Sequence record: MW384823.1 | Reading direction: 5' to 3' (one strand) | Length of the DNA: 64,000 nt | Part shown: in pieces, positions 1 through 64,000 of the stretch | Position numbering within the stretch: position 1 is the first letter of the stretch | Layout: the number at the start of each line of letters is the position of its first letter | Translations under genes and position numbers: made by a program | Notes under the pieces: generated by a model | Told to the model about the DNA's origin: nothing | Database searches by the model: none | What the model saw: the letters and a program-made list of their open reading frames with translations, nothing else

Positions 1-486
1 ATGACCACGATTGCGTACGATGGAAAAACACTGGCGTCCGATAGCCAATCGACTCAAGGGAATATCCGTGTGTCGAACTCCGCGGTAAAAATCTTTTCAG
101 CCCCTCACCGTGACTGGTCAGTCGAGAACAAGCGCATCGTCGCATTCGGAGTGGCTGGTAATCTGCACGCCGCTAACGACCTGCGCGCCGCGATGGAAAC
201 ATTCGCTGGCCACAAAGCCGGTGACCCGTTTGCCAAAGGCGTTACGTTCGCGTTCATCGCGATTGCCGAAGACCGCACCGTGTTTGTTGGCGGGAAGTAT
301 TCCGACGAAGACCGTTCGTGGGTGATGCAAGCCGATGCACCGGTTGCTGTCGGTAGCGGTGGAGATTTTGCATTGGGTGCCATGGCTGCCGGTGCCAAAG
401 CCGAAGACGCTGTCCGTATCGCATCGAAGTTCGATGTGAACACCAACGACAGTGTCTCGTCCATCAATTGCTGGAGTAACACATGA
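1..486 (+). CDS. HslV/proteasome-beta-like Ntn-hydrolase peptidase
   Basis: N-terminus M-TTIAYDG gives a Thr1 nucleophile after Met removal; SDSQ, K33-like KIF and AVGSGG motifs of the HslV/20S-beta fold. Confidence 0.75.
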   Translation: MTTIAYDGKTLASDSQSTQGNIRVSNSAVKIFSAPHRDWSVENKRIVAFGVAGNLHAANDLRAAMETFAGHKAGDPFAKGVTFAFIAIAEDRTVFVGGKYSDEDRSWVMQADAPVAVGSGGDFALGAMAAGAKAEDAVRIASKFDVNTNDSVSSINCWSNT

Positions 487-818
487 GCGAAGAAAAAGTT
501 CAACCGGAGCTGGTGTTTGATTTTGCGTATCCACTCGATGAGGCATGCGCGATTCTGGGGAATACCCGCGTACCAAAAATCGCGGCGTTGACGGAAGTCG
601 TTTCCACCGTCCAGTTTCACATGTGGGCTGCAACCGATTTGGTAACCGTGATGGTTCTGTCGAAAGACGGCGATGCCACTACGGTGAATACTTACCAAGG
701 CTATAGCCCGGTAACCAAAATCGAGTCCATCAACAACGCTTTCGAGGAAGCACTCAAGGCAGCACTGAAGTCTTGGGCTTACCTTCAAACGCGCAATTTG
801 AACGACGCGGTAGTCTAA
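483..818 (+). CDS. hypothetical protein
   Basis: 111 aa ORF coupled by ATGA overlap to upstream gene. Confidence 0.7.
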   Translation: MSEEKVQPELVFDFAYPLDEACAILGNTRVPKIAALTEVVSTVQFHMWAATDLVTVMVLSKDGDATTVNTYQGYSPVTKIESINNAFEEALKAALKSWAYLQTRNLNDAVV

Positions 819-840
819 TTACAAGTTTACCCTGTTGTAT
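812..840 (+). promoter_or_regulatory. putative tRNA-operon promoter, copy 1
   Basis: AGTCTAATTACAAGTTTAC (812-830) identical to 3972-3990; both lie just upstream of tRNA genes. Confidence 0.55.
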
Positions 841-865
841 GCTGAGAAGCACGTAATTGAATTCT

Positions 866-941
866 AGGGGAGTAGCTCAGCTGGCAGAGCACCGGTCTCC
901 AAAACCGGGTGTCCAGAGTTCGAATCTCTGTTCCCCTGCCA
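866..941 (+). tRNA. trnW: tRNA-Trp(CCA)
   Basis: AGGGGAG/TTCCCCT acceptor, CCGGT-CT CCA AA-ACCGG anticodon arm, TTCGAAT T-loop, encoded CCA. Confidence 0.95.
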
Positions 942-1005
942 AATTTAGCCAGCAAGAATGTGAGAAACCGCGGAAGACCAAATAGTCAATCGCTGGAGAA
1001 TTCTC

Positions 1006-1227
1006 ATGAACTTGTATTTGCTTGAACGTCAAGACGATGTCGGTTACGACGAGTTTGATTCCATAGTCGTTGCAGCTCCTTCGGAAGCTGTAGCGCGCGC
1101 AATTCGTCCAAGGGGTGGTTGGGTTTACGGTGAGGCATGGGATGAGGCGGAAACGCTGACCTGCACAAACATCGGAACCACGCACCTCCCAATCGGGATT
1201 GTTCATGAATCGTTCAACGCAGGCTGA
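1006..1227 (+). CDS. small hypothetical phage protein
   Basis: 73 aa, GGAG RBS, followed by GGTGGGC-TTCG-GCCCACC hairpin. Confidence 0.75.
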   Translation: MNLYLLERQDDVGYDEFDSIVVAAPSEAVARAIRPRGGWVYGEAWDEAETLTCTNIGTTHLPIGIVHESFNAG

Positions 1228-1257
1228 ATACCGGTGGGCTTCGGCCCACCACACCTT

Positions 1258-1331
1258 GGGGCGCTGGCCGAGTGGTTAGGCGCTGGATTGCAAATCCTGT
1301 TACCGCGGTTCGATTCCGCGGCGTCCCTCCA
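1258..1331 (+). tRNA. trnC: tRNA-Cys(GCA)
   Basis: GGGGCGC/GCGTCCC acceptor, TT GCA AA loop, TTCGATT T-loop, T73 plus CCA; one T.T mismatch in anticodon stem. Confidence 0.92.
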
Positions 1332-1471
1332 AATACCCTGTCTCGCCCGACAGGATTTCTTTACAAAAACCCGTAGAGCCTTTCGGGGGTGAAGCTAGTT
1401 GGAGTGGTTGTTCACTCTACGGTCTTCTACTCCTGGGCGCTGGCTCACCCACCTAAAGGATAAAAAGAATT

Positions 1472-1897
1472 ATGTTCGGTCTTTTCAAAAAACGCGCTAA
1501 CCGTGCTATGTCTGAAATCAAAAAATTCGACAAACGTGACCTGGCTGAAGCCGTGGTTAACGCCGCTTACCTGATTGCTTACGCAGACGGCGAGCTGGAA
1601 TCTTCTGAGAAAGCGAAAATCGATCAGGTGCTGCGCGCCAACCCGGTACTGTCTAACTTCCAGTCCGAGCTGAACGCAATTGCTTCTACCATCATCGCTC
1701 AGCTGGAAGCGGACATCGACATCGGTCGTCGTGCTGCCCTGCGCCAGATTGCTGATGTAAAAGGCGACCAGCGCGAGTGTGAAGACGTGCTGGACGTTGC
1801 TGTGGCTATTGCCCGTGCTGATGGCGAAATCGAACCGGCAGAAGTTGAAATGCTGAAACAGATCGCCGAAGCGCTGGGTCTGCGTTACGACGCGTAA
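1472..1897 (+). CDS. terB: TerB-family (tellurite-resistance-like) protein
   Basis: AAYLIAYADGELESSE and AIARADGEIEPAE duplicated xADG..E motifs typical of TerB; high-expression codon bias. Confidence 0.85.
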   Translation: MFGLFKKRANRAMSEIKKFDKRDLAEAVVNAAYLIAYADGELESSEKAKIDQVLRANPVLSNFQSELNAIASTIIAQLEADIDIGRRAALRQIADVKGDQRECEDVLDVAVAIARADGEIEPAEVEMLKQIAEALGLRYDA

Positions 1898-1900
1898 GCC

Positions 1901-2083
1901 ATGAAGCTGAAAACCAAGTTATACATCGTGGCCGCGTTGCTGCTGATGCTGCTTGGCAACTTCGTTGGGCGAGCCTTCACGTTAATCGCCTACGTAGCTG
2001 TAATCGGCGTAGTAGCCTATCTGGTCTGGCCGGTCATCAAGAAGTTTGCGGCGAAGTCGCAGGCGAAGGTGAAAGGCAAGTAG
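1901..2083 (+). CDS. small two-helix membrane protein
   Basis: 60 aa, two hydrophobic segments, basic C-terminus. Confidence 0.75.
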   Translation: MKLKTKLYIVAALLLMLLGNFVGRAFTLIAYVAVIGVVAYLVWPVIKKFAAKSQAKVKGK

Positions 2084-2149
2084 TAATTCGGTGCGGGGGT
2101 CGTTCCCTCCGCACCACCCTTTTCTTCTCATCTAAAAATAGGTATAACC

Positions 2150-2989
2150 ATGAGAAAGGTGCTTTTCGGAATACTTGCAGCGTTGACGTTTAGCATGTCC
2201 GCCGTAGCGGCAGACGAAGTAGTCATTACCACAGGACAGCAGGGCCTGACCTATAACTCGGTCTATGGTGTTAATCTGGCCGGTGCTATCAGCGAGTTCG
2301 GTACTCGTGCACGGGTCATCCCGTCGAAGGGGTCGTTAGACAACCTCGACAAAGTCGCTGCCGGTGAAGCCCAGATTGGTTTCACGCAGGCAGATGCTTT
2401 CCAGTTCTGGCGTGCTAAGCACCCGAACGAAGCGCAGAACGTTGACATCGTCGGTCAGCTGGCCCGTGAATGTGTATGGGTCGCTGTCAAGAAAGACGGC
2501 AAGGTCAAAGATGCGAAAGATTTAACCGATGGCGTGAAAATCGCAGTCGGTGAACCGGACTCTGGCTCGTACGCGAGCTGGCAATACCTGCAACAGTTGG
2601 TGAAAGAGTATTCCAAAGCGGAAACTTATGCCAAGGGTGGTATCCGTTCGTTGTCCAAAGTGGCAACGGGTGAGTACGACGCATTCCTGTGGGTATCAGC
2701 GCCGGATAAAAGCAACAAATTCCTCGAAGCGGTCAATCAAGACAGTTCTGGTTTAGAGCTGATTGACATGAGCACATGGAACGTCAACGACAAACTGCCT
2801 AACGGCCAGTCAGTCTACACGAAAGAAACGGCCAAGACAGACAAGACCGCGTTCTTCGGTAAGAAAGTTGATGTTCCGTGCACCACCACACTCGTCGTGG
2901 CCAACACTGACGCTGGTGATGATCTGCTCGAAACCGTTTCTACCATCCTCCTGAAAAACAATTCACGAGTGATGGGGGACAAAAAATAA
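2150..2989 (+). CDS. TAXI-family TRAP-type solute-binding-like periplasmic protein
   Basis: Signal peptide (MRKVLF...AVA-ADE), ITTGQQGLTY, SKGSLDNL, IGFTQAD, VGEPDSGS motifs. Confidence 0.75.
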   Translation: MRKVLFGILAALTFSMSAVAADEVVITTGQQGLTYNSVYGVNLAGAISEFGTRARVIPSKGSLDNLDKVAAGEAQIGFTQADAFQFWRAKHPNEAQNVDIVGQLARECVWVAVKKDGKVKDAKDLTDGVKIAVGEPDSGSYASWQYLQQLVKEYSKAETYAKGGIRSLSKVATGEYDAFLWVSAPDKSNKFLEAVNQDSSGLELIDMSTWNVNDKLPNGQSVYTKETAKTDKTAFFGKKVDVPCTTTLVVANTDAGDDLLETVSTILLKNNSRVMGDKK

Positions 2990-3000
2990 AAATATGTACT

Positions 3001-3587
3001 GACCCAGTGCATCTTTTCGGGCTGGGTAGGGTTGATGTCCCTACCTGCGCGGTGTTCGTTAAGGCTGGTAACGTTCGCTAAGACCTATCGCATACCCGTA
3101 AGTCGATAGTAGCCGGTTACACAAAGAACTATCCATTGGGTAGGTAACTGACCGTTCACGATCTCATTAGGTGAGCAAATAATCTATGCAAGGACTTCTA
3201 GGATTTGTGCTCGACATGATGGGTAGCTTACGCCGCCTCATCAAGCAGTTACGAATCTGGAAGCTTGCCCATTACTGGTTTACAGGCGAAAAGGCTTCTC
3301 GTGAGAGAGCCACATGCAAACTGCGTATTTACATTAGTATGTTCACGGCTGTGAGCATAGGTCAAGCCCCGGAACGATAAGCCGGTCAGCTACGCCTGTA
3401 AAATACAATCTGAAAATCATAATGGGATTAAGTTCCCAGATTTGAAAAGGCGACTGTGTGTCGTCGGCGATAACCCCCCGTCGTGGACTCGGTTATCCCA
3501 AAGGTAATGTGAAAGGGGTTGGTGCTTGGAGGCGCTAAGACCGGCGGATACGCTGGCTCAGAAGAAGAAGTCCATCAACCCCATTCT
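3001..3587 (+). ncRNA. putative large structured non-coding RNA region (about 590 nt), or several tandem small RNAs
   Basis: No credible ORF; helices 3219-3229/3261-3272, 3279-3288/3393-3402 (10 bp perfect), 3293-3311 (GTGA tetraloop), 3338-3346/3351-3359, 3469-3475/3491-3497, 3515-3524/3573-3582. Confidence 0.55.
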
Positions 3588-3642
3588 CACCTAAGTAACT
3601 CTTTTACAGAGTGTTACTTATATATGCGAAAGCGAGGTGAAC

Positions 3643-3969
3643 ATGGGAACGTATCGTGAAGGTCCTGAAAGTACGGTGACTCACCGTAGTCATGATTACT
3701 CTGTGGATGCATTGCTGGATATAGCGGAACGTCATAGCCTCGTTCAAATTCCAGTGTCTAGAATAGAATGGATTTTAAACGAGACTACGCTCGATGATGA
3801 GCGGGTTAAGAATGCAGATACGGATTATCCAATAATCGTGCTGCACGAAGGAAGTTTGTATATTGTATTAGACGGTGCCCATCGCCTTGCGAAGGCGGTT
3901 GCCGAAGGGCGGGACACCATCGCAGCCAAGATACTTGTGCCTGCGAATCTACCGAAACCGGTACGATAA
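3643..3969 (+). CDS. small ParB/sulfiredoxin-fold protein
   Basis: YPIIV...VLDGAHRLAKA signature; GAGG RBS before ATG 3643. Confidence 0.75.
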   Translation: MGTYREGPESTVTHRSHDYSVDALLDIAERHSLVQIPVSRIEWILNETTLDDERVKNADTDYPIIVLHEGSLYIVLDGAHRLAKAVAEGRDTIAAKILVPANLPKPVR

Positions 3970-3971
3970 AA

Positions 3972-4000
3972 AGTCTAATTACAAGTTTACACTGTATTAT
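3972..4000 (+). promoter_or_regulatory. putative tRNA-operon promoter, copy 2
   Basis: 19-nt exact repeat of 812-830 followed by ACTGTATTAT, ending one base before a structured RNA at 4001. Confidence 0.55.
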
Positions 4001-4084
4001 GTCGGAAACCCGATTTGATGTTGCACAGGGCGCTACGCTGCGGCGTTTGCCGGTGTGCAGGGTTAGGTCGGGATTCTGGCACCT
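4001..4084 (+). ncRNA. long-stem RNA Z
   Basis: 4001-4013/4068-4080 pair (12 of 13 positions), inner helices TTGCAC/GTGCAG and ACGC-TGCG-GCGT, 3' tail ACC(T). Confidence 0.5.
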
Positions 4085-4088
4085 ATTT

Positions 4089-4173
4089 GGCGGGTTACTC
4101 AAGCGGCAACGAGAGCAGACTGTAAATCTGTTGACTTCGGTCTTCGGTGGTTCGAGTCCACCACACGCCACCA
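4089..4173 (+). tRNA. trnY: tRNA-Tyr(GTA)
   Basis: GCAGA-CT GTA AA-TCTGT arm, variable arm GAC-TTCG-GTC, A73 plus CCA; G.A mismatch in acceptor. Confidence 0.93.
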
Positions 4174-4179
4174 AACAGT

Positions 4180-4254
4180 TGGGGTATAGCCAAGCGGTAA
4201 GGCCCAGGGCTTTGATCCCTGTATGCCTAGGTTCGATTCCTAGTGCCCCTGCCA
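4180..4254 (+). tRNA. trnQ: tRNA-Gln(TTG)
   Basis: CAGGG-CT TTG AT-CCCTG arm, unpaired 1:72, G73 plus CCA. Confidence 0.93.
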
Positions 4255-4259
4255 CACAA

Positions 4260-4481
4260 TGGTACCTGTCACAGCAGCCCTTGAGGCTTACGCGAAGATG
4301 ACTGGCAGCCTCCTTTTACCGGGTAACACATTCCTGCCAGCGTGCTATTGCCGCGAAGGTTTGTCCCCGGTGTCGTGCGTTATTCGGGTCTACCCACGGT
4401 CTGCGGACGGTGCGCTGATGTCTCGATATACGCCATAGGGCAGCCTTGAGAACTCCGTGGGATTCGGAGGGGTACCACCCA
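4260..4481 (+). ncRNA. RNA A: about 220-nt RNA with a tRNA-like acceptor stem and T-arm
   Basis: GGTACCT(4261-4267)/GGGTACC(4470-4476) 7 bp, adjacent CTCCG-TGGGATT-CGGAG 5-bp/7-nt arm, tail A-CCCA. Confidence 0.55.
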
Positions 4482-4552
4482 TTCTTGTGTTTCCTTATCC
4501 TGAAGACATTCGTAAGACAAATCCATTCGTGGTCGAGGAAACACAGAACCCA
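4482..4552 (+). ncRNA. RNA B: 13-bp stem RNA ending C-CCA
   Basis: TTC(T)TGTGTTTCCT/AGGAAACACAGAA then CCCA; abuts RNA A, 4 nt before tRNA-Asp. Confidence 0.6.
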
Positions 4553-4556
4553 TTCT

Positions 4557-4631
4557 AGGACTGTAGTTCAGTGGGAGAACGCCGCCCTGTCACGGCGGAG
4601 GTCGCGGGTTCGAAACCCGTCAGTCCTGCCA
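4557..4631 (+). tRNA. trnD: tRNA-Asp(GTC)
   Basis: CCGCC-CT GTC AC-GGCGG arm, G73 plus CCA. Confidence 0.95.
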
Positions 4632-4639
4632 TTTTCAAA

Positions 4640-4715
4640 TGCGTCTTAGCTCAGTTGGTAGAGCGCACCCCTGATAAGGGTGAGGTCACTGGTTCAAGTC
4701 CAGTAGATGCAACCA
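4640..4715 (+). tRNA. trnI: tRNA-Ile(GAT)
   Basis: CACCC-CT GAT AA-GGGTG arm, A73 plus CCA. Confidence 0.95.
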
Positions 4716-4721
4716 AACACT

Positions 4722-4799
4722 GGTGTATGTAGTTCAGTTGGTTAGAATTCCGGCTTGTGACGTCGGAGGTCGAGAGTTCAAGTCTCTCCATACACCCCA
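4722..4799 (+). tRNA. trnH: tRNA-His(GTG) with encoded G-1
   Basis: G-1:C73 pair, CCGGC-TT GTG AC-GTCGG arm, CCA. Confidence 0.95.
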
Positions 4800-4805
4800 A
4801 ACAAT

Positions 4806-4881
4806 GCTCCCATCGTCTAGAGGCCAAGGACCCCAGGTTTTCAGTCTGGTAACCCCGGTTCAAATCCGGGTGGGAGTACCA
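4806..4881 (+). tRNA. trnE: tRNA-Glu(TTC)
   Basis: CCAGG-TT TTC AG-TCTGG arm, TTCAAAT T-loop, CCA. Confidence 0.92.
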
Positions 4882-4903
4882 TGTTATCCTCACGTAAATC
4901 ATC

Positions 4904-5006
4904 GCCGGTGTAAGGAAGTGGCCAAACCTAAGTAGGTCGTGAGGTAAAAGCTCACCACTGAACACCCTAAGGGTTCCTGAGGTTCGAGTCCTCAGTACCG
5001 GCACCA
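4904..5006 (+). tRNA. atypical 103-nt Leu-like tRNA with enlarged anticodon arm; anticodon undetermined
   Basis: GCCGGTG/TACCGGC acceptor, A73-CCA, D-arm, long variable arm, TTCGAGT T-loop; anticodon loop 12 nt longer than normal, with inner GTGAG/CTCAC hairpin. Confidence 0.65.
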
Positions 5007-5007
5007 T

Positions 5008-5183
5008 GTTCTCTTGCTGTGGGAAATAGAAGCGAACGTAGAAACGCCGATTAGCTTAAAGCTTAGAGCATCTTACCCTAGCGGTAAGGCAGTAGGGGCG
5101 CAACCCGAATTCCCTATCGGCAACGGCCTGCTTGTCAGGATTAGAAACATCTACGTGGATGGGTACTTCTACAGCGAGAACCA
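5008..5183 (+). ncRNA. RNA C: long-stem RNA enclosing a tRNA-like domain, ends CCA
   Basis: Outer stem 5008-5022/5169-5181, inner helix 5036-5042/5150-5156, tRNA-like cloverleaf 5046-5121; followed by AACAGT, the same spacer as after tRNA-Tyr. Confidence 0.6.
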
Positions 5184-5189
5184 AACAGT

Positions 5190-5262
5190 GGGAGCATTGT
5201 CCATTGTGACACCGGCAAAGGTTTCGTACCTTGCGGGTTGGGCGGAAGCCCGATGTTCCCCC
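5190..5262 (+). ncRNA. RNA D: 10-bp stem three-way-junction RNA
   Basis: GGGAGCATTG/CGATGTTCCC; inner hairpins with TTCG(T) and GGAA loops. Confidence 0.5.
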
Positions 5263-5383
5263 GAACGCTGGCCTTCTGGCCAATACAGTGAAAGCTTACC
5301 CTTGCCGTTGATCACCTCTTCTGCTGCTGCCAACACACTGTATAACCGGAATCAGTCCTGCCTTAAATGGCAAGCGTTCACCC
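5263..5383 (+). ncRNA. RNA E: cloverleaf-like RNA
   Basis: GAACGCT/AGCGTTC 7 bp plus ACCC; GGCC/GGCC arm; ATACAGTG/CACTGTAT arm with large loop; TGCC-TTAAAT-GGCA arm. Confidence 0.5.
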
Positions 5384-5388
5384 TTTAC

Positions 5389-5466
5389 GTTTCCTCAAGG
5401 CGGCTTGGGGTGTTATCTCTCGGCTCTGTTGGGTAACATCGTGGTTCAACTCCATGGGAAACACCA
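5389..5466 (+). ncRNA. RNA F: remodelled tRNA-like RNA with A-CCA end
   Basis: GTTTCCT/GGGAAAC acceptor, GTGG-TTCAACT-CCAT T-arm, 9-bp central arm with 14-nt loop, no canonical anticodon loop. Confidence 0.6.
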
Positions 5467-5472
5467 AACAAA

Positions 5473-5542
5473 GACCTCTCGCGTTGGTGTGCTAAAAGTG
5501 CTTTATTGCGCTGCTAGGATGGTTCGAATCCATCAGAGGTAA
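5473..5542 (+). pseudogene. degenerate tRNA (no CCA, 6-nt anticodon loop)
   Basis: ACCTCT/AGAGGT stem, GATGG-TTCGAAT-CCATC T-arm; D-arm eroded. Confidence 0.5.
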
Positions 5543-5619
5543 GTGCACGGCTGTTAAGCTGGTTAACACCCGACTCATAATCGGATATTCGCGGGTTCGA
5601 TTCCCGCTCGTGTGCGCCC
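5543..5619 (+). tRNA. atypical tRNA-Met/Ile2(CAT)
   Basis: CCGA-CT CAT AA-TCGG arm, GCGGG-TTCGATT-CCCGC T-arm; 6-bp D-stem TGTTAA/TTAACA, wobble-rich acceptor, ends GCCC. Confidence 0.7.
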
Positions 5620-5625
5620 TATTTA

Positions 5626-5701
5626 GACTCTGTAGCTCAGTTGGTAGAGCGGATGACTGTTAATCATCAGGTCACAGGTTCAAGCCCTGTCAGAGTCGCC
5701 A
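5626..5701 (+). tRNA. trnN: tRNA-Asn(GTT)
   Basis: GATGA-CT GTT AA-TCATC arm, G73 plus CCA. Confidence 0.96.
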
Positions 5702-5703
5702 CA

Positions 5704-5774
5704 TTTTGCATTGCCCGAGTCCCGAATGACATTCCGGAAAAATATCATCCATGGTCAAGGGCAGTGCAGAACCA
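5704..5774 (+). ncRNA. RNA G: 13-bp stem RNA ending CCA
   Basis: TTTTGCATTGCCC/GGGCAGTGCAGAA then CCA. Confidence 0.55.
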
Positions 5775-5778
5775 AAAT

Positions 5779-5838
5779 CCCAGCCTTCGCAGAAAAAGCT
5801 TACCTGCATTAGCGGTCCCCTGCGGGGGTTGGGTACCA
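5779..5838 (+). ncRNA. RNA H: 14-bp stem RNA ending TA-CCA
   Basis: CCCAGCCTTCGCAG/CTGCGGGGGTTGGG then TACCA, then a T-rich tract ending the cluster. Confidence 0.5.
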
Positions 5839-5972
5839 CCTTTGTCCGTTTTGTTTTTTTCTCTTAATTGTCTGGCGATGATGGCGGGAACAAAACGGAT
5901 AAAGCCCTAGCGGGGGAAAAGCCGCTAACAACAACAGAAGCAGTAAAAACAGAAGTAAAAGCAGGAGTAGTT

Positions 5973-6785
5973 ATGTTTACTATCTTACGTAAAATCAATG
6001 GTAACCGCACACCAACCGAACACGAATCCCCAACGCTGGGTGATACGAAGTCACAAGTGTTCAAAGATGCGATGTCGCTTTTGACCGAATCCAATAACGT
6101 GCACAACTGCATGGATTCTGGGATGGATGCGAAGCCGTGGATTAACGGCAAACCCAAACCGATTGAAGAATGGGTAGAACGCTTTGAGAAAGTATTCGGT
6201 GCGACCGACGTAGACAACCAAGAGCTGGTTTCTCTGGTCAGTGAACTCGCACCGGGGATGTTTGATAAAGCGAATGCGCGTTTTGCCTCCGACTTTGGTC
6301 AGCTGCAAGAAGCCTTCCTGAAAGACACCGGACAAACCATCATCTGGAAATGTCCGAAAGGACTCCCGATTGATATCCAGTTCCAAGACATCCCCCGTCA
6401 GTCTGTTGAAACGCTCCACACAACTCTCGATTTCATCGAAGCTGGTGAATTGAAGTTTGCGGTGTTCAACAGCAAGGCGTTGTGGGATGGGTATAACTCC
6501 GCTGAACTGTTTGGCGGAGAAGCCACCGAGATTTCCTCGGTAGAACTCCAGCACGTTTACCATGACGATACGGCGATGCCGCAAGAAGCGGTACTGAAAG
6601 CCAGCCGTCGTGGTACCCGCACCATGGAACAGGTCATTGGGGTGCTTGCCTATGGCAGCTCCGAACAGCCTGACCCAACCACGGGCAATGTGCCGGTCAC
6701 CGTGATGACCTACGAGTTTATCTACCAAGGCGATGAAGTCTACATTACGAACCGCCACGGCAAGACTGTAGACTCCATCCGTTAA
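5973..6785 (+). CDS. hypothetical protein
   Basis: Start moved to ATG 5973 (GCAGGAG RBS); about 270 aa. Confidence 0.8.
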   Translation: MFTILRKINGNRTPTEHESPTLGDTKSQVFKDAMSLLTESNNVHNCMDSGMDAKPWINGKPKPIEEWVERFEKVFGATDVDNQELVSLVSELAPGMFDKANARFASDFGQLQEAFLKDTGQTIIWKCPKGLPIDIQFQDIPRQSVETLHTTLDFIEAGELKFAVFNSKALWDGYNSAELFGGEATEISSVELQHVYHDDTAMPQEAVLKASRRGTRTMEQVIGVLAYGSSEQPDPTTGNVPVTVMTYEFIYQGDEVYITNRHGKTVDSIR

Positions 6786-6887
6786 GCATTAGCATGCTCG
6801 CTAATACCCGCCCTGAGGATTGGCCTCCTCATGCTTGAAGGGCGACTCTCCTGTAGTACGCTTTGTAAGTCGACGTAAATCGGTACG

Positions 6888-6930
6888 CCCTCTCCCCGAA
6901 AAGGGAGAGGGTAGTATCGTATATTTTTTT
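6888..6930 (+). terminator. intrinsic terminator
   Basis: CCCTCTCCC/GGGAGAGGG stem, downstream T-run. Confidence 0.6.
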
Positions 6931-6935
6931 GGATA

Positions 6936-6951
6936 TATATTACCTAGGTGA
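6936..6951 (+). promoter_or_regulatory. phage early (virion RNAP)-type promoter
   Basis: TATATTACC-TAG-GTGA; matches phiKZ early consensus TATATTAC and five other copies here. Confidence 0.7.
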
Positions 6952-6999
6952 GATTAAACTATAATCTTAACCTACCATTAGACTTCCGAGGATAAACTT

Positions 7000-7983
7000 A
7001 TGCATTACGCACCAATGTCAGCACACGAAACCTTTGCCGCTCGTGGTTACAGCCCAGAAGAAGGTAAACGTATTCGCGGCTATCTACCCCGTCGCTTTGG
7101 CGATATCAGTAATGCGCTCCCTTTAACGAACGCAGAGTTCTGGCTGGCGTACGAGTGCATGAAGCACTACAACGATAACAGTCGTGAACGTGGACGTTTC
7201 TACGCCGCAGGCCCATTCAATTTCCAATCCAATGGAAAAGTCAACTACCGTTCTGAAAAACTCAACGAAGACTTCTCCATGGTGGAATTCATCCGCCACT
7301 TCGGTGATACGGTGTTCACTGACTTCGACGCTGAATTGGGCATGAAAGTTCCACGCACCAATGCAGACGGTTCGCTGGTCATGAAGAACCGTATGGTGGC
7401 CACTCGCTTAGTCGAGATCGAGAAACAGGCACAGCCGCAGTCCGAAGACTTTTCGAGCTGGCACACCACGAGCTGGATGAACTTCCCGGTCGGTTCACTC
7501 TCCTTACCACCGACGGGTAGCATCACGCCTGAAACGGTATTGATGGCAAGCCTACACGGTATGATGGCGCAGGAGTATGTTAATACCCAAGCTGGGCGTA
7601 TGCTGCACCCGACTCTCGATTACAAGTGGGTTGCGACTTACGTGTACCTGAAGCGGTTGTACCATGCGCGTGACCGCCAGTTCGGTCAAGACTATCATGG
7701 TATCCGTAGCACCATTGAGATGAATCTGCGCTTCCGTACAAGTACCGCCATGTACCCAAGTGATGTCATGACGCCGCCGCACTTCTTCCACATCGATGCG
7801 GATCGTGTTATGTCTGCAAACGGTATTCTGAACCACCCACGTTTACACAATACGAAACCTATGGGCTTTTATGAGTCCCTGTATCGCTTCAACAACAACG
7901 GCCATGTTGCTGCCATTACAACCATTCCTACTGAACTTTTCAATGAGTACAGCGAAGAAGAATGGAAAGCAGTTTTAGCATAA
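7000..7983 (+). CDS. hypothetical protein (putative early gene)
   Basis: 327 aa ORF, GAGGA RBS, downstream of early promoter motif. Confidence 0.8.
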   Translation: MHYAPMSAHETFAARGYSPEEGKRIRGYLPRRFGDISNALPLTNAEFWLAYECMKHYNDNSRERGRFYAAGPFNFQSNGKVNYRSEKLNEDFSMVEFIRHFGDTVFTDFDAELGMKVPRTNADGSLVMKNRMVATRLVEIEKQAQPQSEDFSSWHTTSWMNFPVGSLSLPPTGSITPETVLMASLHGMMAQEYVNTQAGRMLHPTLDYKWVATYVYLKRLYHARDRQFGQDYHGIRSTIEMNLRFRTSTAMYPSDVMTPPHFFHIDADRVMSANGILNHPRLHNTKPMGFYESLYRFNNNGHVAAITTIPTELFNEYSEEEWKAVLA

Positions 7984-8054
7984 CCTCAAAGCGGGATTAA
8001 AACCCCGCTTTATTTTTTTACTTGAATACCTGATTTATATAGGAGGGTAACATC

Positions 8055-8495
8055 ATGAAATCTAATCTAGCTTATAACTTCAATGTCACACCGTTTTATC
8101 AACCCGTCGATATGATCCGTGCATTAACCAATGGTTATTTGCCGGAAACCTTTATCCCAAAAGGTCGTTACGACGAGATGTTGTTGGACACGGTTCTCCC
8201 GACTGTCCTTAACATGCCGATGTTCCGTGAGTTTTCTTCTAATCTCACCTACCAAGGCGGAACCGCTTTCCGCAAAGGTGACGATGTGCCGGTGATTACC
8301 ACCACGTACAATATTTCGCGGGCCGAAGCAAACGCCATGATGCGTGACCCAGATGTCTTCTTCCGTTTCCTGACATCGATGGGTGAAGCATTGGAAAAGC
8401 GTGCCCTGCCATTAGAGGAAATCTTTGCAGTTCTCCTCGATGCCATCTGTGCCAGCGACTACGCTATGTTCCACAACATGGGTAGTCTGCACTAA
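8055..8495 (+). CDS. hypothetical protein
   Basis: 146 aa, AGGAGG RBS. Confidence 0.85.
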   Translation: MKSNLAYNFNVTPFYQPVDMIRALTNGYLPETFIPKGRYDEMLLDTVLPTVLNMPMFREFSSNLTYQGGTAFRKGDDVPVITTTYNISRAEANAMMRDPDVFFRFLTSMGEALEKRALPLEEIFAVLLDAICASDYAMFHNMGSLH

Positions 8496-8561
8496 AAATT
8501 ACGCCAGAGTCCCTCCCTATAGGGAATCTGTGCCTGTATAGATTCCAATAGGAGATGAACC

Positions 8562-8948
8562 ATGAAGACGACACTGCGTCCGATGGACGTGATTCTCGCT
8601 CACCCCGACACGCTCAGTAAAATCGCACCCCAGTCAGAACTCGACCGCCGTTTATTAGAAAGCCTAGAATGGGGATTTACTCTCCACCCAGATGAGGTTT
8701 CCAACACACGCGTTCTTGATGTGTCTGACAGTGTGGTGATTGACTGGACAGAGCGTGAAGGATGTGACGATGTGCGAGAGTACGTGGCGCAAGCGACGGT
8801 ACCTCCACGCGTACCCATCGCTGGACTGGCTGAACACACCATTTCTCTGCGCCGTTTATGCAACGCTCAAGACGAGATTGTTCGCAATGGTGAAGCGTGG
8901 AGCTATGGTACCGCCAGTCACCTGAAGAACGTGCTGCTTCAGGCGTAA
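8562..8948 (+). CDS. hypothetical protein
   Basis: 128 aa, AGGAG RBS. Confidence 0.85.
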   Translation: MKTTLRPMDVILAHPDTLSKIAPQSELDRRLLESLEWGFTLHPDEVSNTRVLDVSDSVVIDWTEREGCDDVREYVAQATVPPRVPIAGLAEHTISLRRLCNAQDEIVRNGEAWSYGTASHLKNVLLQA

Positions 8949-9001
8949 AAAAGAAAAGAAGATAACCCCTGCATCGGCAGGGGTTGGTCTTTCTTTTTTT
9001 T
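8947..9001. terminator. bidirectional intrinsic terminator
   Basis: A-tract, AACCCCTGC-ATCG-GCAGGGGTT, T-tract between convergent genes. Confidence 0.85.
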
Positions 9002-9003
9002 GT

Positions 9004-9816
9004 CTACGATTTGAAACGACCACCGGACATGTAGTTGTAACGGTTGCCGATGTCGTCGTTGTGAACCAGCGCACGTTTCATTGCAGGTAGGGTGTCGTCG
9101 AACATCTGACCGGCATCCGAATACCCTTCCACTACGTTACGGAAGGCACCGAACTCCATACCGTTCTCAATCTTACCGGAATCCATATCGAAGATGAGTT
9201 GGTTATAGATGTACTGCTTGGTGGCAAAGACCGCCAAGTCTGCCACGCGTGGGTAGAACGGCGTCTTGATTTCGTTCAGTTCTTCACTGAGCTTATACAT
9301 GATCGCAATCTTCGTAGCGTAGACAAACATACCGGGGTCTTTAATCTTGATGGTGTTCGGCCCCAACACCCGTACCTCAGGAGAACTGATGCGCGGTAAG
9401 GCAGAGTTCGAATCAACCACTAATTGCGTCGCGGCGAGCGCACCGGTGGTGGCCCCATCCAGATACGAGCCCGCAGGCGGGAGTGTATACGCCTGACCGG
9501 CCACCGGCGTGACTGCGATGTGCGCTTCGAGGATTTCGCGGCCACCCGTTTTAAATTCATCGATGTGGTAAATGCGCGAGTAGTAGTCTTCCGTATCGTT
9601 CTCATAGGGCAACCCCTGCAAGTCAAGTTCGGTATATTGCCCCATACGGGACACTTCGGGAATCACATACTCACGAATCACTTTATCCATGATTTCGTTT
9701 TCAATGCTACTGGCTACGCCCAACATCCGGAGGTTCTCTGGTGTAAAGGCGACTTTCAGCAGCGGTAAAGGAATGTCTCGCCGTATTTTGCGGAGACAAT
9801 AATCTATCACGTTCAT
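9004..9816 (-). CDS. conserved phiKZ-like phage protein (possibly virion-associated)
   Basis: 270 aa ORF with GGAG RBS; function not recognised. Confidence 0.8.
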   Translation of the reverse strand: MNVIDYCLRKIRRDIPLPLLKVAFTPENLRMLGVASSIENEIMDKVIREYVIPEVSRMGQYTELDLQGLPYENDTEDYYSRIYHIDEFKTGGREILEAHIAVTPVAGQAYTLPPAGSYLDGATTGALAATQLVVDSNSALPRISSPEVRVLGPNTIKIKDPGMFVYATKIAIMYKLSEELNEIKTPFYPRVADLAVFATKQYIYNQLIFDMDSGKIENGMEFGAFRNVVEGYSDAGQMFDDTLPAMKRALVHNDDIGNRYNYMSGGRFKS

Positions 9817-9938
9817 TTTGGGCTCCAGAGTGGCGTTAGGCAGCTTTCATAGCATGGGTAGTGGGGTAGGATAGGTTACACTAAAAAATACGCTATATGG
9901 CTATTATGTGCGTACCACAGTCTAATTAATTTGACATA

Positions 9939-9954
9939 GATATTATCTTTGTGA
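9939..9954 (+). promoter_or_regulatory. early-type promoter
   Basis: GATATTATC-TTT-GTGA. Confidence 0.7.
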
Positions 9955-9978
9955 CGAAACCATAAGGAGTATCTACTC

Positions 9979-10251
9979 ATGACGCGGGTGTTCTTTGAAC
10001 TGAACTTGAAAACCAAGCGCGGTTACATCGGTCCCCACTGGATTATCATCAACGCAATTCAAGAACTCATCTTTCCGGGAACGTTTAACCTCGATAAACC
10101 GTTACTGGATAGGGCCGAGGAGTATTTCGGTACGGATGCTTGGTACATGATTGCGAAGTTGGGTCCGAACCACCGTCATCCATTTATTTACCACAACGGG
10201 GTTGTAGAAACATGGTCAAGCTATACATCAAACCAGCTGATGTGCATGTAA
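9979..10251 (+). CDS. hypothetical protein
   Basis: 90 aa, AAGGAG RBS. Confidence 0.8.
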   Translation: MTRVFFELNLKTKRGYIGPHWIIINAIQELIFPGTFNLDKPLLDRAEEYFGTDAWYMIAKLGPNHRHPFIYHNGVVETWSSYTSNQLMCM

Positions 10252-10865
10252 GCTTTTGGGGTGAGGCAGACAAGACGCCGTATGTGCAAGCATTACGCAT
10301 GTCTGAGATGCAACGTCAGGAAGTGACAGTGCAGCTCCTCCACACCGCATTAGAACACATCTTCCTTTCTCTCGAGGAGATGCCTTTTGCCCAGCTGCAT
10401 GACCACCTTGAGAAGTATGTTGATCAGGTGTTGCTGCATAAGCTCCTGCATCAAGACAAGAAGATGGAAGAACCCGAAGTCATTCGCGGGCGAACCCGTA
10501 TTGTAACCGAAACCGTGTTCGGTAACGACATCCTCGATACCCGACTGGTTGACCGTGTTGTTTACGCAACCATCCGTGAACTGATTGATGTGGCGTTCGG
10601 TGAAATCTTCAACAAGTTCGTTGACCAGATTGAATCGATGATTGAAGAATCGTGCAAGGTGTGCAAACGCAAGTTCAACCGTTATGCGATTGTGACCATC
10701 ACACCGCATCTGGGTGTTCGTGCGAAGCTTGTTTGTTTGGAACTCGAACTGGGCGAAGATATCCGACATGTCTACTTCAATCAACGTTTCCCGACCGGGC
10801 GGTATTGTTCAGATAACGATGATAAAATTCGTGACCTGCAAAGCTTACTTCCGAATATTGGCTGA
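10212..10865 (+). CDS. hypothetical protein
   Basis: Likely start MVKLYIKP inside ORF 10140..10865; start coordinate approximate. Confidence 0.7.
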   Translation: MVKLYIKPADVHVSFWGEADKTPYVQALRMSEMQRQEVTVQLLHTALEHIFLSLEEMPFAQLHDHLEKYVDQVLLHKLLHQDKKMEEPEVIRGRTRIVTETVFGNDILDTRLVDRVVYATIRELIDVAFGEIFNKFVDQIESMIEESCKVCKRKFNRYAIVTITPHLGVRAKLVCLELELGEDIRHVYFNQRFPTGRYCSDNDDKIRDLQSLLPNIG

Positions 10866-11187
10866 AGAAGAAGGGCTCAGCGGTTATGATGTGCAGGTCT
10901 TGCTCAAGGATATTATCCTCGACCTGTTCAACTATCTGTTGTCGGGCTTTAATCCCACGGGTTCATGGGATGGTACTGCGGTGACAGTCATTGTGCGTGC
11001 TACGCGCCCAAAGACGACAACCCACCAGGCCAACAACTGGGCACGTCATGTTCGCCGAGCAATCTGCGAAGAACTGAACGTTCCCGCCAAAGGGTATCGG
11101 TTATGGTTGAATGTAACCGATGAGTATATCCGTTTTATCCCGTATAAGGATCAGGAGTATGAAAACGCTTTACTTCGAGTTTCCTGA
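10819..11187 (+). CDS. hypothetical protein
   Basis: Likely start MIKFVTCK inside ORF 10714..11187. Confidence 0.65.
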   Translation: MIKFVTCKAYFRILAEEEGLSGYDVQVLLKDIILDLFNYLLSGFNPTGSWDGTAVTVIVRATRPKTTTHQANNWARHVRRAICEELNVPAKGYRLWLNVTDEYIRFIPYKDQEYENALLRVS

Positions 11188-11548
11188 AACTTATCGCGAG
11201 ATTAATCGGGTGCTCGAGAAATTTACAAATAAAAACTATTTTGATGACCCGGATATCATCGACCATTATATCGAGATGCTTGTCCGCATGGAAACCCATC
11301 GGCGTTTGTACAACGCGGATATCGGTTCCCTGAAAAAGTGGATGCGCAGTGAGATTATTCGGTGGCCGGTTTCTGACGACTACTTCTCCAATAACACGGT
11401 GCAGTTATACATTATTGAGTCTTCGGATCTTTGGGCTGCGATAGACAAAGAGATGACCATCACGCCTAATCCCGACTTCATCATGTGGCATGTCGAGCGG
11501 GGTGTGTGGAAAATGATCACTTCAGGAGTCAACCTTTATGCTAAGTAA
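11159..11548 (+). CDS. hypothetical protein
   Basis: Start MKTLYFEF with CAGGAG RBS. Confidence 0.8.
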   Translation: MKTLYFEFPETYREINRVLEKFTNKNYFDDPDIIDHYIEMLVRMETHRRLYNADIGSLKKWMRSEIIRWPVSDDYFSNNTVQLYIIESSDLWAAIDKEMTITPNPDFIMWHVERGVWKMITSGVNLYAK

Positions 11549-12044
11549 CACCTATTGCCTCATTCCCGATTACCAAGAGGTGGCGGGGCCGTTAACCGAG
11601 TTTGACCCTGCATCCATTCTCCGCGAAGTCAACGAAGACATGAACACGATTATCAATCGTGCGTTTACGTTTGTTGAAACCGGGCATTTGGACAGTGGGT
11701 TAGAGTTCAGCATGAAGAACACGTTCAACTATGTGGCGACTGAGCTGTCTACGCGTGGGATTGTGTTGGATAACGACTCGACTGTGGTTTATGCGAACGC
11801 TATTCAGAATGTTGGTAAAGCATTCATGGTGGCAATTTCTTCATCCCCTTACTGGTTCACCCGTTACGGTAAGTGGGTTGGTGCGCGTTATAGCCCAACG
11901 TGTATCGGTGGGGTCGATGTGTACCTTGACCACAACCAGCACAAGTTACCGCAGTTTGAATCTGCTGAGCAGTATCAGGCCATCACGCCGCGCTTACTGA
12001 CAGTGGTCGATATGCTGATCGGTAATCTCGGGGGTCGCCTATGA
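11538..12044 (+). CDS. hypothetical protein
   Basis: 168 aa, CAGGAG RBS, overlapping operon. Confidence 0.8.
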   Translation: MLSNTYCLIPDYQEVAGPLTEFDPASILREVNEDMNTIINRAFTFVETGHLDSGLEFSMKNTFNYVATELSTRGIVLDNDSTVVYANAIQNVGKAFMVAISSSPYWFTRYGKWVGARYSPTCIGGVDVYLDHNQHKLPQFESAEQYQAITPRLLTVVDMLIGNLGGRL

Positions 12045-12613
12045 AGGTCTTTTACGATGTGTCTGCACGGGTTGTAGAGTTCGGGGCTACTCGCTTCTAT
12101 GAACACATCCGTGAGCACATCTCCGCGATACTGACGGAGTGCCAGTTAGAGGTGACGAATGAAACCGTCGATAATCTCTACCATCTCTATCAGCGTTACG
12201 CCATGGCATACGTCATTGGGGTGACAACGCGGGATGCCGGTAAGTTCATTGAACATTTGGTTGATGAGTTTGCCGAAGGGGATGACGACAGTTATGCTCT
12301 AGAAACTGATCGCTCCGGCCTTGAGCTTCGTCAACAGGGATTTCTGCTTGACCGTGCGTTCGAAGATATCGTGGTGGATGAGTTACCGCGCGTCTCGTCG
12401 ATGGTTGCGCAATTCCCCGGCTGTTCGGGTCCGCAAGAGGAGCATGAAAAAGCGATCAACATGGCCGCCGCTTTGTTCTTAGATGAAACCAGCATAGAAC
12501 TGATGGGCCTAGCCAGCGTTATCGGTTCTGTGTGTCCGGGGAAATATATTGAACACTACGGCGATGACTTTAAAGGGTTAGTGGTGGTTTGCGAGCATGA
12601 AACTATACTTTGA
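12041..12613 (+). CDS. hypothetical protein
   Basis: 190 aa, ATGA coupling. Confidence 0.8.
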   Translation: MKVFYDVSARVVEFGATRFYEHIREHISAILTECQLEVTNETVDNLYHLYQRYAMAYVIGVTTRDAGKFIEHLVDEFAEGDDDSYALETDRSGLELRQQGFLLDRAFEDIVVDELPRVSSMVAQFPGCSGPQEEHEKAINMAAALFLDETSIELMGLASVIGSVCPGKYIEHYGDDFKGLVVVCEHETIL

Positions 12614-13031
12614 CCTCAATGATATCTGCGATGTCCCCGCGATGCTTGACCGGGTCAACCAAGACAATAGTCGCTTCACAGGCGACTCGGCAAAAGCGTT
12701 TTACGCATTCACTGCGATGTATGCAGCCTACACGCTCCGGGCGATTATCAACGGAGCCTCAGGAAATAACTTTGTTACTTATGTACCCGTTAAGGCCGCC
12801 AAAGTGTTTTCACAGATGACCAGTGTGTGGTCTCATGACACAATCATCGACCTGCGTGTGTGTTTTGACACGATTGACATGGATAACGTGGTGCGCTTTA
12901 ACAATGTGATTGCTACCGTGGACCATGCGTTGTTAAGCGAGGGCAAAACGTTCGAATCAATAAAAGACGCCAGTCACATACACATCGACCTGACAAACCC
13001 ACAGGGGACGGTGGTGTGTCTGGAGTGTTAA
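12597..13031 (+). CDS. hypothetical protein
   Basis: 144 aa, overlapping operon. Confidence 0.75.
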   Translation: MKLYFDLNDICDVPAMLDRVNQDNSRFTGDSAKAFYAFTAMYAAYTLRAIINGASGNNFVTYVPVKAAKVFSQMTSVWSHDTIIDLRVCFDTIDMDNVVRFNNVIATVDHALLSEGKTFESIKDASHIHIDLTNPQGTVVCLEC

Positions 13032-13040
13032 GGAGTTGCG

Positions 13041-13637
13041 ATGGTCTACAAAGTGGTAGCCTACCACACTTGGAGCATGCATTTGGGTGTGGTGGAGTAT
13101 CTGACCGGCAGTGAGACGTTTTCAGAACTGGTGACACGAACTGTTGAGTCGTTCCCCAAGATGAAGATTGCACTCCCCGTAGGTCCGTTGGAAGAAGACG
13201 CGATCTTCGCCGCGTTGCACAATACCATGCCCTCCTACCTCCAAGCCTTTATGCTCACTATGACACGGGCCGAAGAATCCCACGTTAAGAGCTTCCTGAA
13301 ATCGCTCGATAAAGAATATCGGCGTTGGAAGTTTGGCACGGAAATGGATTCCGGTTCGGTTGACGGTGTGCTGGAAGATTTGGTTCCGCTGATTAAGCTC
13401 TACAAAGCAAACAATGCCGAAGGGGCGACCGTAACCAAGACCTTGTTGGATTACTCGGTTGAGACGCTGGCACAGTTCTTTGCTGGGGCGATTGTGGAAG
13501 AGTTCCGTGAAGCAGTGGATATGTTCCTGACGTGTCATCACGGTAAGGTGCAGTCCCTGAACGTGGTGCTGGACTTCCCACAGTGTCAGTATAACCTCAT
13601 GGGTATGAGGCTAATAATTGATGTGTCGGAGGAATGA
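13041..13637 (+). CDS. hypothetical protein
   Basis: 198 aa, AAGGAG RBS. Confidence 0.8.
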   Translation: MVYKVVAYHTWSMHLGVVEYLTGSETFSELVTRTVESFPKMKIALPVGPLEEDAIFAALHNTMPSYLQAFMLTMTRAEESHVKSFLKSLDKEYRRWKFGTEMDSGSVDGVLEDLVPLIKLYKANNAEGATVTKTLLDYSVETLAQFFAGAIVEEFREAVDMFLTCHHGKVQSLNVVLDFPQCQYNLMGMRLIIDVSEE

Positions 13638-14041
13638 TGTTTGACGTGAAGAGTCTGGAGGAGGGGAGCATCGTAAACATCGTTTATGATACCCCGATGC
13701 TTCAACCCGAAACGCGTGTGACGGTGTTGGGAACCTGTGGCTATGAAATGGCCCGCAGTATTGAAGATGTGACGGTGAAGCAGAAGAATATCTTCTCAAC
13801 CATCGTCTCCCAACCAGAGAACAACGTAGCGAAGTATCGCTACCTGATGTTCAAAGGGGCGGACGGCAAAGCCCATGTGGCTGCCGATGCGTGGATTCGT
13901 AGTGTGTCGGTTATCAAGAACCTCCAAGTGCGGTTCATGACAATCGTGGACAACCGTGAGGAGATTGATTTAATCACCAAAGCGTTGGCCGACCGAGGCA
14001 TTAACGACGTCACGTTTGAAATCGTTGACAACACCAACTGA
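13634..14041 (+). CDS. conserved small beta-rich protein upstream of DNA polymerase
   Basis: 135 aa, GGAGG RBS, followed by terminator. Confidence 0.8.
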   Translation: MMFDVKSLEEGSIVNIVYDTPMLQPETRVTVLGTCGYEMARSIEDVTVKQKNIFSTIVSQPENNVAKYRYLMFKGADGKAHVAADAWIRSVSVIKNLQVRFMTIVDNREEIDLITKALADRGINDVTFEIVDNTN

Positions 14042-14046
14042 ATACT

Positions 14047-14079
14047 CTCCTCGCTTCGGCGGGGAGGTTATTTTTTTTT
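14047..14079 (+). terminator. intrinsic terminator
   Basis: CTCCTCGC-TTCG-GCGGGGAG plus T9. Confidence 0.85.
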
Positions 14080-14143
14080 GATCTTTTTTCACGTCAGTGG
14101 GTAATGTTATAGATGAAGATCCCGCGACCCACAGGAGTACAGC

Positions 14144-16456
14144 GTGGAATATAACGAACCCTTTCGGCTGTCAAAAGACGAGTACAATCGTGACATTGAT
14201 GTCATCGATGCGTACTTCGAACAACTGACGCTGTACATCTGGCACCAAACCGATCACAAGTACAGCAAAGAATTTATCCGTGCACAACTCGATGAGATGT
14301 TTGCGGAAGATGGCGAACTGGCTCACACTTACCCGACTTGTAAGCTGTGGGTGCGCGACCAGCAAACGGGTGACCGTAAAGAGAAGTTCACCACCGTGGA
14401 CAAGCTGCTCCGCGTGGTCATTGATAAGCAGATTATTTCTGCCCCATCACTGACCTTCTATTTACCTGAGCATGTCAAGCGTTCGAAGCTTGCGGAATTC
14501 ACCGCAGAGAACGTGCGTAAACGTGCGGTCATCAAAAATGAGATGTACGAAGCGGCGGCTGCCGGTAACGACATCTTAAAGACCAACAAGAAGAACGAAC
14601 AGAACGCCGTTAAAACCCTGAACAACGGTATGTCAGGTGCGTTCTCTTCGCCGTACACCGTTATCTTCAACCAGTCGTCGCACTCCGTGCTGACCTCCAC
14701 CTGCCGAACAGCCACGTCGTTTGGTAACGCAGGTAACGAGCGTCTGCTGGGTGGTAACCGACATTACGATACGCCTGCGCGTGTCATCGAGCACTTCCTC
14801 AGCATCGGTACCCTTACCGACTTTGCAGAATTCAAACGCTGTGTTGAGAAGTACAACCTGCACATCCCAACCGTCCAAGAAACCATGGACGTTATCAACT
14901 ACTCTGCTAACCTGTACTGGCGCTCAGCTGTCGGGTCAGAGAAAGTTGAACACTACGTGTCCCGAGTCAGTGACCTCGAACGTGCGGCCTTCGTCTACAT
15001 GGGTGACTTCTTCCATCTGGCGAAGTACAACGACGAGTTCATGCGTGGTTTCATTGGTGCATTGATCTCCGAAGAAGAAATCGGTGATTTCTCCCAGTGG
15101 ACTGACGCTGACTGGTCAGCTGCTGAGAAGACCATTGATGGTGACATGAAGATTGTGATTGCACAGTTCCGTACCGATGTGGTACCGCTGGGTAAATCCT
15201 TTGGCGATGTGAAGCTCAAAGACGAAGAAACGGAGAAAGCCTTACCGTGGAGCGAGCAGGCGAAGTATAAAGAACTGATTCGCACCGCGATGTACTTGCA
15301 GCGCACGATTGGTGAGTATGCTTGTCTGATTCGCAACATCCTGACCACCAAAAACCTGCCTATCAACATTGCCCGTATGCCGGACATGATTCGTCGTGTG
15401 GGTGTGGTATCCGATACGGACTCCACGATGATGACAGCGCAGTGGTGGGCACAGTGGTATACCGGCCAGCATTATGGTCGTGAAGCCACCCGTGTGTCGG
15501 ATGCGATGATTTACATTGCGACCCAACATCTGCGTCACCTCATGGCCAGTATGTCTGCGAACATTGGCGTGGCGAAAGAACGCCTGTTCCTGTACGCGAT
15601 GAAGAACGAGTATAAGTTTGACTCGTTTGCGCTGACCACGAAAGCGAAGCACTACTTCTCCATTATTACCGGGCAGGAAGGTCAGCTCAAGAAAGACCCA
15701 GAGCTGGAAGTTAAGGGTGTGTCTCTGCGTACCTCAAACATCCCTCCGGTTATCATGAAGGAGTTCAAGAAAACGATTCGTGAGCTGTGCATGATTGTTG
15801 CGCGTGGCGATCGTATCGAAATCGTTCCTCTGCTGGAGAAAGTGGCGGCCATCGAGCACAACGTTGTGGACTCACTGCGTGCCGGTAATGCTGGGTATCT
15901 GAAAACGACCAACATCAAATCCCGCGATGCGTATCAGGGTGATGAGAAGTCCTATCATTACCACCGCATGTACAACGCCATCTTTGGGCCGAAGTATGGC
16001 TATCTGGAAGAACCACCGTATGATGCGGTAAAACTGCCAGTGAACCTCGGGTCTAAAACGGCCATGAAAGATTGGATTGAGTCTATCGAAGATCCGGTTA
16101 TCCGTAATGGCGCGAAGCAGTGGTTTGAAGACACCAATGGTCGTACTTACGCCACCTTAATCCTGCCGGAATATCTGGTAGAGAACCACGGTATCCCACC
16201 GGAGCTGATTGCCGCGGCAGATTTACGCCGTACTGCGTTTGCCACGGTAGAGCCGTATTACCATGTCCTTGAGTGCTTGGGCGTCTTCATGATTGATAAG
16301 AAGCGTACACGTCTGCTGTCAGACTACTACGGTGAATCTCTGGATGCCGAAGAAGTGTTGCCAGAACTGAAAGACGTGAAGTACATCAAGAAATCTGAAC
16401 GTGATGCGGAAGACAGCGAGGAGGACGAAGATGGGGAAGAAGATGCAGCTGAATAA
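14144..16456 (+). CDS. B-family DNA polymerase, polymerase-domain subunit (phiKZ gp50-like)
   Basis: Motif B KTLNNGMSGA, motif C VSDTDS, LEVKGVSLRTS; acidic C-tail; lacks exonuclease and motif A. Confidence 0.88.
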   Translation: MEYNEPFRLSKDEYNRDIDVIDAYFEQLTLYIWHQTDHKYSKEFIRAQLDEMFAEDGELAHTYPTCKLWVRDQQTGDRKEKFTTVDKLLRVVIDKQIISAPSLTFYLPEHVKRSKLAEFTAENVRKRAVIKNEMYEAAAAGNDILKTNKKNEQNAVKTLNNGMSGAFSSPYTVIFNQSSHSVLTSTCRTATSFGNAGNERLLGGNRHYDTPARVIEHFLSIGTLTDFAEFKRCVEKYNLHIPTVQETMDVINYSANLYWRSAVGSEKVEHYVSRVSDLERAAFVYMGDFFHLAKYNDEFMRGFIGALISEEEIGDFSQWTDADWSAAEKTIDGDMKIVIAQFRTDVVPLGKSFGDVKLKDEETEKALPWSEQAKYKELIRTAMYLQRTIGEYACLIRNILTTKNLPINIARMPDMIRRVGVVSDTDSTMMTAQWWAQWYTGQHYGREATRVSDAMIYIATQHLRHLMASMSANIGVAKERLFLYAMKNEYKFDSFALTTKAKHYFSIITGQEGQLKKDPELEVKGVSLRTSNIPPVIMKEFKKTIRELCMIVARGDRIEIVPLLEKVAAIEHNVVDSLRAGNAGYLKTTNIKSRDAYQGDEKSYHYHRMYNAIFGPKYGYLEEPPYDAVKLPVNLGSKTAMKDWIESIEDPVIRNGAKQWFEDTNGRTYATLILPEYLVENHGIPPELIAAADLRRTAFATVEPYYHVLECLGVFMIDKKRTRLLSDYYGESLDAEEVLPELKDVKYIKKSERDAEDSEEDEDGEEDAAE

Positions 16457-16760
16457 ACTCACGGCACGTTTCATCTCTAATCAGCCGTATAAAACCATTA
16501 ACAACATTATCATTCCGCCCAACCAAACGATGGGGCCGGTACCGACTGGTGCGACATCCTGTTACCCTAAACAACAAGAAGCCCCTCTCGTTATTTGGGA
16601 GGGCAAGGCTTCTGACATCGACCCGCAGCACGAGCAGGTGGATTTTATTCTGCGCACTTGGGTAGGGTTGTGTCTGCAAGAGAAAAGTATCGAGCAGGTG
16701 CGTGCTGAGGAAGACGCTTACCGTGCCCGCTACCCTAAGCGCTTCCCTCCCAGACATTAA
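16443..16760 (+). CDS. hypothetical protein
   Basis: Likely start MQLNKLT overlapping the polymerase stop. Confidence 0.65.
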   Translation: MQLNKLTARFISNQPYKTINNIIIPPNQTMGPVPTGATSCYPKQQEAPLVIWEGKASDIDPQHEQVDFILRTWVGLCLQEKSIEQVRAEEDAYRARYPKRFPPRH

Positions 16761-16765
16761 GGTGG

Positions 16766-16948
16766 TTGGCTGTGTACCACGACATTAAATCGTCAAACGA
16801 GCGTATCGCTGAGATACGCAAGGAGTACACCGAGAAGGGGTACGAGAACATCACGGTCTGGCGGGCAGGGGAGCGGATTCACATTCAGGCATACGACCCG
16901 AAGCGAAAACGCGACATTAACTGTTACGCCATTCCTAACCCATTGTAG
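16766..16948 (+). CDS. hypothetical protein
   Basis: 60 aa, TTG start after AAGGTGG. Confidence 0.6.
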   Translation: MAVYHDIKSSNERIAEIRKEYTEKGYENITVWRAGERIHIQAYDPKRKRDINCYAIPNPL

Positions 16949-16956
16949 GGATTCCC

Positions 16957-17541
16957 ATGGAACACAATTTGTTGGACGTAGTAAAGAAGCTTGCCCGAGA
17001 TGGGCAGTTAAACCAAGTGCGAAAGCGCATCGTGTCGAGCATCGCTAAAATGGTAAACGTGGCTAACGAACAGTCCGGATATAATGAAGCCCTACATCGT
17101 GAACTCGATGAAGACAAACTGATCCCGCACTTTCGCATGCCGCAGGCGAATAAGATTTACCAGCCCGGTGGTAAAGGTTCCACGTTGGTTGTGGAGATGA
17201 ACCCGAACTGCACGTTGGCCAAACGTCTACTGAAAGAAGCGGAATATCGCTACTTCGCTGTCTGGGACTTTGAAGAGATTGAACTGGATTACGGTTTAGC
17301 TGGACACTGCCGCGTTACTGCACTGGCAGGTTTCCTCAATCGCTTTCCGGGTTTGAAGGGTAAAGTGACTGTGGGCGAAGACAGCCGCGGGCCAACACTG
17401 AACGCACCGAACGATGTGGTTGAGTTGGATTTCGTGGTGATTGCCCCCGATGGCAAGTATCATCTCCAGCGTTTTACCAATGACAACGTAGGGCATGTGT
17501 GCGCACAACTGCACATCAGCTACTACCAGTCAAAAAAATAA
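16957..17541 (+). CDS. hypothetical protein
   Basis: 194 aa in operon. Confidence 0.75.
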   Translation: MEHNLLDVVKKLARDGQLNQVRKRIVSSIAKMVNVANEQSGYNEALHRELDEDKLIPHFRMPQANKIYQPGGKGSTLVVEMNPNCTLAKRLLKEAEYRYFAVWDFEEIELDYGLAGHCRVTALAGFLNRFPGLKGKVTVGEDSRGPTLNAPNDVVELDFVVIAPDGKYHLQRFTNDNVGHVCAQLHISYYQSKK

Positions 17542-17632
17542 AAATGAGGTAATTGCACCCTTTCGAGTGCAATTACAAGTTATTCCCTATTATATGTAAA
17601 CCTGAACGGTTTACGGGGGAGGGAGTAAATTC

Positions 17633-18697
17633 TCATTTTTCAGCATGGTCTAACAAGGGCTGAATCAGGGTTTGCCGGAAGTGGTTATAGACCGCCTTTG
17701 GCAACTTGTTTAAGACCTTGGTATCTGCGTAGCGACCGATCTCATACGAGACGTCCTTCAGGTACGCATCCATGTGACCTTTGTTGTACTGGAGACAGTG
17801 CAGCATCCAATGCCAGTTGACCAACGTCAGATGCCACGAGCCCTGGAATGTTAATCCGGGGTCACGGTGAACGATGCGGTCAATCGCAGTCCGATCTCCA
17901 TCTAATGGAAATTGGAATGGCTGGATGACGTGAGCCAATACGACCCCCGGTATTGGATTCCCCGTCAATAGCGACTGACGTGTCTGGGTGGCGTTGCGGA
18001 TAGCAATATCGCGCAGCGGCGGAACCGGAATCGTTCGCAAAGGTTGATCCATCTCGATATCTTGACCCATTGCCACAAAGCGATGGATGTTGAGTAACGA
18101 GATATCCATATAGCTCGGCAGCATACGGCTGATAACGTGTCGCCAGATATACGTCGGGCTGGTCACTACTTCGTTGGAACGGTTGTAATAGGCAAACGCT
18201 TTAACGTGTTGCCACAGCAGCTCTACGAGATTGATCTCGATAATACTCACCCCACGCGGCTTGCCATTCCCGAGTTGCCAGTTTAGATTGGTATACTCGT
18301 GATACAGGTAGCGGGCCGGTGCGTATTCGCGAAAGGATAACTCAGGATCGATTGGGCGGGCTACGAGAGAGATGATCTCATCTTGGCCTTCGATGAACAT
18401 ACCGTTGAAGACTTTTCCGTATTCACCCATCGAGGTTAAGCGCTCGGCGTTGCCGATGCCAATCAACCGTCGTCGACATGCCCACTCTACGGTTTCGTAG
18501 TCGGGGTCTGTTGAATAACCGATGGCTGAAATTAACTTTGCGATGAGGTGGCCGGATTCTACACGGGTCTGTACCGAGTCAAAGTAGTTGCGAATACGTT
18601 GGTGGTTATTTTTTACAAGAGCTGCCAATTGTATAGCGGTAGGGTCGACGTTATGCCCTTTGATTTCCACTTGCTTTAATTCGGCTTGACTGAACAT
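17633..18697 (-). CDS. conserved chimallivirus core protein divergent from chimallin
   Basis: Start MFSQAELK with CAGGAG RBS; position matches the gene preceding ChmA in phiKZ-like phages. Confidence 0.8.
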   Translation of the reverse strand: MFSQAELKQVEIKGHNVDPTAIQLAALVKNNHQRIRNYFDSVQTRVESGHLIAKLISAIGYSTDPDYETVEWACRRRLIGIGNAERLTSMGEYGKVFNGMFIEGQDEIISLVARPIDPELSFREYAPARYLYHEYTNLNWQLGNGKPRGVSIIEINLVELLWQHVKAFAYYNRSNEVVTSPTYIWRHVISRMLPSYMDISLLNIHRFVAMGQDIEMDQPLRTIPVPPLRDIAIRNATQTRQSLLTGNPIPGVVLAHVIQPFQFPLDGDRTAIDRIVHRDPGLTFQGSWHLTLVNWHWMLHCLQYNKGHMDAYLKDVSYEIGRYADTKVLNKLPKAVYNHFRQTLIQPLLDHAEK

Positions 18698-18754
18698 GAT
18701 TCTCTCCTGTGTTACCACATAGGAACTAGGTCGTAGTCAAAGAAATTACAGATG

Positions 18755-18861
18755 TATATTATCATTGTGACGGTTCCGGTTATTCTTTCTGTTATGTGTT
18801 ATTCATTAGGCGACGGCTTAACTGCATTCCACAAATTTACAGATTGATATTATCACTGTGA
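18755..18861 (+). promoter_or_regulatory. tandem early-type promoters of chimallin
   Basis: TATATTATC-ATT-GTGA (18755-18770) and GATATTATC-ACT-GTGA (18846-18861). Confidence 0.75.
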
Positions 18862-18900
18862 ACTTACTCGTACTAATTATCTTTCAAGGATTATATAACC

Positions 18901-20715
18901 ATGGTTAAATATGTTGGCGAAAATGACACTCACGTTGAAGCTCAAGCTGCTGCTGCCGCGGAGTCTGTAAACGTATCTCAGAACGTGACCAAGCCTGCAC
19001 CGGCTGCTGACTACAGCACTGGTAACCACGTCGATTCTTTCGACCAAGCTTTTGACTGGTCTTCTTCTTCTTCCAGCGCAAACGACTTCGTGCGTCTGCT
19101 GAAAGAAGCCGCTGAGAAAAACGAATACCTGTCCCGTTTCCGTTACGGTCTGGTAAAAGGCATCTCTGCCGAAATGGGTTCTGCCGCATACGTTGCTGGC
19201 GAACTGAACGGCGCATGGCTGTACGGTCTGGTCTTCTTCGAGAAGGGCCAGTCTATCCGTATCTACGAAACCACCAACCGTCAGGAAGATTACTTCACCC
19301 TGTCTAGCCTCATCAACAAAGATGTGCTGGCGAAGGTGTCTGAGTCTATCCGTGAAGACCACGGTATCGATAACGTCCACTACATGATCACCAACTGTGT
19401 GCCTGACTTCTCTGGCAACGTGGTTGACATCAACTGGGCGAAGTCTCTGATGGGCCAGCTGCTGCTGGGCGTGTTCGGTCGTGCAGTAGGTTACCTGGGC
19501 ACCATCGTGCTCAAGAAAACCGATCGCTTCGTTGCGAACGTCGCTACTCCTGAAACTGGTGTGGCAACTGACGTCAACGGTCACCCGAACCGTGCTGACA
19601 TCGCTGTGTACGTTGAGCATACGCCGACCAATCAGGAAAGCGATACGCCGACTCTGCTGAGCGACAGCATCCCAACTGCGTACCCGCCGGTTCGTAGCTG
19701 CGGTTATCCGAACCTGCGCTTCACTGGTCTGAAAAAGGCAGTGGATGGCGTGCAGGATCTGAAACAGCTGCAAGGTGAAGTTGTTGTGTCACTGATTGAC
19801 TCTCAGGCGAAAGGTTCTAAGGCCCCGCTGGAGCGTCAGTTCATCGCATTCGGCGCGTTCGCGGATATCGCACAGAACGGCGGCTGGCGTGACCTGTACA
19901 TCAACACCCTGAACAAACAGGATCGTAAGTTCTCCGCACTGGCTTCTCATCTGAGCTGGGGTGCAGAGCAGGCTCCTGACCTGGGTAAACTGGATAGCTC
20001 CCGTGAGCTGGTTGACCGCGCTCTGCGTGTGTTCGCACCAAGCTCTGCTGCGCTGGTAGTCCGTCATCGTGCGGGTAACGGCGTGGGCGGTCTGTCCAAC
20101 ATGTTCGCTGAGATTGCTCTGCGTAACACCAACACTCTGGGTCAGCTGCTGAACGTTCTGAACAGCATGTTCGGCGATGTTGATGGTGTGAACTTCACCA
20201 CTTACCTCGGTCAGCAACTGGGTGTATCTACCATCACATGTGCACATATCGTCGCAGCCGCAGTGCCGACTCTGGATGGCGTGTACACGTCTACCGCAGC
20301 GCACCGCTCACTGCAAGATATGGACCTGACCTCTGTTGCTACCCACCTGGGTGACAAACAGCAGGAAATGTACCGTTACATGCACGCCCAGTCTTACGCT
20401 AACCGTGAGCTGGAAGGTCATGCTCAGCGCATCTACCTGGCTAAGCTGGCTTCTGCAATGTACGGTAACCGTTCACTGCGCTTCACTGGCGAATCTCTGG
20501 ATATGGCAATCCATCCGGTGTTCGCACGTTGCGTACTGGATAAGCTGCGTCAGAAAGCAAGCTTCCAGGTGAACGGCGTCAACGCCAACAACGAGCTGGA
20601 CAACTCCCTGTTCTACAACCAGGGTGGTGAAACGTTCGTGCTGTCAGGTAACGGCCAGACTGGTGGTATCGACACTTTCGGTCTGGGTGTAACCCTTACC
20701 GACTACAAACTGTAA
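18901..20715 (+). CDS. chmA: chimallin, phage-nucleus shell protein (phiKZ gp54-like)
   Basis: 604 aa, disordered N-tail, strong high-expression codon bias, two early promoters, located between DNA polymerase and nvRNAP beta' N subunit; identity from size and synteny. Confidence 0.82.
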   Translation: MVKYVGENDTHVEAQAAAAAESVNVSQNVTKPAPAADYSTGNHVDSFDQAFDWSSSSSSANDFVRLLKEAAEKNEYLSRFRYGLVKGISAEMGSAAYVAGELNGAWLYGLVFFEKGQSIRIYETTNRQEDYFTLSSLINKDVLAKVSESIREDHGIDNVHYMITNCVPDFSGNVVDINWAKSLMGQLLLGVFGRAVGYLGTIVLKKTDRFVANVATPETGVATDVNGHPNRADIAVYVEHTPTNQESDTPTLLSDSIPTAYPPVRSCGYPNLRFTGLKKAVDGVQDLKQLQGEVVVSLIDSQAKGSKAPLERQFIAFGAFADIAQNGGWRDLYINTLNKQDRKFSALASHLSWGAEQAPDLGKLDSSRELVDRALRVFAPSSAALVVRHRAGNGVGGLSNMFAEIALRNTNTLGQLLNVLNSMFGDVDGVNFTTYLGQQLGVSTITCAHIVAAAVPTLDGVYTSTAAHRSLQDMDLTSVATHLGDKQQEMYRYMHAQSYANRELEGHAQRIYLAKLASAMYGNRSLRFTGESLDMAIHPVFARCVLDKLRQKASFQVNGVNANNELDNSLFYNQGGETFVLSGNGQTGGIDTFGLGVTLTDYKL

Positions 20716-20734
20716 TCCGTTTGTAGTGTAGTCG

Positions 20735-20775
20735 GGGTGGGAGCATTTGCTCCCACCCTACCACCATCTTTTTTT
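20735..20775 (+). terminator. intrinsic terminator after chmA
   Basis: GGGTGGGAGCA/TGCTCCCACCC stem plus T-run. Confidence 0.75.
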
Positions 20776-20788
20776 GGTTGAGGTAAAA

Positions 20789-22381
20789 ATGCAGGCACCA
20801 AAGTTTTATGGAATCTCAGGACGATTAGAGGCACAGGATCATTACCTGCGTGACCTCCTTATCGAGGCCGGAGCGAAACAAATCAAACCTCCGACCATCA
20901 TCAATGACTTGGCCATTGGTGGTGACCCCATCAAAGTGGCTGAGCAGATTGACCTGCTGGTGCAAAACCGCATTATTGACGAACAGCTCAACTCTGCGCC
21001 AATTTGTAGCATCACTTGCGATAACCCGATCGCCCACCGTTACAACCTCGGTAAGCAATGTCCGTGTTGTGGATATCGTGTTACCGAAAACCGTATTGAG
21101 TCTGACGTGTGGTTGCGTGCGCCTGATGAGATTGAGTATTTCATCAACCCGCGCTTCTGGGCGATGTTCAATGCGTTCTTTAACAACAACAAGAAACCGC
21201 GTAAGTTTGATCGTACGAAAGTTGCCATCGGTAACGGATCTGATCTGATGATGTGGTTCCTTGACCCGTATTACCGCGCTGATGAGCCCGACTCAAAACG
21301 TGCGTCTGTTGTGAAGCGAATCATGGAAGAACATGGTGTCCGTCGTGGGATTCATTATTTCACCGGTCACTACAAACAAATCTTTGACATTCTTACCCGG
21401 CCTGAGAACTGGCGTGAGATTTATCCACCGCAACGCAACAATGCCAGTGAAAGTGAAATTCTGCGTACCCAATGGATAGAACTGATCGAAACCCAAGGTA
21501 AAGCTATACTCACCAAACATCTGCCGATTATTTCGTCAAAGATGATTGTGTCCGAGGAAGGTCGCCGTGGTGTGGTGATTGACCCTATCTTCACCGCTGC
21601 CATTGATTCGGTGAAAAACATTGCGCAGCTGTATACCCGCAAACGCAGTATGGAATCACGCTTTGTTATCAGTAAAGCGCTGAAAGCAAACCGGCAGTTG
21701 ACCTATTTCCATATTGACTTCCGTCGTGAGACGCTGGAACAAAAGCCGGGTCACTATCGTGCGAAAGTATCATCAACGCATGTGTGTAACTCAGGCCGTG
21801 CAACAATCTCACCAATTGCCTCTCCGCATGATGCGTGGAAGTTAGTGGCACCGTGGCGTTGGTCAGTTGGGTTGCTCAGTGTAGACATCGAGTCGAAACT
21901 GTTGCAGCGCGGCTTCTCTTCACGTCAGTGCGAACGTATTGTTGCGAAAGCGGCGATGCAGTACGATCCGTTGGTCGATGAAATCTTCAAAGAACTGATT
22001 GCGGAATCGCCGGGTGGCATGGGTATCCTTGTCCTACCGCTGCGTAACCCAACGTTAGTTCAGCTCTCTGTACAGGCGCTGTGGATTGACCAAATCATCA
22101 CGGATGTTGACCAGTGCTCGATTCGTATCTCTGACCGCGTCATTAAGATGGCTAACGCCGACTTTGATGGTGACCAGCTCATGGTTTACCGTCCGACCGA
22201 TCAAATCGAAATCGATCTGGCGATGGCGTTCCGTCCAGACAACGGGTTCATGTCATCTACCAAAGTCAATGAGGTAGAAAGAGGCATGATTTTACATAGC
22301 GAACTTATCAGTATGCAGAACAGCTTCCTCTTAGAGGCCGAAGAGGATGACGAAGTAGGTTTAGCACTCGAAGACTTATAA
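20789..22381 (+). CDS. non-virion RNA polymerase beta' N-terminal subunit (phiKZ gp55-like)
   Basis: Zn-finger CSITC...CPCC, LRNPTL, catalytic NADFDGD; GAGG RBS before ATG 20789. Confidence 0.92.
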   Translation: MQAPKFYGISGRLEAQDHYLRDLLIEAGAKQIKPPTIINDLAIGGDPIKVAEQIDLLVQNRIIDEQLNSAPICSITCDNPIAHRYNLGKQCPCCGYRVTENRIESDVWLRAPDEIEYFINPRFWAMFNAFFNNNKKPRKFDRTKVAIGNGSDLMMWFLDPYYRADEPDSKRASVVKRIMEEHGVRRGIHYFTGHYKQIFDILTRPENWREIYPPQRNNASESEILRTQWIELIETQGKAILTKHLPIISSKMIVSEEGRRGVVIDPIFTAAIDSVKNIAQLYTRKRSMESRFVISKALKANRQLTYFHIDFRRETLEQKPGHYRAKVSSTHVCNSGRATISPIASPHDAWKLVAPWRWSVGLLSVDIESKLLQRGFSSRQCERIVAKAAMQYDPLVDEIFKELIAESPGGMGILVLPLRNPTLVQLSVQALWIDQIITDVDQCSIRISDRVIKMANADFDGDQLMVYRPTDQIEIDLAMAFRPDNGFMSSTKVNEVERGMILHSELISMQNSFLLEAEEDDEVGLALEDL

Positions 22382-22396
22382 CAGGAGCAAACGAGT

Positions 22397-22984
22397 ATGT
22401 CGATGTGGAAGAATATCTCTACCGCGTTTACGAAACAAGAAACCGGTAGTGGCTTTCATGATTTCTTTGAAAGCAAATTTAACATCGACCTGATTGCCCC
22501 CGACATGCGTGAAAGTGTGTTGGAGCATCGTCGTGAGTTAGCGAACATGGAACTTTTCCGTAAAACCACTGCGGCCGTACGCAAACTGCGCCATTCCGAT
22601 GGTACAGAATGCATCCGCCAGCTGGAAACTATTGGGGAGTTCCAACACGCCAACCCACTGCTGCAACCGTTCTTGGTCGCCATGCCTGAGTACCGTAAAC
22701 CGTATAACGAATTTATGGCATCAGGTTTTGAGAAAGGTTTCTCCGAACTGGATATCTTCCGTGGTAATGCGTACATGCACACGGACGATAACTATCGTGA
22801 GATGACCACTGACGTCTCAACCGAATACGATGAAGATCGTATCTGGCATTGGGTATCCAATGAAGAACGTCAGTACCGTCCGGACGCAGTCGCGAAGGTC
22901 GAGTTGAATATCAACCGTGTGAGAATGCGAGACTTTGATTGGGAAGATGCAGATCCTTGCTCCCAATTCAACGCCTCGATGTAA
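22397..22984 (+). CDS. conserved hypothetical protein
   Basis: 195 aa, CAGGAG RBS. Confidence 0.85.
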   Translation: MSMWKNISTAFTKQETGSGFHDFFESKFNIDLIAPDMRESVLEHRRELANMELFRKTTAAVRKLRHSDGTECIRQLETIGEFQHANPLLQPFLVAMPEYRKPYNEFMASGFEKGFSELDIFRGNAYMHTDDNYREMTTDVSTEYDEDRIWHWVSNEERQYRPDAVAKVELNINRVRMRDFDWEDADPCSQFNASM

Positions 22985-23069
22985 TAGAAGAAGAGAGGGA
23001 GATAAGCACCCTCTCTTTTTTTCTTCCGTTAGCGCTCAAATCCTATGTTAGTAACTGGGGAGATTAAAA

Positions 23070-23456
23070 ATGGTCGTTGCGGTCGGAACACTTTCTACGC
23101 GTGGTTGGGCAAAAACAACTGGCGATATGATCACGGAACTGATGAACCACTATACCGAAGCCGGGTATAGTCAGTCAGTGATTTACCGTGGCAATATCAA
23201 ATCATTCTCTTTCCGCTGTGCGGCGTTCGCGCAAGACCCCGAAGAACTGGCGTCCAAAGTCCAACAAGACTTGGTGGCCTTATACGGGGGTGTGTTTACA
23301 GCTGGGGTAGAGGTCGAATGTACTTACGAGTACCTTAACGATTCAGACATACGCTACCGTCTGATTATTAGCCTGCGAGTTTTACCGGCCGTGGGTGGTG
23401 ATTGGGTTGACGCTATGCGTTATGTGAATGTGGATAAAGGAGCCTACGGTGGCTGA
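23070..23456 (+). CDS. conserved hypothetical protein
   Basis: 128 aa, GGGAG RBS. Confidence 0.8.
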   Translation: MVVAVGTLSTRGWAKTTGDMITELMNHYTEAGYSQSVIYRGNIKSFSFRCAAFAQDPEELASKVQQDLVALYGGVFTAGVEVECTYEYLNDSDIRYRLIISLRVLPAVGGDWVDAMRYVNVDKGAYGG

Positions 23457-24120
23457 CGAACCGATTAAGTTTGAAAACAACGCCATGTACGACCTGAACA
23501 AAATGGGGCCACAGGAAGTCTTCGAGTTTAACCGCGCGATGGATATCGAAGCGGAGATTCGTGATAACCTCGACCCGTATGCACGCTTTACGGAGAGCAT
23601 GTTCCGTCGTCAGGCGTTACCTATCCTGAGTGGTCTGCTGGACGGGTCTTTTGATGACAATGCGTACATCAACTGCATCGGATCGGCGATGGTGCCGTTA
23701 CAGGTGGTGCAGGATGAAGATCCGACCAAACTGATGTTCACCATTCCACCGTTGTTCTTCACCGGACAATCGTTGCTGCATGTGGAAGGACAGCAGTCGC
23801 TGACCGATGAAGCGCTGGAGATTTCGTCTCGTGCGGAAATCCTGCCTATTCTGGGGCCGCGCGCCAAACACGATCTCATTGTCAATACGCTGGACGGTAT
23901 TGAGATGGCGTCGTACGAAACCAATCGTCGCCGCGCTAAGCAAACGATTGATCTGCTGAACTGGGTGTTCAAGCGTTATAGGCTGAATGGTCAGATTGCA
24001 TATCCTGCGGGCATGGAAGATCTGATCCAAGCCGATGGTAAAGCTGCTGCCCCTGCGGCGGTTGTACAGCGTCAGCCGATTATCTCAGACGATGGTATCG
24101 AAGATGGTGAAGACCTCTAA
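23449..24120 (+). CDS. conserved hypothetical protein
   Basis: GTG start (MADEPIK) after AAGGAG. Confidence 0.8.
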   Translation: MADEPIKFENNAMYDLNKMGPQEVFEFNRAMDIEAEIRDNLDPYARFTESMFRRQALPILSGLLDGSFDDNAYINCIGSAMVPLQVVQDEDPTKLMFTIPPLFFTGQSLLHVEGQQSLTDEALEISSRAEILPILGPRAKHDLIVNTLDGIEMASYETNRRRAKQTIDLLNWVFKRYRLNGQIAYPAGMEDLIQADGKAAAPAAVVQRQPIISDDGIEDGEDL

Positions 24121-25273
24121 ATCCTCCGTGGCTCAGGCCATTGAGAAGATTTACAACGTCCCACCCAAACCGCTGGATGTGAAACGCATCTTGGTGTTGA
24201 GTGATTTGCATTTGTTGCATAAGCGGGTGCCGACATGGCATCTGGTGAATGTGACCAAAACTCTCATCATCAAAGCCGGTGATACCCTCGATGCTATTTA
24301 TATAGCAGGCGACCTCTTTGAGGATTCGCGACAACTGCGCCAGACTGACTCCCAAGAAGCTATGGGATTCTTGTCGTGGTTGTTACAGCACTGCAAGGCG
24401 AACAACATCGCCCTGCGTGTTGTCGAGGGTACCCCATCGCACGACCATGGTCAGTCGAAGGTCATTGTGGAATTGAACGAAGCCATCGGCGCGGACGCGC
24501 TGTATTTAGATGGTATCGGAATCTTCTACGACCCGGCGATTCAGGCCACGGTAGGTTGGGTGCAGGATGAGTACAAAGACCGTATTGCGGCGAACACCGA
24601 AGCCGAAATGGCGGAGCTGATGGCAACGCGTGGGTTGGAGAAAGTTGACTTCTTCTTCATGCACGGCTGCTTTACGTTCCAGTTACCGGTGGAATCTCCC
24701 CGTTCGTTCAATGAAAGTTTTTGGATTCCACGAACGCGTCTCGGTATTTATATCGGACACGACCACCGTGAGAAGATTCACGACCTGATACGCGTCACCG
24801 GAAGCGTTGATAGGTTGTCACAAGGTGAGGAAGAAGACAAAGGGATGACCCTTGTTGATTTCACGCCGACGCTCGCAAGGAACTATTTCCTTGTGAATAC
24901 CGAAGCCTGTCCACAGCGTTCTGTGGCAGCAAGCTTAGACCATGAGGCGCAGTACGCCAAGTGTCTGGCTGCGTTGGAGTATATCGATACCCACGTCTCA
25001 TCGGCCATCGGCCGGTTTAAAGTGGAATACTATCGAGACTCTCCTATCGAGGAGCACATCAACCGCTGGAAGCGTGAGTACCCATTCCACATCGAGGGAG
25101 TGCGTATTAACACCGACGAGGAAGAGAAGGCACTCGAAGCTGTGTTCTCCACAGAAACTATTGCGGATGAACGCATCGGCCCCGACAATGTTGAGGCCGT
25201 GATGTTGAGCGGACTCGAAGGTCAGCAATATGACTTAGAGGTTGTATCCGACGTCATTAGGAGCATTGCATGA
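24104..25273 (+). CDS. SbcD/Mre11-like metallophosphoesterase nuclease
   Basis: SDLH, AGDLFE, EGTPSHD, MHG, GHDH calcineurin-like motifs. Confidence 0.88.
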   Translation: MVKTSKSSVAQAIEKIYNVPPKPLDVKRILVLSDLHLLHKRVPTWHLVNVTKTLIIKAGDTLDAIYIAGDLFEDSRQLRQTDSQEAMGFLSWLLQHCKANNIALRVVEGTPSHDHGQSKVIVELNEAIGADALYLDGIGIFYDPAIQATVGWVQDEYKDRIAANTEAEMAELMATRGLEKVDFFFMHGCFTFQLPVESPRSFNESFWIPRTRLGIYIGHDHREKIHDLIRVTGSVDRLSQGEEEDKGMTLVDFTPTLARNYFLVNTEACPQRSVAASLDHEAQYAKCLAALEYIDTHVSSAIGRFKVEYYRDSPIEEHINRWKREYPFHIEGVRINTDEEEKALEAVFSTETIADERIGPDNVEAVMLSGLEGQQYDLEVVSDVIRSIA

Positions 25274-26115
25274 GAACCCCAATAAGCGTTGATCGTGTAT
25301 TTGGGAACTATCAGATGTCAATCGCCACTTCACTGGCGATGGAAGGTTTACTCCATACGGGCGAATATGCCGACTGGAAAGGCAAGCTGCCCATCCATGA
25401 GTATCAGGAAATTTATCTGAATCTCCGTACGTTGTTCCGTAATGCATTTTACGCATTCGAAGATAATCGTGAAAGATTAACTGCTGACGTTTTAAGAACT
25501 TGTGTCGAAGAAGATATAGAACAATTCACTGCCACCGCTGCGGCGGTGGCCCCCACGGTGGTATGTGTCCCTTATATCTGTCTCTACAAATCGGCCAATA
25601 AGCAGTTCCCTCTCGCGAAGTTCCGTAATGCGTTAGGTGGCGACGAAACAATGACCCCGAATCAGGCGTTCTTCAATTCCGTTGAGCAGGATTTGTATCA
25701 CATGCTCACGAACGAAGAGACGGGGATGGAAAACCTTCTGGCATTTGATGTGTTTCCAAAGAACAACAAAGACACCCTGTTGTTAACGCACTACCCAGCT
25801 GATCTTGTCCACAAAGAGCGGTTCCCTAAACTGGGTCTGCTCGAATCCCACAGCGGGAAGGTAAAGAAACAACTGGAGTGGTATACGAAGATGTACAACA
25901 AGCCGAAGCAGATACCGTTTAACAAAGCGTTTCTGACTCTGTTTGGTGACCAATACATGTTCGCGCCACAGGACAGAAAAATCCGTAACGTGTTACTGAA
26001 AACAGCTGAGAAATACAACTGGGATCAGACCACGTCGATGGACCGTATCTACAACTGCCTGAAGTTGGTCAACGAGCCGCACGTTATTGATTACCTGCGC
26101 AAATTGAGCCACTAA
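25270..26115 (+). CDS. conserved core protein, possible PIN/5'-3' nuclease-like fold (phiKZ gp66-like)
   Basis: 281 aa, coupled to SbcD-like gene; function from synteny only. Confidence 0.6.
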   Translation: MRTPISVDRVFGNYQMSIATSLAMEGLLHTGEYADWKGKLPIHEYQEIYLNLRTLFRNAFYAFEDNRERLTADVLRTCVEEDIEQFTATAAAVAPTVVCVPYICLYKSANKQFPLAKFRNALGGDETMTPNQAFFNSVEQDLYHMLTNEETGMENLLAFDVFPKNNKDTLLLTHYPADLVHKERFPKLGLLESHSGKVKKQLEWYTKMYNKPKQIPFNKAFLTLFGDQYMFAPQDRKIRNVLLKTAEKYNWDQTTSMDRIYNCLKLVNEPHVIDYLRKLSH

Positions 26116-26177
26116 CTTTTTACACCACCGGGGTATCCTTTGAGGATACCCAAACATTTTAATTGAAGGACGCCAAC

Positions 26178-26840
26178 ATGGCCATGATCAACAAAGAACT
26201 CTTTAACGACAAATGGTGCTACCCGCAGACCGAACCTGATAATCAGGGCAACACACGTAAGCTGGGTATCGAGCCAAACTTCTTTAAAGACTCGCCCGAT
26301 TGCGAAGGTCTGAAGTTCAGCTACTCATTCGGTAAAGGCGAAGGCGTTTATTACAACCTCGGCCCGACCATGTGTCAGGTGCTGGTTGATGCTCTGCAAG
26401 ACATCCTGAAGAAGTCTGAAAAAGACGTCCTCAGTCTGCCGTTCTCCGGCGGTAATAAAGGTACCATCACGCTGTCTGTTGGCCGTGGTGATGACCTGAT
26501 TCCGTTCATGGCGATTGGCGGTGAAATTAATGGTCAGCGTCGCACGAAGAAGTTCTTCTTCACCACACCGAAAGGTTACGGTATCGTGCGCAACGGTACG
26601 CCGGTGTCTGATCTCGAAAATGCGGAACGCATGTGTCGCGCCTTTATTGGTCGCTTCCATAAGTTCCAAGAGTGGCTGGATGACAGCTACAAGAAGCGCG
26701 AATGGAATCAGAATGGCGGCGGTCGTCAGGGTAGCGGTGGTTACAATCGTCAAGGCGGTGGTAACAACAACGGCTATCAGGGCGGCGGCAACCAGAACTC
26801 TGCTCCGGCAGCAACGGACAATTTTGACGACTACGTTTAA
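26178..26840 (+). CDS. chmC: ChmC-like nucleic-acid-binding protein (phiKZ gp67-like)
   Basis: Globular N-domain, G/N/Q-rich disordered tail and acidic end; immediately upstream of sigma-like and PicA genes. Confidence 0.68.
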   Translation: MAMINKELFNDKWCYPQTEPDNQGNTRKLGIEPNFFKDSPDCEGLKFSYSFGKGEGVYYNLGPTMCQVLVDALQDILKKSEKDVLSLPFSGGNKGTITLSVGRGDDLIPFMAIGGEINGQRRTKKFFFTTPKGYGIVRNGTPVSDLENAERMCRAFIGRFHKFQEWLDDSYKKREWNQNGGGRQGSGGYNRQGGGNNNGYQGGGNQNSAPAATDNFDDYV

Positions 26841-26959
26841 CTAAAATAATGCCCACGGGACAACCCGTGGGCTTAGGACGATTATGTGTTCCGGTTGCAT
26901 TCGATTCCTTTTTAGATAGATTTTATCGTCGTGCTAATAACAATCGGGGTTTCGCGATA

Positions 26960-28585
26960 ATGAAAATTGTAAAGAATAAAGAGATTATTACTATCAGCCA
27001 CAATGGGGAGGAAGTCCGGTTTGACCAGATTCCGACCCAGCGTAAACGGCAGGGTCCCGAGCCGCGTGATAGTAAGGGTGTCGTGTTAACAGCAGACCGT
27101 TTGCTGTTCAGTGAACTGAATCGTTATTGGGGTACGCTGACTCAGGCGGAACAAGACGAGCTGTTCGGGGCTTATACGTTGTTGTCGGAATTGGCAGTAG
27201 AAGGCGATGAGGTTATAAGCGAGCATGCACCGAAGGTCATGGAAATCATCGCGAAACACCACAAAGCCGAACGTTTCAGAGAGCTGTATCCGCTGAAGAA
27301 CGTGTTCATCCCGCAGAAGCTACATGCCTCGATTGCAGACATGTCACCGAACTACACGGAGTCCATGACGTACTTTGTCCCGGACTATTATCACCTGATG
27401 ATTTTGACGTTGTTAATCAAACCGTTTATTCCGGTGTTTGCGGTACTTGGGGCATACGTGGCAGGTAAAGGTATCTCGCAGGAAGCTAAGCGTAAGGTTG
27501 TGTACAAAATCAACCTCGCGTTCGACCTGCTGTCCGATACTGAAATCCGCCAGTCCGAAGCCGTTCAGAAGCTGGAGTTGTTCTTACCGAGTCTGGTCGA
27601 GAAGTTCCAGAAAGAGATGAGTAACCGTGGCTCAGGTACCAGCCTGTCAATCCTGTCATCCGTTATGGGTTACGGGTCTGACATGATGGATGAATACCTG
27701 TTGTCGTTGACGATTGTTCGTCTACTGGCATTGCGTCCGTGCTATTGCGATTTCCCAGACGGGTCACTGGAAGACAGCTCTATCGTCTCCAGCATCTATT
27801 TTGGTATTCGTACCGAAGTGGAATCCGGCTTTGCAAACCGCATCGCAGGCCAGCAGGTTATCCTGAAACAACATCCGACTGCCGTGGTGTTTAATGGGGA
27901 AAAGGGGAAGGTCAGTGCCATCGACTTAGTACAAGGTCGTAGCCCTGCACCAATAAAGGAGTACGTGCGTCCGGGCATGACGTTTAAGGATTACCGTCGT
28001 TTCATCAAAACGTCCGGTTATGATATTGCGCCAGCCAATGCGAAGTGCCTGATTGATTCGCAGATCGCTAATCACACGGGCCCGACGTATGAACTGCACG
28101 AATGGCTTGCTGCTGCTGCCCTGCATCGCTTTGCTGACCATCGGTCATTCAAAGATATCGATCCAGACAAGTTCCCGTACGGGGTGGGTCTTGCTCAGGC
28201 CATTTACCTGTACTACGGAATGCCGCAGTTAGCTCAGCTGCTCAGTTGTGAAATGTTGCCGGGGAATATCAGTGGCTATCCGATCGAACCAATCGACAGC
28301 GAACTGAAAATATCTACAGATAGATATTATCCTCAGGCATACCGTTCACCCCGTAACGAAACACAGGAGAGTATCGTTCGCACATCGTTAGAGTTGTTGG
28401 TGCGTAATCACCTGAACCCGTATCACTTCCACCTCAAAGCGTCTCCAGAAGCCGCCGAGCTGTTGAAGTGTGGGCCGGATATCCCGAACTATCGACCACA
28501 CGGTCGTATCCTCACGCAGTTAACTGAGTTCTTAGCGATTCAAGCTCGCCAGAAAGTCAGTGAAGTAAAATGGTTTAATTCATAA
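26960..28585 (+). CDS. nvRNAP promoter-specificity (sigma-like) subunit (phiKZ gp68-like)
   Basis: Start MKIVKNK; about 540 aa; synteny ChmC-gp68-PicA-gp70-beta. Confidence 0.72.
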   Translation: MKIVKNKEIITISHNGEEVRFDQIPTQRKRQGPEPRDSKGVVLTADRLLFSELNRYWGTLTQAEQDELFGAYTLLSELAVEGDEVISEHAPKVMEIIAKHHKAERFRELYPLKNVFIPQKLHASIADMSPNYTESMTYFVPDYYHLMILTLLIKPFIPVFAVLGAYVAGKGISQEAKRKVVYKINLAFDLLSDTEIRQSEAVQKLELFLPSLVEKFQKEMSNRGSGTSLSILSSVMGYGSDMMDEYLLSLTIVRLLALRPCYCDFPDGSLEDSSIVSSIYFGIRTEVESGFANRIAGQQVILKQHPTAVVFNGEKGKVSAIDLVQGRSPAPIKEYVRPGMTFKDYRRFIKTSGYDIAPANAKCLIDSQIANHTGPTYELHEWLAAAALHRFADHRSFKDIDPDKFPYGVGLAQAIYLYYGMPQLAQLLSCEMLPGNISGYPIEPIDSELKISTDRYYPQAYRSPRNETQESIVRTSLELLVRNHLNPYHFHLKASPEAAELLKCGPDIPNYRPHGRILTQLTEFLAIQARQKVSEVKWFNS

Positions 28586-28596
28586 GGAGAATCAAG

Positions 28597-30294
28597 ATGT
28601 TATTACGCGACTTACAGTTATTCCCAGTACGTGAAATCCCACAGCAGTACCGTCGTCGTATCGCGTTCAACGCCACGACCGGTGCACTCGGCGAGTTGTC
28701 TGAAATCATCGAAGAGAATGGCCAATCTGCTTCGGGTACGCAGGCGTACCAAGATTCACTCAGTAACATCGTGGGCTTTGATGGCACACCGGACGGTTTC
28801 GAACGTCCGTTGGTTAACATCTCCGGCGATGACAGAAATATCCAACCCTTCCAGTACGAAAACCGCGACACCGGCCTGTATAACTTCGTGGCTGTACTGG
28901 TGGCAAACCCGATTAACGACACCCGATCTCAGGAGTTGCGTTATATCGTAACTGGTTATACCTCGCAGGCAGAACAAAGCCTGTTCGGTAACCTGCCAAA
29001 TGACATGGTGTTGTACATCAACGAAATTCATGGCATGCAAACGGTCTATGACCGTACGCCACTGGGTGAGCGGGTTATCAACCCGAACGGTTTTAAGATG
29101 GTGGACAACTTGGTACTCTCGCGTGCATTGGCGACGCAGGGTTATCATGAGTCCAGCATCAACGCCATCACCATCAGCAAGACTGCTGACATGATTAAGA
29201 AGATGAACCTCAACCCGGACGAGAAGTTCATGCCGAACGAGGATGAGATTTATGCACCGACCGCCACAGCCGCCCCGACGCTGCTTGCGGGCCAGCTTAG
29301 CCAACCTGAGAACTTCGTGACCGCCATCTCAAACTCCTATCTCCGCACCATGGGGATGGACAATGAGCTGACGCAAGTCGAAAGCTTCTTTGAAGGCACA
29401 GGCGGCAGTAATGTTGAGAGCGATCTCAACTCGCTGGGTGTGGTGCGTAACTTCTCGAACTACGACCTGATTAAAGCGTTCCGTCAGGCGCTGACCAATT
29501 CACTGGGCAGCTCAGCAGACGGGTACAACGTTTCATCAAAGGCGCAGTTCCGTCTGGACGATCTCAAAGCCGCGGTGGCTAACCCGGATGAAATCGATCG
29601 GCAGATTGTGGCGTCACTTGATCTCGCGCGTAAGTTGGGATTGGGTGAAATCGAACAGACCGACCAGTGGATTGGCCATAACGGTTATTCCACCATGGGC
29701 TCTCTGGTGTCGTACGAACTGGCTATGCAGATGGGTGCGATTCTGTCGCGTAACCTCGTAAGCCGTGTAAGCTTCGACTTCGACAACCGCCACAGTGACT
29801 TCTTGACTCCGGCGCACTTAACCGTTCACAGTGATTCTATCTACTCACTAAGCGACCGTCAGTTACCGCGCGTACTGGCAGAACGCTTCGAACGTGATAT
29901 TCATGCGATGTTTGTCAAGGTAACCAAGCACAACCATATTCGCTGCCACATCCGCGTACATGCCCTGCTGGGTACGGTCACGCGTATTGAGGTGCTCATG
30001 GACGGTGAAACCGCCAAAGAGTTCTTCACGTATGCGTCGTTCATGTCTTCTCGTCTGCACAACGGTAACACCACCAGTCTGGCTTATACCAGCCGTCTGG
30101 CGAATGATACCTCGAAGCTGATGAAAGCCATCGAAACGGGCTATCATGGCCACAGCACTGCCAGCAACCGCAGCAACATCATTACCTCCGCACCGTCATC
30201 ACCAAATGCGTTCCGCACGGGGAACTCATTGTTAGATGATGATACCCCGGCAGCAGGCATTCGCCTTGGTACCGGCAACAGCCTGTTAGATTAA
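28597..30294 (+). CDS. picA: phage-nucleus protein import factor PicA/Imp1 (phiKZ gp69-like)
   Basis: 565 aa, AAGGAG RBS; identity from conserved synteny. Confidence 0.68.
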   Translation: MLLRDLQLFPVREIPQQYRRRIAFNATTGALGELSEIIEENGQSASGTQAYQDSLSNIVGFDGTPDGFERPLVNISGDDRNIQPFQYENRDTGLYNFVAVLVANPINDTRSQELRYIVTGYTSQAEQSLFGNLPNDMVLYINEIHGMQTVYDRTPLGERVINPNGFKMVDNLVLSRALATQGYHESSINAITISKTADMIKKMNLNPDEKFMPNEDEIYAPTATAAPTLLAGQLSQPENFVTAISNSYLRTMGMDNELTQVESFFEGTGGSNVESDLNSLGVVRNFSNYDLIKAFRQALTNSLGSSADGYNVSSKAQFRLDDLKAAVANPDEIDRQIVASLDLARKLGLGEIEQTDQWIGHNGYSTMGSLVSYELAMQMGAILSRNLVSRVSFDFDNRHSDFLTPAHLTVHSDSIYSLSDRQLPRVLAERFERDIHAMFVKVTKHNHIRCHIRVHALLGTVTRIEVLMDGETAKEFFTYASFMSSRLHNGNTTSLAYTSRLANDTSKLMKAIETGYHGHSTASNRSNIITSAPSSPNAFRTGNSLLDDDTPAAGIRLGTGNSLLD

Positions 30295-30303
30295 GGATAA
30301 ACA

Positions 30304-31671
30304 ATGCACATCATTAAGTTTTATCAATCCATGTTGGAATCGCTTGGGTTCAATCGTGACGGTGACCTGTTGGTCTACGCGGACGATGGTACTCCGGCGT
30401 ATTTCACCTACAACAAAGAGAAGCGCCGTCTGGTGCTTCCTACCAACGCCATGATTAAAGCGGGCATGGAAGATGCGAACGGCAAAGAATGCCACGCCTT
30501 CCATCCGCTGTGTGAATCTGTACTGACCGGGGAATCGGGCACCATCCGCTTCCTCAAACGTGCGATTCGCATGCGTCTGTGGATGAACAGCTTCGATCTC
30601 ATCGATGCGATTCTCGATGCCGCAGCCGAAGGCAAAACCATCAAGCAGGCGTCTTACAAGAAGTTCATGACGGATGTTATCTGTCAGGGCATCAAAGACC
30701 CTAAGCTGGATGACAAGTTGCGTTCGGCGTGGGTTACGCTGCGTAACCACATGATGGAAACGGAGAACAAGAAGCAAACCAACTTGTTCATCGCCTCCGA
30801 CATGTCTATCGAGGGTGTGAAGTATGTCCGCGTGGCAAACTTCAAACACATCTTTGAAGAAGAGTCGTACGACGATACCGCAACCTACTTCGGGGTGAAG
30901 TTACCGCGTAAGCAGGATAAGGTGATTCTGCATCGCCTGCTAACGACTGTGTTTGGCTGGTATCCGAGCATGTGCGGTTCTAACGATAACCGTCCGTACT
31001 TCGGCTGTATGGCACGCGGCTGGGCACAATGGGTCATGAACTACAACAACGTAGTGAAAGCCCTGCGTGAACACTGCGCACTGAAACCGCTGAGTGATGA
31101 ATGGATTGGTCAGCTGGACGAACTCCAGCAATACGACAACGTGATTCAAACGCTGCCGTATAACACCGGTTCCTCATCCAAAGACCCGGAACGTGATACC
31201 ACGGCGCGTGAGTATAGCGTAACGCCAACCGCCCCGAGCCGTTCAGTTGATCTGTTAGCCTCCGAGCAGAACAAGCCTGAGCAAGGTAGTCTGGAAGCGT
31301 TCTTCGACAAAGCGTTACCGAAGACGGTCAGCTCTACCGGATTGGATATCAGCCGACTGACCCCTGCCCAGCAGAGGTCGCTGCGTGAGAACGGACATCT
31401 TAACGGAACGTCCGACCAATCTATCGTGGGTAAATCTCTGTCTGAAGCCATGGGCCAAGCACCGCGTAACCCACTGGGTCTGACGTCTGAGATTGATCGC
31501 CGTAGCCTGTTATCAACCAGCACCGCAAGTGGGTTGTCTAACGGCGGTAACTCGCTGCTGGATGATGCACCGCCGCGTCTGGGTGGACTGGCTGGCGTGA
31601 GTGGCGGGTCAAGTGGCCCACGTCTGGGTGGTATCGATCCAACGAAACCGAAAGACGGGTTCCACTGGTAA
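30304..31671 (+). CDS. conserved core protein (phiKZ gp70-like) with disordered C-terminus
   Basis: 455 aa; FHPLCES motif; synteny. Confidence 0.75.
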   Translation: MHIIKFYQSMLESLGFNRDGDLLVYADDGTPAYFTYNKEKRRLVLPTNAMIKAGMEDANGKECHAFHPLCESVLTGESGTIRFLKRAIRMRLWMNSFDLIDAILDAAAEGKTIKQASYKKFMTDVICQGIKDPKLDDKLRSAWVTLRNHMMETENKKQTNLFIASDMSIEGVKYVRVANFKHIFEEESYDDTATYFGVKLPRKQDKVILHRLLTTVFGWYPSMCGSNDNRPYFGCMARGWAQWVMNYNNVVKALREHCALKPLSDEWIGQLDELQQYDNVIQTLPYNTGSSSKDPERDTTAREYSVTPTAPSRSVDLLASEQNKPEQGSLEAFFDKALPKTVSSTGLDISRLTPAQQRSLRENGHLNGTSDQSIVGKSLSEAMGQAPRNPLGLTSEIDRRSLLSTSTASGLSNGGNSLLDDAPPRLGGLAGVSGGSSGPRLGGIDPTKPKDGFHW

Positions 31672-31712
31672 AAAAATAAAAGAAGGAAGGGACCGAAGTC
31701 CCTTCTTTTTTT
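31670..31712. terminator. bidirectional intrinsic terminator
   Basis: GAAGGGAC-CGAA-GTCCCTTC flanked by A- and T-tracts. Confidence 0.85.
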
Positions 31713-31713
31713 G

Positions 31714-32037
31714 TCAGGTGGTGATGGTGTTCAATACGTTCTCCACAACCACCGGCGATGGAATACGGAGCACCGGGTATTTTTCCGGCGTGAAGTCCAT
31801 CGGGTTTGATATCCCATTAATGAGCATAATGGGGTAAACTTGATTATCCTGAATCTCGGCAAGTTTGCAGTATGCATAGAAGCTATGTATTTCTGGCCAT
31901 GCAAACTCTGCCTTTGTCGGGACATCCGTTGTCTCAGGATGATTCCGAAAGTATTCAGTGTAGTCTTGCATTAGTTTGCGACGTTGACTATCGAGCGAAG
32001 GTATAACTTCACCGAGAGTGATCGAGCTGATAAGCAT
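31714..32037 (-). CDS. small LysM/T4 gp53-like protein
   Basis: AAGGAG RBS before ATG 32037; YPIMLINGISNPMDF...LRIP pattern. Confidence 0.6.
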   Translation of the reverse strand: MLISSITLGEVIPSLDSQRRKLMQDYTEYFRNHPETTDVPTKAEFAWPEIHSFYAYCKLAEIQDNQVYPIMLINGISNPMDFTPEKYPVLRIPSPVVVENVLNTITT

Positions 32038-32065
32038 GAGGTCTCCTTGAAAAGATCTACGAATA

Positions 32066-32081
32066 TATATTATCTCGGTGA
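32066..32081 (+). promoter_or_regulatory. early-type promoter of nvRNAP beta/beta' genes
   Basis: TATATTATC-TCG-GTGA. Confidence 0.72.
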
Positions 32082-32107
32082 AGTAACCAAGAAGGAGTAT
32101 TAAAGCA

Positions 32108-34321
32108 ATGAGCATGCCCGTACAATTAGTCGGTACCCACGCCGACCGTGAGTATTTGATTCGTAACCAATCGGGTGCGCGTGCATCGATGGTAGGTGGC
32201 CATATGAAATCGGCCGCGCCTATCGACCACCCAACCCCGATGTTCCATTTTACCGGTGCGGATTCAAACTACCACGACGTCCTCTTCAATGACATTGTTG
32301 AAGATTCAGGTAGCGTTTGTATCTATAACGATAATGGCACACACAAAAGAGCGGTGTTCACACGTCACGCCCAAATCGGCAGTGGCTCTCCGCTAGAGCA
32401 TGCAATTTTCTTTCGTCGCAGTGAAACCAGTCCTGGCATGTTGAATAAGCCTGTCATGGATGTTATTGAAATAAACCACTATACTTCGCACGATAACGTC
32501 TTCACTTCGGAGAAGCGTATCACCGATAAACTTCGGGCGATCTTACGTGGTGAAACCACCGTGCTGGAAAAGGATGAAATCCTGACCGAGATGAACTGTA
32601 TGATGAACGGGGAATTTGTTGACGGCGTTGCGCTGCCAACAGTGACCATGTCGCATCCGGATATCATCGAGGATTCCTACACGATTTCGAAAACCGCCGC
32701 CGCGTTAATGCACGCCTATGGATTCAAAGAAATCTGGACGTCATTGCGCGAAGACGAGTTCTTGCTGGATACGTACGGCTACGACACACCGAACGGTCGT
32801 GTGCCGCAGTATTTCCCGAACGTGGGACAGGCAATCCGTGATGATGGTTTGGTAATCGCCACGCGTCAATTTGACCCGTTGTACGCGGCTATCAATGCAT
32901 CTATCGGTGAGCTACAGCATGTCTCGCCACACTTTGACCATTGTGAATACGTTGACGCTGATCCGAAGCACTATGAAAACCCAACGGATGAAAACGGTTC
33001 ACGGGTGATTGACATTCAGGTGTGGCGTGATGATGTCAGCTTTAGCAATGGCAACAACAACATCAAAGCAACCGAAGAGAACAAACGTGTTCTCGACTCG
33101 TATGCTGTGGCGTTGAAAGACTACTACCGCGAAATCGTTCGCTTCTACTTCCTCGTGAAAGATGATGTGGTGTGGTCACCAAAAGCCTGTGAGTTCTTAG
33201 AGAAAGCGTTCGCCTCTGAAACTCACGAAGTGTACCAAGAGTTCCGCGAAGAGATTCGTGGTGTGGTTGAAGCAGCGGTACGCCGTGGTGAGTATAAGAA
33301 AGACACCATGGAAACCAAAATCATCAACCGTATCAACCGCCCGGTGGAACGTTCTCTGCGCGACCCTATCAACACGTACACCATCAAGATTGTGGTGCGC
33401 TATCCGATCCCGGTCACTGTCTCGTCCAAGATTACGGACTTGTCAGGTACGAAAGGTATCGTTGGCGAAGTGAAAGAAGACGAAGACATGCCCATCAACG
33501 AATTTGGACAACGTGTCCATTCCATTCGTTCGATGAACGCCGTGGTTCGTCGCTCAACGTATTCTGCTCTGTTCCACATGTATTGGTCGGCTGCGTCTGA
33601 ACAACTCAAGATGCGCTTAAAGCCAATGCTGGATGCAGGTAAGGTGAATGAATCGTGGAATATCCTGATGGATTATCTCGCACGGTACAATCCCGATTGG
33701 GCAAACTGTCTGAACGTGACGCACGATACGCATCAGAAACGCTTGGAACTCTTCAAAGAGATCTACGACTTCACGATACGTATCTGGCTACCGCACGAGC
33801 TGGACAATACGCCGATTGGTATCACCAAAGCGCTGGGTGAATTTGCACCGAAGAAATCCCGCCTCCAAATCACCAACTACCAAGGTGAGAAGGAGTGGAC
33901 GAAGAATGAATTCTACGTGGGTAATGTCATGACCTTGCGTCTTGACAAAACCGGCCGTGAGTTCTCGTCTATCTCTTCGATGCACACGAACTATCTGGGT
34001 TGCATTGATGCGTCGGGCCAAGGGCGTGGGTCTTATCCCATTAACTACAGTCCGAAGAAGTGGGGTGGTGAAGCAGAACACCGACTGACGGATGGCTACG
34101 GCCAAGGTCTGTTCGATGAAGCGCATAACCGTTCCAACTGCCCAGATGTCCATCGTCAGATTGTTGAAGGGAAGTATGCATCCGATACCCCAAGTAATCC
34201 GGGTGTGTTGGTTGACCGTGAACGTTACCCGCTGGGTGAATCGCAAGTGGATAAAATGATCGACAATATACACCGCTGTGAAGGGTTTGTGTTAGTGCGC
34301 CCCGTTCGGGAGGATAATTGA
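32108..34321 (+). CDS. nvRNAP beta C-terminal subunit (phiKZ gp71/73-like, uninterrupted)
   Basis: SKITDLSGTKGIV, WGGEAEHR beta-like motifs. Confidence 0.88.
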   Translation: MSMPVQLVGTHADREYLIRNQSGARASMVGGHMKSAAPIDHPTPMFHFTGADSNYHDVLFNDIVEDSGSVCIYNDNGTHKRAVFTRHAQIGSGSPLEHAIFFRRSETSPGMLNKPVMDVIEINHYTSHDNVFTSEKRITDKLRAILRGETTVLEKDEILTEMNCMMNGEFVDGVALPTVTMSHPDIIEDSYTISKTAAALMHAYGFKEIWTSLREDEFLLDTYGYDTPNGRVPQYFPNVGQAIRDDGLVIATRQFDPLYAAINASIGELQHVSPHFDHCEYVDADPKHYENPTDENGSRVIDIQVWRDDVSFSNGNNNIKATEENKRVLDSYAVALKDYYREIVRFYFLVKDDVVWSPKACEFLEKAFASETHEVYQEFREEIRGVVEAAVRRGEYKKDTMETKIINRINRPVERSLRDPINTYTIKIVVRYPIPVTVSSKITDLSGTKGIVGEVKEDEDMPINEFGQRVHSIRSMNAVVRRSTYSALFHMYWSAASEQLKMRLKPMLDAGKVNESWNILMDYLARYNPDWANCLNVTHDTHQKRLELFKEIYDFTIRIWLPHELDNTPIGITKALGEFAPKKSRLQITNYQGEKEWTKNEFYVGNVMTLRLDKTGREFSSISSMHTNYLGCIDASGQGRGSYPINYSPKKWGGEAEHRLTDGYGQGLFDEAHNRSNCPDVHRQIVEGKYASDTPSNPGVLVDRERYPLGESQVDKMIDNIHRCEGFVLVRPVREDN

Positions 34322-36420
34322 TGGATGCTCGCCAAGTACACGTACGTGATCTCCGTAACCTGAACTCTGATCAGGTATGGCGTCTTCGCGGACGTTATGA
34401 TGTAACGTTTGATGATGGTGTGACCCAACCGATGTCGGGTCGCCACATCAAACTCAGTTGGCCGTACTGGGGCATCTCTCGATTCTATCCGCAGGTACCG
34501 ACACCTTCCACGATGTGTTATCGTCGTGGGGGTGAGTGGGCAACGGATGATCGTCATATCGACCTGATGTCCGAAGCTGCTGTACTCGCCCGCAAAGCGG
34601 GCATTGATTTAGCCGATACCCGTTATCTGTTAAGTCAGCACATCTATGCCGATGCGTTCAACCTGACAGTGAAGAACCTGCTGTCGTATTGTACGACCAT
34701 CGACATCGATACCATGATGCAGATTTACGACCATCCTGATTATCAGATTATCCACGAGTGGGCGAAGCAGTACCCGAGCGGTTATGATGAAGAAGGGGTC
34801 GATAAGGTTAACGAAGCGTACGAGATTATCGAACGTATCATTCGTTCACCTGAGCTGGCAGACAACCCGGTGGCGATGTCGGTACTCGACAAAACTATCA
34901 AGATGGATCAGGTGCTCCAAGCCTATGTGCGTGGTAAAACCTCTGAAATCGATTCCCGTGTCTATTCGAATCAGGTATGGGAAGGGTTCTTCGGTGGTCT
35001 GAACTCGGTTATCAGCCGACTGAAAGAATCGGGTGCAACGTCACGTTCGCACCTGTACAACACCGACAAGATTGCGGAAGCAGAATACGGCTCCCGTAAA
35101 CTCCAGCTCGCTGCAAACGTGCTGACCCACTTCACCTTAGATGACTGTGGTACCGAGCACGCCCACGAACATACGTTCCGTGACACCAAAGAGAGCAAGA
35201 CGCAATACGACGCCATGGTCGGGATGCGTTTCCGCTTCAACGGTGAATCGGGGCCGTGGCGCGTGTTCGAGAAAGGCCACTTCGAGGATGTGGTTGATAA
35301 GCCGCTCCTGTTCCGATCTGCCATGACCTGTCGCCACATGGCGAAGCAGGGTATCTGTGCGGTCTGTATGGGCGACTTGGTGTACAACCTGTCGGAGAAA
35401 ACCTCACCGGGTCACTTGGCATCCACCTCCATCTCGGAAAAGGGTACCCAAGGGATTCTCTCAACGAAGCACCTCGACTTCCTGCGTGAACTGTTTACGC
35501 TGGTTATCGGTGGGCGCATCAAAGGCTACTTCCGTGGCTATGAGAAAGGGTCAGAGAAAGGTCTGCGTTTACTCGACAAGCCGGAGTTCGGTACGTGGAG
35601 TGAATACTCACTGGTGGTATCTGAGAAGATGCACTCTGAACTGAGTCAGGTGGCGTACTACGACAACCTCGAAGACATTGATGAAACCTCTCTGCCGGAT
35701 GTCACAGACGTTACGTTTGTGCGTTTGAATGCAGATGGTGAACCGTGTGGCGGGGAATCACTGGATGTCCGTATGGGCGTCTGCGGGAACTTCTCGAAAG
35801 CGTTCTTGGCGTACTTCCTGAAAGTGCGTGACGAGATCCAGTTCATCCGCAAAGGTGAGATTCGTATTCCAATGAGTGGCTGGAAGCCGAAAGCGCCGTT
35901 CCTCATTTATACTAACCGTTCCGAATCCATGGCAGAGTTCGTTGCCGGTCTTGAGACCAAGCTGCGTTCTGTTGCTGCGGACAAGAACGAAACACCGATG
36001 GACTTCACTACGGATGCCACGGTGAAAATGAGTAAAGATGGTAAAGTTAAGACGCTTACCTTGGTGGAGATGGGTGGGTCTACCGAACGTCAATGTACCT
36101 TTGCGATGTTCGATACCTTCCGCTACATTAACCGTAAGCTGAAAGGGATTCCGATGACACACATCGGTATCATGCTTGCCATTTCTCGTGTGGAAAGCCC
36201 CATCAATCCGTTCCCTGCGGTAGGATTCGATAAGGAAACTGCCATTGATGGTATGGGTAAACGGTTCTTAGACCACAATACGCTGATTGCGATTCGTAGT
36301 GCTGCCCCGATGTTGTTCTTCCAAGGCCAGCAAGACAATCTCAACCGCGTAGGGTTCTATACCACACGTAAGATTCCGGCGTCGTTGTATGACGGGTCAT
36401 TCAAAACACGGTTGCATTAA
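34321..36420 (+). CDS. nvRNAP beta' C-terminal subunit (phiKZ gp74-like)
   Basis: Bridge helix KIAEAEYGSRKLQL, DDCGT, C..GICAVCMG, SEKGTQGILSTKH trigger loop. Confidence 0.9.
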   Translation: MDARQVHVRDLRNLNSDQVWRLRGRYDVTFDDGVTQPMSGRHIKLSWPYWGISRFYPQVPTPSTMCYRRGGEWATDDRHIDLMSEAAVLARKAGIDLADTRYLLSQHIYADAFNLTVKNLLSYCTTIDIDTMMQIYDHPDYQIIHEWAKQYPSGYDEEGVDKVNEAYEIIERIIRSPELADNPVAMSVLDKTIKMDQVLQAYVRGKTSEIDSRVYSNQVWEGFFGGLNSVISRLKESGATSRSHLYNTDKIAEAEYGSRKLQLAANVLTHFTLDDCGTEHAHEHTFRDTKESKTQYDAMVGMRFRFNGESGPWRVFEKGHFEDVVDKPLLFRSAMTCRHMAKQGICAVCMGDLVYNLSEKTSPGHLASTSISEKGTQGILSTKHLDFLRELFTLVIGGRIKGYFRGYEKGSEKGLRLLDKPEFGTWSEYSLVVSEKMHSELSQVAYYDNLEDIDETSLPDVTDVTFVRLNADGEPCGGESLDVRMGVCGNFSKAFLAYFLKVRDEIQFIRKGEIRIPMSGWKPKAPFLIYTNRSESMAEFVAGLETKLRSVAADKNETPMDFTTDATVKMSKDGKVKTLTLVEMGGSTERQCTFAMFDTFRYINRKLKGIPMTHIGIMLAISRVESPINPFPAVGFDKETAIDGMGKRFLDHNTLIAIRSAAPMLFFQGQQDNLNRVGFYTTRKIPASLYDGSFKTRLH

Positions 36421-36461
36421 TACAGAGGGGCATCTGCCCCTCTTTTTTTGTAGAGGGGTAT

Positions 36462-38168
36462 ATGCAGCAGATTAACATCACGCACACCACCATGGGGGTG
36501 CGAATTGAAGTTCCTATCCGACCAGTTGAGATTGCGATCAAGACGTGGGCGGAGCGGAATCTGCACGCCCCGAAAATGGGAAAAGAGCGCGGCAAGATTA
36601 CCGTGGAACAAGGAGATGGCTACTACGCCCACATGGAAGGCGCACGTAGCTTTATCTTTCACAAAGCTCACCTTGAGGAAATCCTCTCGATTATCAAGAA
36701 CGCTATCATTGAATACCGGCTTGAGGCGGAGGTCAAACACCACAAGGTAGAGCGATCGGAGCCTTACCGTTGTACGTTTGAAAATTTCGGTACACCGATG
36801 ATTGTAGACGATCCCGAATCCCGCTTCTATTACCAGAACGATGTGGTAGAGAAGGCGCTTGATCCGAATCGGCTGCAAACCATCTTTGCCATCGATACCG
36901 GCCGTGGGAAAACGAAGTCGCTGCAAAAGGTGATGGTGCGTAAACAAGTGCGTACCGCCCTCATCATGCGTCCGACTTACGTGGACAAATGGCTGTTCGA
37001 TATCTGCGAAGACCCTACCGGCTTGCAGATTGACAAAGACAAGGTACTCGTGTGCCGTGGCGTCCAAGGGATTATTGAAGCGTACGAGATGGGCCTCAGT
37101 GGGGAGTTAGACCGCCGGGATATCCGGGCGATTATCTTCCCAACCGTCTCTCTTCAATTGTTCCTGAAAGAGTACATCAACACCGGCCACTCAATGGGTA
37201 TTGACATTGAGCGGTTTTACGATGTGATGGGTGTGGGTTTGATTGGGATGGATGAGGTGCACGAGCATTTCTATTTGGTGTATCTGGCCGGGATTATCCT
37301 GAACCCATGTGCATCGATTGAAATGTCAGCTACCTTGGAGCCGGGTGCCGCGAAGACGTTTATCATCTCGCGTTATCTGGAACGCTTCCCAATGGAGCTA
37401 CGTTTGACCGTTGAGCGTATTAAGGTCGTTGATATCCGCGCGTTCTATTACACGCTGGATGACAAGAAGTTGGCGTGGTGGGCGACGAAGATGTCCCCCT
37501 ACAACCATAAGCTGTTTGAAGGTAAGTTGATTCGCGAGGGCTTCCACGTTTCGTACTGCGAGATGTGGTGGAATCTGATCGAGAAGGTGTACCTGTCCAA
37601 TTACCAACCGGGACAGAAGATCATCATCTTGTTCTCAACCGTTGACATGTGTGAGTTCTTCACCCAGTTCCTGCATCAGAAGCTGGCGGGGAATGAACAG
37701 TTCAGCGAGTTGATGGTGGCGAAGTATAACGGTGGCGATTCGTATGATGACTTCATCATGGCGGAGTTTGGTGTGTCTACGCCGAACAAAGCCGGTACCG
37801 CGATAGACAAACCGGGTATGGTCCACATGATCGTGACAGTGCCAGTAGATGACCAACAGCTGAATTTACAGATTGCCGGACGTCCGCGTCCTGTGCGTGA
37901 AGTATTTGGTTGGGACATGAACCCGATTGTGTGGTTCGGGCATTGCATGAACATTGCTAAACATGGGACGTACCTGAACTCACGTATGCGTTCGCTGCGT
38001 GACACGGTATTGTCATTCAAGGTTGCGACTTCCCCTTATGTTGTAAGGAAAACGTATGATAACGCCTCCACTTCCAGCCGCCCCAACAGCCCCTTACGCC
38101 GGATTGACGTTGGCAGACTTTCTCGTAAAGGTGCTAAGGGCCTATCCCGGCGCAGAAAGCGCCGCTAA
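36462..38168 (+). CDS. SF2 DEAD/DEAH-like helicase (phiKZ gp75-like)
   Basis: Walker A DTGRGKT, DEVH, MSAT, QIAGRPR. Confidence 0.9.
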   Translation: MQQINITHTTMGVRIEVPIRPVEIAIKTWAERNLHAPKMGKERGKITVEQGDGYYAHMEGARSFIFHKAHLEEILSIIKNAIIEYRLEAEVKHHKVERSEPYRCTFENFGTPMIVDDPESRFYYQNDVVEKALDPNRLQTIFAIDTGRGKTKSLQKVMVRKQVRTALIMRPTYVDKWLFDICEDPTGLQIDKDKVLVCRGVQGIIEAYEMGLSGELDRRDIRAIIFPTVSLQLFLKEYINTGHSMGIDIERFYDVMGVGLIGMDEVHEHFYLVYLAGIILNPCASIEMSATLEPGAAKTFIISRYLERFPMELRLTVERIKVVDIRAFYYTLDDKKLAWWATKMSPYNHKLFEGKLIREGFHVSYCEMWWNLIEKVYLSNYQPGQKIIILFSTVDMCEFFTQFLHQKLAGNEQFSELMVAKYNGGDSYDDFIMAEFGVSTPNKAGTAIDKPGMVHMIVTVPVDDQQLNLQIAGRPRPVREVFGWDMNPIVWFGHCMNIAKHGTYLNSRMRSLRDTVLSFKVATSPYVVRKTYDNASTSSRPNSPLRRIDVGRLSRKGAKGLSRRRKRR

Positions 38169-38436
38169 GGCATTGTGTCAGGACCCGGAGATTAACCGGG
38201 CCTTTCACTATTACACGATTACGGAACACTTCACGTCCTGCTTTATCATGCAGCGTGGGTTAACGTATTTCGTCACTCGTACGTCCAGTATCCGTGGCAC
38301 TGCGGCGTACGAACTTTATTCTTACGAACTGTGGAACAACAATCCCGCAGGGAATACCGATGAAAACCCGAAAGTGGCCTACCGCCTCTTCTCGGATAAA
38401 TGGCATGATTGGGTGACGGTACCACACAACGCTTAA
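38056..38436 (+). CDS. hypothetical protein overlapping helicase 3' end
   Basis: AAGGA RBS; fills the 270-nt gap after helicase. Confidence 0.55.
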   Translation: MITPPLPAAPTAPYAGLTLADFLVKVLRAYPGAESAAKALCQDPEINRAFHYYTITEHFTSCFIMQRGLTYFVTRTSSIRGTAAYELYSYELWNNNPAGNTDENPKVAYRLFSDKWHDWVTVPHNA

Positions 38437-38490
38437 TTACAGCGTTAGTGTATATTGTGTAGAGTCACTTTCATTAATAAGGAATATCCG

Positions 38491-39108
38491 ATGTCTCGTC
38501 GTAAAAAGCAGCCTGGTTTTAGCCCGCGTGAAGCAGCACGCGAACGTGTCCGTAACATCATGCGTGGCATGAACACGACTGAGAGTGTTTTCCTCGGTCA
38601 TTCGAAAACCCACGCCGAGAAAATCGACCGTGAGTTTGAACGTATCAACGCGCTGATGGGTGAAGACCTGAAAGCGTATTTGACGGAGTGGTTAAAGAAC
38701 TCTCAGGCTGCCTTCTTGGGTGCCATGCAGGACTTCAAAACGCGCCTGTTCGCCGTGCGTACTGATGCCGATGCAAAGGCAACCAAACTGATGGAGGTCA
38801 TCGACGGCCACAAGTGGGACGAAATCAAAGACGTCGTGGTTGTGGCTGAGCTGGAACTGGCGGACTTTGACATTCAGGTGGATACCGTGGCACAGGAAAC
38901 CCTGCTGGCTATCGTTGAAGCCGGTGCTGCCTACGAGCAGCGTCGTGAATGCGTCCGTGTGGGTCTGCACAACAACTGGTCCCATGAAGCGATTCTGACC
39001 AAGCTGCGCGAGCTAGACAGCCAAGCCGCAGCCGCTGCCTTAGCGGCGGCAGAAGCAGCCGAAGCGTCAGAACCTGTAGCAGAGCAAGAGGAAACTGCGA
39101 ATGTCTAA
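38491..39108 (+). CDS. hypothetical helical protein
   Basis: Start MSRRKKQ with AAGGA RBS. Confidence 0.85.
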   Translation: MSRRKKQPGFSPREAARERVRNIMRGMNTTESVFLGHSKTHAEKIDREFERINALMGEDLKAYLTEWLKNSQAAFLGAMQDFKTRLFAVRTDADAKATKLMEVIDGHKWDEIKDVVVVAELELADFDIQVDTVAQETLLAIVEAGAAYEQRRECVRVGLHNNWSHEAILTKLRELDSQAAAAALAAAEAAEASEPVAEQEETANV

Positions 39109-41155
39109 CGATCCGCGTCCGACGTTCGGTGCTGCCGAACCGGAAACGGCTGAGGTGCGACTTCCTCCGCGTGAAACCCTGATGGGTAAATCCGCGGAGG
39201 AGGTGGCCTTCGAGCTGGTAAAACTCAATCCCACTTTTTCTTTTGCCGAAGCAACCGAGCGGGCGAAAGAGTTAGTGGTGCTGAACGCCCCGGTAGAAGA
39301 TACGCCGCCGCCTGTGGTGGATACCCAACCTGCGGTACTCGACCAACCGATGGTGCGTGAAGCCACACCGGAAAATCTCGCGGCGCTGCAAAGCACAGAG
39401 AACCAACTGGAACAACCGGTTAAGCTTGATCTCTCTCCGGTACAACCGGCAGCCGCAGAGCCTGAGCCGCAAGCCGCGGTACAGCCGCGTGTCGAACATA
39501 TCGCCGAAGCGCCGCCGATTGTTCAGCCTTTGGGTGTACAAACACCTAAACCGGAGTTCGTTCCGGTTAAGGCGGAAGTGATTCCTGCCCCGGCACTCGA
39601 TGTTGAAGATCCCCCGGCCGATCGCGATGAGAAGACGCCGAACCTCTCGAAAGAGAAACGTCGTCAGATTGACTTCGGGCCAGAAGCACACCGTGCTGAA
39701 ATTACCAGCATGGACCCCGAAGACCCGCATCGCGTGCTGACGCAAAGCGATGAACTGGTGGGTACCACGCTGCCGCTGGCCGGTGAGCAGGAAGTCATGC
39801 AATTCTTTGCCAGCATCCCGCGTAACCGTGAAGGGCGTCCGATGTTCCGTTCAGCCGCTGAAGAGGAGCGTTATCAGAAGCTCTTTACGGCGCTGGAGCT
39901 GACCCCGCCTATCATGATCAACAACCGCGCCGCGTTTGACATGGCGCTGGAACGTGAAGACACGGCGTGGCAACAGACCATCAAGCTGCCGAACGGTAAG
40001 TATGTCTCTGCGGTCACTGACCGTGGTGCGAATGCCCAAGGCGCGATGGCCGCGCTGCGTCGTCGTCGTGGTTCCGGTTCTCCGGTTTCCGTGTGGCTGC
40101 CTGCAACCGGTATCTTTGTTGGCTTCCGCGCCCCGCATGAAAACGACATGTGTGACTTCGATATTCGTATCACGTCAGAGCAGTCGAAAATCGGGATGTT
40201 CACCTACGGTCTGCTGTTGGCCTCGTCTTCGGGCGTGTATCTCCAGCACATGATCGAACACTCGCTGAACTTTGCGGTCGACACCACGTACGACTGTCAG
40301 GGTCTGGACATTAAGACCGCCCTGATGGATATCGTGGATGTGGACGACTACTGGCTGCTGGTCATCGGGCCGTTGATGGCGAAATTCCCGGCGGGTATTC
40401 CATGGAAGCTGCTGTGTCCGAATCACGAATGTGGACATGAGCGTGAAGTGCGTCTGAATCTGGCTCGCTGTATCCGTATGGCAGATGGCCTGTTCTCTGA
40501 CCTGCACCGTTCGCTCTGGCTGCGCCAGCGTGGTAAAGGGCCGGATGCGATCATCGGTAACGCCGAGTATCTGGAATACCGCAAAGAACTGCCGAAGTCC
40601 AAAGCCGCCCGTTTCAACTACGAGCAGCTGGGCATCACGGTCGAGTTCGGTCGTTCCACTATCGGTCAGTTCATCGATAACACCAATGCGTGGGTAGAGA
40701 AGATTAACACCTCTGCCACCAACGCACTGGCAAATCATGCGACCGAATCTGAGCGTTCGCAATACATCCGTTTGGCTGCGGAAAACCGCCGCCTGACCCG
40801 TTATGCGACACACGTTAAAGCCATCATCGTTGAAGAGACGGTGAAAGGTGAATCGGTTGAGACCCGCGAAGAAGATCCAGACCGTATTTTCGAAATGTTA
40901 GAAGAACTTTCTTCTGACCGCATGTACGTGCTGGCATTTGAAAACGCGCTGTCCACTTACAACGAAGAATCGCGCATGGCCGTGTTTGGTTACATGGGTC
41001 ACGCGTGTCCGAGCTGTAAGACCGGGGAGGGTGAAGAAGACGGTCCGTTCCGTGGTATTGTTACCATCAGCCCGGACAAGGTTTTTTTCGCGCTATCTCG
41101 TGTGGTGTTCGAGATACAGAGAGTCTACTTACAACAATTCGAAAATATTGGATAG
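39101..41155 (+). CDS. conserved core protein (phiKZ gp77-like) with CxxC pairs; candidate assembly chaperone
   Basis: 684 aa; Pro/Glu-rich N-terminus; CPNHEC and CPSC. Confidence 0.8.
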   Translation: MSNDPRPTFGAAEPETAEVRLPPRETLMGKSAEEVAFELVKLNPTFSFAEATERAKELVVLNAPVEDTPPPVVDTQPAVLDQPMVREATPENLAALQSTENQLEQPVKLDLSPVQPAAAEPEPQAAVQPRVEHIAEAPPIVQPLGVQTPKPEFVPVKAEVIPAPALDVEDPPADRDEKTPNLSKEKRRQIDFGPEAHRAEITSMDPEDPHRVLTQSDELVGTTLPLAGEQEVMQFFASIPRNREGRPMFRSAAEEERYQKLFTALELTPPIMINNRAAFDMALEREDTAWQQTIKLPNGKYVSAVTDRGANAQGAMAALRRRRGSGSPVSVWLPATGIFVGFRAPHENDMCDFDIRITSEQSKIGMFTYGLLLASSSGVYLQHMIEHSLNFAVDTTYDCQGLDIKTALMDIVDVDDYWLLVIGPLMAKFPAGIPWKLLCPNHECGHEREVRLNLARCIRMADGLFSDLHRSLWLRQRGKGPDAIIGNAEYLEYRKELPKSKAARFNYEQLGITVEFGRSTIGQFIDNTNAWVEKINTSATNALANHATESERSQYIRLAAENRRLTRYATHVKAIIVEETVKGESVETREEDPDRIFEMLEELSSDRMYVLAFENALSTYNEESRMAVFGYMGHACPSCKTGEGEEDGPFRGIVTISPDKVFFALSRVVFEIQRVYLQQFENIG
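41083..41116 (+). promoter_or_regulatory. candidate -1 programmed ribosomal frameshift signal
   Basis: In-phase heptamer T TTT TTC (41083-41089), hairpin TATCTCG/CGAGATA (41094-41116), open -1 frame into 41194..41562. Confidence 0.6.
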
Positions 41156-41193
41156 ACGCCGACGACGTTCCAGCCGAAGCTATCATCACTGCC

Positions 41194-41562
41194 ATGAAGC
41201 TGGACACCACCTCGCTGTTCAAACGGCGAGACAGTCGACCTATCACGTATCAAGAAGCGCATGACGAGCTACTCTCCACGTACGACGGGATACTCGGGTT
41301 AGAGACCGGTGAGAACAACATCAGTGTCTCTGACTTCGAGAACCCCATCAACCAGAGCTTGTATGAAATCTGGGCGACCACGTACGTGCGGGAAGGTATC
41401 AAGGAGTTGTTTGGTTACGACCTTGACACTTGGCTTGATAGGCCGCGTTGGAAGTTGATGAAGCATCTGGAAATCGCAAAACGTCGTCGTGCTGAGCTAG
41501 ACAATGCTAAGAAAGGCGCAATCCCGCCAGAACTTGAGAAAGAACTGAAAGGGCGCATCTAA
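41194..41562 (+). CDS. conserved core protein (phiKZ gp79-like); possibly C-terminal part of a frameshift fusion
   Basis: 122 aa; no Shine-Dalgarno before ATG; frame open back to 41035. Confidence 0.75.
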   Translation: MKLDTTSLFKRRDSRPITYQEAHDELLSTYDGILGLETGENNISVSDFENPINQSLYEIWATTYVREGIKELFGYDLDTWLDRPRWKLMKHLEIAKRRRAELDNAKKGAIPPELEKELKGRI

Positions 41563-41621
41563 GGGAGCTTCGGCTCCCTTTTATTTTTTTGTTGTTATGA
41601 GACCCATTTTAGGAAACCGTC

Positions 41622-42476
41622 ATGACTGACTTATACGAAGACTATGCCGACACACTCGGTCTGGTGAGACAAGAAGGCCGACTGGCCCCGGTGTTAGACT
41701 TAGTGTCGTTAGCTATCGAGTATGGTTACGATACGACGCTGATGGATATTTATACCGGTCAAATCCCAGACATGAATGAAGAGTGTCTGCGACTGGAAGC
41801 CCTCATTAACCGTTGCGCATGTGCGCTGGCACAACGACTGGGTGTGGGCCTGAACCCGCAGGTGGCCTACCGTAAACCAAAAGAGGTCGTGCGTATCCTC
41901 CACGGACTGACCTCCGCTTTTGAAGAATTCGAAGACACCGACACCTTGTACGGGATTCTGCTGTCCGGCGAACCGCCCGCTTACATTCTGGAAAACATGG
42001 TGCGCTATGTCTACGGGGACAACGATATCCACTTCGAAGACCTTGTGGTTGTGGTAGAACCGCGCGTCATGAACGTGATGCGTAACTTCCTTGCGGCCAC
42101 GTCTGCCGAACAACAGGCCGAGGGTACCGACAACCCGCGTATGCAACGGGTGGTGCAATTCTTGCGTGTCTACCCACAAAACCCATCGGCGTATGTCTTC
42201 CTGAACCTGAGCGACACGACTGACATCAACAGCGTCGTCAGTGCGCTGGATTTCAGTGACGAAGGCGGGGTTGGGGAAAGCGAGTTGCTTACCATCTACG
42301 CGGTCGGGTTGTCCATCATTGAAAACGAGACGTTCGATGAAGCCTATGCGGCACTCGAAGGGATGCTCGAGCTGATTAACAGTGATGAGGCCCCTGAAGA
42401 ACCCATCTTGCGGGATGGCTTGGCGGGCTTGAAAACCATCTACGGGGTAGAGGAGCAAACTGATGAACCGGATTGA
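41622..42476 (+). CDS. conserved acidic hypothetical protein
   Basis: 284 aa, AGGA RBS. Confidence 0.85.
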   Translation: MTDLYEDYADTLGLVRQEGRLAPVLDLVSLAIEYGYDTTLMDIYTGQIPDMNEECLRLEALINRCACALAQRLGVGLNPQVAYRKPKEVVRILHGLTSAFEEFEDTDTLYGILLSGEPPAYILENMVRYVYGDNDIHFEDLVVVVEPRVMNVMRNFLAATSAEQQAEGTDNPRMQRVVQFLRVYPQNPSAYVFLNLSDTTDINSVVSALDFSDEGGVGESELLTIYAVGLSIIENETFDEAYAALEGMLELINSDEAPEEPILRDGLAGLKTIYGVEEQTDEPD

Positions 42477-43761
42477 GTATTTGATTGCTGCGTGTAATGC
42501 CGAGGCGTGGCGTCGACTCGTCTGGCGTATTGGCCTGTTCAACGTCTGTATCTTCCCCGAAGCACACGAGCGCCCGGAACAGTATGACCTGAACTTCATT
42601 GAAGGGATGGCGCATTACTGGGATGAGGTGAATGGCCATTGGGAGTGGGTGCCCATTAAAGACGCTGTAAAGGACGCTGAGCTGTTTGTGCCTGAAATGC
42701 GATTCCAGCTACCGGTTGATGGTTATCCGGGCTTAGAGAGTGCGGTAGAGACGTCTGTGGGGCGCTATGTCCTGAACTGGATTGTCATCTACTACGCCTT
42801 TGAGAAACGGATGCCGTATCTGGAAGTGGGTCACCCAATGGACATCCGTAAAGAGATGTACAGCCGTTGTGTGGACTACGAGGATGATGACCCGGAGAAC
42901 GTGGGTGCTATCCGCCCGAGTATGGTTGACCGCTTTGTCAATGGCTTAGCCGAACTCGCTCCGTTGGCCAAGGCGATTGCCCCGACCGGTACCCTGCGTT
43001 CATGGACGGTACACCCTGATACGTACAAAATCCGCGATGCCCTGCTTGAGAAACACAAAGACGAGCTGGATAACCCTGCCGTCATTGTGAAGATTGAACA
43101 GGCGTTGGATGAACTCGATAAAGAGTGGCTGTCCGGTGACCAGTCTGTGCAGTATTACGCCTCGAAGAAATCCCGCATGCGTCGCCGTAAGCTGATGCTG
43201 ATGTACGGGATTGAATCAGCCTTCCAAGAAGGGGCTGACTTTACCCTGATACCAAACGCGTTGGTTGAGGTGGATAAAGAAGGGCTCAAGAATCTGGTGG
43301 CGAAGTACAACTCGATTCGTGACGGTTCATTCTCCCGTGGTGCGGAAACCGCGAAAGGGGGTGAGCAGGTACGTATCATCCAGATGATTTTCCAGAACCA
43401 CAAAATCGTTGAAGGGGACTGCGGCACGAAACTTGTCCATCAGGTCTTCATTACCGAACTCAACGTGAAGCGCTACCTTGGCATGAACGCCATGGTCAAC
43501 GGTAAGCTGACGCCAATTACCGACAGCTTCATGAAAGCCAATCTGGGCAAAATCATTAACCTGCGTCGCCCCATCCTATGTCAGATGGGTCACGTCGACT
43601 GCTGCGCGGCTTGCGCATCCAATGAGAAAGCCAAAGAACCCCGCGCGATTGCCGCCGATATCTCTACCGCGTTCTCGAACGTCATGGGTGTGGCAATGGC
43701 AAAGATGCACGGTTCTGATACCGTAGTTGTCGAGTTCAAACCCAAACTTCACATCACTTAA
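42463..43761 (+). CDS. virion RNA polymerase beta'-like subunit (phiKZ gp80-like)
   Basis: RDGSFSRGAETAKGG bridge-helix region, GDCGT, LRRPILC...CCAAC. Confidence 0.85.
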   Translation: MNRIEYLIAACNAEAWRRLVWRIGLFNVCIFPEAHERPEQYDLNFIEGMAHYWDEVNGHWEWVPIKDAVKDAELFVPEMRFQLPVDGYPGLESAVETSVGRYVLNWIVIYYAFEKRMPYLEVGHPMDIRKEMYSRCVDYEDDDPENVGAIRPSMVDRFVNGLAELAPLAKAIAPTGTLRSWTVHPDTYKIRDALLEKHKDELDNPAVIVKIEQALDELDKEWLSGDQSVQYYASKKSRMRRRKLMLMYGIESAFQEGADFTLIPNALVEVDKEGLKNLVAKYNSIRDGSFSRGAETAKGGEQVRIIQMIFQNHKIVEGDCGTKLVHQVFITELNVKRYLGMNAMVNGKLTPITDSFMKANLGKIINLRRPILCQMGHVDCCAACASNEKAKEPRAIAADISTAFSNVMGVAMAKMHGSDTVVVEFKPKLHIT

Positions 43762-43772
43762 AAGGATATATC

Positions 43773-44282
43773 ATGACTCAGCCAGTTAAAGACACGAGCA
43801 CCCAAAATGCTGCGCGTCCTGAAACCCTTTCCGTCACCAGTGCAACGTACGGCAACGATGAACAGAGTCAGGTCAAACTGATTGCTGACATGCTGGACAG
43901 TGCCGGTAACACCGTTGGCCGTAACAAGTCACCGAGTTCGCAGAAGAAAGCCGAAGCGTACGGTCAGCTGCACAACGCGTTCCGTAACCTGTTCAAGCTG
44001 CGCGGTCAAGCGTTCCTTGATGGCTTCGCGTGTTTCGTGAATGCGGTGAACAAATACCCGGACGGGATTTTCTATCTGCCGCTGGTTAACGAAAACCTGT
44101 CAGACTTCAGCAACCAAGCTGAGCGTGAAGTGTTCATGATCTTCATCAACAACACGGTGCGTTTCGCGCGTTCTGCGAACAAAGCGAACTTCGGCCAGAT
44201 TAGCAATATCGAACGTCTGACCTCACGTATGTCCGACCCGGAACTGCGCAGCCTGCTGCGTGCGGCTTTCCTCGTCGAATAA
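43773..44282 (+). CDS. conserved hypothetical protein
   Basis: 169 aa, AAGGA RBS. Confidence 0.85.
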   Translation: MTQPVKDTSTQNAARPETLSVTSATYGNDEQSQVKLIADMLDSAGNTVGRNKSPSSQKKAEAYGQLHNAFRNLFKLRGQAFLDGFACFVNAVNKYPDGIFYLPLVNENLSDFSNQAEREVFMIFINNTVRFARSANKANFGQISNIERLTSRMSDPELRSLLRAAFLVE

Positions 44283-44326
44283 AAAAATAAAGCTACCTAC
44301 TCCCAAAGGAGTAGGTAGTCTTTTTA
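44281..44326. terminator. bidirectional terminator
   Basis: CTACCTACTCC-CAAA-GGAGTAGGTAG with A/T tracts. Confidence 0.85.
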
Positions 44327-46105
44327 TTAAAACCCTTGCGCGTATTCTTCCGACGGTTCGCTGTTAGCAACACGACGGTTAAACGCATCCAGCACATCAT
44401 CCTTGTCCGGTAAGAGGAAGAAGGTGTTAGCGATATCCATCGCATTCACACGACCTGCTGTCAGGTTCACACCGGTACGACGACGAACTTCCTCAGATAC
44501 CCCATTGATGAACAGCAGTTCAAAGATGGTGGTTTCACGAGACTGGTTCATCATGTTGGTTGCCGAAGGATACGCCTGTGTTAAGTCGGCATCCGCGGTT
44601 TGACCACGGAAGGCCGAATAGAACTGCGGCAGCTCTTTCAGAACATCCAACCCGTTCTCGGCATTCATACACGCCGTTAACGTGACAATCCAACCGTCTG
44701 TCCCGATAACCTCCTCATCGTAGTTGTTGCGCATCTCCGCACCCACACTGCCCGCCACGTAGCCTTGGGCTAACAGGTAGTAGGTGAAGGCGATACAGAT
44801 ACGTTTCGGTAACGACGGGAAGATATCGTACATCGAGTAACCGGCCAAAATCGTTATCGCTGAGGACAGGTCATTGGTTTTCTTATCCAACAACACAATC
44901 ATCAGGTTATCGAAGATGTTATAGACACAATACTCCAGCGGGAACTCTCGCTGGGCTTTTAAGTGCCAATCCAGTTTCTCTTCGTACGGCAGACCCGGTA
45001 TGTCAAGCTTGTTCAGTCCCAGCTCTGAATCCAGAATGGCGTTCAGTTTATAGCTGGGTCGCTGTCCTTCATGCACACGCAGAGAACGGAACAACACCAT
45101 GGCATCCACGCAGAAGAACGACGCCATGCAGTACAGGACGTGCCACTGCTGACTCGGTGCTTTGGTGAGCGACTTGGACTCCGTCTTCTTCGACGCCAAA
45201 TCTTTCTTGAACCACACCTTGCGATACTGCCTTGGGACATCCGGGTGACAGAACACGTCTTCCGGTTCGATACAGCCACGCTCTAACGCTTCCATCATTC
45301 GTGTGATATCGAACTCGTGGTTCCATGCCACTAACAGGTCAGGCAGACGTGGGTGAATCTCTTCAAACATACGGACGATACATTGCGCCGAGTCTAAGCA
45401 CTCGTAGGTGAAGATTTTGTAATCAGCGATTACGTTCTTCACTTTGACTTCGGTTTCGCCCGTCTTTTTATTTTTTTCTCTGAACTCAATCTTGCTCAGC
45501 AGTTCCTGCGCTTTGGCAACCAGACGGTCTTCCCAGTTCTTGCCGATACGGGCCACGTAATCTTTCGTGCAGAACAGGTGAATTTCATCATCGAGTACAA
45601 AGGACATGATCCACGGGTCACGCGACTTGTCTTCTTCGCGTGTTTCTACGTCGTAGACGCAGATACGGTTCGGTGTGGTGCAGTCTTTGTACTTGGCCAT
45701 GTACTTCTGTTTAATCCAGCTCGTGACCGGTAAGTCAGCCAGATAAACAAACGGGCTGGTACAGACCTGACGAAGACGCTTCTTCGGGTCAGGGAAACGG
45801 GCACCCAAACCCATTTGCAATGTCTTGGCCATTAACGCATCGGTCGTCAACAATTCCTGACAACGCGACTTCAATTCGAACTCTTTCTTTTCCTTGTGAT
45901 TACGGTACGGCTCTTGCGTCACGTACACCGGACGCTTTACGTTTTCACGCAGCTGGATACGCGGAATAAGCCGTCCATCCTTAGTATGGATGACCTCTTT
46001 AATGAGGACTAAGTCGTTTTCCCCGCTGTCGTCAGTGGCATAAGCGACGTGCTTACACTCCTTCGCTATGACGTCCTCGGGACTGAAATACATGTTGGTT
46101 TCCAT
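44327..46105 (-). CDS. B-family DNA polymerase, exonuclease plus motif A subunit (phiKZ gp82-like)
   Basis: ExoI YDVET, ExoII WNHEFD, ExoIII YNIFD, motif A DADLTQAYPS. Confidence 0.88.
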   Translation of the reverse strand: METNMYFSPEDVIAKECKHVAYATDDSGENDLVLIKEVIHTKDGRLIPRIQLRENVKRPVYVTQEPYRNHKEKKEFELKSRCQELLTTDALMAKTLQMGLGARFPDPKKRLRQVCTSPFVYLADLPVTSWIKQKYMAKYKDCTTPNRICVYDVETREEDKSRDPWIMSFVLDDEIHLFCTKDYVARIGKNWEDRLVAKAQELLSKIEFREKNKKTGETEVKVKNVIADYKIFTYECLDSAQCIVRMFEEIHPRLPDLLVAWNHEFDITRMMEALERGCIEPEDVFCHPDVPRQYRKVWFKKDLASKKTESKSLTKAPSQQWHVLYCMASFFCVDAMVLFRSLRVHEGQRPSYKLNAILDSELGLNKLDIPGLPYEEKLDWHLKAQREFPLEYCVYNIFDNLMIVLLDKKTNDLSSAITILAGYSMYDIFPSLPKRICIAFTYYLLAQGYVAGSVGAEMRNNYDEEVIGTDGWIVTLTACMNAENGLDVLKELPQFYSAFRGQTADADLTQAYPSATNMMNQSRETTIFELLFINGVSEEVRRRTGVNLTAGRVNAMDIANTFFLLPDKDDVLDAFNRRVANSEPSEEYAQGF

Positions 46106-46177
46106 CGGTTCTCTCTCATCGATCCGCCTCTATATTGATCGGTGGTGACGTAAAAACTTTTTAAAGGAACGTCTGAT

Positions 46178-47536
46178 ATGGGCTACTGGTCTAAGCACGC
46201 TCAAAGCGTGAAAGAACTCAAGCGTGTTGCCGCTGAGTCAATTAAGTTTCAAGATAAGAAAAAACTGGCATCACTCGCCGATATCGTTGCTAAGTTCCAA
46301 GCTGCCGGGGATTTCACCGTGGCGGCATACGACACCTCCGGCATCAAAGAGTGGATTCAGAAAAACCACGGCATCGGTGTGACCTTCACCAATGGCGCAG
46401 AACTGGGACTGGAATCAGAACTGTTTGCGGCCATCCAACCGCCACAGATTGATGCTAACAACCCGATTGTGGCGCAGTTCCACCGCGTGGTGTATCAGGG
46501 TAACAAAGACCTTGACCTGTACAGCAAGTTTATCAAAGACAACGAGCTGAATGGCGAGTTCGATGATAACAACGCGGTACTGAAAGGCGACCTGTCGAAA
46601 ATCACCTCACCGCTTTACGTGACTCCACCGATCTTCAATGGTCGTGCTGAACTGACCGCGTATGAAATCGCCGCTATCATTCTGCACGAAGTGGGCCACG
46701 TCTACTATTACCTGCGCACGCTGATGCGTGGTGTGATAGTGAACCTGTTGGCGGATGCTGCGGCAAACCGCATGATGGAGATGGATTCCCCGCAAGAGAA
46801 ACTGCGCGTAGTCAAAGACGTTGAACGTATCCTCGATACGAAAATCAACCAGCCGGAGACTATCTGTGACTCGTTCAAAAAAGAAAACATCTACATGCAC
46901 CTCGTTACCCAGACACTGCTTGAGCGTCCGAACATCACCGGCGGTAAAGGGTTTGGTAACCGTAGCTGGGAACGTGCTGCCGATGACTTCTCTGCCCGAA
47001 TGGGTGCTGCGCCTTACCTTGCGTCCGCGCTCTACAAGATGGAGATGAGCCAGTGGTGGATTCTGCGCCATAACTCGTACACCAACATCTATACGCACCT
47101 GTTTGGCGAGCTGCTGAACATGGCGGTACTGATTGTAGGTGCCACTACACCATTCGGTATTGTGTATGCCTCGGTGATGGTGGCCTTCGGGTTAATCATC
47201 AACGACCCGGAAAACACCATTTACGATCCACCGCAGGAACGCTTCGAAACGCTGCGTCGCAATCTGGTCGAGGAACTGAACGTCCTCAAAGGGTTGAACA
47301 CCAAAGCCGCGAACGAGCAGCGCCAGCGTTGTTTGGACGGGATTGCCGGGCTTGACCAGATTCTGAAGACGGTCAAGGATAAAGACAACATCTATGCCTT
47401 CATCATGAAAACCCTGACGCCTGCGGGCCGTAAGGAACGTGCCGCGGTAGACTACCAGCGTGCCCTTGAAGGCTACATGTCTAACGACCTGCGTGTGGCC
47501 TCTGCGAAGATGGCTCAACTGGCCAACGCTAAATAA
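46178..47536 (+). CDS. virion protein with M48-like Zn-metallopeptidase motif
   Basis: ILHEVGH plus ERAADDF...ALYK; hydrophobic segment near C-terminus; located at start of virion block. Confidence 0.7.
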   Translation: MGYWSKHAQSVKELKRVAAESIKFQDKKKLASLADIVAKFQAAGDFTVAAYDTSGIKEWIQKNHGIGVTFTNGAELGLESELFAAIQPPQIDANNPIVAQFHRVVYQGNKDLDLYSKFIKDNELNGEFDDNNAVLKGDLSKITSPLYVTPPIFNGRAELTAYEIAAIILHEVGHVYYYLRTLMRGVIVNLLADAAANRMMEMDSPQEKLRVVKDVERILDTKINQPETICDSFKKENIYMHLVTQTLLERPNITGGKGFGNRSWERAADDFSARMGAAPYLASALYKMEMSQWWILRHNSYTNIYTHLFGELLNMAVLIVGATTPFGIVYASVMVAFGLIINDPENTIYDPPQERFETLRRNLVEELNVLKGLNTKAANEQRQRCLDGIAGLDQILKTVKDKDNIYAFIMKTLTPAGRKERAAVDYQRALEGYMSNDLRVASAKMAQLANAK

Positions 47537-47560
47537 CTTGATTACTGACAAGGTAAAATC

Positions 47561-48001
47561 ATGACGCATAAACTTTCTCTGAATTCCCTCGTGCTCGACT
47601 TCAAACGCGACAACGAAGGGAAAGGTGTGCAGGGCTCACAAGCGCTGACCGCACTGGTAGCCTTCACGCTGGCGTACTCCGTCCGTCTGCCGGATAACGG
47701 CGCATACGGCTCTACAGAAGCCGCACAGGCGTTCCTCGTGCCTATCATGAAGAACATCGTCTCGGACGTGAACGAGCTGTACTGTGTTGACCTCGGTACG
47801 GTGCTGGATTTGACCTCTGCCCTGTACTGCAACCGCTACGACAACGTCTGGGGTGGCAAACGTGCGCTGGATGCGTTCTCTCCGAAAGCCGTCATTGACG
47901 AAGCGTATGGCGTGGACTGCTACCCGACCGTGCAACTGTGGGCTGAGCGTTTCTTCGAAACCGTTGGCTTCTACATCAGCGAAACAACTCAGAAGGCGTA
48001 A
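47561..48001 (+). CDS. putative virion protein
   Basis: 146 aa in virion operon. Confidence 0.7.
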   Translation: MTHKLSLNSLVLDFKRDNEGKGVQGSQALTALVAFTLAYSVRLPDNGAYGSTEAAQAFLVPIMKNIVSDVNELYCVDLGTVLDLTSALYCNRYDNVWGGKRALDAFSPKAVIDEAYGVDCYPTVQLWAERFFETVGFYISETTQKA

Positions 48002-48004
48002 ACC

Positions 48005-49762
48005 ATGACCAGCATGACCGAAGTAGGTGGGCTGGTCTCTACCGCCCCACAGTGGCGTCTCGGTGAAATGGGCAACCTGCTCCAAGAGCACATGAACCAC
48101 AAGATCAGCAGTCTCGACCAGCTAAACTTGTACATGCAGCGCAACGACGCTGATCTGCTCTACGGTAGCCGTATCCTTGCACAGGTTGAAGCCATTTTGG
48201 AAGACGTGCGTCGTCACGGGATTTCACGCGACCTTGCCGTCGCGGTGGAGTCTACCCGTCCGGGCACCATTCCAAAGAACGTGCAGAAAATCCTGACCTC
48301 CAACTACACCGGTACCCATCAGCGGGAAACGGTGGCGGCGCTGGAGTCGTGGAAAGAAGCCGGACGCATGGGCCTGATTATTCTGGTGCTGACGGCCATC
48401 CTGAAAATCATCAGTTGGATTGTGGAGTCAGGCAAAGGGTATAAAGGTAACACCAACCCGAAAACGGCCGCTGATAAAGTCGAGGAATACAAAACCAAGA
48501 CTGATGAGAAATGGCAAGCCGCTGCCGAAGCTCCACCTCCGGCTCCGAAGTCCGTTAAACCGGACGACTGGAAACGCGAGTACGAGTCACTGGCAGATAC
48601 CCTCTCCTGTGCATCCGTTAAGGCCGCGTACCTCGAAGCCACCAAAGAGCTGTCCAGCCGTAGCCTGTCTCAGCTGACAGCCGCTGCATTGCGTTACGAT
48701 GCGCTGATTAAGAACGCGAGTGCAGGTGACTACATCGATACGGTAACTGCGGTTTCTGGGCGCAACCCGATTGTCCCACTGCTGAAAGACGTGGCGTCGG
48801 GTGAAAAGGGCGCGGGTTCTGTTGGGGGTCTGGTCGCTGAATTGCTGCGCATGAATGTGTCGGAAGGTATCTTCACGCCACAGGCGGCAGCAAAGGCATA
48901 TTCGATGCTGCCAAAAGGCATGCACGAAGCCGGGGTGCGTATTCCTAACGAATCGGTCTTCCGCATGATGGCTAACCGTGCGCCAGAGCTGAACAGCTTC
49001 TTCCAGTCCGCTGGAAAAGGGTTTGATGCGCTGTCCGCAATGATGTCGCAGAAGCACGAGCAGAACAAGTGGAACGACAACGACCTGCATAAACCGGGTA
49101 CCGAGTTCGCCCACGCTATGCGTTACCTGAACGACTACCTCGCCACGGTGATTCCGGTTGTGAAAGGTGGGAAGTTCACCGCAGAAACCTCCCCAACAAT
49201 CGCAGTCGTTGGTACGTTGTCTGGCGGTGGCTTAATCGGTTACGACGAACCTACTGAGTTCCTCGGCAACACGGTGCTGGTTTGTGCGCAGTATGGCGCT
49301 TACCTGAACAGCAGCTTCCTTTCTTCCTACACCGAACGTCGTGGGTTGAACGATGACGAGGCCGGTGGGGTGTTGCAGGCGCTGGTCGTCATGGCCAATG
49401 GTCTGTCAACCAACAGCGGTGTCACCAACTTCAACGCGTACAGCAAAATGGAAGGTGAGGTGAAAACCCTTATCGACCGTATTCAGACGTGGGAGAAGTC
49501 GATGTCCCGCAGTCGTGAAGGTGCGCATGCGTTGCAGGTGATTGGTGCGGGTCTGCTCAGCGTGATGATGGAAGAACGTTCTGACAGCCTGAACATGGGC
49601 CGTGAACTGTCAGCGGATTACAAAGACCAAAGCTCTGGAGATTTCTGGATGGGTCTGCGTAAGAACCTGAACTACATCCGCCGTATCTGCATGGGTACAG
49701 TCGGGATGCAGAACATTATCAGTAAGAGCCAGAACAACCCGTTCATCAAAGGCAAAAATTAA
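48005..49762 (+). CDS. putative virion head/ejection protein
   Basis: 585 aa; ALE processing-like site followed by hydrophobic helix GLIILVLTAILKIISWI. Confidence 0.65.
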   Translation: MTSMTEVGGLVSTAPQWRLGEMGNLLQEHMNHKISSLDQLNLYMQRNDADLLYGSRILAQVEAILEDVRRHGISRDLAVAVESTRPGTIPKNVQKILTSNYTGTHQRETVAALESWKEAGRMGLIILVLTAILKIISWIVESGKGYKGNTNPKTAADKVEEYKTKTDEKWQAAAEAPPPAPKSVKPDDWKREYESLADTLSCASVKAAYLEATKELSSRSLSQLTAAALRYDALIKNASAGDYIDTVTAVSGRNPIVPLLKDVASGEKGAGSVGGLVAELLRMNVSEGIFTPQAAAKAYSMLPKGMHEAGVRIPNESVFRMMANRAPELNSFFQSAGKGFDALSAMMSQKHEQNKWNDNDLHKPGTEFAHAMRYLNDYLATVIPVVKGGKFTAETSPTIAVVGTLSGGGLIGYDEPTEFLGNTVLVCAQYGAYLNSSFLSSYTERRGLNDDEAGGVLQALVVMANGLSTNSGVTNFNAYSKMEGEVKTLIDRIQTWEKSMSRSREGAHALQVIGAGLLSVMMEERSDSLNMGRELSADYKDQSSGDFWMGLRKNLNYIRRICMGTVGMQNIISKSQNNPFIKGKN

Positions 49763-49808
49763 AATAAAAGACCTACTCTCCTTCGGGAGAGTAGGCTTTC
49801 TTTTTTTA
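49761..49808. terminator. bidirectional terminator
   Basis: CCTACTCTCC-TTCG-GGAGAGTAGG with A/T tracts. Confidence 0.85.
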
Positions 49809-52754
49809 TACCGGTGCAGTATCGTGACGGTTGTAGCTTGCAACAATGTCGTCTTTGAGACCAACACGGCCGTTCGCTTCAATCACCATTTTCTTACCGA
49901 CGGTGACCTGTGTGGCATCAGACATGACCGTGAACAGACGCATGTCTTGGTCTGGCCCCATACCACCGACCACAACCCCTAAGATGGTGTCTTTCAACGC
50001 ATCTTGCAGCGCCTCACCCAACGCCACCGCAGAGACGGTGCTGTTGTTAATCAGATACTGACTGATAACCTCCGAGGTCTTCTTCTGGATGGCCTTAATC
50101 AAGTCGGCATTCTGACGGTTCACCGCAGTCAGGTAATAGCTTACCGTGAACTGTTGCTCAGCCGGGATTGGTGTGATGGCACCGTTCTCCGTACGGGCGT
50201 CGATGTAACCCATGGTGGTGATAGGCACGAAGTACGCATCCGTACGTTCCAACAGCAGTGGAGTCAGCTGCGGCATGTTCACCGTGATTTGATTGATCAT
50301 GTAATCAATCACCGATTGACGGTACGCCACCACTTCATCGCTGTCCGCAAACAGATAACGCGCATCGAAGACCGCCATCTCGTTACGGAACCGGATACTG
50401 CGGGGACGGTCAATCACGGAGTTACCGTCGCTGTCCTTCACCAAGGTGCCTTTCTCGTGCAACACTTCCTGCACCCCGTTTGCATCAAGCACCGGGTCAC
50501 CTTTACGGTGCAGGTACGTTAATTGCAACGGCGGGGTTTTGGTTTCGTCGTACGTGTACTCCGGCACACCACGCTCGTTCGTCTTCACCACATCCGCATC
50601 GTAGAACTTCAGCACATCGGCTTCGTAATACTTGTAGTTGATGCTGTCGGTGATAGGACGGGCTTTGCGCCAGTACGCGGTCAAGGCTTTCCCCAGTTCG
50701 ATTTTGAAAATCTCATGGGTGATACCAATCGCGTCGCGTGACGGGGCAACAATCAGCGTGTCCATGTTCGCCCGCTCGTAGTTCTTCGGATAGTAACCCG
50801 TGCAGCCATAGAAGATGTTGAAGTCTTCGGTCAGGCTAACCGGGATATTCACCGTGGTAGACGAGGTAGTGCGGGTGTTGGTGATAATCATCTCATCGTT
50901 ACGGTCAACGTCAAGATTGGTCTCCAACAAGAACTCCCACACACGTTCGCTTCCCTGTTTCCCGACGAGTGTCCCCTGAACCCAAGCAAGGCTTTCAGAG
51001 TTACGCGGTTGGAAGGAAAGCTGGGCAAACACCTGACCGTCGTCGAGGGCTTGATACGGTGATTCCGATTTGGTCACCGTGCGCAGCACATAGCCTTGGT
51101 CAGTCATCAGAATCTGATAGTCGTCGGTGACGACACTCAGTTCGGTCGTGATGTTGGTACTGATAAAGCGCTTCGACACAAGGCTCGGTCGGTCAAGCTG
51201 ATAGATACGCACGTCGATAGAGTTGTTGTTGATGTCCAGCACGTAATGGAATGGGGTGAAGAGGTACGAACCGCTGTTCCCCACATTCACCAAATCCTCT
51301 TTACGCATGGTCTTCAACAGTTCCGTCATGGTGGTCTCCACCGACAACGAGCTGCCGTCAAACTTGTACAGCGTGTTAGGCAGTACGGTCATACGGTTGT
51401 CGTTAATGCGAACCGTCGAGAGATTCGACAGCTCATCCCAACTGAAGTACAGGGCCGACGTGACAGAGCCAATCGGGGAGCTGACGTTCTTCAGTGTGGA
51501 AACCGGCAACGGAGCGGACATCAGATACGTACGACTGGTGACATAGTCGATGGCGTTCTGGAGTGTCAGGTTGAAGTCTGCCGCGACCGCAGTCAATTGC
51601 TTCTCCGTAATCGGAGCTTGACGCAAGCCTACAGCGTTGTTCACCACACGGTCACGCAGTTCGGTAAACGGTAACTCTGCACGCCCGCCAGATGTGACAC
51701 CCACACCACTCTCCGCCACAATCTGGAAGATAGAGAAGTTACGCAGTGGGTTCACGTAAGAGGCATCGTACTCGCCGTTCAGGTCACGGAAGTCCCATGA
51801 GAACTGGTCAGTGGCATAGCTCGACAAATCCACATTCAACACACCCATGGTGGTATAGACATCCATACGCACCTCTCCCGATACCAAACCGGTGGTCAGG
51901 TAAATAGACGGGATGGTACAACGTATGTTCTGGCCCACAACCTGAATGACTGCCGTGGCCACATTCGGGTCGTACACGTCACGGCTGTGCGTGTGTGGGA
52001 TTTCCACCCAACCGGTACCCGCCGCATCACGTTGCCAGACACGGGCGTAGAAGAAGCTGTTGGTGAAGCTGCGGGTGATTTGCAGTTCGTTCGTCCCGAC
52101 GGTGGTGTCGGTATGGCTTTTGACGTCGTACTGCTTCACCGGAATCTTGATACGCAACAGAATCGAGTTGGTCGTAGGCGATGAACCCAAATCCCAATCC
52201 AGTGCGTTCGTAGAGACCGGTGCAATCGGTGACTGCGTCTCGGTAATCCACAACACCTCGAAGGCCGGGTTATCCGGTGTCCCGTACGGCAACACCCGAA
52301 TCTCAATCGGGTACTGAATTGAGAAGGTGTAGCCCGATACTTTGAAAACGGTGTCACGCGGGATAACCAGTTTACGCACACCGGCGTAAACCAGCGGCAT
52401 GGCTTTGCTCAGCAACGAGTCCACATCGATAATCAGCTGGAGTTCGGTGTTGGACGGTTGTGAGAACACATCGACGTAATCCACATCCGACATATGGCGG
52501 AAGAGGTCATCCATGGTCTGGGCCTGAGACGGGTAAGTTTTTGGTACTGTCGCTCGACACCCTTCAATCGCAGTGTGGGCCAACATCACTCCGGCTTCGG
52601 CTAAGAAGACCACCGGGTCAGTTGGGCTGCGCAGGGTAATTGAGGCGGCGTTGTCGCTGACGTTTTGGAGCTGCTTTAATAACAGCGTCTGCATCGCGGC
52701 GGGGTTATGCGCCAACAGCAACATATTCGATGCCAGCTTATCATAAGTGTCCAT
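49806..52754 (-). CDS. large virion structural protein, probable baseplate wedge (phiKZ gp87-like)
   Basis: 982 aa beta-rich protein; ELRDRV..NA...R baseplate-J-like segment; synteny. Confidence 0.65.
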   Translation of the reverse strand: MDTYDKLASNMLLLAHNPAAMQTLLLKQLQNVSDNAASITLRSPTDPVVFLAEAGVMLAHTAIEGCRATVPKTYPSQAQTMDDLFRHMSDVDYVDVFSQPSNTELQLIIDVDSLLSKAMPLVYAGVRKLVIPRDTVFKVSGYTFSIQYPIEIRVLPYGTPDNPAFEVLWITETQSPIAPVSTNALDWDLGSSPTTNSILLRIKIPVKQYDVKSHTDTTVGTNELQITRSFTNSFFYARVWQRDAAGTGWVEIPHTHSRDVYDPNVATAVIQVVGQNIRCTIPSIYLTTGLVSGEVRMDVYTTMGVLNVDLSSYATDQFSWDFRDLNGEYDASYVNPLRNFSIFQIVAESGVGVTSGGRAELPFTELRDRVVNNAVGLRQAPITEKQLTAVAADFNLTLQNAIDYVTSRTYLMSAPLPVSTLKNVSSPIGSVTSALYFSWDELSNLSTVRINDNRMTVLPNTLYKFDGSSLSVETTMTELLKTMRKEDLVNVGNSGSYLFTPFHYVLDINNNSIDVRIYQLDRPSLVSKRFISTNITTELSVVTDDYQILMTDQGYVLRTVTKSESPYQALDDGQVFAQLSFQPRNSESLAWVQGTLVGKQGSERVWEFLLETNLDVDRNDEMIITNTRTTSSTTVNIPVSLTEDFNIFYGCTGYYPKNYERANMDTLIVAPSRDAIGITHEIFKIELGKALTAYWRKARPITDSINYKYYEADVLKFYDADVVKTNERGVPEYTYDETKTPPLQLTYLHRKGDPVLDANGVQEVLHEKGTLVKDSDGNSVIDRPRSIRFRNEMAVFDARYLFADSDEVVAYRQSVIDYMINQITVNMPQLTPLLLERTDAYFVPITTMGYIDARTENGAITPIPAEQQFTVSYYLTAVNRQNADLIKAIQKKTSEVISQYLINNSTVSAVALGEALQDALKDTILGVVVGGMGPDQDMRLFTVMSDATQVTVGKKMVIEANGRVGLKDDIVASYNRHDTAPV

Positions 52755-54022
52755 CAGATGAGACCTGCCCTTTTCAGAATGCGTTGGTAATCAGATTGGT
52801 ACACCCACCACGTCAGTTTCCGGCGCACCGGGTCGATGTGGGGGTATCCGTAATAGTTGAACAGCGGAAGGAACTGCGGAATGACCTGCACCAACTGGTC
52901 GCGTGCAGTCGGCACGAAGTTACCGGTTTGCAAACTTTCCGGGGTCGGTGACATGTCCGGGTTAAAGTAAGACACGGTCGCGTTAAACATCTCCATGTAA
53001 AGCGGGTCGTCGTAACGGGCCCCGATACACTGCCACTGCAACGTGATGTTGGTGTCATCGTTGCTCATGGGTTTGGAGTTGTCCACCTGTGCTTGTTGTC
53101 CGGCGTTGTTGTTCATTGGCCATGCCACGCACGCTGTCCAGAAACGGGTGATGTTCCCCATGGGGTCGTACTTCATCCCGTACATGCGGGTCTGGTAGTC
53201 GATTCGCCGTTGAATCGAGTTACGAATCTTCGGCATGAACTGACCACGACGCACACCTGACATATACTCCAGCCACACACTGGCCATGCGCATAATCGCA
53301 TTACCGTACGGGTTGGTTAATGTTGAGGACATGGTGTAGCCATAGTTCACAAGGTTCGTGGAATCGACCATCCCCCACTGTTCACGCAGCAACCCTTCGT
53401 CCGACATCCAGTTATCCACAGACTCATCCGGCATTCCCGACAAGCTAATCAGTTGTGTGGAAAGCAATGGTATGAAAGCCTGTAAATTATCGAAGGGGAT
53501 ATCAGGCAGGAACGGGGTTCCTAACCGGTTCTTTCGTAATCCCCTTGCGGTAAGCGGCGAGTCGGAAAACCCCAGTTCGAAATCAGGGTCGAGGGCTGCC
53601 AGAATCGAATAGTCGAGAGACGACTTCGGCTGCATTGCCATGTTTGACATGCGGCGTGAATTCGAAATGTTGTCGTAGCTAAGGTTAAAATCCGGTCGGG
53701 TAAAGAAGGTCATCCCCCCGTATTCCCGGTTCACCGGTACGGGGTTGTTGGCCATCATATGGTTGAACCCCATCAAGGGGTTGGTCATACGCTGCGCAGC
53801 GATACCTAGACCGACTGACAAGCGAATGCGGTCTGCCCACACGGATAACTCGTCATCGAAACTCTTCTTTTGAGTGGGAGCTGTCGATGAAGAACGACCG
53901 TCAATGTAACCCGCTAACGAGGGAACGGCATCGGAATTATTCGGGTTTGGGACGGTGTAGTCGATATCCGTATTAGGGTCGTAACCGGGATCTGTATTCT
54001 TCTTTTCAGTCTCGTCACTCAT
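52754..54022 (-). CDS. virion structural protein (phiKZ gp88-like)
   Basis: 422 aa, coupled to baseplate gene; synteny. Confidence 0.65.
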   Translation of the reverse strand: MSDETEKKNTDPGYDPNTDIDYTVPNPNNSDAVPSLAGYIDGRSSSTAPTQKKSFDDELSVWADRIRLSVGLGIAAQRMTNPLMGFNHMMANNPVPVNREYGGMTFFTRPDFNLSYDNISNSRRMSNMAMQPKSSLDYSILAALDPDFELGFSDSPLTARGLRKNRLGTPFLPDIPFDNLQAFIPLLSTQLISLSGMPDESVDNWMSDEGLLREQWGMVDSTNLVNYGYTMSSTLTNPYGNAIMRMASVWLEYMSGVRRGQFMPKIRNSIQRRIDYQTRMYGMKYDPMGNITRFWTACVAWPMNNNAGQQAQVDNSKPMSNDDTNITLQWQCIGARYDDPLYMEMFNATVSYFNPDMSPTPESLQTGNFVPTARDQLVQVIPQFLPLFNYYGYPHIDPVRRKLTWWVYQSDYQRILKRAGLI

Positions 54023-54051
54023 GAAATTTTTACTCCGGAGTAAAGTATAAA

Positions 54052-55287
54052 ATGGCAGAAAAAACTGTTGAGACGAGTGTCATCTCGTTTCTCTCTAAAT
54101 TCCCAGACCTGTTTCGGCAGCGTGCCGACTCGCTGGAAGAGTTCAACCAGATTCTGTATAACGAATACACTACGCTTGTTGAACAGTCGCTGTTAGGCGT
54201 TGATTACCTGCCGGGCATTCTGGATAAGTTGCAGATACTGCTGGCCGCTAACCAATTAACTGCCATCTCCCTGCTGATTGGCGTGCCTGAGGTGGATGTT
54301 ATTGGAACGCTGGATAAAATCTCCACGCGCCGTAACTCCCTCGATGCCGCCGCCCGCAGCGGTTCCCGTCTGGCCACAATGGCTATCGGCGAACGCCGGG
54401 GTCGCTTTGGTTTACCGTCATACGATAGCCTCGCCATCGCCGTGGGCGAATCGAGCCGTCGTGGTAGCCGTCCGGTGAACCAGAACAACCAGTTCAACGG
54501 TAACACCGAAGTCAACAATAACAACAGCCACACTGAGAACTTTAACTCGACCACCAACAACTACGACAGCAAGTCGGGTAAAGTAGCGTCAACGCTGCCG
54601 TCCAACTTCATGAAGCAGATGATGGAGCAGGAAGGTCTGGCGGGTGGTAAAGTGTTCAGCGCAACCTTTGAACGTAACGGGAACAAAACCGAAGTGCCGA
54701 TGCGTCTGCGCCTCGATGTGAAATCTGTACCGACTGACGGTATGGAAACCCTGATTGCGTTTGCTTCCGAACAGAAAGACTTCTGGGAGCGTTACATCCG
54801 CCTGCAACATAAAGGTGATCGTAACGGGGGCTGGCTGGATAAACTGGCAGCAGCAAAAGACCTCGCGTTCTCAAACGACCTGATGGAAGAGTACCGTAAG
54901 AACCGCTACCGCGATAAGACGGGCTACTACACCAAGATGATGGAGAAGCGCAATGGTAACTGGCTGTCTGGTCTGCTGACCCTGTCGCCGTCTATCAATA
55001 ACGCCTCTGGTGTGATGGTGGTCTCTCAGGAAACCATCGACGGTCTGGAAGCACAGCTTGGTGGCAGCTTCGAAGACTTCAACGTGCGTCAGCGCGTGTT
55101 CCAAGACACCCTGACCGTGTACTACGTTGTGGTCGACACCACCTGGAACCGTGTGACCATTTACACCCGTGGCCTGAACGGCTCTCAGGAACTGGATAAG
55201 TCTGACTTCTCCAAATCGAAATCTGGTGCGGCTGATGTGAACAAAATCATCGAAGCCTACCGCTCTGGCGCACAGCCGGTTCTTTAA
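54052..55287 (+). CDS. virion head protein (phiKZ gp89-like)
   Basis: 411 aa with Asn-rich insertion; synteny. Confidence 0.65.
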   Translation: MAEKTVETSVISFLSKFPDLFRQRADSLEEFNQILYNEYTTLVEQSLLGVDYLPGILDKLQILLAANQLTAISLLIGVPEVDVIGTLDKISTRRNSLDAAARSGSRLATMAIGERRGRFGLPSYDSLAIAVGESSRRGSRPVNQNNQFNGNTEVNNNNSHTENFNSTTNNYDSKSGKVASTLPSNFMKQMMEQEGLAGGKVFSATFERNGNKTEVPMRLRLDVKSVPTDGMETLIAFASEQKDFWERYIRLQHKGDRNGGWLDKLAAAKDLAFSNDLMEEYRKNRYRDKTGYYTKMMEKRNGNWLSGLLTLSPSINNASGVMVVSQETIDGLEAQLGGSFEDFNVRQRVFQDTLTVYYVVVDTTWNRVTIYTRGLNGSQELDKSDFSKSKSGAADVNKIIEAYRSGAQPVL

Positions 55288-55298
55288 GGGGTTTAGCA

Positions 55299-56234
55299 AT
55301 GCCTATTCCAAACATGCTGTCGGTGCTCTTGCCGAGCTTCGAAGCAACGAATCTGAAAAACACGCTGAACGCAAACTGCGATGCCATCAGTGAATCACTG
55401 CTGCCGCAATTTGAAAACCTGCGTGACCTGGTCGGTAGCGAACAGGGGAAACCGTTCCTCTCTAAGCCGGTGCAAACCCTGAGCGAAGAGTTGGTGAAAA
55501 TGTTGCGTAGCTCTGGCCTCGAGGTCAAAGGTCTGCGCGACCCATCTGCACTGGAATACATCATCGCAGCCATGCGCAACACGCTGGAACTGCGTCCGTT
55601 TATTGAACAGTGCATTAACCGTGACATCGGTAAGCAGGTTGTAACCGCTTCACTGACGTTCAACAAATCCACGCTCCTTCAATTGCTGGACCTCATTAAC
55701 TTCTTTGTTCTTTACAGCGGTACGCTCGTAAACTACATCACTGCCGAAGAACTCGGCGCGGTGGAGAACTCGAACATTGCAGTCAAAGGTATTGGTCCAA
55801 ACGATTTGCAGTACCTCCATGTTCGAATGGTGACGTACGGCATCGCTTGTCGTGTTCTGGCTACGCCTCAGTCGAAGCTCAAAGCAGACTATGCGGAAAT
55901 CCCGGAAGCGGTATTTGATGAAGACACCTACAATGATCTGGTTAAGTCTTTCGGTTCGAAAGCCACCGATCCGCTGGGTCTCTCCGCAGTACCATTCCCG
56001 CTCACCATCATTTATCGGATTAATCTGTCGTGGAACGAATGGCAGATGGACAACTACGATGAAGTGTGTGAAGCGGCGAAAGCAGCCGAGTACCGTATCT
56101 TACTGTTCAAGAAACAGCAAGCGGAAGGTAAAGGCGACGCGGCGTTGGAAATCCTTATCGAGAAACACGAGAAGCGTCTGGATTCCCTGAAACGCAAACG
56201 CGAACGTCTGGCAAAAAAGAACGGTCTCGAATAA
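55299..56234 (+). CDS. virion head protein (phiKZ gp90-like)
   Basis: 311 aa, C-terminal coiled coil; synteny. Confidence 0.65.
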   Translation: MPIPNMLSVLLPSFEATNLKNTLNANCDAISESLLPQFENLRDLVGSEQGKPFLSKPVQTLSEELVKMLRSSGLEVKGLRDPSALEYIIAAMRNTLELRPFIEQCINRDIGKQVVTASLTFNKSTLLQLLDLINFFVLYSGTLVNYITAEELGAVENSNIAVKGIGPNDLQYLHVRMVTYGIACRVLATPQSKLKADYAEIPEAVFDEDTYNDLVKSFGSKATDPLGLSAVPFPLTIIYRINLSWNEWQMDNYDEVCEAAKAAEYRILLFKKQQAEGKGDAALEILIEKHEKRLDSLKRKRERLAKKNGLE

Positions 56235-56249
56235 CAACAGGAGAGACTG

Positions 56250-56810
56250 ATGAACCAGATTAACAACCCCGACTTTAACGTGGCCGAGCGCCTCGTTAAA
56301 CGTTACATGGCCAAACTGACTGAGAACCCGACAGAAGTCCATGATGATGACCTCATTCATGAGACGCTGACCGCGGCAGCCGTTATCCTGCCTTACTTCC
56401 GGCTCTTAGCCGCGGAGTCTGTGCAACAGGTATTATATGACGAATTTCCTCAAATCGGTTTTACGTTTAATACGTTTTACAATGAAACAGTTGCGTTCAT
56501 TGTTGACGGAAAGAAACGTCCAACCAATGTCGGTACCTGGTCTGTGCTGATGTCGACGTACATGAATGATGTACACGGCACCAAATACGTTCAGGAAAAA
56601 GGCAGCTTGGGCTCGCGTATGATGTCTGCCGCTTTCGGTCAGGCTGGTAAAGTTCGTAACATGGGCACGCAGCACCAATCCATGCAACCGGATACTCGCC
56701 TCTTATCTTATGCAGACCACGAACTGCTTGCGCGGTGGATGACACGTACTAACGGATTGTCCGATATGATTATGTCGCTGGCAGTATTCTTGAAAATCGC
56801 ACGTCCCTAA
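56250..56810 (+). CDS. putative virion protein
   Basis: 186 aa, CAGGAG RBS. Confidence 0.7.
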   Translation: MNQINNPDFNVAERLVKRYMAKLTENPTEVHDDDLIHETLTAAAVILPYFRLLAAESVQQVLYDEFPQIGFTFNTFYNETVAFIVDGKKRPTNVGTWSVLMSTYMNDVHGTKYVQEKGSLGSRMMSAAFGQAGKVRNMGTQHQSMQPDTRLLSYADHELLARWMTRTNGLSDMIMSLAVFLKIARP

Positions 56811-56866
56811 GGGGGCCCCTTTCTAGGGGCGTGTAATTCGGTTATAACCAAACAGGAACAAAAGAA

Positions 56867-58195
56867 ATGGCAAATTTTGCACAACGCAGAGCTGCTCGTG
56901 AAAGCATCGAAAACACCGAACCGGGTGAAATCGACGGCCTGTCTAACGTAGAGCCGGGTGTAGAAAACCTGGATACCCAACTGGCTGAAATGGCATCGGA
57001 AGATGCACAGCTGGAAGGTCTGGCTGGCGATCAGGAAACCCTGGGCGCGGACACCGCACGTACTGAAGACGCTATCGACGACGCGCAAGACGCTATCGAT
57101 AACGGCGAAGAACAATCCGAAGAATCGATTGCCCACACCGAAGTGGCGCAAGAGTCGATTCGTCGTCGTTGGGGTATCGACCGCACCAAGCTGGCGCGCG
57201 AAAGCTTCCGCCGTGGCCGTGGCATGACTGCCGCTGCGCAGGAAGGCTGGAAAGAAACCCTGAAAGATCTGTGGAAACGTTTCCTTGAGCTGATCAAGTC
57301 AATCGTTAACAAGATCAAAGAGCTGAAACTCAAGTACATCAACGTGGGTAAAACCGCGCAGAGCCGTGCTAAGAAGTATCAGGCCGCAATCAAAAACCTG
57401 GGCAGCAAAAAGACCAAAGATGAAATCGGCGGTAGCTGGATCAGCAAACTGTCCATCGAAGGCGCTTTCAACGTTGACGGTTCTATCGGCATCGCGAAAG
57501 AAGTGACCCAGGGCAAAGCCAAAGGCGCGATCGCTGCAATGACCAAACAGGCCGATGCAGCTGCAACCTACGTCGTGAAAGCGGCTGACGGTGAAGTGTC
57601 TGCTTCTAAAGCTTCTGGCGGTTCTTCTGCTTCTGGTCCGGGCGTAATGCTGGCGTCTGACGCGCCGACTTACGACAAAGTCGAGCTGTTCGGTACCGCA
57701 GCGACCAAACTTCAGAATCTGGAAGAGTTCGCCGACGGCGAATACCAGAAACTGCAAGCGCTGCCGGGTAACGCCTACATTCAGGTCGGTAACAAGAAAC
57801 TGGCTGGCGGCGTAGACTTCGCTGCTATCGGCTTCATGACCACCGGCGACGCGACCGAAGACAAACAGGTTGCAACTCCTGAGCTGGGTAAACTGACTGC
57901 TGCTGCGCAGGGTCTGGATGCGATCGGTAAAGGCTTCGAGAAAGTCCTGCAAGACTTCCGTACCTTCGATAGCGAAGTTGAGAAACTGCAACGCGCCGCT
58001 GAGAAAGCCTCTGGTGCTGTAGATAAAGCTGACGACGCGAACCGCGAAGCGCTGCAATCTGCACGTACTGCTGCTGACCAGTCTGTGAAGAACTATCAGG
58101 TTCTGAACCGCGCTGTGGCTTACGTTGCTAACACCGTTATCGCTGGCCTGAACGGCTACATCGGTGCTGGTATCGGTGCGTACGGTAAGAAGTAA
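56867..58195 (+). CDS. abundant head (inner-body/ejection) protein, phiKZ gp93 / SPN3US gp53-54 family
   Basis: Acidic propeptide with ARE-S, AQE-S, AQE-G protease sites; high-expression codons. Confidence 0.78.
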   Translation: MANFAQRRAARESIENTEPGEIDGLSNVEPGVENLDTQLAEMASEDAQLEGLAGDQETLGADTARTEDAIDDAQDAIDNGEEQSEESIAHTEVAQESIRRRWGIDRTKLARESFRRGRGMTAAAQEGWKETLKDLWKRFLELIKSIVNKIKELKLKYINVGKTAQSRAKKYQAAIKNLGSKKTKDEIGGSWISKLSIEGAFNVDGSIGIAKEVTQGKAKGAIAAMTKQADAAATYVVKAADGEVSASKASGGSSASGPGVMLASDAPTYDKVELFGTAATKLQNLEEFADGEYQKLQALPGNAYIQVGNKKLAGGVDFAAIGFMTTGDATEDKQVATPELGKLTAAAQGLDAIGKGFEKVLQDFRTFDSEVEKLQRAAEKASGAVDKADDANREALQSARTAADQSVKNYQVLNRAVAYVANTVIAGLNGYIGAGIGAYGKK

Positions 58196-58271
58196 TCCTT
58201 CTTAACCCGTAAACGACCCGACGTTAATCATTGAGGTGGGGCACGCTGCCCCACCTAGAGGAAAAGTGAAA

Positions 58272-59552
58272 ATGGCAAACTTTGCACAAAAACGCGCTGC
58301 TCGCGAATCCATTGAAGGCACCGGTACTGTTGTTCCGGATGGCCTGGAGCTGCCAGCAGAATCGGTTGAAGGTATTCTCGCCGAACTGGCTGAGAAAGAG
58401 CGTGATATCGACCAGACTGACTCTGAGCACGACGTGCTGGTTGAAGACGGTAACGAAACTGATGCGCAGCTGGACGCGGTAGACGCGGCTGACGACGCAG
58501 CAGCTGATCCGTCTGACGACAAAATGGAAGCGGAAGAAGACATGCCTGACGAAGCAGCGGAAGCGCTGGACGTTGCGCAGGAATCTATCCGTCGCCGTTG
58601 GGGCTTCGACCATCGTACCAGCGTAGCTCGCGAAAGCTACGGCAGCCGTAACCGCCGCAGCGTGGCGCGTGAAAGCCTGTGGGAAGACATCAAAGCCTTC
58701 CTGAAGCGTGCGTGGGAATGGCTGAAAGAGCAGGGTCGTAAGATCAAAGACCGCTGGCTGAAATTCAGCAACCAGGGTAAATCTGTTCAGGGTCGTTCTA
58801 AGAAGTTCGCTGAACAGATCAAGAAACTCGGCAAGCAGAAGTCTGGTAAAGACAAACTGTCTGGTGGCTTCATCAAAGATCTGACCATTGCTGGTAAGTT
58901 CGAAGGTACCAGCACTGCGGAACTGGATCAGGTATTCACCAAAAAAGGTGACTTCGCCAAAGTTCAGGATGAAGTGCTGGCCGAAATGACCCACGCGGTT
59001 GATGAAGTGGTTAACGTGTCTGAAGCTGACTTCACCAAAACTGGTAAGAAAGCAAAAGAGCTGGCTGACATCATCTCTGGTGATCTGAAAGGCGAACATC
59101 CGATGCTGGGCAACCAGGTGTTCAAAGTTGAAACTGAAGCCACTGTAGACGGCGACAGCTTCGAAGTGAGCACCACGGTTGTTGAAGCAGATCACAGCGT
59201 AGAGAGCGATATCGCTACTCCGTCTATTGCTCAGCTGACCGCAGTGAACACCTTCTTCAACAAAGTCGGTGTGGAGATCGAGAAGAAGGTTAAAGCGTAT
59301 CACGCGACTAACCAGAAACGCGATCGCTACGAAGCGGCCATCGAGAAACTGCTGAAGAAAGTCGACGGCGTGAAAATCGATGAGCAGGGCGGCGAGTTCT
59401 CCAAGTCAATCCGTCTGATCCGTAAAATGATCAGCGCGACTAACCAGTTCCTGGGTGCTGCTGAGCGTGCAGACGCTTCTAACACCAAGAACCTGGTCTC
59501 TGGTCTGAACGGCCTGCTGGTCGCCGGTATCGCTGCTTACGAGAAAAAGTAA
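58272..59552 (+). CDS. paralogous abundant head protein
   Basis: Same MANFAQxRAARESIE start, AQESIRRRWG and E(G/S)(L)WxxxxxxLxxxW motifs as upstream gene. Confidence 0.8.
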   Translation: MANFAQKRAARESIEGTGTVVPDGLELPAESVEGILAELAEKERDIDQTDSEHDVLVEDGNETDAQLDAVDAADDAAADPSDDKMEAEEDMPDEAAEALDVAQESIRRRWGFDHRTSVARESYGSRNRRSVARESLWEDIKAFLKRAWEWLKEQGRKIKDRWLKFSNQGKSVQGRSKKFAEQIKKLGKQKSGKDKLSGGFIKDLTIAGKFEGTSTAELDQVFTKKGDFAKVQDEVLAEMTHAVDEVVNVSEADFTKTGKKAKELADIISGDLKGEHPMLGNQVFKVETEATVDGDSFEVSTTVVEADHSVESDIATPSIAQLTAVNTFFNKVGVEIEKKVKAYHATNQKRDRYEAAIEKLLKKVDGVKIDEQGGEFSKSIRLIRKMISATNQFLGAAERADASNTKNLVSGLNGLLVAGIAAYEKK

Positions 59553-59573
59553 GTTAGTGTGCTGACGCGGAAT

Positions 59574-59610
59574 ACCCTACTCCTTCGGGAGTAGGGTTTT
59601 TCTTTTTTTA
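59574..59610 (+). terminator. intrinsic terminator
   Basis: ACCCTACTCC-TTCG-GGAGTAGGGT plus T-run. Confidence 0.85.
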
Positions 59611-59630
59611 TTTTAAAAAGTTTTCAGATA

Positions 59631-59646
59631 GATATTATCCTAGTGA
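59631..59646 (+). promoter_or_regulatory. early-type promoter
   Basis: GATATTATC-CTA-GTGA. Confidence 0.7.
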
Positions 59647-59679
59647 GTATTCATCCTATTCACCTTTAAGGAGTATCTA

Positions 59680-60312
59680 ATGCAAAAGACAAACCGCCTT
59701 ACTCTCACCGTCAATATCGGTGCTTACCAGAATCCTAAAGTGCGCTATAACCGCCGCGAAGACAAAGTCTCCGTAACATCCGGCAAAGCAGAATTCGTGT
59801 GCAGCTATCTCGAATTCTACGCGCTGCTGATGTGGGCACGTCTGTGCTACCACGAAGAAGAACAGATGGCATTTGTCGCCGGTAACACGCGTTACGAATT
59901 AGACCCGCCCTACGGTACCACGCGTCGGGAACGTATAAAAGGGCTGCTGGATGCCGCCAAAGGTTTCCTGCCGATGCCAACGGACGAACCTGCAACGTAT
60001 ACGTGGGATGACGAAATCATCTACGGTAGCGATTTAGAGCACATCTATCTGCGTAAGTCAGTCGACTCATGGCGTCCGGTGTTCGCGCTGCGTGTCACCC
60101 TGCCGAAAACCCTGAAACGTGACGATGGCCTGGCCCTGTATCACCACGCGAAAGAGACCATCAACGAGGGGCGCGCGTTGCCCGCCGGTACGGAAGACAT
60201 CAGCATCATCTACCCGAAAGCAGATGCGAAGTCGCCAACCTACCGCGGCATCAACAACCGTCAAATCTTCGACGAGTTTACTGGCGTACCGGTGCCAAAC
60301 GCGCCGGTCTAA
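59680..60312 (+). CDS. hypothetical protein (putative early gene)
   Basis: 210 aa, AAGGAG RBS, own promoter and terminator (60319-60350). Confidence 0.85.
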   Translation: MQKTNRLTLTVNIGAYQNPKVRYNRREDKVSVTSGKAEFVCSYLEFYALLMWARLCYHEEEQMAFVAGNTRYELDPPYGTTRRERIKGLLDAAKGFLPMPTDEPATYTWDDEIIYGSDLEHIYLRKSVDSWRPVFALRVTLPKTLKRDDGLALYHHAKETINEGRALPAGTEDISIIYPKADAKSPTYRGINNRQIFDEFTGVPVPNAPV

Positions 60313-60475
60313 AAGGTTGCCCCACCTTCGGGTGGGGTGCTCTTTCTTTTTTACAAATCCCCTTTTGGTTATGCGAGGGGGTAGGCCCTTTTATGTCTTT
60401 GGCCGATCGATCGGCGCTTGTCGTTCAGACAAGCTGCCTTATTGCTGTTGACCTTTATCGTTTATCGAGGATTAC

Positions 60476-60841
60476 ATGATCGAAACAACCAGCTTTTCCC
60501 TCAAGATGGAAACCATTGTCCATCCGGTGATGGTATTTAAATCGCCTACCCGCCCCCAGATTAAGCTGTTCGTTGTGCTGGAAGATTTAGAAGCCGCATT
60601 ACTCGAATTGGGAAACCGTGATTTCCGTGGCCCCATCACCATTCGACTGTCCACGCCGTTCTACGGCAAAGAGACGTACGCCAACAGTCGCATGGACGGC
60701 ATTGTGTTTGATGTGGAAGGCCGTACCGTATCCACAGCCGTCATCACGGACAGCGTTGAACTATTCACATTCGCCCGCAGAACGTTCACCACGTACCTGC
60801 GCGAACTTATCAAAGAAATCAATAAGGATAAACAATCATGA
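60476..60841 (+). CDS. hypothetical protein
   Basis: 121 aa, GAGGA RBS. Confidence 0.75.
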   Translation: MIETTSFSLKMETIVHPVMVFKSPTRPQIKLFVVLEDLEAALLELGNRDFRGPITIRLSTPFYGKETYANSRMDGIVFDVEGRTVSTAVITDSVELFTFARRTFTTYLRELIKEINKDKQS

Positions 60842-61380
60842 AGTTGAGTATCATTGCTGCGACTGACCGTAAGAACGCCATTGGTAAAGAGAACACGCTC
60901 CCGTGGCGTTTACCGGCCGACCTCAAGAACTTCAAAGCCTTGACTGACGGCAAGCTCATCATCATGGGGCGTAAGACGTGGGAGTCACTCGGTTCCAAGT
61001 CCCTGCCAAATCGCCAGTCAATTGTTATTACCCGTGACCATACGCGCGTAACGGAAAACAGTCCCAATAACGAACGCGGTGTAATCGTCGCCCCGAACCT
61101 TGCGGATGCAATCGGCTGTGCAGAAGCGCTGGTTAGGCAAGGGACGTACCCGGATGAAGTCTTCATAATCGGCGGGTCTGAGGTCTACCACCAGACCATC
61201 AAGAAAGCTGACCGCATTTACGTCAGCCGTGTAGACACGGTGGTGGAAGGCGCAGATGCGTTCTTCCCGGATATCGACCGTGATTATTATCAGCAGTCTA
61301 TGTCGGTTCGCCATCTGAAAGACGATGCGGGGAACACGTACGACTGGCATTACCAAATCTGGGATAAGATAGGGGGTTAA
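60838..61380 (+). CDS. folA: dihydrofolate reductase
   Basis: IIAA...AIG...LPW.LPADL..FK..T.GK.IIMGRKTWES, LPNR, FIIGGSEVY, GADAFFP. Confidence 0.96.
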   Translation: MKLSIIAATDRKNAIGKENTLPWRLPADLKNFKALTDGKLIIMGRKTWESLGSKSLPNRQSIVITRDHTRVTENSPNNERGVIVAPNLADAIGCAEALVRQGTYPDEVFIIGGSEVYHQTIKKADRIYVSRVDTVVEGADAFFPDIDRDYYQQSMSVRHLKDDAGNTYDWHYQIWDKIGG

Positions 61381-61381
61381 G

Positions 61382-61711
61382 ATGGGTGGTTATGCTCTGA
61401 CAGAAATGAACGAGTATGAAATGAATGAATCGCTGGAGCGATACTTTCGTGAGATTACGGGGAAAGAAGAAGTGCCGGTTCTGGTGCTGCTGACGCGGGA
61501 GAACGGTGACCCGCGCAATACGGCGTTGCGCGGTATCGCACTGTATGATGGGGCGAAGCATAACTTCCTCCGTCTGACGCCACAACAGGCGAGTCAAGCA
61601 ATGGTGAAGGCTGACCTCACGAAAGGCCAATCGGTGATTCGTGAGTCCCACTACATGACAGTGGTTCGCAGTAAGACGCTGCGGAGTGGAACAGTTTACG
61701 AACCGTTCTAA
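61382..61711 (+). CDS. hypothetical protein
   Basis: 109 aa, followed by terminator. Confidence 0.7.
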   Translation: MGGYALTEMNEYEMNESLERYFREITGKEEVPVLVLLTRENGDPRNTALRGIALYDGAKHNFLRLTPQQASQAMVKADLTKGQSVIRESHYMTVVRSKTLRSGTVYEPF

Positions 61712-61811
61712 AAAGTGGGGAGCTTTGGCTCCCTGTTTTTTTTGCGTTTGCGTTCAGTGATATGTATAAGCACAAGCAATGGCCACCATGTGGACGGCCT
61801 GAGGGGATGAA

Positions 61812-63338
61812 ATGCAACAGTATTTCGAAGTGCCGTCACTTGATGTGACCATCCGCAAGGCGGTTATTGACGGCATCGTCTATCGATTATTAAACGAATC
61901 GGGGATGGACAAATCCGACGCAGTCTTTATCGACTCGTTCAACACCGCCCATCAACCCGGCTCAACGCTCGGCGATGCCACCGATGTGGAATACGCCTCG
62001 ACAGAGCGTGTCTATGTTGAAGTGGATGAAGAACGTGATGAGATGGCCCGCATCAATCGGGGTGTCGGGCTCAACATTGAATTGCCGTTCTTCCACGATG
62101 AAACCAACAACATCAAAGCGTGGCCGATTCGTACCAAATACAAAGTCACCATCACCTTCCGCCGTAATGCCCAGTCTGAGGACGAGTTGTTACGCTGGAC
62201 AAACCGCCTGAACAGTTTACTGGACATGGGCCGCTATTCGTTAGTGACAGAGTCCGAAGCGTATTTCGTGATTCCTAAACCCCTGTTCAATCTGCTGAAC
62301 GCGTGTTGGGTTGCATCTGAAACGCGTGTGCCTGTGTACCCCACGTTCAAAGAGTACCTGGCCGCGAACTTTGAAGATGCGGTGGGTGTCGTAGCCAACG
62401 ACAGCGGGGGTCAGCAAACGCTGATGGTGCGTTATTCCCCAACCCGTGTGGAAATGGTTTACGACGTGAACCCGCCTGCATGGAATAAGGAAGAGAACCA
62501 TTACGAAGCGACGATGACCGCCAACTTCGAATACGACCGCCCCGAGGAAGTCGGGTGTGTCTATCCGTACATCATCAACCAGACACCGTTGCCCGATGCG
62601 TACTTCCCGCTGATTGACCCTCCGTGGATGGAAAACGAAGACGGGGTTGAGCGTAGCGAGGTACAGTCGTCGTTCGACGGGACGTGGTGGCAGAATGAGC
62701 GTCGTCAGTTGATTCGCCTGCCGTACCTGCTGTGTCCCCCGGAGCAGCTCCACCGTATCCATTCCCCGCTTGAGGCAAAACTCCTGCGGATGTTTGGGAC
62801 CGATGTGTGCTTCGGTGAGGAGAACATGTCAAATCCGGTGGTGATGTCAACGTCTGACTTGCCGTATGAGTGGAACCCGGTGCTGTTGCCGTACATCGAA
62901 CACTGTCGCGCAATTGACCCGACGGGGATGACCGGGGTGTTCCGTACGGAACTGTTTGAGAACGGATTGCGTATTGAGCCGCGGTTGTACCACTGGCAGG
63001 ATGACGAGTTTTCCTTAACCCGTGAGATGGATGTGCACAAAGCTTACTTCCTGACCGAGTCGGTGATTTACGACTGGCGGGGGTTAGACCTGTGGCCGCT
63101 CCAGAAATACCCGAAAGCGGCAGAGCTGCTCATCAAGTGGTTGTTCCCAAATCTCGACTTCCCGGATTGGTGGTGGGAGTTACCGACACTCCCGCCGAGT
63201 GCGTGGGAGGAGATAGAAGACAAAACCACCCAAGACGAGACCGGTGCGGGTACCAACCGCAAGCATTTGCTGCTGACCGTCTTTAACACCACCATCATTG
63301 CAATACGAGGTACTTCGAATGCTGCAAGCGAAGGGTAA
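61812..63338 (+). CDS. putative virion structural protein
   Basis: 508 aa, GAGGGG RBS; position in virion block. Confidence 0.65.
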   Translation: MQQYFEVPSLDVTIRKAVIDGIVYRLLNESGMDKSDAVFIDSFNTAHQPGSTLGDATDVEYASTERVYVEVDEERDEMARINRGVGLNIELPFFHDETNNIKAWPIRTKYKVTITFRRNAQSEDELLRWTNRLNSLLDMGRYSLVTESEAYFVIPKPLFNLLNACWVASETRVPVYPTFKEYLAANFEDAVGVVANDSGGQQTLMVRYSPTRVEMVYDVNPPAWNKEENHYEATMTANFEYDRPEEVGCVYPYIINQTPLPDAYFPLIDPPWMENEDGVERSEVQSSFDGTWWQNERRQLIRLPYLLCPPEQLHRIHSPLEAKLLRMFGTDVCFGEENMSNPVVMSTSDLPYEWNPVLLPYIEHCRAIDPTGMTGVFRTELFENGLRIEPRLYHWQDDEFSLTREMDVHKAYFLTESVIYDWRGLDLWPLQKYPKAAELLIKWLFPNLDFPDWWWELPTLPPSAWEEIEDKTTQDETGAGTNRKHLLLTVFNTTIIAIRGTSNAASEG

Positions 63339-64000
63339 GGGTAAAACCACATTCGAGCCGGTTAAGACGGAACCCGAATACCTGAATCAGGCTCAAGACG
63401 GCGTCAAGGAAAAAACCAACATCGTCACAGAGCCTACCAGAACGACTGTAGTCGATTTAGAGCGTACGCCTGCCGTTAACTTGCTTCCGGTCGTTGAAGG
63501 CTCCTCATGGCCGTTGCTGGCGTATTATCGCCGGTTAATGGGCAAGAACGACCCGAAGATGTTGTTCGACCCGAAACAGGACTCACCGGTACAGCAATAC
63601 GACTGCATCCACTATCTGGAACTGCGGGTGAATAGCCCGCTGTCGCGCGACCAAGATGGGGGGAACAAAACCTTCACCATGTCGGGCAGCGCCACGATGG
63701 CTACGTCGGTTGTCCCGAACGAAAACGATATCTTCACGGCCTCCCTCGGGGATAACCGCATCGGTATCTTTAACGTTACCAGCACCACCCGTAATTCGAA
63801 CAATAAAATCGCCACCTATTCCATCGAGTACACGTTGCTCTTTGAAATGACACCTGCCCACAAAGCCATTCTGGACAAGTGCACGGCGCATGAGTTCTAT
63901 TACGTAAAGGAACGGGCCTACACGGGCGGAGACACGCTGCTCACCCCGAACGAGTACAATGCGTTCTTAGCACTCGGTGAGCACGTCAAAGGGATTGAGG
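63319..64000 (+). CDS. putative virion structural protein, 5' part (runs off window)
   Basis: ATG 63319 after GAGG; MLQAKGKGKTT...VEGSSWPLLAYYRR...QQYDCIHYLELRVNSP; read for over 100 codons with no stop; absent from the ORF track, consistent with no stop in the window. Confidence 0.75.
   Translation, partial: MLQAKGKGKTTFEPVKTEPEYLNQAQDGVKEKTNIVTEPTRTTVVDLERTPAVNLLPVVEGSSWPLLAYYRRLMGKNDPKMLFDPKQDSPVQQYDCIHYLELRVNSPLSRDQDGGNKTFTMSGSATMATSVVPNENDIFTASLGDNRIGIFNVTSTTRNSNNKIATYSIEYTLLFEMTPAHKAILDKCTAHEFYYVKERAYTGGDTLLTPNEYNAFLALGEHVKGIE

Follow-up and report, generated by a model that had tools for sequence, protein, structure and literature searches.

The tRNA operon of Erwinia phage pEa_SNUABM_43 (Machinavirus, 242 kb), a jumbo phage, raises the question of what lies between its tRNA genes. 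In the 64-kb stretch that we analyzed (the window), the gaps in this operon hold about 12 unannotated structured RNAs, which are conserved and mimic the acceptor end of tRNA (Table 1). Between 4001 and 5908, each gap is a self-contained fold with a closing helix of 7 to 16 bp, and units and tRNAs tile head-to-tail on one strand with spacers of 0 to 8 nt. A preliminary description had proposed that nearly every gap is a self-contained RNA; this proved largely real over 4001-5908, and the ten units it listed all fold with their ends paired (10/10; folding z −2.1 to −6.5 against dinucleotide shuffles). The array is real and larger than described, the units at 4904-5007, 5473-5541, and 5840-5908 having been missed, and A, D, E, and F, which had been taken for plain long stems, are tRNA-shaped or tRNA top-half folds. 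The main operon contains 12 units versus 8 tRNAs, one of which, tRNA-Met(CAT), is a weak match with the tail GCCC. None of the units scores as a tRNA with ARAGORN or as a member of an Rfam family. The data described below establish that they are noncoding and not tRNAs, as well as their folds, tiling, tails, conservation, and covariation.

Table 1. Features at the head of the tRNA operon and along its length in pEa_SNUABM_43 (positions in the window).
Feature	Position	Strand	Description	Closing helix	3' tail
U0	3515..3582	+	68-nt conserved RNA motif	10 bp, 3515-3524 with 3573-3582	
Hairpin then TATATATG	3593..3626	+	between U0 and ParB-like CDS; fold z −3.1		
Small ParB-like CDS	3643..3969	+	108 aa; head of operon; GenBank annotation		
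Z	4001..4084	+	84-nt long hairpin, immediately 5' of tRNA-Tyr; folding z −6.5	4001-4007 with 4074-4080	ACCT
tRNA-Tyr(GTA), tRNA-Gln(TTG)	4089..4254	+	ARAGORN; Rfam 47.6 and 57.9 bits		
A	4261..4481	+	221-nt RNA with tRNA top half	7-bp acceptor, 4261-4267 with 4470-4476, stacked on 5-bp T-like arm with 7-nt loop (4453-4469)	ACCCA
B	4482..4552	+	71-nt hairpin RNA, paralogue of G		(A)CCCA
tRNA-Asp, tRNA-Ile, tRNA-His, tRNA-Glu	4557..4881	+	ARAGORN and Rfam		
S'	4904..5007	+	104-nt class-II-like tRNA-shaped RNA	7-bp acceptor	ACCA
C	5008..5183	+	176-nt multi-hairpin RNA	13 bp, 5012-5024 with 5167-5179	ACCA
D	5190..5262	+	73-nt cloverleaf-like RNA; folding z −3.6	8-bp acceptor	CC
E	5263..5383	+	121-nt RNA	7-bp acceptor, 5263-5269 with 5373-5379, stacked on 4-bp T-like arm	ACCC
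F	5389..5466	+	78-nt tRNA-shaped RNA		ACCA, then AACA
X	5473..5541	+	69-nt tRNA-shaped RNA, canonical T arm		
tRNA-Met(CAT), tRNA-Asn(GTT)	5543..5701	+	ARAGORN; Rfam 35.4 and 74 bits		
G	5704..5774	+	71-nt hairpin RNA	12-13 bp	ACCA
H	5779..5838	+	60-nt hairpin RNA	14 bp, 5779-5792 with 5820-5833	TACCA
I	5840..5908	+	hairpin unit	16 bp, 5840-5855 with 5890-5905	CCC

The closing helices take three forms. In A, D, E, F, S', and X, a 7-bp acceptor combines with a T-like arm; B, C, G, H, and I have a single continuous helix of 12 to 16 bp; and the helix of Z is interrupted, with 7 bp followed by a bulge and then another stem. D, F, S', and X have the shape of a cloverleaf, and A and E that of a tRNA "top half." Directly 3' of the closing helix, every operon unit but X (11 of 12) has (A)CC, which is kept across clades despite altered helices. 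What had been described as a tRNA-like CCA tail holds as a conserved (A)CC, but not as CCA itself (D has CC, E has ACCC, and Z has ACCT). Of the CCA ends said to be shared by B, C, and G, those of B and C are not kept in all relatives: the tail of C is ACCA in pEa_SNUABM_43 only and ACAA in six relatives, where the helix is retained, and that of B is CCTA in three (Parshik, Huxley, and Machina).

Uninterrupted helices of ≥12 bp followed by N0-2CCA exceeded chance, whereas 8- to 9-bp helices were at chance. Three of the longer kind (C, G, and H) lie in the non-tRNA gaps, which total 1615 nt; 300 dinucleotide shuffles gave a mean of 0.07 and reached three in 0/300, and the rest of the window contains 0.10 per kb-strand. 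The units have the leader and trailer of the tRNAs, CCA-AACA and often U at −1, and the CCA-AACA trailer is also found on tRNA-Tyr, tRNA-Ile, and tRNA-His. As the preliminary description had it, CCAAACA is a recurrent spacer, occurring five times on the plus strand over 4171-5470, each time ending a unit or tRNA; the window holds 20 copies versus 10.8 expected. The recurrence of CCATTCT at 3581, 4479, and 4550 was also found, but its count over the window was not significant.

The unit families are retained in related phages from five genera, and compensatory substitutions in G/B, H, A, Z, D, E, F, and X confirmed the closing helices. Units and tRNAs are about equally conserved, with identities to Machina of 90 to 100% and 84 to 99%, respectively. 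The acceptor of A reads GGTACCT/GGGTACC in pEa_SNUABM_43 and GACACYT/GGGTGTC in other genera; two pairs are changed on both sides, and 6 to 7 of the 7 are paired in every copy. Across copies, A keeps an invariant T-like arm and the tail ACC[C/T]N around a body of 116 to 216 nt, and one position of an inner hairpin is occupied by three kinds of base pair. The E family is present in the Machina clade, the ChrisDB clade, pEa_SNUABM_11, and L137 with ACCC conserved; it is almost without informative variation among close relatives, and its T-like stem is TGCC/GGCA in pEa_SNUABM_43 versus TGGT/ACCA in pEa_SNUABM_11, a compensatory change. D, in which the middle arm is long and GGAA, capping a 4-bp arm, takes the place of the T loop, has two compensatory pairs and a SPAsTU homologue with a compensatory acceptor change. 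F combines a canonical T arm with an "anticodon" stem of 9 to 10 bp and a 14-nt loop; four of its pairs are compensatory, homologues occur in ChrisDB and Stratton, and neither ARAGORN nor RF00005 called it. In S', the T arm is canonical, the extra arm is long, and the D/anticodon region is aberrant; this unit received no ARAGORN call, and its sole Rfam match was tRNA-Sec at 15.9 bits (gathering score 47). pSal-SNUABM-04 carries an identical copy (100%), and the other relatives compared have none. X is without a CC tail and a standard anticodon loop; an A-T pair of its acceptor is G-C in pEa_SNUABM_10, and in other relatives different tRNA-like bodies occupy its slot.

Among the hairpin units, G has a loop of ∼40 nt that is mostly invariant and, as found with CM R1, is represented by one or two copies in each relative including SPN3US, always 3' of tRNA-Asn; B scores 83 bits with the same model. 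Over the 16 pairs of the G/B helix, 91.7% are paired versus at most 54.5% with slid partners, six pairs are changed on both sides, and the loops are mostly invariant across the aligned Machinavirus, Erskinevirus, and Seoulvirus copies. H is represented by nine distinct sequences that form perfect helices of 14 to 18 bp, unrelated in sequence between clades, with (N)CCA throughout except for CCCC in Stratton. The helix of I is retained in all clades with compensatory changes, and its tail is CCC[T/C]AG in Machinavirus and CCA in SPAsTU. Z has one compensatory pair among close relatives, and its architecture and an ACC[T/C] tail are kept in ChrisDB, pEa4, and Caitlin while the closing helix and inner stems are changed. 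In relatives, one inner hairpin of C is swapped for another hairpin.

Ahead of the operon, U0 has, within its closing helix, an inner hairpin and an internal loop whose two 16-nt strands are invariant. In the alignment of relatives, 97.9% of cells in this helix are paired versus at most 50.6% when slid, with seven pairs changed on both sides; identity to ChrisDB and Stratton is 94 to 96%, while the flanking CDS there are at 75 to 78%. The motif has no Rfam match and is restricted to ∼240-kb SPN3US-like contigs. The region 3515-3583 had been counted among the CCA-tailed units, which we reject: the C's sit inside the covarying 10-bp helix, there is no unpaired CCA, and the base that follows them varies in relatives (A, G, or C). 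U0 is probably separate from the tRNA precursor, with the operon promoter probably downstream of it. The hairpin and TATATATG that follow it, ahead of the ParB-like CDS (phrog_17560, E 1.7e-53), represent a candidate operon start. The TATATATG motif occurs once in the window, and its position is kept in relatives, either ahead of a CDS or immediately ahead of a tRNA. Transcription in these phages relies on RNA polymerases of their own, and a search for promoters and terminators identified none, terminator-like sites being at chance level.

On balance, we think it probable that the non-tRNA stretches of 4001-5908 represent at least 11 distinct, selectively maintained noncoding RNAs carried as passengers in a polycistronic tRNA precursor. 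The closing helix of each unit would imitate the coaxial stack of acceptor and T arm in tRNA, host RNase P would cleave on the 5' side of every closing helix, 3' trailers would be trimmed, and the CCA-adding enzyme would complete ends without an encoded final A. The outcome would be the release of discrete nuclease-resistant small RNAs, as for the T4 species 1 and 2 RNAs. RNase P cuts acceptor/T hairpins using a contact with RCCA and matures non-tRNA phage RNAs too (PMC11143913). Its choice of site here is uncertain, because several closing helices are longer than the 12-bp tRNA stack or differently built. The suggestion of small RNAs matured by the tRNA machinery, made in the preliminary description, fits the tiling, the leader and trailer, and the covarying helices; we infer the processing itself, as we do cotranscription, the sites of cleavage, the stability of the products, and any trans-acting function. 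The units have different bodies, and certain loops do not vary, so that each RNA, once released, most likely has a sequence-specific partner of its own. Several observations count against the passenger reading: many units have a tail that varies or is not complete (ACAA for C in relatives, none in X, and CC in D), E has little informative variation among close relatives, and the phages have their own RNA polymerases with no promoter or terminator identifiable.

The same features could be read in other ways. Functionless remnants of duplicated tRNAs, that is, spacers that still fold, are unlikely to account for the array, although F, X, S', and D have a cloverleaf shape and recognizable T arms, S' and X are patchily distributed, slot X differs between relatives, and ChrisDB has a clearly degenerate tRNA-Glu-like stretch; the tRNA cluster is also a mosaic, pEa_SNUABM_6 having an inserted HNH-like endonuclease gene. 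Against decay, families A, E, D, G/B, H, I, and Z persist across genera, with substitutions that are compensatory and loops that do not vary; units are conserved at about the level of true tRNAs; and B, G, H, I, and Z bear no trace of a cloverleaf. We are decidedly doubtful that released top-half mimics act as decoys or sponges, competing for host effectors or enzymes that recognize the acceptor stem plus CCA and so sparing the tRNAs. No unit is linked to a defense system, literature searches found no precedent, the encoded CCA is often missing, incomplete, or unconserved, and direct reading of the sequence found a G3:U70 pair in none of the closing helices. The mostly invariant internal loops of G/B would be unneeded by a generic acceptor-end decoy, and we therefore favor a sequence-specific partner. 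Nevertheless, the only feature common to the units is acceptor-like geometry with (A)CC(A); they also outnumber the tRNAs in 4001-5908, the slot ahead of tRNA-Met carries fast-changing tRNA-like bodies, and toxins that inspect the acceptor stem and target the acceptor end exist (bioRxiv 10.1101/2024.07.05.602228; PMC10435456).

It is quite improbable that the units are cis structures that are never released and serve as processing punctuation, exonuclease barriers, or termination/attenuation signals for the phage RNA polymerases. H and I do close the tRNA block on its 3' side, ahead of the next CDS, with a T-run after H, and U0 adjoins the candidate operon start; but the T-run (5851-5860) begins 13 nt past H and pairs within hairpin I, terminator-like sites are no more frequent than by chance, and the conserved (A)CC tails, T-like arms, and invariant loops would be left unexplained. 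We give hardly any credence to the ORFs annotated here in relatives (e.g., Machina gp16 over C and D) as real genes for small proteins. A 140-aa ORF from 5014 to 5436, the only long one over C to F, matches phrog_24101 (E 7.8e-36), but over residues 1 to 74 only, the match ending at a 1-nt indel in D that shifts the frame between relatives; the ORF has a TTG start codon and no Pfam match, and the substitutions are compensatory within RNA helices.

GOLLD and ROOL are structured phage noncoding RNAs of unknown function that tend to adjoin tRNA genes; they differ from the units in being single RNAs of several hundred nucleotides, and no Rfam family matched the pEa_SNUABM_43 units. The YrlA RNAs (RF02553), Y RNAs of bacteria and phages that contain a tRNA-like module, are noncoding and mimic the acceptor, D, and T arms of tRNA, and mycobacterial YrlA is cut by RNase P and acquires CCA (PMC4201824); their architecture is different, and RF02553 matched here only true tRNAs, at 26 and 23.9 bits (gathering score 69). 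We also compared the units with non-tRNA substrates of RNase P (pre-4.5S RNA, phage phi80 M3 RNA, P1/P7 C4 antisense RNA, and acceptor/T minihelices). RNase P matures the M3 and C4 RNAs, and a helix of ∼12 bp with a single-stranded 3' RCCA suffices for correct cleavage (PMC11143913), a description that G (12 bp and ACCA), C, F, S', and H match; in contrast to the array, those substrates are single RNAs, and many of our units encode only (A)CC.

T4 RNAC and RNAD are the closest precedent for the units. Both are small stable RNAs (species 1 and species 2, respectively) from within the T4 tRNA cluster and have no known function (PMC3014915, PMC9697503). To say that nothing of this kind had been described was consequently too strong, although literature searches found no array as large as that of pEa_SNUABM_43, in which such RNAs are far more numerous than the two of T4. 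The T4 RNAs differ in being two rather than ∼12 interleaved with tRNAs and in having no sequence relation to the units (CM R1 had no match on the T4 locus), and most pEa_SNUABM_43 units are plain hairpins or have noncanonical T-like arms. The likeness lies in setting and form: within a phage tRNA cluster, rnaD and rnaC directly follow the last tRNA on the same strand, the paired ends of rnaC adjoin a canonical T arm, rnaD ends in ACC, and the T4 cluster contains the homing endonuclease gene segB, just as the cluster of a pEa_SNUABM_43 relative contains an endonuclease gene.

The window covers the first 64 kb of Erwinia phage pEa_SNUABM_43 (MW384823.1), a Machinavirus genome of 241.9 kb, and has the same coordinates as the GenBank record, which places eight tRNAs within 4089-5701 and leaves the gaps between them without any annotation. 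ARAGORN calls the 10 annotated tRNAs alone, and Rfam returns the same tRNAs and nothing further. We conclude that the operon also holds a real, conserved and unannotated set of RNAs that mimic tRNA ends (here called units and named by letter), which is a much expanded variant of the situation of T4 species 1/2. They fall into about a dozen families without an Rfam entry, and are more numerous than the operon's tRNAs.

Positions of the units, of neighboring features and of matching features in related phages (locus of the relative in parentheses)
Feature	Position	Form	Encoded tail
U0	3515-3582	68-nt motif	
Hairpin then TATATATG	3593-3626	3' of U0; same position kept in relatives, ahead of CDS or tRNA	
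Z	4001-4084	Plain long hairpin	ACC[C/T] only (ACCT)
A	4261-4481	tRNA top-half or cloverleaf-shaped	ACC[C/T] only (ACCCA)
B	4482-4552	Plain long hairpin	ACC[C/T] only
S'	4904-5007	tRNA top-half or cloverleaf-shaped	ACCA
C	5008-5183	Larger RNA with multiple hairpins	ACCA
D	5190-5262	tRNA top-half or cloverleaf-shaped	CC
E	5263-5383	tRNA top-half or cloverleaf-shaped	ACC[C/T] only (ACCC)
F	5389-5466	tRNA top-half or cloverleaf-shaped	ACCA
X	5473-5541	tRNA top-half or cloverleaf-shaped	None
tRNA-Met(CAT)	5543-5618	tRNA	GCCC
G	5704-5774	Plain long hairpin	ACCA
H	5779-5838	Plain long hairpin	ACCA
I	5840-5908	Hairpin, 16-bp closing helix	CCC
Small hairpin	about 5908-5927	With I, between H and next CDS	
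ORF over C and D, Machina (L006)	2924-3220		
ORF over C and D, Parshik (L003)	3092-3388		
ORF over C and D, Huxley (L007)	2927-3223		
S' copy, pSal-SNUABM-04 (L004)	3148-3252		
Slot before tRNA-Met, Machina (L006)	3381-3474	tRNA-like body	
Slot before tRNA-Met, pSal-SNUABM-04 (L004)	3715-3793	tRNA-like body	
Slot before tRNA-Met, pEa_SNUABM_6 (L005)	4416-4509	tRNA-like body	
ORF splitting F, pEa_SNUABM_6 (L005)	3893-4599		

As the preliminary description had proposed, the two ends of every unit it listed pair with each other, with z-scores of -2.1 to -6.5 against dinucleotide shuffles. We ran a strict form of the shuffle test it suggested: counting only uninterrupted closing helices with 12 bp or more, a span of 45-240 nt and N0-2CCA on the 3' side, the 1615 nt of gaps held three (C, G and H) against a shuffle mean of 0.07, and 0 of 300 shuffles reached three; the window outside the gaps held 0.10 per kb-strand. 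Closing helices of 8-9 bp are found in the gaps at chance, and therefore the weaker units are not judgeable from this genome alone. Sequence comparison across relatives is what decides whether the units are real.

We compared the homologous region in 14 related phages (Machinavirus, Erskinevirus, Wellingtonvirus and Seoulvirus) and several uncultivated ~240-kb contigs, and the covariation looked for across related jumbo phages was present, with closing helices changing by compensatory pairs in several families. G and B belong to a single family as paralogues. Over the 14 distinct sequences of this family, pairing in the closing helix (16 pairs) reaches 91.7%, versus at most 54.5% with the partners slid, and six pairs are changed on both sides; the loop of ~40 nt is largely invariant. 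A degenerate DNA pattern for this loop, run over viral contigs, was too loose (119+ matches, mostly chance), and a covariance model of the family (CM R1) was instead searched against the fetched loci. It finds two copies per close relative; phages of the ChrisDB-like, Erskinevirus and Seoulvirus groups, SPN3US among them, have one, and in the relatives one copy always lies 3' of tRNA-Asn. H comes after G in all of them. In each of its nine distinct versions the helix is perfect, 14-18 bp long and built from sequence unrelated between clades, and in eight of them (N)CCA comes next; because structure alone is conserved, MAFFT was unable to align H across clades, and its pairing was followed with a helix-anchored script.

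The remaining families vary in their own ways. The acceptor-like helix of A, 7 bp long and with its pairs counted by script, reads GGTACCT/GGGTACC here, and other genera have GACACYT/GGGTGTC. This helix stacks on a 5-bp arm, itself invariant, that carries a 7-nt loop; the tail after the helix is ACC[C/T]N, and the body ranges from 116 to 216 nt among copies. E shares the layout of A: its T-like arm, of 4 bp, changes from TGCC/GGCA to TGGT/ACCA, and its ACCC tail is conserved; among close relatives E varies too little for a covariation test. The closing helix and inner stems of Z, which lies 5' of tRNA-Tyr, are rebuilt in ChrisDB, pEa4 and Caitlin, yet its tail stays ACC[T/C] there. Compensatory pairs among close relatives number two in D, four in F and one in X, and recognizable D and F homologues are found in SPAsTU, ChrisDB and Stratton. 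One inner hairpin of C is swapped for a different hairpin in relatives. The units are 90-100% identical to Machina, and tRNAs with a full-length Machina match are 84-99% identical.

These comparisons changed the anatomy and extent of the array. The units had been described as long stems, which holds for B, G, H and Z; A, C, D, E and F are built otherwise, giving three anatomical kinds in all, and the list lacked S' and X. Nor does the array end at 5838, since hairpin I belongs to it, with compensatory changes in all clades. In Parshik gp21 and Machina gp19, the annotated CDS start falls inside the stretch matching 5840-5927. The conserved feature of the tails is (A)CC rather than the CCA originally emphasized: the CCA of C is private to pEa_SNUABM_43 (ACAA in six relatives), and the B tail reads CCTA in three relatives. 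The incomplete tails of the units, together with that of tRNA-Met(CAT), indicate that the terminal A is often not encoded, as is familiar for phage tRNAs, such as those of T4, that rely on 3' trimming and a CCA-adding enzyme. This tRNA-Met is the operon's weakest (35.4 bits), has an unusually long D stem, and its Machina counterpart is not called by ARAGORN. The shared spacer CCAAACA indeed has five + strand copies between 4171 and 5470, and every one marks the 3' end of either a tRNA or a unit; CCATTCT is present at three places, as described, and is not enriched in the window.

None of the units is a canonical tRNA, for which we took an ARAGORN call or the RF00005 gathering score of 29 bits and a 7-nt anticodon loop as criteria. 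ARAGORN calls no unit, and none matches RF00005 at E up to 10, even in a 661-nt search. The loop of F is 14 nt long, on a stem of 9-10 bp, versus the 7-nt anticodon loop of tRNA, D has a GGAA-capped arm where a T loop would be expected, and the best Rfam score of S' is 15.9 bits to tRNA-Sec versus a gathering score of 47. YrlA / Y RNA (RF02553) was rejected, as its scores of 26 and 23.9 bits fall on true tRNAs and its gathering score is 69; no Rfam family, YrlA included, matches the units. We likewise rejected attP-like tRNA 3' fragments, group I introns and known ribozymes, because both helix strands covary and no Rfam match was obtained. H is not an intrinsic terminator: the U tract begins 13 nt after it and pairs within hairpin I. 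A 140-aa ORF runs across C-F and has no Pfam match; its match to phrog_24101 stops at residue 74, at a 1-nt indel in D, with the frame shifted among relatives. That phrog is itself based on ORFs annotated as 'hypothetical protein' over C and D in Machina, Parshik and Huxley, which are probably not genes, because the frame is not conserved among relatives; the units would in this way expose spurious ORF annotations in public records.

Parts of the operon differ between relatives. Every relative has tRNA-Ser(gct) after tRNA-Glu; it is absent from pEa_SNUABM_43, where S' stands in its place (4882-5007). Among the relatives, S' is shared only with Salmonella phage pSal-SNUABM-04, whose copy is 100% identical, and this swap points to a recent exchange within the cluster. 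The slot before tRNA-Met, occupied here by X, holds differing tRNA-like bodies; in relatives the annotation is undetermined or gives tRNA-Ile(aat) or tRNA-Pro(cgg). The acceptor GGCTCCG/CGGAGC is common to three relatives, and all of the bodies lack both a standard anticodon loop and an encoded CCA. An ORF inserted in pEa_SNUABM_6 splits unit F and gives HNH_3 and NUMOD4 matches just below the Pfam cut-offs.

The units are folded, tailed, covarying stretches, neither tRNA nor coding, that tile on the tRNA strand, 0-8 nt apart, and have a trailer and leader in common with the tRNAs. In each unit, a terminal helix equivalent to the stacked acceptor and T stems (about 12 bp), as in RNase P minihelix substrates, is followed in all but X by single-stranded (A)CC(A); a complete ACCA is encoded in S', C, F, G and H, and that of C is not conserved. 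Bacterial RNase P cuts acceptor/T hairpins correctly, using an RCCA contact, and also matures the non-tRNA phage RNAs M3 and C4 plus 4.5S RNA (PMC11143913). The units would ride, co-transcribed, in the tRNA precursor; from their tiling, common trailer and leader, acceptor/T-like helix and tail, together with these properties of RNase P, we infer that tRNA-processing enzymes excise them, and the products may be stable enough to accumulate as distinct small RNAs. Between 9 and 59 kb, the GenBank annotation names no tRNA-processing enzyme, only phiKZ-like RNA polymerase subunits; the phage's RNA polymerase genes are annotated as phiKZ-type and split.

By analogy, the closest precedent for the array is rnaD and rnaC of T4 (species 2 and 1), which are likewise non-tRNA, lie in a phage tRNA cluster and on the tRNA strand, directly 3' of the last cluster tRNA. 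T4 rnaC has a canonical T arm beside paired ends, rnaD ends in ACC, and a homing-endonuclease gene sits in the cluster (segB), as the HNH_3/NUMOD4-like ORF does in pEa_SNUABM_6. However, the T4 cluster has two such RNAs versus about twelve here, their folds differ from those of all units, and CM R1 has no match on the T4 locus. The roles of rnaC and rnaD are unexplained in the literature (PMC3014915, PMC9697503). Our literature searches turned up neither an account of a comparable array nor one of RNA decoys against tRNA-targeting systems.

What the units do for the phage could be explained in several ways. The invariant G/B loops and the family-specific bodies of the other families suggest that each unit RNA has its own partner. 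The same loop conservation speaks against the decoy idea, by which the units are a battery of tRNA acceptor-end mimics, matured by the host and competing for host factors that recognize the acceptor stem and CCA end, either defence effectors or the enzymes of tRNA processing and charging. The acceptor-like end common to the units favors such mimicry, and some effectors do check a tRNA's acceptor stem and CCA end (bioRxiv 10.1101/2024.07.05.602228; PMC10435456). However, CCA is in many cases encoded only in part or not conserved, and no unit is linked to any defence system, so we regard this explanation as unlikely. Were it true, the battery would be an RNA-based strategy of counter-defence or host takeover, and T4 RNAC and RNAD would be explained too.

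Alternatively, the units could be dead tRNAs. This fits S' and X best, because both are patchy in distribution and variable, but it fails for the families that are kept across genera. The RNA families are maintained with compensatory evolution in Machinavirus, Erskinevirus, Wellingtonvirus and Seoulvirus jumbo phages. Small non-tRNA RNAs in phage tRNA clusters have been known since T4 and, decades later, are still unexplained; the units present them at a larger scale and offer a comparative handle T4 never gave (covariation, invariant loops, and presence or absence of units across phages), and they are defined candidates with which to ask what tRNA-end mimicry does for a phage.

U0, which had been counted as a CCA-tailed member of the array, differs from it in kind: its C's are paired and the next base is variable in relatives. 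Rather, it is a new and very conserved RNA motif, found in SPN3US-like jumbo phages alone, with no Rfam match. It consists of a 10-bp closing helix and an inner hairpin, whose helices are 97.9% paired, versus at most 50.6% with the partners slid, with seven pairs changed on both sides. Two internal-loop strands of 16 nt are invariant, one of them a GAAGAAGAAG run with one extra repeat in Huxley. U0 is 94-96% identical between genera, and its flanking genes 75-78%. A third helix between its variable blocks was rejected, since it forms in the versions of pEa4, Caitlin and L136 but not in the majority version.

The hairpin and TATATATG 3' of U0 precede a ParB-like gene, or a tRNA in some uncultivated ~240-kb relatives, and may be the start signal of the operon. 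From this order, U0 probably lies upstream of the operon start where the TATATATG motif is present. TATATATG occurs once in the 64-kb window and is no general motif there, and a scan of the window for promoters and terminators gave counts at chance level, equal to the shuffle expectation. In Stratton and Asesino (Erskinevirus), U0 lies 6 nt 5' of tRNA-Gly, without the TATATATG motif. The intergenic stretch 5' of U0 (3381-3514) has a predicted fold no better than shuffles (z -1.1); it matches Machina at 100% identity and ChrisDB at about 80%.

Follow-up and report, generated by a model that had tools for sequence, protein, structure and literature searches.

Some bacterial RNAs are dual-function molecules, at once coding and regulatory, as exemplified by RNAIII/hld of Staphylococcus aureus and by SgrS/SgrT. 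Phage T4 makes two stable RNAs, species 1 and species 2 (rnaC and rnaD), which are processed from the transcript of its tRNA cluster, measure about 120-140 nt and contain no ORF. The function of large RNAs of the GOLLD/ROOL type in phage tRNA arrays is a standing puzzle, and we know of no RNA of this type described so far in nucleus-forming jumbo phages. GOLLD and ROOL themselves occur in the genomes of phages or prophages, often inside tRNA arrays (PMC12990946).

Here we analysed a 64,000-nt stretch of DNA (the window) of Erwinia phage pEa_SNUABM_43 (Machinavirus), in which window coordinates are those of the phage record. Phage pEa_SNUABM_42 is identical over the window, and both are 242-kb Machinavirus jumbo phages. 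The window carries a structured element of about 570 nt at 3023-3590 on the + strand. On balance, comparison of related sequences suggests that this element is probably a member of a new family of large structured RNAs of modular build, dual in function and made with the tRNA array. Such an RNA would consist of three parts, namely a 146-nt 5' domain, a tightly folded ORF of 55-64 codons and a 3' region that closes with a 76-nt hairpin.

The locus and its relatives

The element lies between two protein genes, with tRNA genes further out on either side:

866-1331, tRNA-Trp and tRNA-Cys, upstream of the element (ARAGORN)
ending at 2989, + strand, TAXI/TRAP-receptor-like gene, upstream neighbour
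3023-3590, + strand, structured element
3600-3626, + strand, promoter-like motif CUUUUACAG-N-UAUAUAUG at the downstream boundary, preceding the ParB-like gene
3643-3969, + strand, small ParB-like gene, downstream neighbour
first tRNA at 4089, same strand as the element, array of eight tRNAs downstream (ARAGORN)

Flanked by tRNA-Trp/Cys and by the array, the element is located in a phage tRNA region. In the window phage about 500 nt and the ParB-like gene, with its own promoter-like motif, lie between the element and the array. We infer that this motif is in use at 3600-3626; a scan for sigma-70 promoters and intrinsic terminators gave results no better than those of shuffled sequences. In one sub-clade of relatives (clade B), a tRNA-Gly or tRNA-Leu of the same strand begins 5-24 nt past the 3' hairpin (L010, L013, L015, L017, L021), so that co-transcription and a 3' end made by RNase P are the simplest reading there.

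By blastn, the region is present in 48 phage records (Erwinia, Salmonella, Escherichia and Proteus jumbo phages), in nearly all of which it is unannotated. These relatives and additional IMG/VR contigs retrieved by two pattern scans were joined into a set of 14 non-redundant sequences, which are homologous along the full length from ~3023 to ~3590 with 52-96% pairwise identity. A pattern scan of metagenomes returned 120 loci, all of them chance matches after an nhmmer filter except one SPN3US-like copy. The family range is the enterobacterial nucleus-forming jumbo phages (Machinavirus, Seoulvirus/SPN3US and phiEaH2-like). In the 14 relatives the element always falls within unannotated or 'hypothetical' space, and the sole existing annotation within it in the window is a 64-aa hypothetical protein at 3186-3380. 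The relatives' records mostly leave the element blank or fill it with spurious small ORFs, for instance Huxley gp10, which overlaps the 3' hairpin.

The first-pass annotation had been reminded of GOLLD and ROOL but could not match their motifs, and Rfam 15 agrees. A cmscan of 2950-3650 on both strands with permissive filters, the check that had been proposed, matched no family at E<=10, and positions 1-8000 matched tRNAs only at E<=1. This excludes GOLLD, ROOL, RNase P, tmRNA, group I/II introns, T-box and all curated riboswitches. Membership in GOLLD (RF01998) and in ROOL (RF03087) was thus rejected for lack of a covariance-model match at E<=10, as were RNase P RNA and the group I and group II introns, and the 5' domain matched no aptamer model of the known riboswitch classes or T-box at the same threshold. 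ARAGORN detected no tRNA or tmRNA inside the element. A tmRNA was rejected by its tRNA-like domain (no ARAGORN or Rfam match, no T-arm, no conserved 3' CCA) as well as by its tag frame, as the ORF has an ATG and 55-64 codons. Motif likenesses to RNase P CR-I/CR-II, the 23S GTPase-centre hairpin, T-box sequence and the R/S elements of group I introns served as leads and were dropped after the Rfam result.

Expression was examined in assembled contigs of public runs, whose reach does not extend to transcript ends, strand or level. The signal in RNA libraries is a single 175-nt contig on 3358-3532 from a tiny metatranscriptome, which could be DNA. Two wastewater 'RNA-Seq' libraries, which are probably DNA, yielded near-identical contigs on 3058-3195 and 3343-3556. 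The public contigs are compatible with an abundant RNA without demonstrating one.

RNA-level selection in the 5' domain and the 3' region

The 5' domain and the 3' region are under RNA-level selection on the + strand. Comparative evidence supports a structured RNA more strongly than does folding energy. The stretch 2990-3640 folds below its shuffles (z = -3.7), as does the reverse complement of the whole stretch (z = -3.5), so that energy alone leaves the question undecided. By part, z amounts to -0.9 for the 5' 160 nt (3021-3180), -3.7 for 3181-3504 and -3.4 for 3505-3592.

The 5' domain comprises the following features:

3023-3168, + strand, 5' domain of 146 nt, four-way junction with closing pseudoknot (covariation, covariance model)
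3023-3031/3039-3047, + strand, helix H1
3034-3037, + strand, 5' strand of the pseudoknot, GAUG in the H1 loop, paired with CAUU 3165-3168
3050-3053/3151-3154, + strand, helix P2
3057-3061/3069-3073, + strand, P2a, a variable hairpin
3077-3078/3112-3113, + strand, helix P3 of 2 bp
3085-3090/3104-3109, + strand, H2 with a conserved 13-nt loop (ACC..UAAG)
3115-3120/3144-3149, + strand, helix H3a
3121-3128, + strand, conserved bulge ACAAAGAA between H3a and H3b
3129-3134/3138-3143, + strand, helix H3b
3165-3168, + strand, 3' strand of the pseudoknot, CAUU, paired with GAUG 3034-3037
3163-3167/3171-3175, + strand, weakly supported alternative hairpin holding an SD-like AGGUGAG (3169-3175)

Written as eight helices and first scored on a MAFFT alignment, the domain has 90.8% of its cells paired and compensatory changes at 26/43 pairs, against 5-11 after a shift of the partners by 1-3 columns. 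We then built the covariance model R2, which scores 152 bits on the window copy, and realigned 19 sequences from five lineages with it; 94.7% of cells are paired in this alignment, and compensatory changes occur at 33/42 pairs, the slid controls giving 9-13. A covariation scan detected the pseudoknot, which is 98.7% paired among the 19 sequences, with AU/GC/CG/UG pairs at one position and AU/GC at another. Since it lies outside R2, the R2 alignment cannot be biased towards it.

The central domain and the 3' region contain these features:

3279-3402, + strand, central domain within a 10-bp helix, 3279-3288/3393-3402 (fold)
3293-3311, + strand, GNRA hairpin with loop GUGA at 3301-3304, inside the central domain
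3337-3358, + strand, hairpin inside the central domain
3365-3367/3389-3391 and 3370-3372/3382-3384, + strand, stop-codon hairpin of the central domain with TAA 3378-3380 in its loop
3405-3413, + strand, invariant block ACAAUCUGA (conservation)
3422-3439, + strand, invariant block AUGGGAUUAAGUUCCCAG (conservation)
3449-3465, + strand, hairpin GGCGAC-UGUGU-GUCGUC, 91.7% paired, compensatory changes at 4/6 pairs
3469-3497, + strand, variable hairpin cassette GAUAACC...GGUUAUC (alignment)
3511-3586, + strand, 3' terminal hairpin of 76 nt (covariation, folding energy)
3511-3527/3568-3586, + strand, outer stem of the 3' hairpin
3535-3536/3560-3561, + strand, inner pairs of the 3' hairpin
3538-3546/3551-3558, + strand, inner stem of the 3' hairpin
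3547-3550, + strand, GAUA loop of the 3' hairpin

The 3' hairpin is 98.1% paired, with compensatory changes at 10/26 pairs against 0-4 in slid controls, and includes an invariant purine-rich internal loop (GGAG...GAAGAAG). Its covariance model R1 scores 108 bits on the window copy, and all R1 matches fall within the element's own clade. The stretch 3405-3439, which includes a small hairpin GGGA/UCCC, shows the highest conservation among unpaired or short-paired sequence; the invariance of its blocks makes a covariation test impossible there. A large, densely structured phage RNA locus near tRNA genes, as first proposed, is thus borne out by conservation in 14 phages and by the many compensatory changes in its 5' domain and 3' hairpin.

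In the helices of the 5' domain and of the 3' hairpin, G-U cells outnumber A-C cells (61 vs 10 and 31 vs 3, respectively; 92 vs 13 in total), so that the selected molecule is the + strand RNA, neither DNA nor the opposite strand. It is hence barely conceivable that the locus works instead at the level of DNA, for example as a replication origin, a partition site of the ParB-like protein encoded next to it or a promoter cluster. The ParB-like gene adjoining the element in the window and the better-than-shuffled folding of both strands would suit such an element, but most relatives that retain the element lack the ParB-like gene, the tolerance of G-U and not of A-C is strand-specific, and the compensatory changes preserve pairing rather than sequence.

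All helices that the first-pass annotation listed can be formed. The 10-bp helix is perfect in the window and encloses the GUGA loop, but its role as the organising helix is not supported, since it is invariant in 9/14 sequences and broken in the other 5/14 with no compensatory change. The central part is less uniform than the two ends, and its fold as computed with RNAalifold is not the same in the two clades. Support exists for the hairpin at 3449-3465 and for the stop-codon hairpin, in which pairing is 100% and one compensatory change occurs. The alternative proposal of tandem small units ending in CCA fails because neither of the two CCA triplets (3498-3500 and 3581-3583) is conserved.

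Position 3469-3497 is occupied by at least three unrelated cassettes, the spread of which does not track overall similarity (L017 vs L010, L019 vs L013). L020 and L021 have the interior of the 3' hairpin swapped and its outer stem retained. R2 further finds the 5' domain alone in the Agricanvirus phages Ea35-70 (81 bits), RAY and AH06, where it heads a 920-nt unannotated gap without tRNA or homologous ORF; a scan of the Ea35-70 copy against Rfam gave no match. In the IMG/VR contig L201 the 5' domain is followed by a terminator-like hairpin with a U-run and then by a 172-aa P-loop ORF, which is common to L201 and AH06 (no Pfam match for the AH06 protein), and in contig L202 it lies 19 nt after a tRNA-Tyr and upstream of a 120-aa ORF. 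The same search did not find it in phiKZ, 201phi2-1, PhiPA3, CR5, PhiEaH1, PCH45, phiR1-37 or Goslar. As it occurs alone, and ahead of differing sequence, in Agricanvirus, L201 and L202, the 5' domain is an autonomous module. With a lone 5' domain elsewhere and a swapped 3' hairpin interior, the element as a whole is modular and not one indivisible RNA.

To stand ahead of different units (the 55-64-aa ORF here, the 172-aa P-loop ORF in L201/AH06 and the 120-aa ORF in L202) is the usual signature of a cis-regulator. The main alternative, which we consider somewhat unlikely, is an ordinary small protein gene with structured UTRs, whose 5' domain would be a cis-acting leader (a riboswitch-like aptamer or a protein-binding site). 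Its pseudoknot and a hairpin masking the weak RBS would then be in competition, and the 3' part would serve as a stabilising 3' UTR or yield an sRNA derived from it. Indeed, the 3' strand of the pseudoknot (3165-3168) overlaps the 5' arm of the alternative hairpin holding the SD-like AGGUGAG, the terminator-like hairpin and U-run of L201 separate the 5' domain from the next ORF, and the domain is aptamer-like in size and architecture (~146 nt, junction and pseudoknot, conserved junction nucleotides). However, the SD-hiding hairpin is only 79-81% paired with one compensatory pair, the SD itself is of background strength, and the 5' domain of Ea35-70 and RAY precedes ~700 nt without conserved ORF. 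Furthermore, the 3' region with its invariant loops is conserved more strictly than a stabiliser requires, and there is no candidate ligand or binding protein for the 5' domain.

The open reading frame and its peptide

The central part of the element is covered by an annotated reading frame and a hairpin that overlaps its start:

3186-3380, + strand, conserved ORF of 64 codons, pEaSNUABM43_00009, annotated as hypothetical protein (PHROG 26199)
3188-3268, + strand, long hairpin that spans the N-terminal half of the ORF from the G of AUG on (folding energy)

The ORF is present in all 14 sequences, with an ATG start in the same position class, 55-64 codons and one invariant TAA end. The 14 sequences hold no stop in the ORF frame and 0-6 stops (mean ~2.5) in each of the five other frames, and the frame remains open in only 3-9% of shuffled copies. 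Within-lineage pairs, taken together over the first half as far as the conserved W...YW.TG motif, give a pN/pS of 0.40 in frame, and of 1.07 and 1.50 when the identical substitutions are read in the two other frames. Codon position 2 is the most conserved over codons 2-25 (entropy 0.88 vs 1.33 and 1.36). The second half changes little and exhibits neither the pN/pS nor the codon-position signal, a pattern that fits RNA-level constraint. Judged by these substitution patterns, frame-specific selection at the protein level is demonstrated for the first half of the ORF only. Of the ~590-nt non-coding region initially described, the structured RNA stands whereas the purely non-coding character does not, because the ORF at 3186-3380 is conserved and bears coding-type selection; conservation of this frame, named in advance together with its translation as speaking against the claim, is what was found.

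The peptide has a conserved motif, R-x-W...[YV]-W-[FL]-[TS]-G, and ends in QAPER, PAPDC or QAPAH among the relatives. AlphaFold2, run on a 12-sequence alignment, predicts an N-terminal helix over residues 2-33 (pLDDT ~80-86), with values of ~50 for the rest. No Pfam match was obtained for the peptide, and a protein profile search of 1.84 billion representatives returned its own clade's four clusters and two low-complexity matches, with no outside relatives. The function of PHROG 26199 is unknown.

The hairpin at 3188-3268 has an MFE of -32 kcal/mol (z = -3.2), and every lineage has an equivalent hairpin of 60-90 nt (z -2.1 to -4.2) despite differing sequences. Together with the pN/pS signal, this lineage-wide hairpin over the first half of the ORF shows that the same bases are under selection at both the RNA and the protein level. 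The SD complementarity of the ORF is weak and at background level (-2.5 to -4.9 kcal/mol vs a background mean of -2.7). With such an SD and a hairpin of -32 kcal/mol from the AUG on, the start site looks poor for translation.

This poor start context would suit a large GOLLD/ROOL-like RNA without any coding role, as first proposed, with an ORF that is open by accident of RNA constraints and never translated, a possibility that we rate as quite improbable. With ~570 nt, a phage as its source and a place at a tRNA array, the element fits the reports on GOLLD and ROOL (PMC12990946); the entire ORF is folded (long hairpin, GNRA hairpin and stop-codon hairpin), and its C-terminal half evolves in an RNA-like manner. 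Nevertheless, the frame is open in 14/14 sequences although the N-terminal halves are barely alignable across lineages, against a chance of ~3-9% per sequence. The ATG is retained in every lineage, the low pN/pS is confined to the true frame and accompanied by position-2 conservation, and neither GOLLD nor ROOL is matched in Rfam.

The start of the ORF also bears on a very unlikely arrangement of two or three independent adjacent units, namely a 5' sRNA (3023-~3170), an RNA from an internal phiKZ-type TATG promoter at the ORF start and possibly a separate 3' hairpin RNA. In phiKZ, middle promoters carry AAanTTACc near -24 and late promoters consist of TATG, with its G as start site (PMC4666361). 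In the clade of SNU4, ChrisDB and Caitlin, the ATG of the ORF lies inside AACUUACUC-N17-UAUAUAUG, which fits this middle and late pattern, and UCUAUG is retained in the window; the 5' domain is an exchangeable module, and so is the interior of the 3' hairpin. Against this, the L019/L015/L017 clade has no TATG at the ORF start, and a transcript starting at the G of TATG would lose the conserved AUG of an ORF under selection. Moreover, TATATATG occurs once in the 64-kb window and is therefore not a general promoter word here; as such it was rejected.

Possible function and comparison with known systems

Under our preferred reading of a dual-function RNA, the element would be transcribed together with the following tRNA array and released by tRNA-processing enzymes, with RNase P cutting at the tRNA that lies 5-24 nt downstream in one sub-clade. 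It may then act as a stable folded RNA, the invariant loops of which would bind a partner (a protein, the ribosome or itself), and additionally as a poorly initiating mRNA for a small peptide predicted to form an amphipathic helix. Any ribosome that initiates would have to unwind the central fold up to the stop-codon hairpin.

Several observations were counted against this dual-function reading: the RNA-library signal of one 175-nt contig that could be DNA; the C-terminal half of the ORF without coding signature; the central fold that the two clades do not share; the modular 5' domain, which suits a cis-regulatory leader equally well; the background SD and the -32 kcal/mol hairpin at the AUG; the peptide without outside relatives or Pfam match; and the ParB-like gene with its promoter-like motif between element and tRNAs in the window phage.

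The locus constitutes a well-supported new family, and its compact pseudoknotted module is suitable for separate study. Selection on the same bases at both the RNA and the protein level is a rare overlap. The annotation of most relatives, in which the region is blank or holds spurious small ORFs, is corrected. Tractable hosts are at hand in Erwinia amylovora and, with SPN3US, in Salmonella. More speculatively, and in our opinion unlikely, the 5' domain could do the sensing in a novel class of riboswitch-like or RNA-protein switches confined to nucleus-forming jumbo phages, or the whole RNA could be a self-contained particle that encodes its own peptide partner and, in the manner of ROOL or GOLLD, assembles where the phage makes its tRNAs. 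If either were true, the element would be the first of the large structured RNAs to have a defined role in infections by chimalliviruses.

Several described systems resemble parts of the element. The 5' domain, ~146 nt long, resembles pseudoknotted riboswitch aptamers such as the SAM-I-type four-way junctions in combining a multi-helix junction and a closing loop-to-tail pseudoknot with conserved junction nucleotides, in its position directly ahead of a start codon and in the way the gene behind it changes from genome to genome. Unlike them, it matches no Rfam riboswitch, its Agricanvirus copy precedes non-coding sequence and its gene context offers no hint of a ligand. With tmRNA (ssrA, including phage copies) the element shares pseudoknots, an internal short frame, a stop codon in a hairpin and the association with tRNA genes; the tmRNA tag, however, has no start codon, about 10 codons and a hydrophobic end, whereas the frame here begins with AUG and spans 55-64 codons. 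T4 species 1 and 2 are likewise phage-encoded and linked to a tRNA cluster, but these RNAs are far smaller and were likened to the element by description only.

GOLLD and ROOL share with the element a length of hundreds of nucleotides, many conserved helices and loops and the location at phage tRNA arrays. They stem from Lactobacillales or rumen prophages, whereas the element belongs to enterobacterial chimalliviruses, and the element differs further in its conserved ORF, which is under selection, and in a 5' domain that occurs independently. From RNAIII/hld and SgrS/SgrT the element is set apart by the absence of homology, by a coding region that is almost wholly base-paired and by its context, which is a phage tRNA array instead of a host regulon. 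Yet it resembles these dual-function RNAs in being a structured, hairpin-rich RNA, several hundred nucleotides long, that would encode a short helix-forming peptide, and in the selection on both RNA and peptide: its RNA structure is under selection, and so, at the protein level, is the first half of its reading frame.

A probable structured RNA in a gap of Agricanvirus phages

A homologue of the 5' domain, the pseudoknotted four-way junction that opens the element, forms the start of an unannotated gap in Agricanvirus phages, among them Ea35-70 and AH06.

Ea35-70 record 167221-168145 (L147:1416-2340): unannotated gap of 920 nt, also present in AH06 (L152)

Over the remaining ~700 nt of this gap, compensatory changes are found between Ea35-70 and AH06, as exemplified by GGUAACAG/CUGUUACC vs GGUAGCGG/CCGCUACC. 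Within the gap, one segment resembles a tRNA and includes a T-arm-like GGUGGUUCAACUCCACC; ARAGORN makes no call on it. The Agricanvirus gap is probably a second large structured RNA, different from the element of the window.

Open reading frames near the element and its homologues

L201:1171-1689; L152:920-1438; L202:4017-4601 (-): ORF of 172-194 aa with a Walker-A-like motif
L002:2123-2245: gp10 of phage Huxley, annotated 40-aa ORF
Window 1006-1227: small hypothetical ORF between tRNA-Trp and tRNA-Cys

The first, whose motif reads GPRQSGKS or GPRQTGKT, adjoins the 5' domain in three lineages, being located downstream in IMG/VR contig L201 and AH06 and upstream in contig L202, with tRNA-Tyr in between. 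It has no match in Pfam, and tblastn against the window found no clear homologue. Huxley gp10 overlaps the conserved 3' terminal hairpin and is probably a spurious ORF call. In L202 the 5' domain is followed by a 120-aa ORF, part of which resembles window ORF 1006-1227 (tblastn: 51% over 35 aa, E = 2e-7).

Gaps and promoter-like words in the window

Window 4255-4556 and 4882-5542: two long gaps without annotation within the tRNA array, on the strand that carries its tRNAs
Window 2992-2995: TATG after an A-rich run, directly upstream of the element
Window 2994-3012: 7-bp hairpin, then UCUUUU, 3' of this TATG
Window 3600-3626: promoter-like word UUUUACAG...UAUAUAUGCG, ahead of the ParB-like gene
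Window 3982-4001: promoter-like word UUUACACUGUAUUAUGUCGG, ahead of the tRNA-Tyr array

The two gaps may hold further structured RNAs. The motif at 2992-3012, which is not kept in other clades, may represent a start site of the phiKZ type or, alternatively, a terminator for the TAXI-like gene. The words at 3600-3626 and 3982-4001 are alike, and relatives carry UUAUAUGUCGGGG ~70-90 nt upstream of tRNA-Tyr. Both window words are similar to promoters of the phiKZ type, in which TATG marks the start site.

Follow-up and report, generated by a model that had tools for sequence, protein, structure and literature searches.

A tRNA-like, non-coding RNA conserved in the tRNA arrays of Enterobacterales jumbo phages

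It has been known since the 1970s that phage tRNA clusters can specify extra stable RNAs besides the tRNAs, like RNAs C and D of T4. RNA C (species 1, rnaC; 139 nt) and RNA D (119 nt) are both encoded within the T4 tRNA cluster, on the tRNA strand, and both are non-coding. RNA C folds (z -4.6) with its 5' and 3' ends paired in a closing stem, which encloses two hairpins, and a T arm lies on the 3' side. The roles of the two stable RNAs are stated as unknown in a review (PMC3014915) and in a transcriptome study from 2022 (PMC9697503).

Several other RNAs share part of their design with tRNA. In tmRNA (SsrA), an RNase P-type substrate, a large insert separates both ends of the long molecule, which come together as the acceptor stem and the T arm. 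tmRNA further possesses a D-loop analogue, a long-range P2 helix, pseudoknots and an mRNA-like domain, and the G3.U70 wobble in its acceptor stem provides the alanine identity. YrlA RNAs (RF02553), which are also carried by phages, are non-coding and consist of a tRNA-mimicking module that is fused to another structured module. Finally, the mascRNA/MALAT1-type RNAs and the tRNA-like structures of plant viruses adopt cloverleaf or tRNA-like folds on which RNase P and CCA-adding enzymes act, and they do not decode.

The window that was analyzed here, a stretch of 64,000 nt, was identified by BLAST as positions 1-64000 of Erwinia phage pEa_SNUABM_43 (MW384823), a Machinavirus jumbo phage of 241,904 bp that was isolated on Erwinia amylovora, the fire-blight bacterium. 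The tRNA array of this phage is located at about 4089-5701, and ten tRNAs were called in the window using ARAGORN and Rfam. Every true tRNA of the array encodes its CCA, the spacers are short and of the AACA type, and the usual spacer between the true tRNAs of these arrays measures around 7 nt. Between tRNA-Gln (4180-4254) and tRNA-Asp (4557-4631) there is a gap of 302 nt, which is mostly occupied by an element that we refer to as RNA A (4261-4481, + strand; the same strand as both neighbours). A first-pass annotation, made from the letters of the window, had proposed that a new RNA with a tRNA-like domain resides at this position, with the architecture of a tmRNA and without its identity. None of the Machinavirus records that were examined carries an annotation over this gap, and in the record of Serratia phage Moabite a CDS of 40 codons is annotated on top of the homologous RNA. 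A scan of 3400-6100 that covers sigma-70-like promoters, as opposed to those of jumbo phages, recovered none of these, and it gave a single terminator-like site where the array ends. An internal repeat search recovered no further copies of parts of RNA A inside the array. The public runs in which the sequence occurs contain it as contigs; one assembled contig of 365 nt spans 4243-4611, and the RNA label of its source run is a guess.

We found 13 distinct members of the RNA A family, with one copy per genome in all five whole phage records that were checked. The Machinavirus copies (n = 6: Machina, Huxley, Parshik, pEa_SNUABM_10, pEa_SNUABM_6 and Salmonella phage pSal-SNUABM-04) are 93-94% identical over the whole block. 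In a BLAST search of more distant phages the match was restricted to the 3' 50 nt of RNA A, and short forms of 118-156 nt with the same ends could be read from the tRNA arrays of these phages. They are listed below:

Erskinevirus: short form in Stratton/phiEaH2 and in Asesino
Wellingtonvirus: short form in Kwan/Wellington and in pEa_SNUABM_11
Seoulvirus: short form in pEa_SNUABM_29 and in SPAsTU
Moabitevirus: short form in Moabite/Yaphecito
Unclassified phage-sized metagenome contigs (the largest 246-249 kb): shorter forms

A covariance model (R1) was built from nine short relatives alone, which represent four genera and include no Machinavirus sequence. The full model matches the window at 4261-4480 with 72.2 bits (E 1.8e-13). 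Because Machinavirus had no part in its construction, this match gives independent support for both ends of RNA A and for its membership of the family. The genes that flank the element differ between phages (Gln/Asp, Tyr/Asp, Glu/His, or a position after tRNA-Ser), and, much as a tRNA gene would, RNA A thus behaves as an autonomous module. Its distribution among related phages is patchy. RNA A is absent from the tRNA arrays of ChrisDB, Caitlin, pEa_SNUABM_4 and pEa_SNUABM_9 when these are searched with R1 with the filters off, and given that it is missing from these four related arrays, it is dispensable for this type of phage.

The conserved core pattern was found in 0 bacterial copies in a pattern scan of 185,579 prokaryote genomes. 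Likewise, a BLAST search of 50,697 phage records and pattern scans of IMG/VR and the JGI metagenomes recovered no members beyond the five phage genera and the unclassified phage-sized metagenome contigs. A comparison with Rfam 15, at gathering as well as permissive thresholds, assigned no known RNA family to RNA A or to four homologues, and the tRNA model RF00005 did not match RNA A even at E<=10. ARAGORN made no call on RNA A in its tRNA and tmRNA modes; with loosened thresholds the calls were mutually inconsistent, and for tmRNA they amounted to one inconsistent call among 14 sequences. We found no paper on RNA A in the full-text literature. RNA A is a family that has been filed in no library so far and that occurs in the tRNA arrays of SPN3US-like Enterobacterales jumbo phages, which we take to be nucleus-forming. 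It is non-coding and is conserved across five phage genera.

According to the consensus model, RNA A is a tRNA-like cloverleaf with four arms at one junction. The order is acceptor stem, D-position arm, a linker of 1 nt, anticodon-position arm, a linker of 6-7 nt in the position of the variable loop, and T arm. In the window, the features are as follows:

4255-4260 (+): 5' leader CACAAU, directly 3' of the CCA end of tRNA-Gln; putative RNase P cut at 4260/4261
4261-4267 (+): 5' strand of the acceptor stem, GGTACCT; pairs with 4470-4476, 96.7% of cells paired
4268-4302 (+): P2 hairpin in the D-arm position; base 4268-4271/4299-4302, inner helix 4276-4279/4285-4288; abuts the acceptor stem without a linker
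4303-4310 (+): box 1, TGGCAGCC; U4303 is the 1-nt linker and GGC(A)GC(C) the predicted 5' strand of a helix in the anticodon-stem position
4311-4439 (+): variable insert P3, 129 nt; hairpins at about 4317-4372 and 4375-4434 in a constrained fold
4440-4445 (+): box 2, GCAGCC; predicted 3' strand of the same helix, 6-7 nt 5' of the T stem, with the conservation pattern of box 1
4446-4452 (+): linker TTGAGAA in the variable-loop position; 6-7 nt in all members, with AA just before the T stem
4453-4469 (+): T arm; stem CTCCG (4453-4457)/CGGAG (4465-4469) and a 7-nt loop TGGGATT (4458-4464)
4470-4476 (+): 3' strand of the acceptor stem, GGGTACC; pairs with 4261-4267
4477-4481 (+): tail A4477 (A73), C4478 (C74), C4479 (C75), C4480, A4481

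The cloverleaf, including the helix between the two boxes, was obtained with RNAalifold and also when pEa29, SPAsTU, Moabite and Asesino were each folded singly by MFE, without constraints. Across the 13 members 94% of the cells are paired, compared to 80% after shuffling and 37-53% when the partners are slid, and of the 19 pairs in the model, 11 vary at both positions. The observed covariation score and paired share were reached in none of 500 shuffles. The folding energy of the window RNA is unremarkable (z -1.0) and the same holds for most homologues; given these energy z-scores, the case for RNA A rests on covariation.

The acceptor stem (7 bp) and the T arm (5 bp) together constitute a tRNA-like top half of 12 bp. 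Both had been described in the first-pass annotation, as a 7-bp acceptor at 4261-4267/4470-4476 and an arm of 5 bp/7 nt with G53, T54, A58 and C61, and both are present with exactly these coordinates and residues. In the window the acceptor stem contains six Watson-Crick pairs and U7.G66, and four of its seven pairs covary (2-71, 3-70, 6-67 and 7-66). The first-pass annotation had made its proposal dependent on the conservation of the GGTACC pairing, which is a palindrome. The palindrome is lost in nine members, which have GACAC.. with ..GUGUC instead, and the pairing is kept by compensatory changes.

At the base of P2 all four pairs covary, appearing as GTCA/TGAC, GCAC/GTGC, GTCC/GGAC, TCCC/GGGA and GTTA/TAAC among the members. 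The hairpin is 31-41 nt long and its apex differs by genus. The structured insert of about 185 nt that had been reported between the acceptor and the T arm corresponds to 4268-4452, which is 185 nt, although only two of the three helices that had been drawn within it were recovered. The pairing GTCA/TGAC (4268-4271/4299-4302) is the covarying base of P2 and AGCC/GGCT (4276-4279/4285-4288) holds within Machinavirus. TGGCAG/CTGCCA (4303-4308/4334-4339) can be found in the sequence, but in pSal04, Parshik and pEa10 it is eroded with no compensatory changes, and nothing equivalent exists in the short forms. The proposed tmRNA-like architecture had to be abandoned as well: the topology is that of a tRNA cloverleaf, with P2 in the place of the D arm and the helix between boxes 1 and 2 in the position of the anticodon arm.

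This latter helix, GGC(A)GC with GC(A)GCC and a central A.A mismatch, is likely. Its pairs would be 4304-4445, 4305-4444, 4306-4443, 4308-4441 and 4309-4440, around the mismatch A4307.A4442, and in the window it continues through the pair 4310-4439. The box 1 sequence of all short forms is UGGCAGCC, into which SPAsTU has an additional A inserted, and within Machinavirus its variation is confined to the middle two bases. Since both boxes are invariant, the helix between them shows no covariation. In Parshik, Huxley and Machina one of its pairs has become a G.A beside the A.A mismatch, and overall the helix is 91% paired. The P3 insert that caps it ranges from 28-59 nt in the short forms to 129 nt in Machinavirus. 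The base of P3 in the short forms (RGC with GCY) covaries, and the substitutions within Machinavirus leave 98.5% of the P3 cells paired. More explicitly, the Machinavirus pair 4399-4408 is seen as G-C, A-U and C-G, and in a metagenome variant the G.G mismatch 4398/4409 is replaced by a U-A pair.

The T stem CUCCG/CGGAG is invariant in 13 of 13 members and the loop always reads U-G-N-R-A-U-U. In tRNAs the D loop is docked through U55-C56. The T loop of RNA A retains U54 and A58 but lacks the U55-C56 of true tRNAs, and the D loop and the anticodon loop are both missing from the fold. Lacking both U55-C56 and a D loop, RNA A would not form a tRNA-type elbow in the usual way. Immediately upstream of the acceptor stem the sequence ACAAY is found in all 13 members, whichever gene precedes; position -1 is U in 11 of them and C in two, and every member starts with a G. 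Downstream, residue 73 is A in 12 members and U in one, and C74 and C75 are present throughout (13/13). The A73 and CC(CA) of the first-pass annotation correspond to the tail A4477-C-C-C-A4481. With its leader and its N73-CC tail, the element follows the pattern of the neighbouring tRNA genes. Position 76 is C in ten members and U in three, thus A in none of the 13, and position 77 is A in 11. As A76 is encoded in no member, a CCA end depends on trimming and repair.

Substrates preferred by bacterial RNase P have a U at -1 and a G at +1; the enzyme also recognises the acceptor/T helix and base-pairs with R73-C74-C75. The features that this enzyme reads (U-1, G+1, the acceptor/T helix and A73-C74-C75) are the conserved ones, and on that account we infer that host RNase P cuts before G4261. 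RNA A would be transcribed together with the tRNAs, in a single transcript of the array. Its 3' end would be trimmed back to CC, after which the CCA-adding enzyme may complete it, and by analogy to T4 RNA C the product might accumulate as a stable RNA. The absence of an anticodon implies that RNA A cannot decode. We consider it probable that RNA A is the gene for a non-decoding, tRNA-shaped stable RNA that is matured by the tRNA-processing pathway. For the structure and the family the case is strong, while the assignment of a function is a guess.

Some features of the conservation nevertheless bear on that function. Box 1, box 2, the terminal AA of the linker and the T arm are invariant across the five genera, and the acceptor, P2 and P3 covary. 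The fact that the boxes, the linker end and the T arm are fixed while the other helices covary suggests sequence-specific recognition, and the pattern of invariant residues suggests that the junction and the T-arm face may be recognised by a protein or another RNA. As a working model, RNA A could mimic a tRNA or act as a scaffold, and in this way engage a protein that recognises tRNAs, such as a host factor, a defence nuclease or a toxin, and the variable arm could represent a lineage-specific appendage or payload.

Compared to the systems described above, RNA A resembles tRNA in having a 7-bp acceptor that is stacked on a 5-bp T stem with a 7-nt loop. It differs in that it has no D arm with G18-G19, no anticodon stem of 5 bp with a 7-nt loop and no U55-C56; in addition, the helix in the anticodon position is capped by 28-129 nt, and CCA is not encoded, the tail being A-C-C-C-A. 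The closest analogue is T4 RNA C, with which RNA A shares the context of a phage tRNA cluster, the tRNA strand, the lack of coding capacity and a size within 100-250 nt, as well as the closing stem of both ends, the internal hairpins and the T arm beside the 3' strand. Only T4 RNA C has a canonical T arm (GGGUUCGAAUCCC), a weak and mismatched closing stem and no N73-CC tail, whereas only RNA A has a perfect acceptor stem of 7 bp, a non-canonical T loop and the two GCAGCC boxes. A search of the T4 tRNA region with R1 came back empty at E<=1, so RNA A has no sequence relationship to rnaC or rnaD, and the T4 RNA C type is a class that is defined by context and shape and no homology family. The kind of element is thus known, and RNA A adds a new family to it that is unrelated to the T4 RNAs.

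The remaining systems are more distant. YrlA ends in a Ro-binding stem and a loop closes its acceptor-like stem, whereas in RNA A the ends themselves form the acceptor stem, and the Rfam YrlA model (RF02553) matches neither RNA A nor four homologues. The mascRNA/MALAT1-type and plant-virus structures are eukaryotic or belong to RNA viruses, show no homology to RNA A and have another arm design; the corresponding Rfam families gave no match on RNA A. The pseudo-ToxI of phage phiTE is likewise a phage non-coding RNA in a tRNA region, and it has a short motif in common with the Erskinevirus and Wellingtonvirus forms. ToxI consists of tandem 36-nt pseudoknot repeats that are cut by ToxN, and RNA A of the window shows no similarity to it.

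The readings that grant RNA A a translated frame are contradicted by the variation within the family. An ATG at 4259 opens a frame of 59 codons over RNA A (4259-4438), and the 40-codon CDS in the Moabite record could be taken as a second indication that a small protein is encoded here, in this frame or on the opposite strand. The ATG is an ACG in pSal04, however, and Machinavirus copies that are 93-94% identical differ by 1-nt indels at two sites plus one of 3 nt. There is no reading frame in common between these copies and the short forms, and the variation takes the form of compensatory base pairing; we regard the chance of a protein gene as negligible. A tmRNA-like rescue RNA, which would be aminoacylated at its tRNA-like domain, engage stalled ribosomes and supply a short internal frame for the synthesis of a tag, is compatible with the tRNA-like top half with its N73 and CC, and in the Erskinevirus/Wellingtonvirus forms box 1 can be read as GCA GCC AAU AAA ..., followed by a stop 7-9 codons later. 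When reading starts at the box 1 GCA, Moabite reaches its stop after 4 codons, Asesino and pEa29 do so later and SPAsTU never does, with more than 25 codons passed in some phages; in Machinavirus every frame is broken by the 1-nt and 3-nt indels. The earlier impression that there is no recognisable tag frame holds for the family, in which the frames vary in length and are disrupted by indels. Changes of GGC to AGC within the putative frame are matched by GCC to GCT on the opposite strand, which points to a constraint on base pairing and not on codons. RNA A is also much shorter than tmRNA, with members of as little as 118 nt, and lacks the canonical T loop and the D-loop analogue. No long-range P2 helix or pseudoknots appeared in the consensus and single-sequence folds, in which the look for pseudoknots was non-exhaustive. 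Pair 3-70 is U-A in the Machinavirus copies, including the window, and C-G in nine short forms, and hence is never the G3.U70 whose absence had already been pointed out. The ARAGORN tmRNA mode (default) and the Rfam tmRNA models (E<=10) remained silent, in line with the lack of a tmRNA identity that had been noticed beforehand, and altogether a rescue RNA is very improbable.

Two further explanations accept a tRNA-derived frame and differ from our preferred reading in what they make of it. RNA A could be inert, either as a decayed tRNA gene or as a punctuating spacer whose ends help RNase P to free the neighbouring tRNAs. The patchy distribution among close relatives would fit with this, as would the other odd tRNA-like elements of the array and the resemblance of the acceptor 5' strand GACACUG to GACUCUG of phage tRNA-Asn. 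Nonetheless, true tRNAs that are spaced by around 7 nt need no punctuation, and decay would not keep the two boxes and the T arm invariant across five genera. Moreover, three other helices are maintained by compensatory change and the module moves intact between different neighbours, which makes an inert remnant unlikely. RNA A could also be a decoy on a tRNA scaffold, in which the frame gives processing and stability and an exchangeable arm mimics an RNA that is bound by a toxin or nuclease, e.g. the type III antitoxin ToxI. The constancy of the scaffold, as opposed to a P3 arm that is wholly different between genera and measures 28 to 129 nt, agrees with such a role, and the pseudo-ToxI of phiTE sits in a tRNA region beside tRNA-like pieces that end in CCACCA. 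Using the ToxI sequence from the supplement of PMC3475682, we detected a motif of the ToxI repeat, AAGUGCAGC..UAGAA, in the Erskinevirus/Wellingtonvirus forms as well (9+5 nt; shuffle p 0.00-0.02), but the window RNA does not resemble it (p 0.78). The shared 9-mer overlaps box 2 and is already explained by the scaffold, RNA A has neither tandem 36-nt repeats nor an AAAU cleavage site, and the comparison with ToxI carries a large look-elsewhere effect, with chance as a serious alternative. We give the ToxI-like decoy a slim chance. To our knowledge, no toxin partner has been described in the hosts.

In a broader variant of our preferred reading, the non-decoding, tRNA-shaped stable RNA would serve as a tRNA scaffold of natural origin. 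RNase P and the CCA machinery would be drawn to its invariant core, which would also stabilise the RNA, and the exchangeable arm in the anticodon position would carry a decoy or sponge payload, directed at a host anti-phage RNase, a toxin or a tRNA-binding factor. This is speculative and we give it a low probability. The payload would differ by phage genus and the one in the Erskinevirus/Wellingtonvirus forms would possibly imitate ToxI. If true, phage tRNA arrays would double as expression platforms for anti-defence RNAs, and the 50-year-old puzzle of T4 RNAs C and D might find an explanation along the same lines. Binding of a host factor or a defence protein by the invariant boxes, if it occurs, would add an RNA-based mechanism to the interplay between nucleus-forming jumbo phages and their hosts. 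Irrespective of function, the RNA A family provides a second, independent example of a stable RNA from a tRNA cluster, with thirteen divergent members. The division into an invariant core and variable arms, together with the precise predicted ends, makes it approachable by comparison and simple genetics, and a covariance model of RNA A would improve the annotation of jumbo phages.

Box 2 and the linker resemble GCAGC..UUAGAA, which brought up a possible mimicry of the CRISPR type I-F repeat. This reading was dropped, given that the linker varies (UUGAGAA, GUAUAA, UUUAUAA). Several other odd tRNA-like elements are present in the same array of pEa_SNUABM_43.

The tRNA array that harbours RNA A, the tRNA-shaped non-decoding RNA at 4261-4481, contains the following further elements:

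Additional RNA elements in the array (window positions)
4482-4552: 71-nt hairpin RNA, directly 3' of RNA A
4904-5006: tRNA-like element; acceptor GCCGGTG/TACCGGC, canonical T arm TGAGGTTCGAGTCCTCA, ACCA end
5186-5380: second long RNA; 3' end ...AGCGTTC ACCC TTT
5381-5466: uncalled tRNA-like element; GTTTCC...GGAAAC and ACCA, T arm CGTGGTTCAACTCCATG
5470-5541: uncalled tRNA-like element; T arm GGATGGTTCGAATCCATC, CCA not encoded
5755-5842: final element of the array; contains GGGCAGTGCAGAACC, 3' end GGGTACCACC

Ends similar to that of the second long RNA lie 3' of the RNA A homologues of phages Kwan and pEa_SNUABM_11 (..AACCGTTG ACCC TTTT and ..AGCGTTC ACCC TTTT; L003 1550-1757 and L004 1545-1655, where L-numbers denote sequence pieces from other records). 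The similarity of these ACCC-TTT(T) ends between the three arrays is suggestive of another RNA family whose ends are tRNA-like, which may be present in these arrays. In the hairpin RNA that adjoins RNA A, 4482-4494 pairs with 4537-4548 to form a 12-bp stem interrupted by a single bulge; its MFE z-score is -3.6. The stem is followed by CCCA and then by an ATTCT trailer that is identical to that of RNA A, and Asesino, SPAsTU, pEa_SNUABM_29, Caitlin and pEa_SNUABM_4/8 also retain the block, close to tRNA-Asn. Within the final element, GGGCAGTGCAGAACC resembles boxes 1 and 2 of RNA A, and the closing GGGTACCACC is like the RNA A 3' end and lies just upstream of a terminator-like T run.

Despite its tRNA-like acceptor, T arm and end, the element at 4904-5006 has an aberrant middle part. 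It was not called by ARAGORN, and its sole match was a weak one to tRNA-Sec (15.9 bits, E 3.3). In Pectobacterium phage phiTE, apparent fragments of tRNAs lie on both sides of the annotated pseudo-ToxI ncRNA (L036 1395-1510), a phage mimic of the type III antitoxin RNA ToxI. The upstream fragment is TATAGCTCAGC and the downstream one GGTCCGAGGTTCGAACCC...CCACCA; ARAGORN made no tRNA call in this region.

In Serratia phage Moabite, the RNA A homologue (L024 520-644) is overlapped by CPT_Moabite_078 (L024 502-624). This 'hypothetical protein' of 40 codons, for which a ribosome-binding site is also annotated, is probably a mis-annotation. In pEa_SNUABM_10 and pEa_SNUABM_6, tRNA-Gln is separated from the RNA A homologue by an additional, unannotated stretch of around 90 nt (711-805 in both L007 and L008), which has CCACCA at its end and may represent another CCA-ended element. 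The member at 6149-6291 of a 246-kb metagenome contig (L038) joins a Stratton-like P2 to an Asesino-like P3, which points either to an intermediate lineage or to arm exchange between copies. Finally, the P3 hairpin ACC-GUA-GCC-UUCG-GGC-GUAGA-UGGU of Stratton (L002 1478-1504), also found in Kwan, pEa_SNUABM_11 and L016, carries a 3-nt bulge followed by G.A, an arrangement that we take to be reminiscent of a kink-turn.

Follow-up and report, generated by a model that had tools for sequence, protein, structure and literature searches.

What is encoded in DNA that lies in the middle of a phage tRNA array and is itself recognised by none of the usual tRNA searches? The question is raised by Erwinia phage pEa_SNUABM_43, a jumbo phage of the genus Machinavirus with Erwinia amylovora as its host (241,904 bp; MW384823), in which two groups of tRNA genes (4089-4881 and 5543-5701, all on the + strand according to ARAGORN and Rfam) are separated by 660 nt (4882-5542) that have no ARAGORN or Rfam match and no feature in the annotation of the record. 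The window analysed here, 64 kb in length, is the start of this record and is identical to it, the coordinates being the same in both. Within the gap, an earlier note had singled out 5008-5183, with tRNA genes on either side and on the same strand, and had read this element from its letters as a tRNA-like cloverleaf nested inside a larger, CCA-ended RNA that was reminiscent of the bacterial Y RNAs.

The array around the element is a mosaic, in which degenerate tRNA-like pieces are joined and short direct repeats lie at the joints between modules (GTGG in the element, CCATGTT around the module upstream of it). The element is the first of at least four separately closed modules in a block of ~460 nt (5008-5470) that is common to the Machina subclade and does not form one large fold. 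Parts of this block recur across several genera of jumbo phages that infect Erwinia, Salmonella and Proteus, and the modules of the array have been reshuffled between phage genera. The second module (5190-5262), a cloverleaf with a GNRA hairpin and a fold energy far below that of shuffled sequences (z = -3.6), is present in 36 records of Seoulvirus, Erskinevirus and Machinavirus phages infecting Salmonella, Proteus and Erwinia, and in phage Asesino it occupies a tRNA-sized slot with a tRNA on each side; because its pair count was affected by a 1-nt misalignment, only the GNRA hairpin of this module is taken as supported. The third and fourth modules are also carried by ChrisDB, pEa_SNUABM_4, pEa_SNUABM_9, Stratton and others, and in pEa_SNUABM_6 the fourth module is interrupted by a homing (HNH) endonuclease gene located ~260 nt downstream of the element. 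A scan of the + strand for promoter and terminator consensus sequences yielded nothing useful; these phages have their own polymerases.

The minimum-energy fold of 5008-5183 and the RNAalifold consensus of six phages contain every helix that the earlier note had proposed, each in the place assigned to it, with the bulged outer stem emerging as 15 bp interrupted by a 2-nt bulge (Table 1). The 176-nt element has 47 pairs, all of which are formed in the five distinct sequences compared. The T-like loop, which had been described as enlarged, comprises 14 nt, and the T-like arm as a whole has two competing folds that the data do not separate. Fold energy is not better than that of shuffled sequences, either for the whole element (z = -1.0) or for the cloverleaf of the window (z = -0.6). 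The heptamer UAGAARC occurs in three copies within 122 nt, at 5027, 5039 and 5142.

Table 1. Coordinates of structural features in and next to the element, numbered as in the window
Feature	Position	Strand	Details
Outer stem, 5' strand	5008..5024	+	Pairs with 5167-5181; 15 pairs, 14 invariant, one U-A/U-G
Joiner J1, single-stranded, invariant	5025..5035	+	Has UAGAAGC; near-miss AGCGAACG at 5031-5038
Inner helix, 5' strand, ACGUAGA	5036..5042	+	7 bp with 5150-5156, invariant
tRNA-derived cloverleaf, normal arm order	5046..5121	+	R1 positions 39-114; ARAGORN mitochondrial mode
Acceptor-like stem, 6 bp	5046-5051 with 5116-5121	+	Single-sequence fold, RNAalifold
D-like arm	5054-5069	+	4-bp stem, 8-nt loop without GG; palindrome AAGCUU in the loop
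Closed hairpin in the place of the anticodon arm	5071..5089	+	7 bp; CUAGC loop here, UUCG in relatives
T-like arm	5094-5115	+	14-nt loop
Small hairpin CCUG/CAGG, 4 bp	5127..5139	+	Invariant
Invariant joiner with UAGAAAC	5140..5149	+	Third UAGAARC copy within 122 nt
Inner helix, 3' strand, UCUACGU	5150..5156	+	Single-sequence fold, RNAalifold, pair count
136-nt module missing from the SPAsTU hairpin	5023..5158	+	Limits ambiguous by GTGG (5019-5022, 5155-5158)
Outer stem, 3' strand	5167..5181	+	Fold and pair count; 5155-5178 shared with SPAsTU
Two unpaired 3' nt (CA; AA in relatives) and spacer AACAGT	5182..5189	+	Next module starts at G5190

The core of the element descends from a tRNA. When the covariance model built for the element (R1) was compared with tRNAs using Infernal with its filters off, full-length alignments of positions 39-114 of the model were obtained to over 20 true tRNAs, from T4 and from related jumbo phages (12-20 bits), and 5046-5122 was called by ARAGORN in its mitochondrial mode alone; the standard, intron, low-threshold and tmRNA modes made no call on the cloverleaf, and the Rfam tRNA model (RF00005) had no match on 4995-5195 at E ≤ 10. 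On the strength of the alignments and of the mitochondrial call, we regard the core as a tRNA derivative with the normal order of arms (acceptor, D, hairpin, variable, T), in agreement with the earlier statement that the arms are unpermuted. The core retains U8-A9, a D stem of 4 bp, a purine at position 26 and a variable region of 5 nt, and has lost the open anticodon loop, the canonical T loop, the GG of the D loop and the free acceptor end. In place of the 5-bp stem and 7-nt loop that are the rule for the anticodon arm of a tRNA, there is a hairpin with 7 bp and a loop of either 5 nt (CUAGC) or 4 nt (UUCG). Since this hairpin is closed by CUAGC in pEa_SNUABM_43 and by a UUCG tetraloop in its relatives, no codon is decoded. 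The acceptor-like stem has no NCCA and continues instead into AACGG and then the inner helix; with the anticodon arm closed and the acceptor-like stem devoid of a free end, both aminoacylation and decoding are impossible. Mimicry of tRNA can only be partial, because the nucleotides that form the elbow (the GG of the D loop and the canonical T loop) are absent. A tmRNA was also considered and rejected, given that ARAGORN found none even at lowered thresholds and Rfam found none.

Conservation was assessed by realigning seven copies of the element (five distinct) with R1 and counting pairs on the model-fitted alignment. Each of the 235 pair cells in the five distinct sequences holds a standard pair, and the proportion of standard pairs falls to 40-53% when the 3' partners are slid by 1-3 columns as a control. 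Six pairs are altered on one side only among the five distinct sequences, always with pairing kept, and a metagenome copy adds a seventh change of this kind, from G-C to G-U in the D stem; all seven are transitions that keep their pairs, where only about half would be expected to do so if unconstrained, by a rough estimate. Several of the G-U pairs are valid on the + strand only. Double changes are confined to the closed hairpin at 5071-5089, in which two pairs are fully compensatory, with a U-G intermediate of such a change preserved in pSal-SNUABM-04; the hairpin also has two one-sided changes, and every one of its cells is paired. It is the sole hypervariable patch of the element (~13 differences in 25 nt), where the sequence has been largely replaced between copies, yet a perfect 7-bp stem is retained. 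Neither indels nor stem-breaking changes are found in six distinct copies. Both the outer helix and the inner one are near-invariant (14 of 15 pairs in the former, all pairs in the latter), so that no covariation is to be seen there, and for the invariant inner helix covariation accordingly speaks neither for nor against the pairing. The high identity of the relatives outside the hairpin (~97%) made the shuffle control of the pair count a weak one (39/500). As the neighbouring protein genes have identities of 85-97%, the value of ~97% represents no clear excess of conservation.

Taken together, the fold, its maintenance and the tRNA alignments identify 5008-5183 as a real, structurally maintained RNA module of tRNA origin. 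Such a module might still be a decaying relic, that is, a tRNA pseudogene that was lodged in a hairpin by recombination within the array and is now passively transcribed, degraded and functionless. The mosaic make-up of the array, with its degenerate tRNA-like pieces and short repeats at the joints, is in keeping with this scenario, as are the lack of the element in sister lineages, its conservation at the level of neighbouring genes and its unremarkable fold energy. A relic is, however, difficult to reconcile with paired columns in which every change keeps the pairing, with a heavily rewritten patch that is still a perfect 7-bp hairpin and has a U-G intermediate in one phage, with six distinct copies free of indels and stem-breaking changes, and with the intact register of the junctions described below. 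We therefore consider the relic possible, if rather unlikely.

The limits of the element coincide with the register in which the true tRNAs of the array are spaced. A ten-base junction, CCAAACANTG, spans the 3' ends of tRNA-Ile, tRNA-His and the element; it has exact matches at three places in the 64 kb (4713, 4797 and 5181), all of them ends of modules of the array, where ~0.5 exact matches would be expected by chance in the window, and versions with one mismatch are found at the ends of tRNA-Tyr, tRNA-Gln and the 5389-5467 module. The element and the true tRNA 3' ends have in common the junction CCA-AACANT-G. Because the count of CCAAACANTG exceeds the chance value, we place the 3' limit of the element (~5183) and the first nucleotide of the following module (G5190) in the register of the true tRNAs. 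The 5' limit, G5008, lies one U after the CCA (5004-5006) of the upstream tRNA-like gene. The tRNA-register junction thus supports the boundaries 5008-5183 proposed in the earlier note. Its 'CCA end' stands in part: the letters CCA are present in pEa_SNUABM_43 and its twin pEa_SNUABM_42, which is 100% identical over 4995-5195, and every other distinct copy has CAA at this end. Nor do these letters form a free NCCA tail, given that C5181 is paired with G5008 and only CA is unpaired, with no discriminator plus CCA.

We favour, with moderate confidence, the interpretation that 5008-5183 encodes an accessory, non-decoding, tRNA-derived structured RNA of ~176 nt that is processed together with the tRNAs. 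The + strand of the element would be transcribed within a polycistronic tRNA precursor, from which host RNase P, an enzyme that accepts long hairpins besides tRNAs, would release the 5' end at G5008 by cutting after U-1. The 3' end would arise in two steps, RNase P cutting again before G5190 and an exonuclease then trimming the RNA to the terminal stem. The product is predicted to fold into a 15-bp rod, the loop of which bears the 7-bp helix, the cloverleaf and the small hairpin. Proteins that recognise the body of tRNAs could bind such an RNA, which would be neither charged nor used in decoding nor cut in an anticodon loop. As a stable mimic of tRNA, it might occupy a protein that recognises tRNAs, be this an enzyme of processing or modification or a host defence factor that targets tRNAs. 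Function as a tRNA mimic appears to be the most likely role, within which use as a decoy or a scaffold is an inference only. Bacterial defences that target tRNAs, and the counter-measures of phages, are under active study (e.g. PMC10264068).

The junctions that lend themselves to this interpretation could also belong to a cis-acting processing or punctuation element, which recruits RNase P, RNase III or RNase E so that the precursor is cut at the right places and has no role in trans. Besides the tRNA-register junctions on either side, such a signal would account for the upstream CCA being just 1 nt away, and the long bulged stems of the element are of the kind that is typical of RNase III substrates. 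Processing signals of a comparable sort, the t-elements of plant mitochondria, are documented (PMC1920247). Yet the neighbouring true tRNAs are processed with spacers of 6-8 nt and without any such element, and the same tRNAs are joined without it in related phages, all of which renders a purely cis-acting signal unlikely. This reading and the decaying relic are nevertheless the serious rivals of an accessory RNA.

A protein-coding interpretation is already present in the databases. The records of Machina (gp16), Huxley (gp17) and Parshik (gp18) annotate a CDS of 98 residues over the element, and in pEa_SNUABM_43 an open frame 0 of 143 codons runs from 5008, a frame that several relatives also keep open. 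However, four relatives have a 1-nt deletion near 5227 that throws the second half into another frame, a second indel lies near 5388, and the substitutions are nearly all non-synonymous and without third-position bias. There is neither an ATG nor a ribosome-binding site, the sole start being a TTG 8 nt after the upstream CCA (5004-5006), and a Pfam search yielded no family match. A small protein gene is thus highly improbable, and the protein annotation over the element in these three GenBank records is very probably wrong.

The element is the least widespread of the four modules of the block and is so far known from a single small phage clade, with copies in Machina, Huxley, Parshik, pEa_SNUABM_6, _10, _42 and _43 and pSal-SNUABM-04; beyond these genomes, it occurs only in a single contig of the JGI metagenomes and in some sequencing runs. 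A 'distant' blastn search against 50,697 phage records retrieved 10 records, all ~90% identical or more. Pattern scans of IMG/VR returned Huxley only, plus one chance match in a tail-fibre gene; the scan of JGI metagenomes added one extra close copy and three chance matches, and the scan of bacterial genomes gave no copy. R1 was run with filters off on the stretches that hold the tRNA clusters of eight other jumbo phages, where it found no copy, and under stricter filters on nine whole phage records (the window's own and those eight), where only the window's own copy was recovered. One full-length match of the model, at L015 3981-4125 (CYK score 7.7), was dismissed because it consists of a genuine tRNA-Ile between flanks that match by chance. 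The sister lineages ChrisDB, pEa_SNUABM_4 and pEa_SNUABM_9, which have the same array, and other genera are without the element, which is therefore dispensable.

The history of the element is illuminated by Salmonella phage SPAsTU (Seoulvirus), in which the outer stem is present as a plain hairpin and the 136-nt tRNA-like module is absent. In the window, the 24-nt stretch 5155-5178 differs from SPAsTU at one position (23 of 24 identical), whereas in four close relatives it is fully identical (24 of 24), and when R1 is aligned to SPAsTU, 144 inner positions of the model are replaced by 8 nt. Compared with SPAsTU, pEa_SNUABM_43 has 136 extra nucleotides (5023-5158) that are bounded by the direct repeat GTGG; in other Seoulvirus genomes, even the plain hairpin is missing. 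Because SPAsTU keeps the outer stem without the inner module, the nesting represents a genuine insertion or deletion, and the earlier structural reading, in which a long terminal stem closes a larger RNA with a tRNA-like cloverleaf inside it, not only holds but is strengthened. The difference may be due either to an insertion into the hairpin loop or to a deletion between the 4-nt repeats after lateral transfer.

A contig from a wastewater sequencing run has a bearing on the same module. It is 163 nt long, has a depth of 7 and matches 5019-5157 without a mismatch, including the hairpin variant of pEa_SNUABM_43, and it diverges beyond the match by 11 and 13 nt, at flanks that are invariant in all known relatives. 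Within the ambiguity of GTGG, the matching part equals the module that is absent from SPAsTU. Any one of three origins would account for such a contig: read-through into an adapter, a genomic context that is new, or an excised form.

These observations could be accommodated by a mobile or excisable cassette, in which the 136-nt module (5023-5158) enters or leaves the hairpin loops of tRNA-array RNAs at the level of DNA (homing, microhomology) or of RNA (in the manner of an intron). The SPAsTU hairpin with its GTGG repeats would then be an empty site and the wastewater contig, with its divergent ends, a free or relocated form of the module, and the HNH endonuclease gene ~260 nt downstream in pEa_SNUABM_6 might be seen in the same light. 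We find this very unlikely on both counts, for the module itself and for the meaning given to the hairpin and the contig. Each genome that has the module has one copy of it, and eight other jumbo-phage genomes have none; Rfam reveals no ribozyme or intron match, and the group I signature (a U preceding the 5' site and a 3'-terminal G) is absent; moreover, the polymorphism is explained just as well by a deletion in SPAsTU between the GTGG repeats, and the ends of contigs prove nothing.

For the accessory RNA that we prefer, some indication of accumulation comes from public sequence data. Parts of the block were found in 20 sequencing runs, and the region 3500-7500 was compared with four of them. 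The genome run of a relative covered this region evenly, at ~8x. Three metagenome libraries labelled as RNA-Seq gave contigs on the array alone (~4058-6045), the genes on either side having next to no depth; two of these runs were rated 'probably DNA' and the third is an unconfirmed guess at RNA, and contigs are blind to ends and levels. Contigs restricted to the array fit a stable RNA from the tRNA and ncRNA array, a correspondence that is suggestive only.

Among known systems, the bacterial Y RNAs were the first candidates for comparison, since the earlier note had likened the element to YrlA. RNAs of the YrlA type measure 80-130 nt, possess a Ro60-binding stem with the motif GNCGAAN0-1G near the 5' end, and carry canonical T and D arms in permuted order, with a stem-loop between them that replaces the acceptor stem; their gene lies within ~4 kb of the Ro60 (TROVE) gene, on the same strand (PMC4201824). 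The likeness resides in a long stem formed by the ends in combination with a non-decoding tRNA-like domain, and Salmonella, which is among the hosts of the phage clade, has a known rsr-yrlBA-rtcBA operon (PMC4201824). The YrlA size, Ro60 neighbour, motif and permuted canonical arms, by contrast, are all lacking in the element. The YrlA model RF02553 (gathering score 69 bits) has no match at the gathering score, and no Rfam family at all is matched on 4995-5195 at E ≤ 10. Over three nested ranges, searched at the gathering score and at E ≤ 10, Rfam gave nothing in 4882-5542, and across 3800-6200 at E ≤ 10 no YrlA match falls on the element, the weak YrlA matches being true tRNAs. Six-frame searches of the whole 241,904-bp phage record returned 0 TROVE/Ro60 candidates, with the controls detected, and no RtcB either, which extends to the complete genome the earlier observation that the window has no Ro60 gene. 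An exact GNCGAAN0-1G is absent from 5008-5183, where AGCGAACG at 5031-5038 differs at the first G, and occurrences with one mismatch are at the chance expectation. With 176 nt, the element is also beyond the range of Y RNA lengths (PMC4201824). Rfam, the gene searches, the motif, the non-canonical T loop, the unpermuted arms and the length thus all argue against kinship with the Y RNAs, and a Y-RNA-like tether for Ro60 protein is hardly credible.

Parallels to the nested cloverleaf are provided by mascRNA of MALAT1 and by the t-elements of plant mitochondria: in both, a cloverleaf of tRNA origin whose anticodon arm is shortened or closed lies within a longer transcript and is recognised by RNase P or RNase Z. 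Those structures have a free acceptor end and are cut out, whereas the acceptor-like stem of the element runs into a further helix on both sides, and they are eukaryotic or organellar, unlike the phage element. Phage genomes also contain ROOL and GOLLD, large unexplained structured RNAs that lie beside tRNA genes; the element differs from these in having no Rfam match and in being a 176-nt part of a four-module block of ~460 nt.

By its context, the element is most reminiscent of the species 1 (rnaC, 139 nt) and species 2 (rnaD, 119 nt) RNAs of T4. These are also situated inside a phage tRNA cluster, on the strand of the tRNAs and with tRNA-like spacers; according to the annotation of the T4 record, they adjoin tRNA-Arg near the homing endonuclease gene segB, and an adjoining gene of this kind is a further point of likeness. 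The element, too, is a non-tRNA RNA gene in a phage tRNA cluster, on the same strand and with tRNA-like spacing. The structures differ: rnaC has a canonical T arm beside its terminal stem, together with long extra hairpins, whereas in the element a complete cloverleaf, devoid of a canonical T loop, is set into the loop of a hairpin. With filters off, R1 matched only true tRNAs in the T4 cluster and neither rnaC nor rnaD, so that the resemblance does not extend to homology. The architecture of the element is new, and its place, a phage tRNA cluster, is of a known kind. Extra small stable RNAs in phage tRNA clusters, exemplified by species 1 and 2 of T4, have been known for fifty years without their purpose having been found, and we know of no function assigned to those two RNAs since. 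The element described here would extend these T4-type extra RNAs to jumbo phages, in a form with a sealed anticodon, a buried acceptor end and a rod-like stem, and, if stable, such RNAs of tRNA arrays would be candidate tRNA decoys or scaffolds.

The module directly downstream of the tRNA-like element at 5008-5183, a cloverleaf-shaped fold spanning 5190-5262, is present in 36 phage records from Seoulvirus (SPN3US-like), Erskinevirus and Machinavirus, with hosts in Salmonella, Proteus and Erwinia. Nearly all of these records lack an annotation at this position (in one, a hypothetical protein lies under the match), and no Rfam match to the module was obtained. Its fold z-score is -3.6; one of its hairpins carries the conserved loop motif UUCGUACC, and another is capped by a GNRA tetraloop, GGAA, the closing pair of which covaries, being C-G in four sequences versus U-A in three. 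In the following module (5263-5385), the closing stem and the 3' part recur in ChrisDB and pEa_SNUABM_4, _9 and _11, with differing interiors, and the module includes a CUG repeat, the length of which differs by 3 nt in pEa_SNUABM_6. Hypothetical proteins annotated over the RNA block in three relatives (Machina gp16, Huxley gp17 and Parshik gp18) were considered as well; their reading frame is not kept among relatives and, therefore, they are very probably not genes.

Features of the RNA block and the tRNA array in the window and in related phage loci (L-numbers)
Feature	Location	Remarks
Class-II-like tRNA-like gene	window 4904-5006; pEa_SNUABM_29 (L011) 3198-3297	CCA-ended
Cloverleaf-shaped module	window 5190-5262	terminal stem 7-8 bp
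Module	window 5263-5385	closed by GAACGCU / AGCGUUC stem, then ACCC
tRNA-like gene	window 5389-5467; pEa_SNUABM_6 (L006) about 1641-2420	canonical T loop, ACCA end
Degenerate tRNA-like gene	window 5474-5542	good T arm; ARAGORN call only at lowered threshold
Unannotated tRNA, CAU anticodon loop	L012 4330-4440, L013 4870-4975, L008 5050-5150	ChrisDB, pEa_SNUABM_4, _9
Annotated hypothetical proteins over RNA block	Machina (L007) 1211-1507; Huxley (L005) 1211-1507; Parshik (L003) 1492-1788	gp16; gp17; gp18

Two further observations concern the element at 5008-5183. The heptamer UAGAARC occurs in three copies within 122 nt, at 5027, 5039 and 5142, against an expectation of about 0.015 copies for a stretch that long; all three lie in or beside single-stranded joiners and are invariant in relatives. 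Separately, a 163-nt contig from a wastewater sequencing run labelled RNA-Seq (X6) exactly matches the inner module at 5019-5157; the 11 and 13 nt of the contig beyond this match diverge, and yet no known relative shows any variation in the corresponding flanks.

Consecutive tRNA and tRNA-like genes between 4171 and 5473 are separated by a shared motif, CCA-AACANT-G, common to six junctions; the only places in the 64 kb where its exact form, CCAAACANTG, is found are three of these junctions. The motif may represent a leader favoured by RNase P or a site for RNase E.

In the tRNA-like gene at 5389-5467, the 'anticodon' arm is an irregular helix of 10 bp, and compensatory changes (UG/CA to CA/UG) are seen in the stem. 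Five other phages carry homologues with loops of 6-8 nt and no encoded CCA, and in pEa_SNUABM_6 the T loop is interrupted by an inserted HNH homing endonuclease gene. ARAGORN calls the class-II-like gene a tRNA (Thr, cgt) only if a 12-nt intron is allowed, and the gene is flanked by the direct repeat CCATGTT. Most Machina relatives lack it and carry tRNA-Ser(gct) in its place, and a 96%-identical copy is found in another position, after tRNA-Asn, in the Seoulvirus phage pEa_SNUABM_29. At the site of the degenerate gene, relatives encode a 'tRNA-Ile(aat)' of 97-120 nt with a large insertion. Finally, the CAU-loop tRNA of ChrisDB, pEa_SNUABM_4 and _9, which directly precedes tRNA-Asn, has a GC-rich, unusually long extra arm; its counterpart before tRNA-Asn in the window is a tRNA-Met of normal length.
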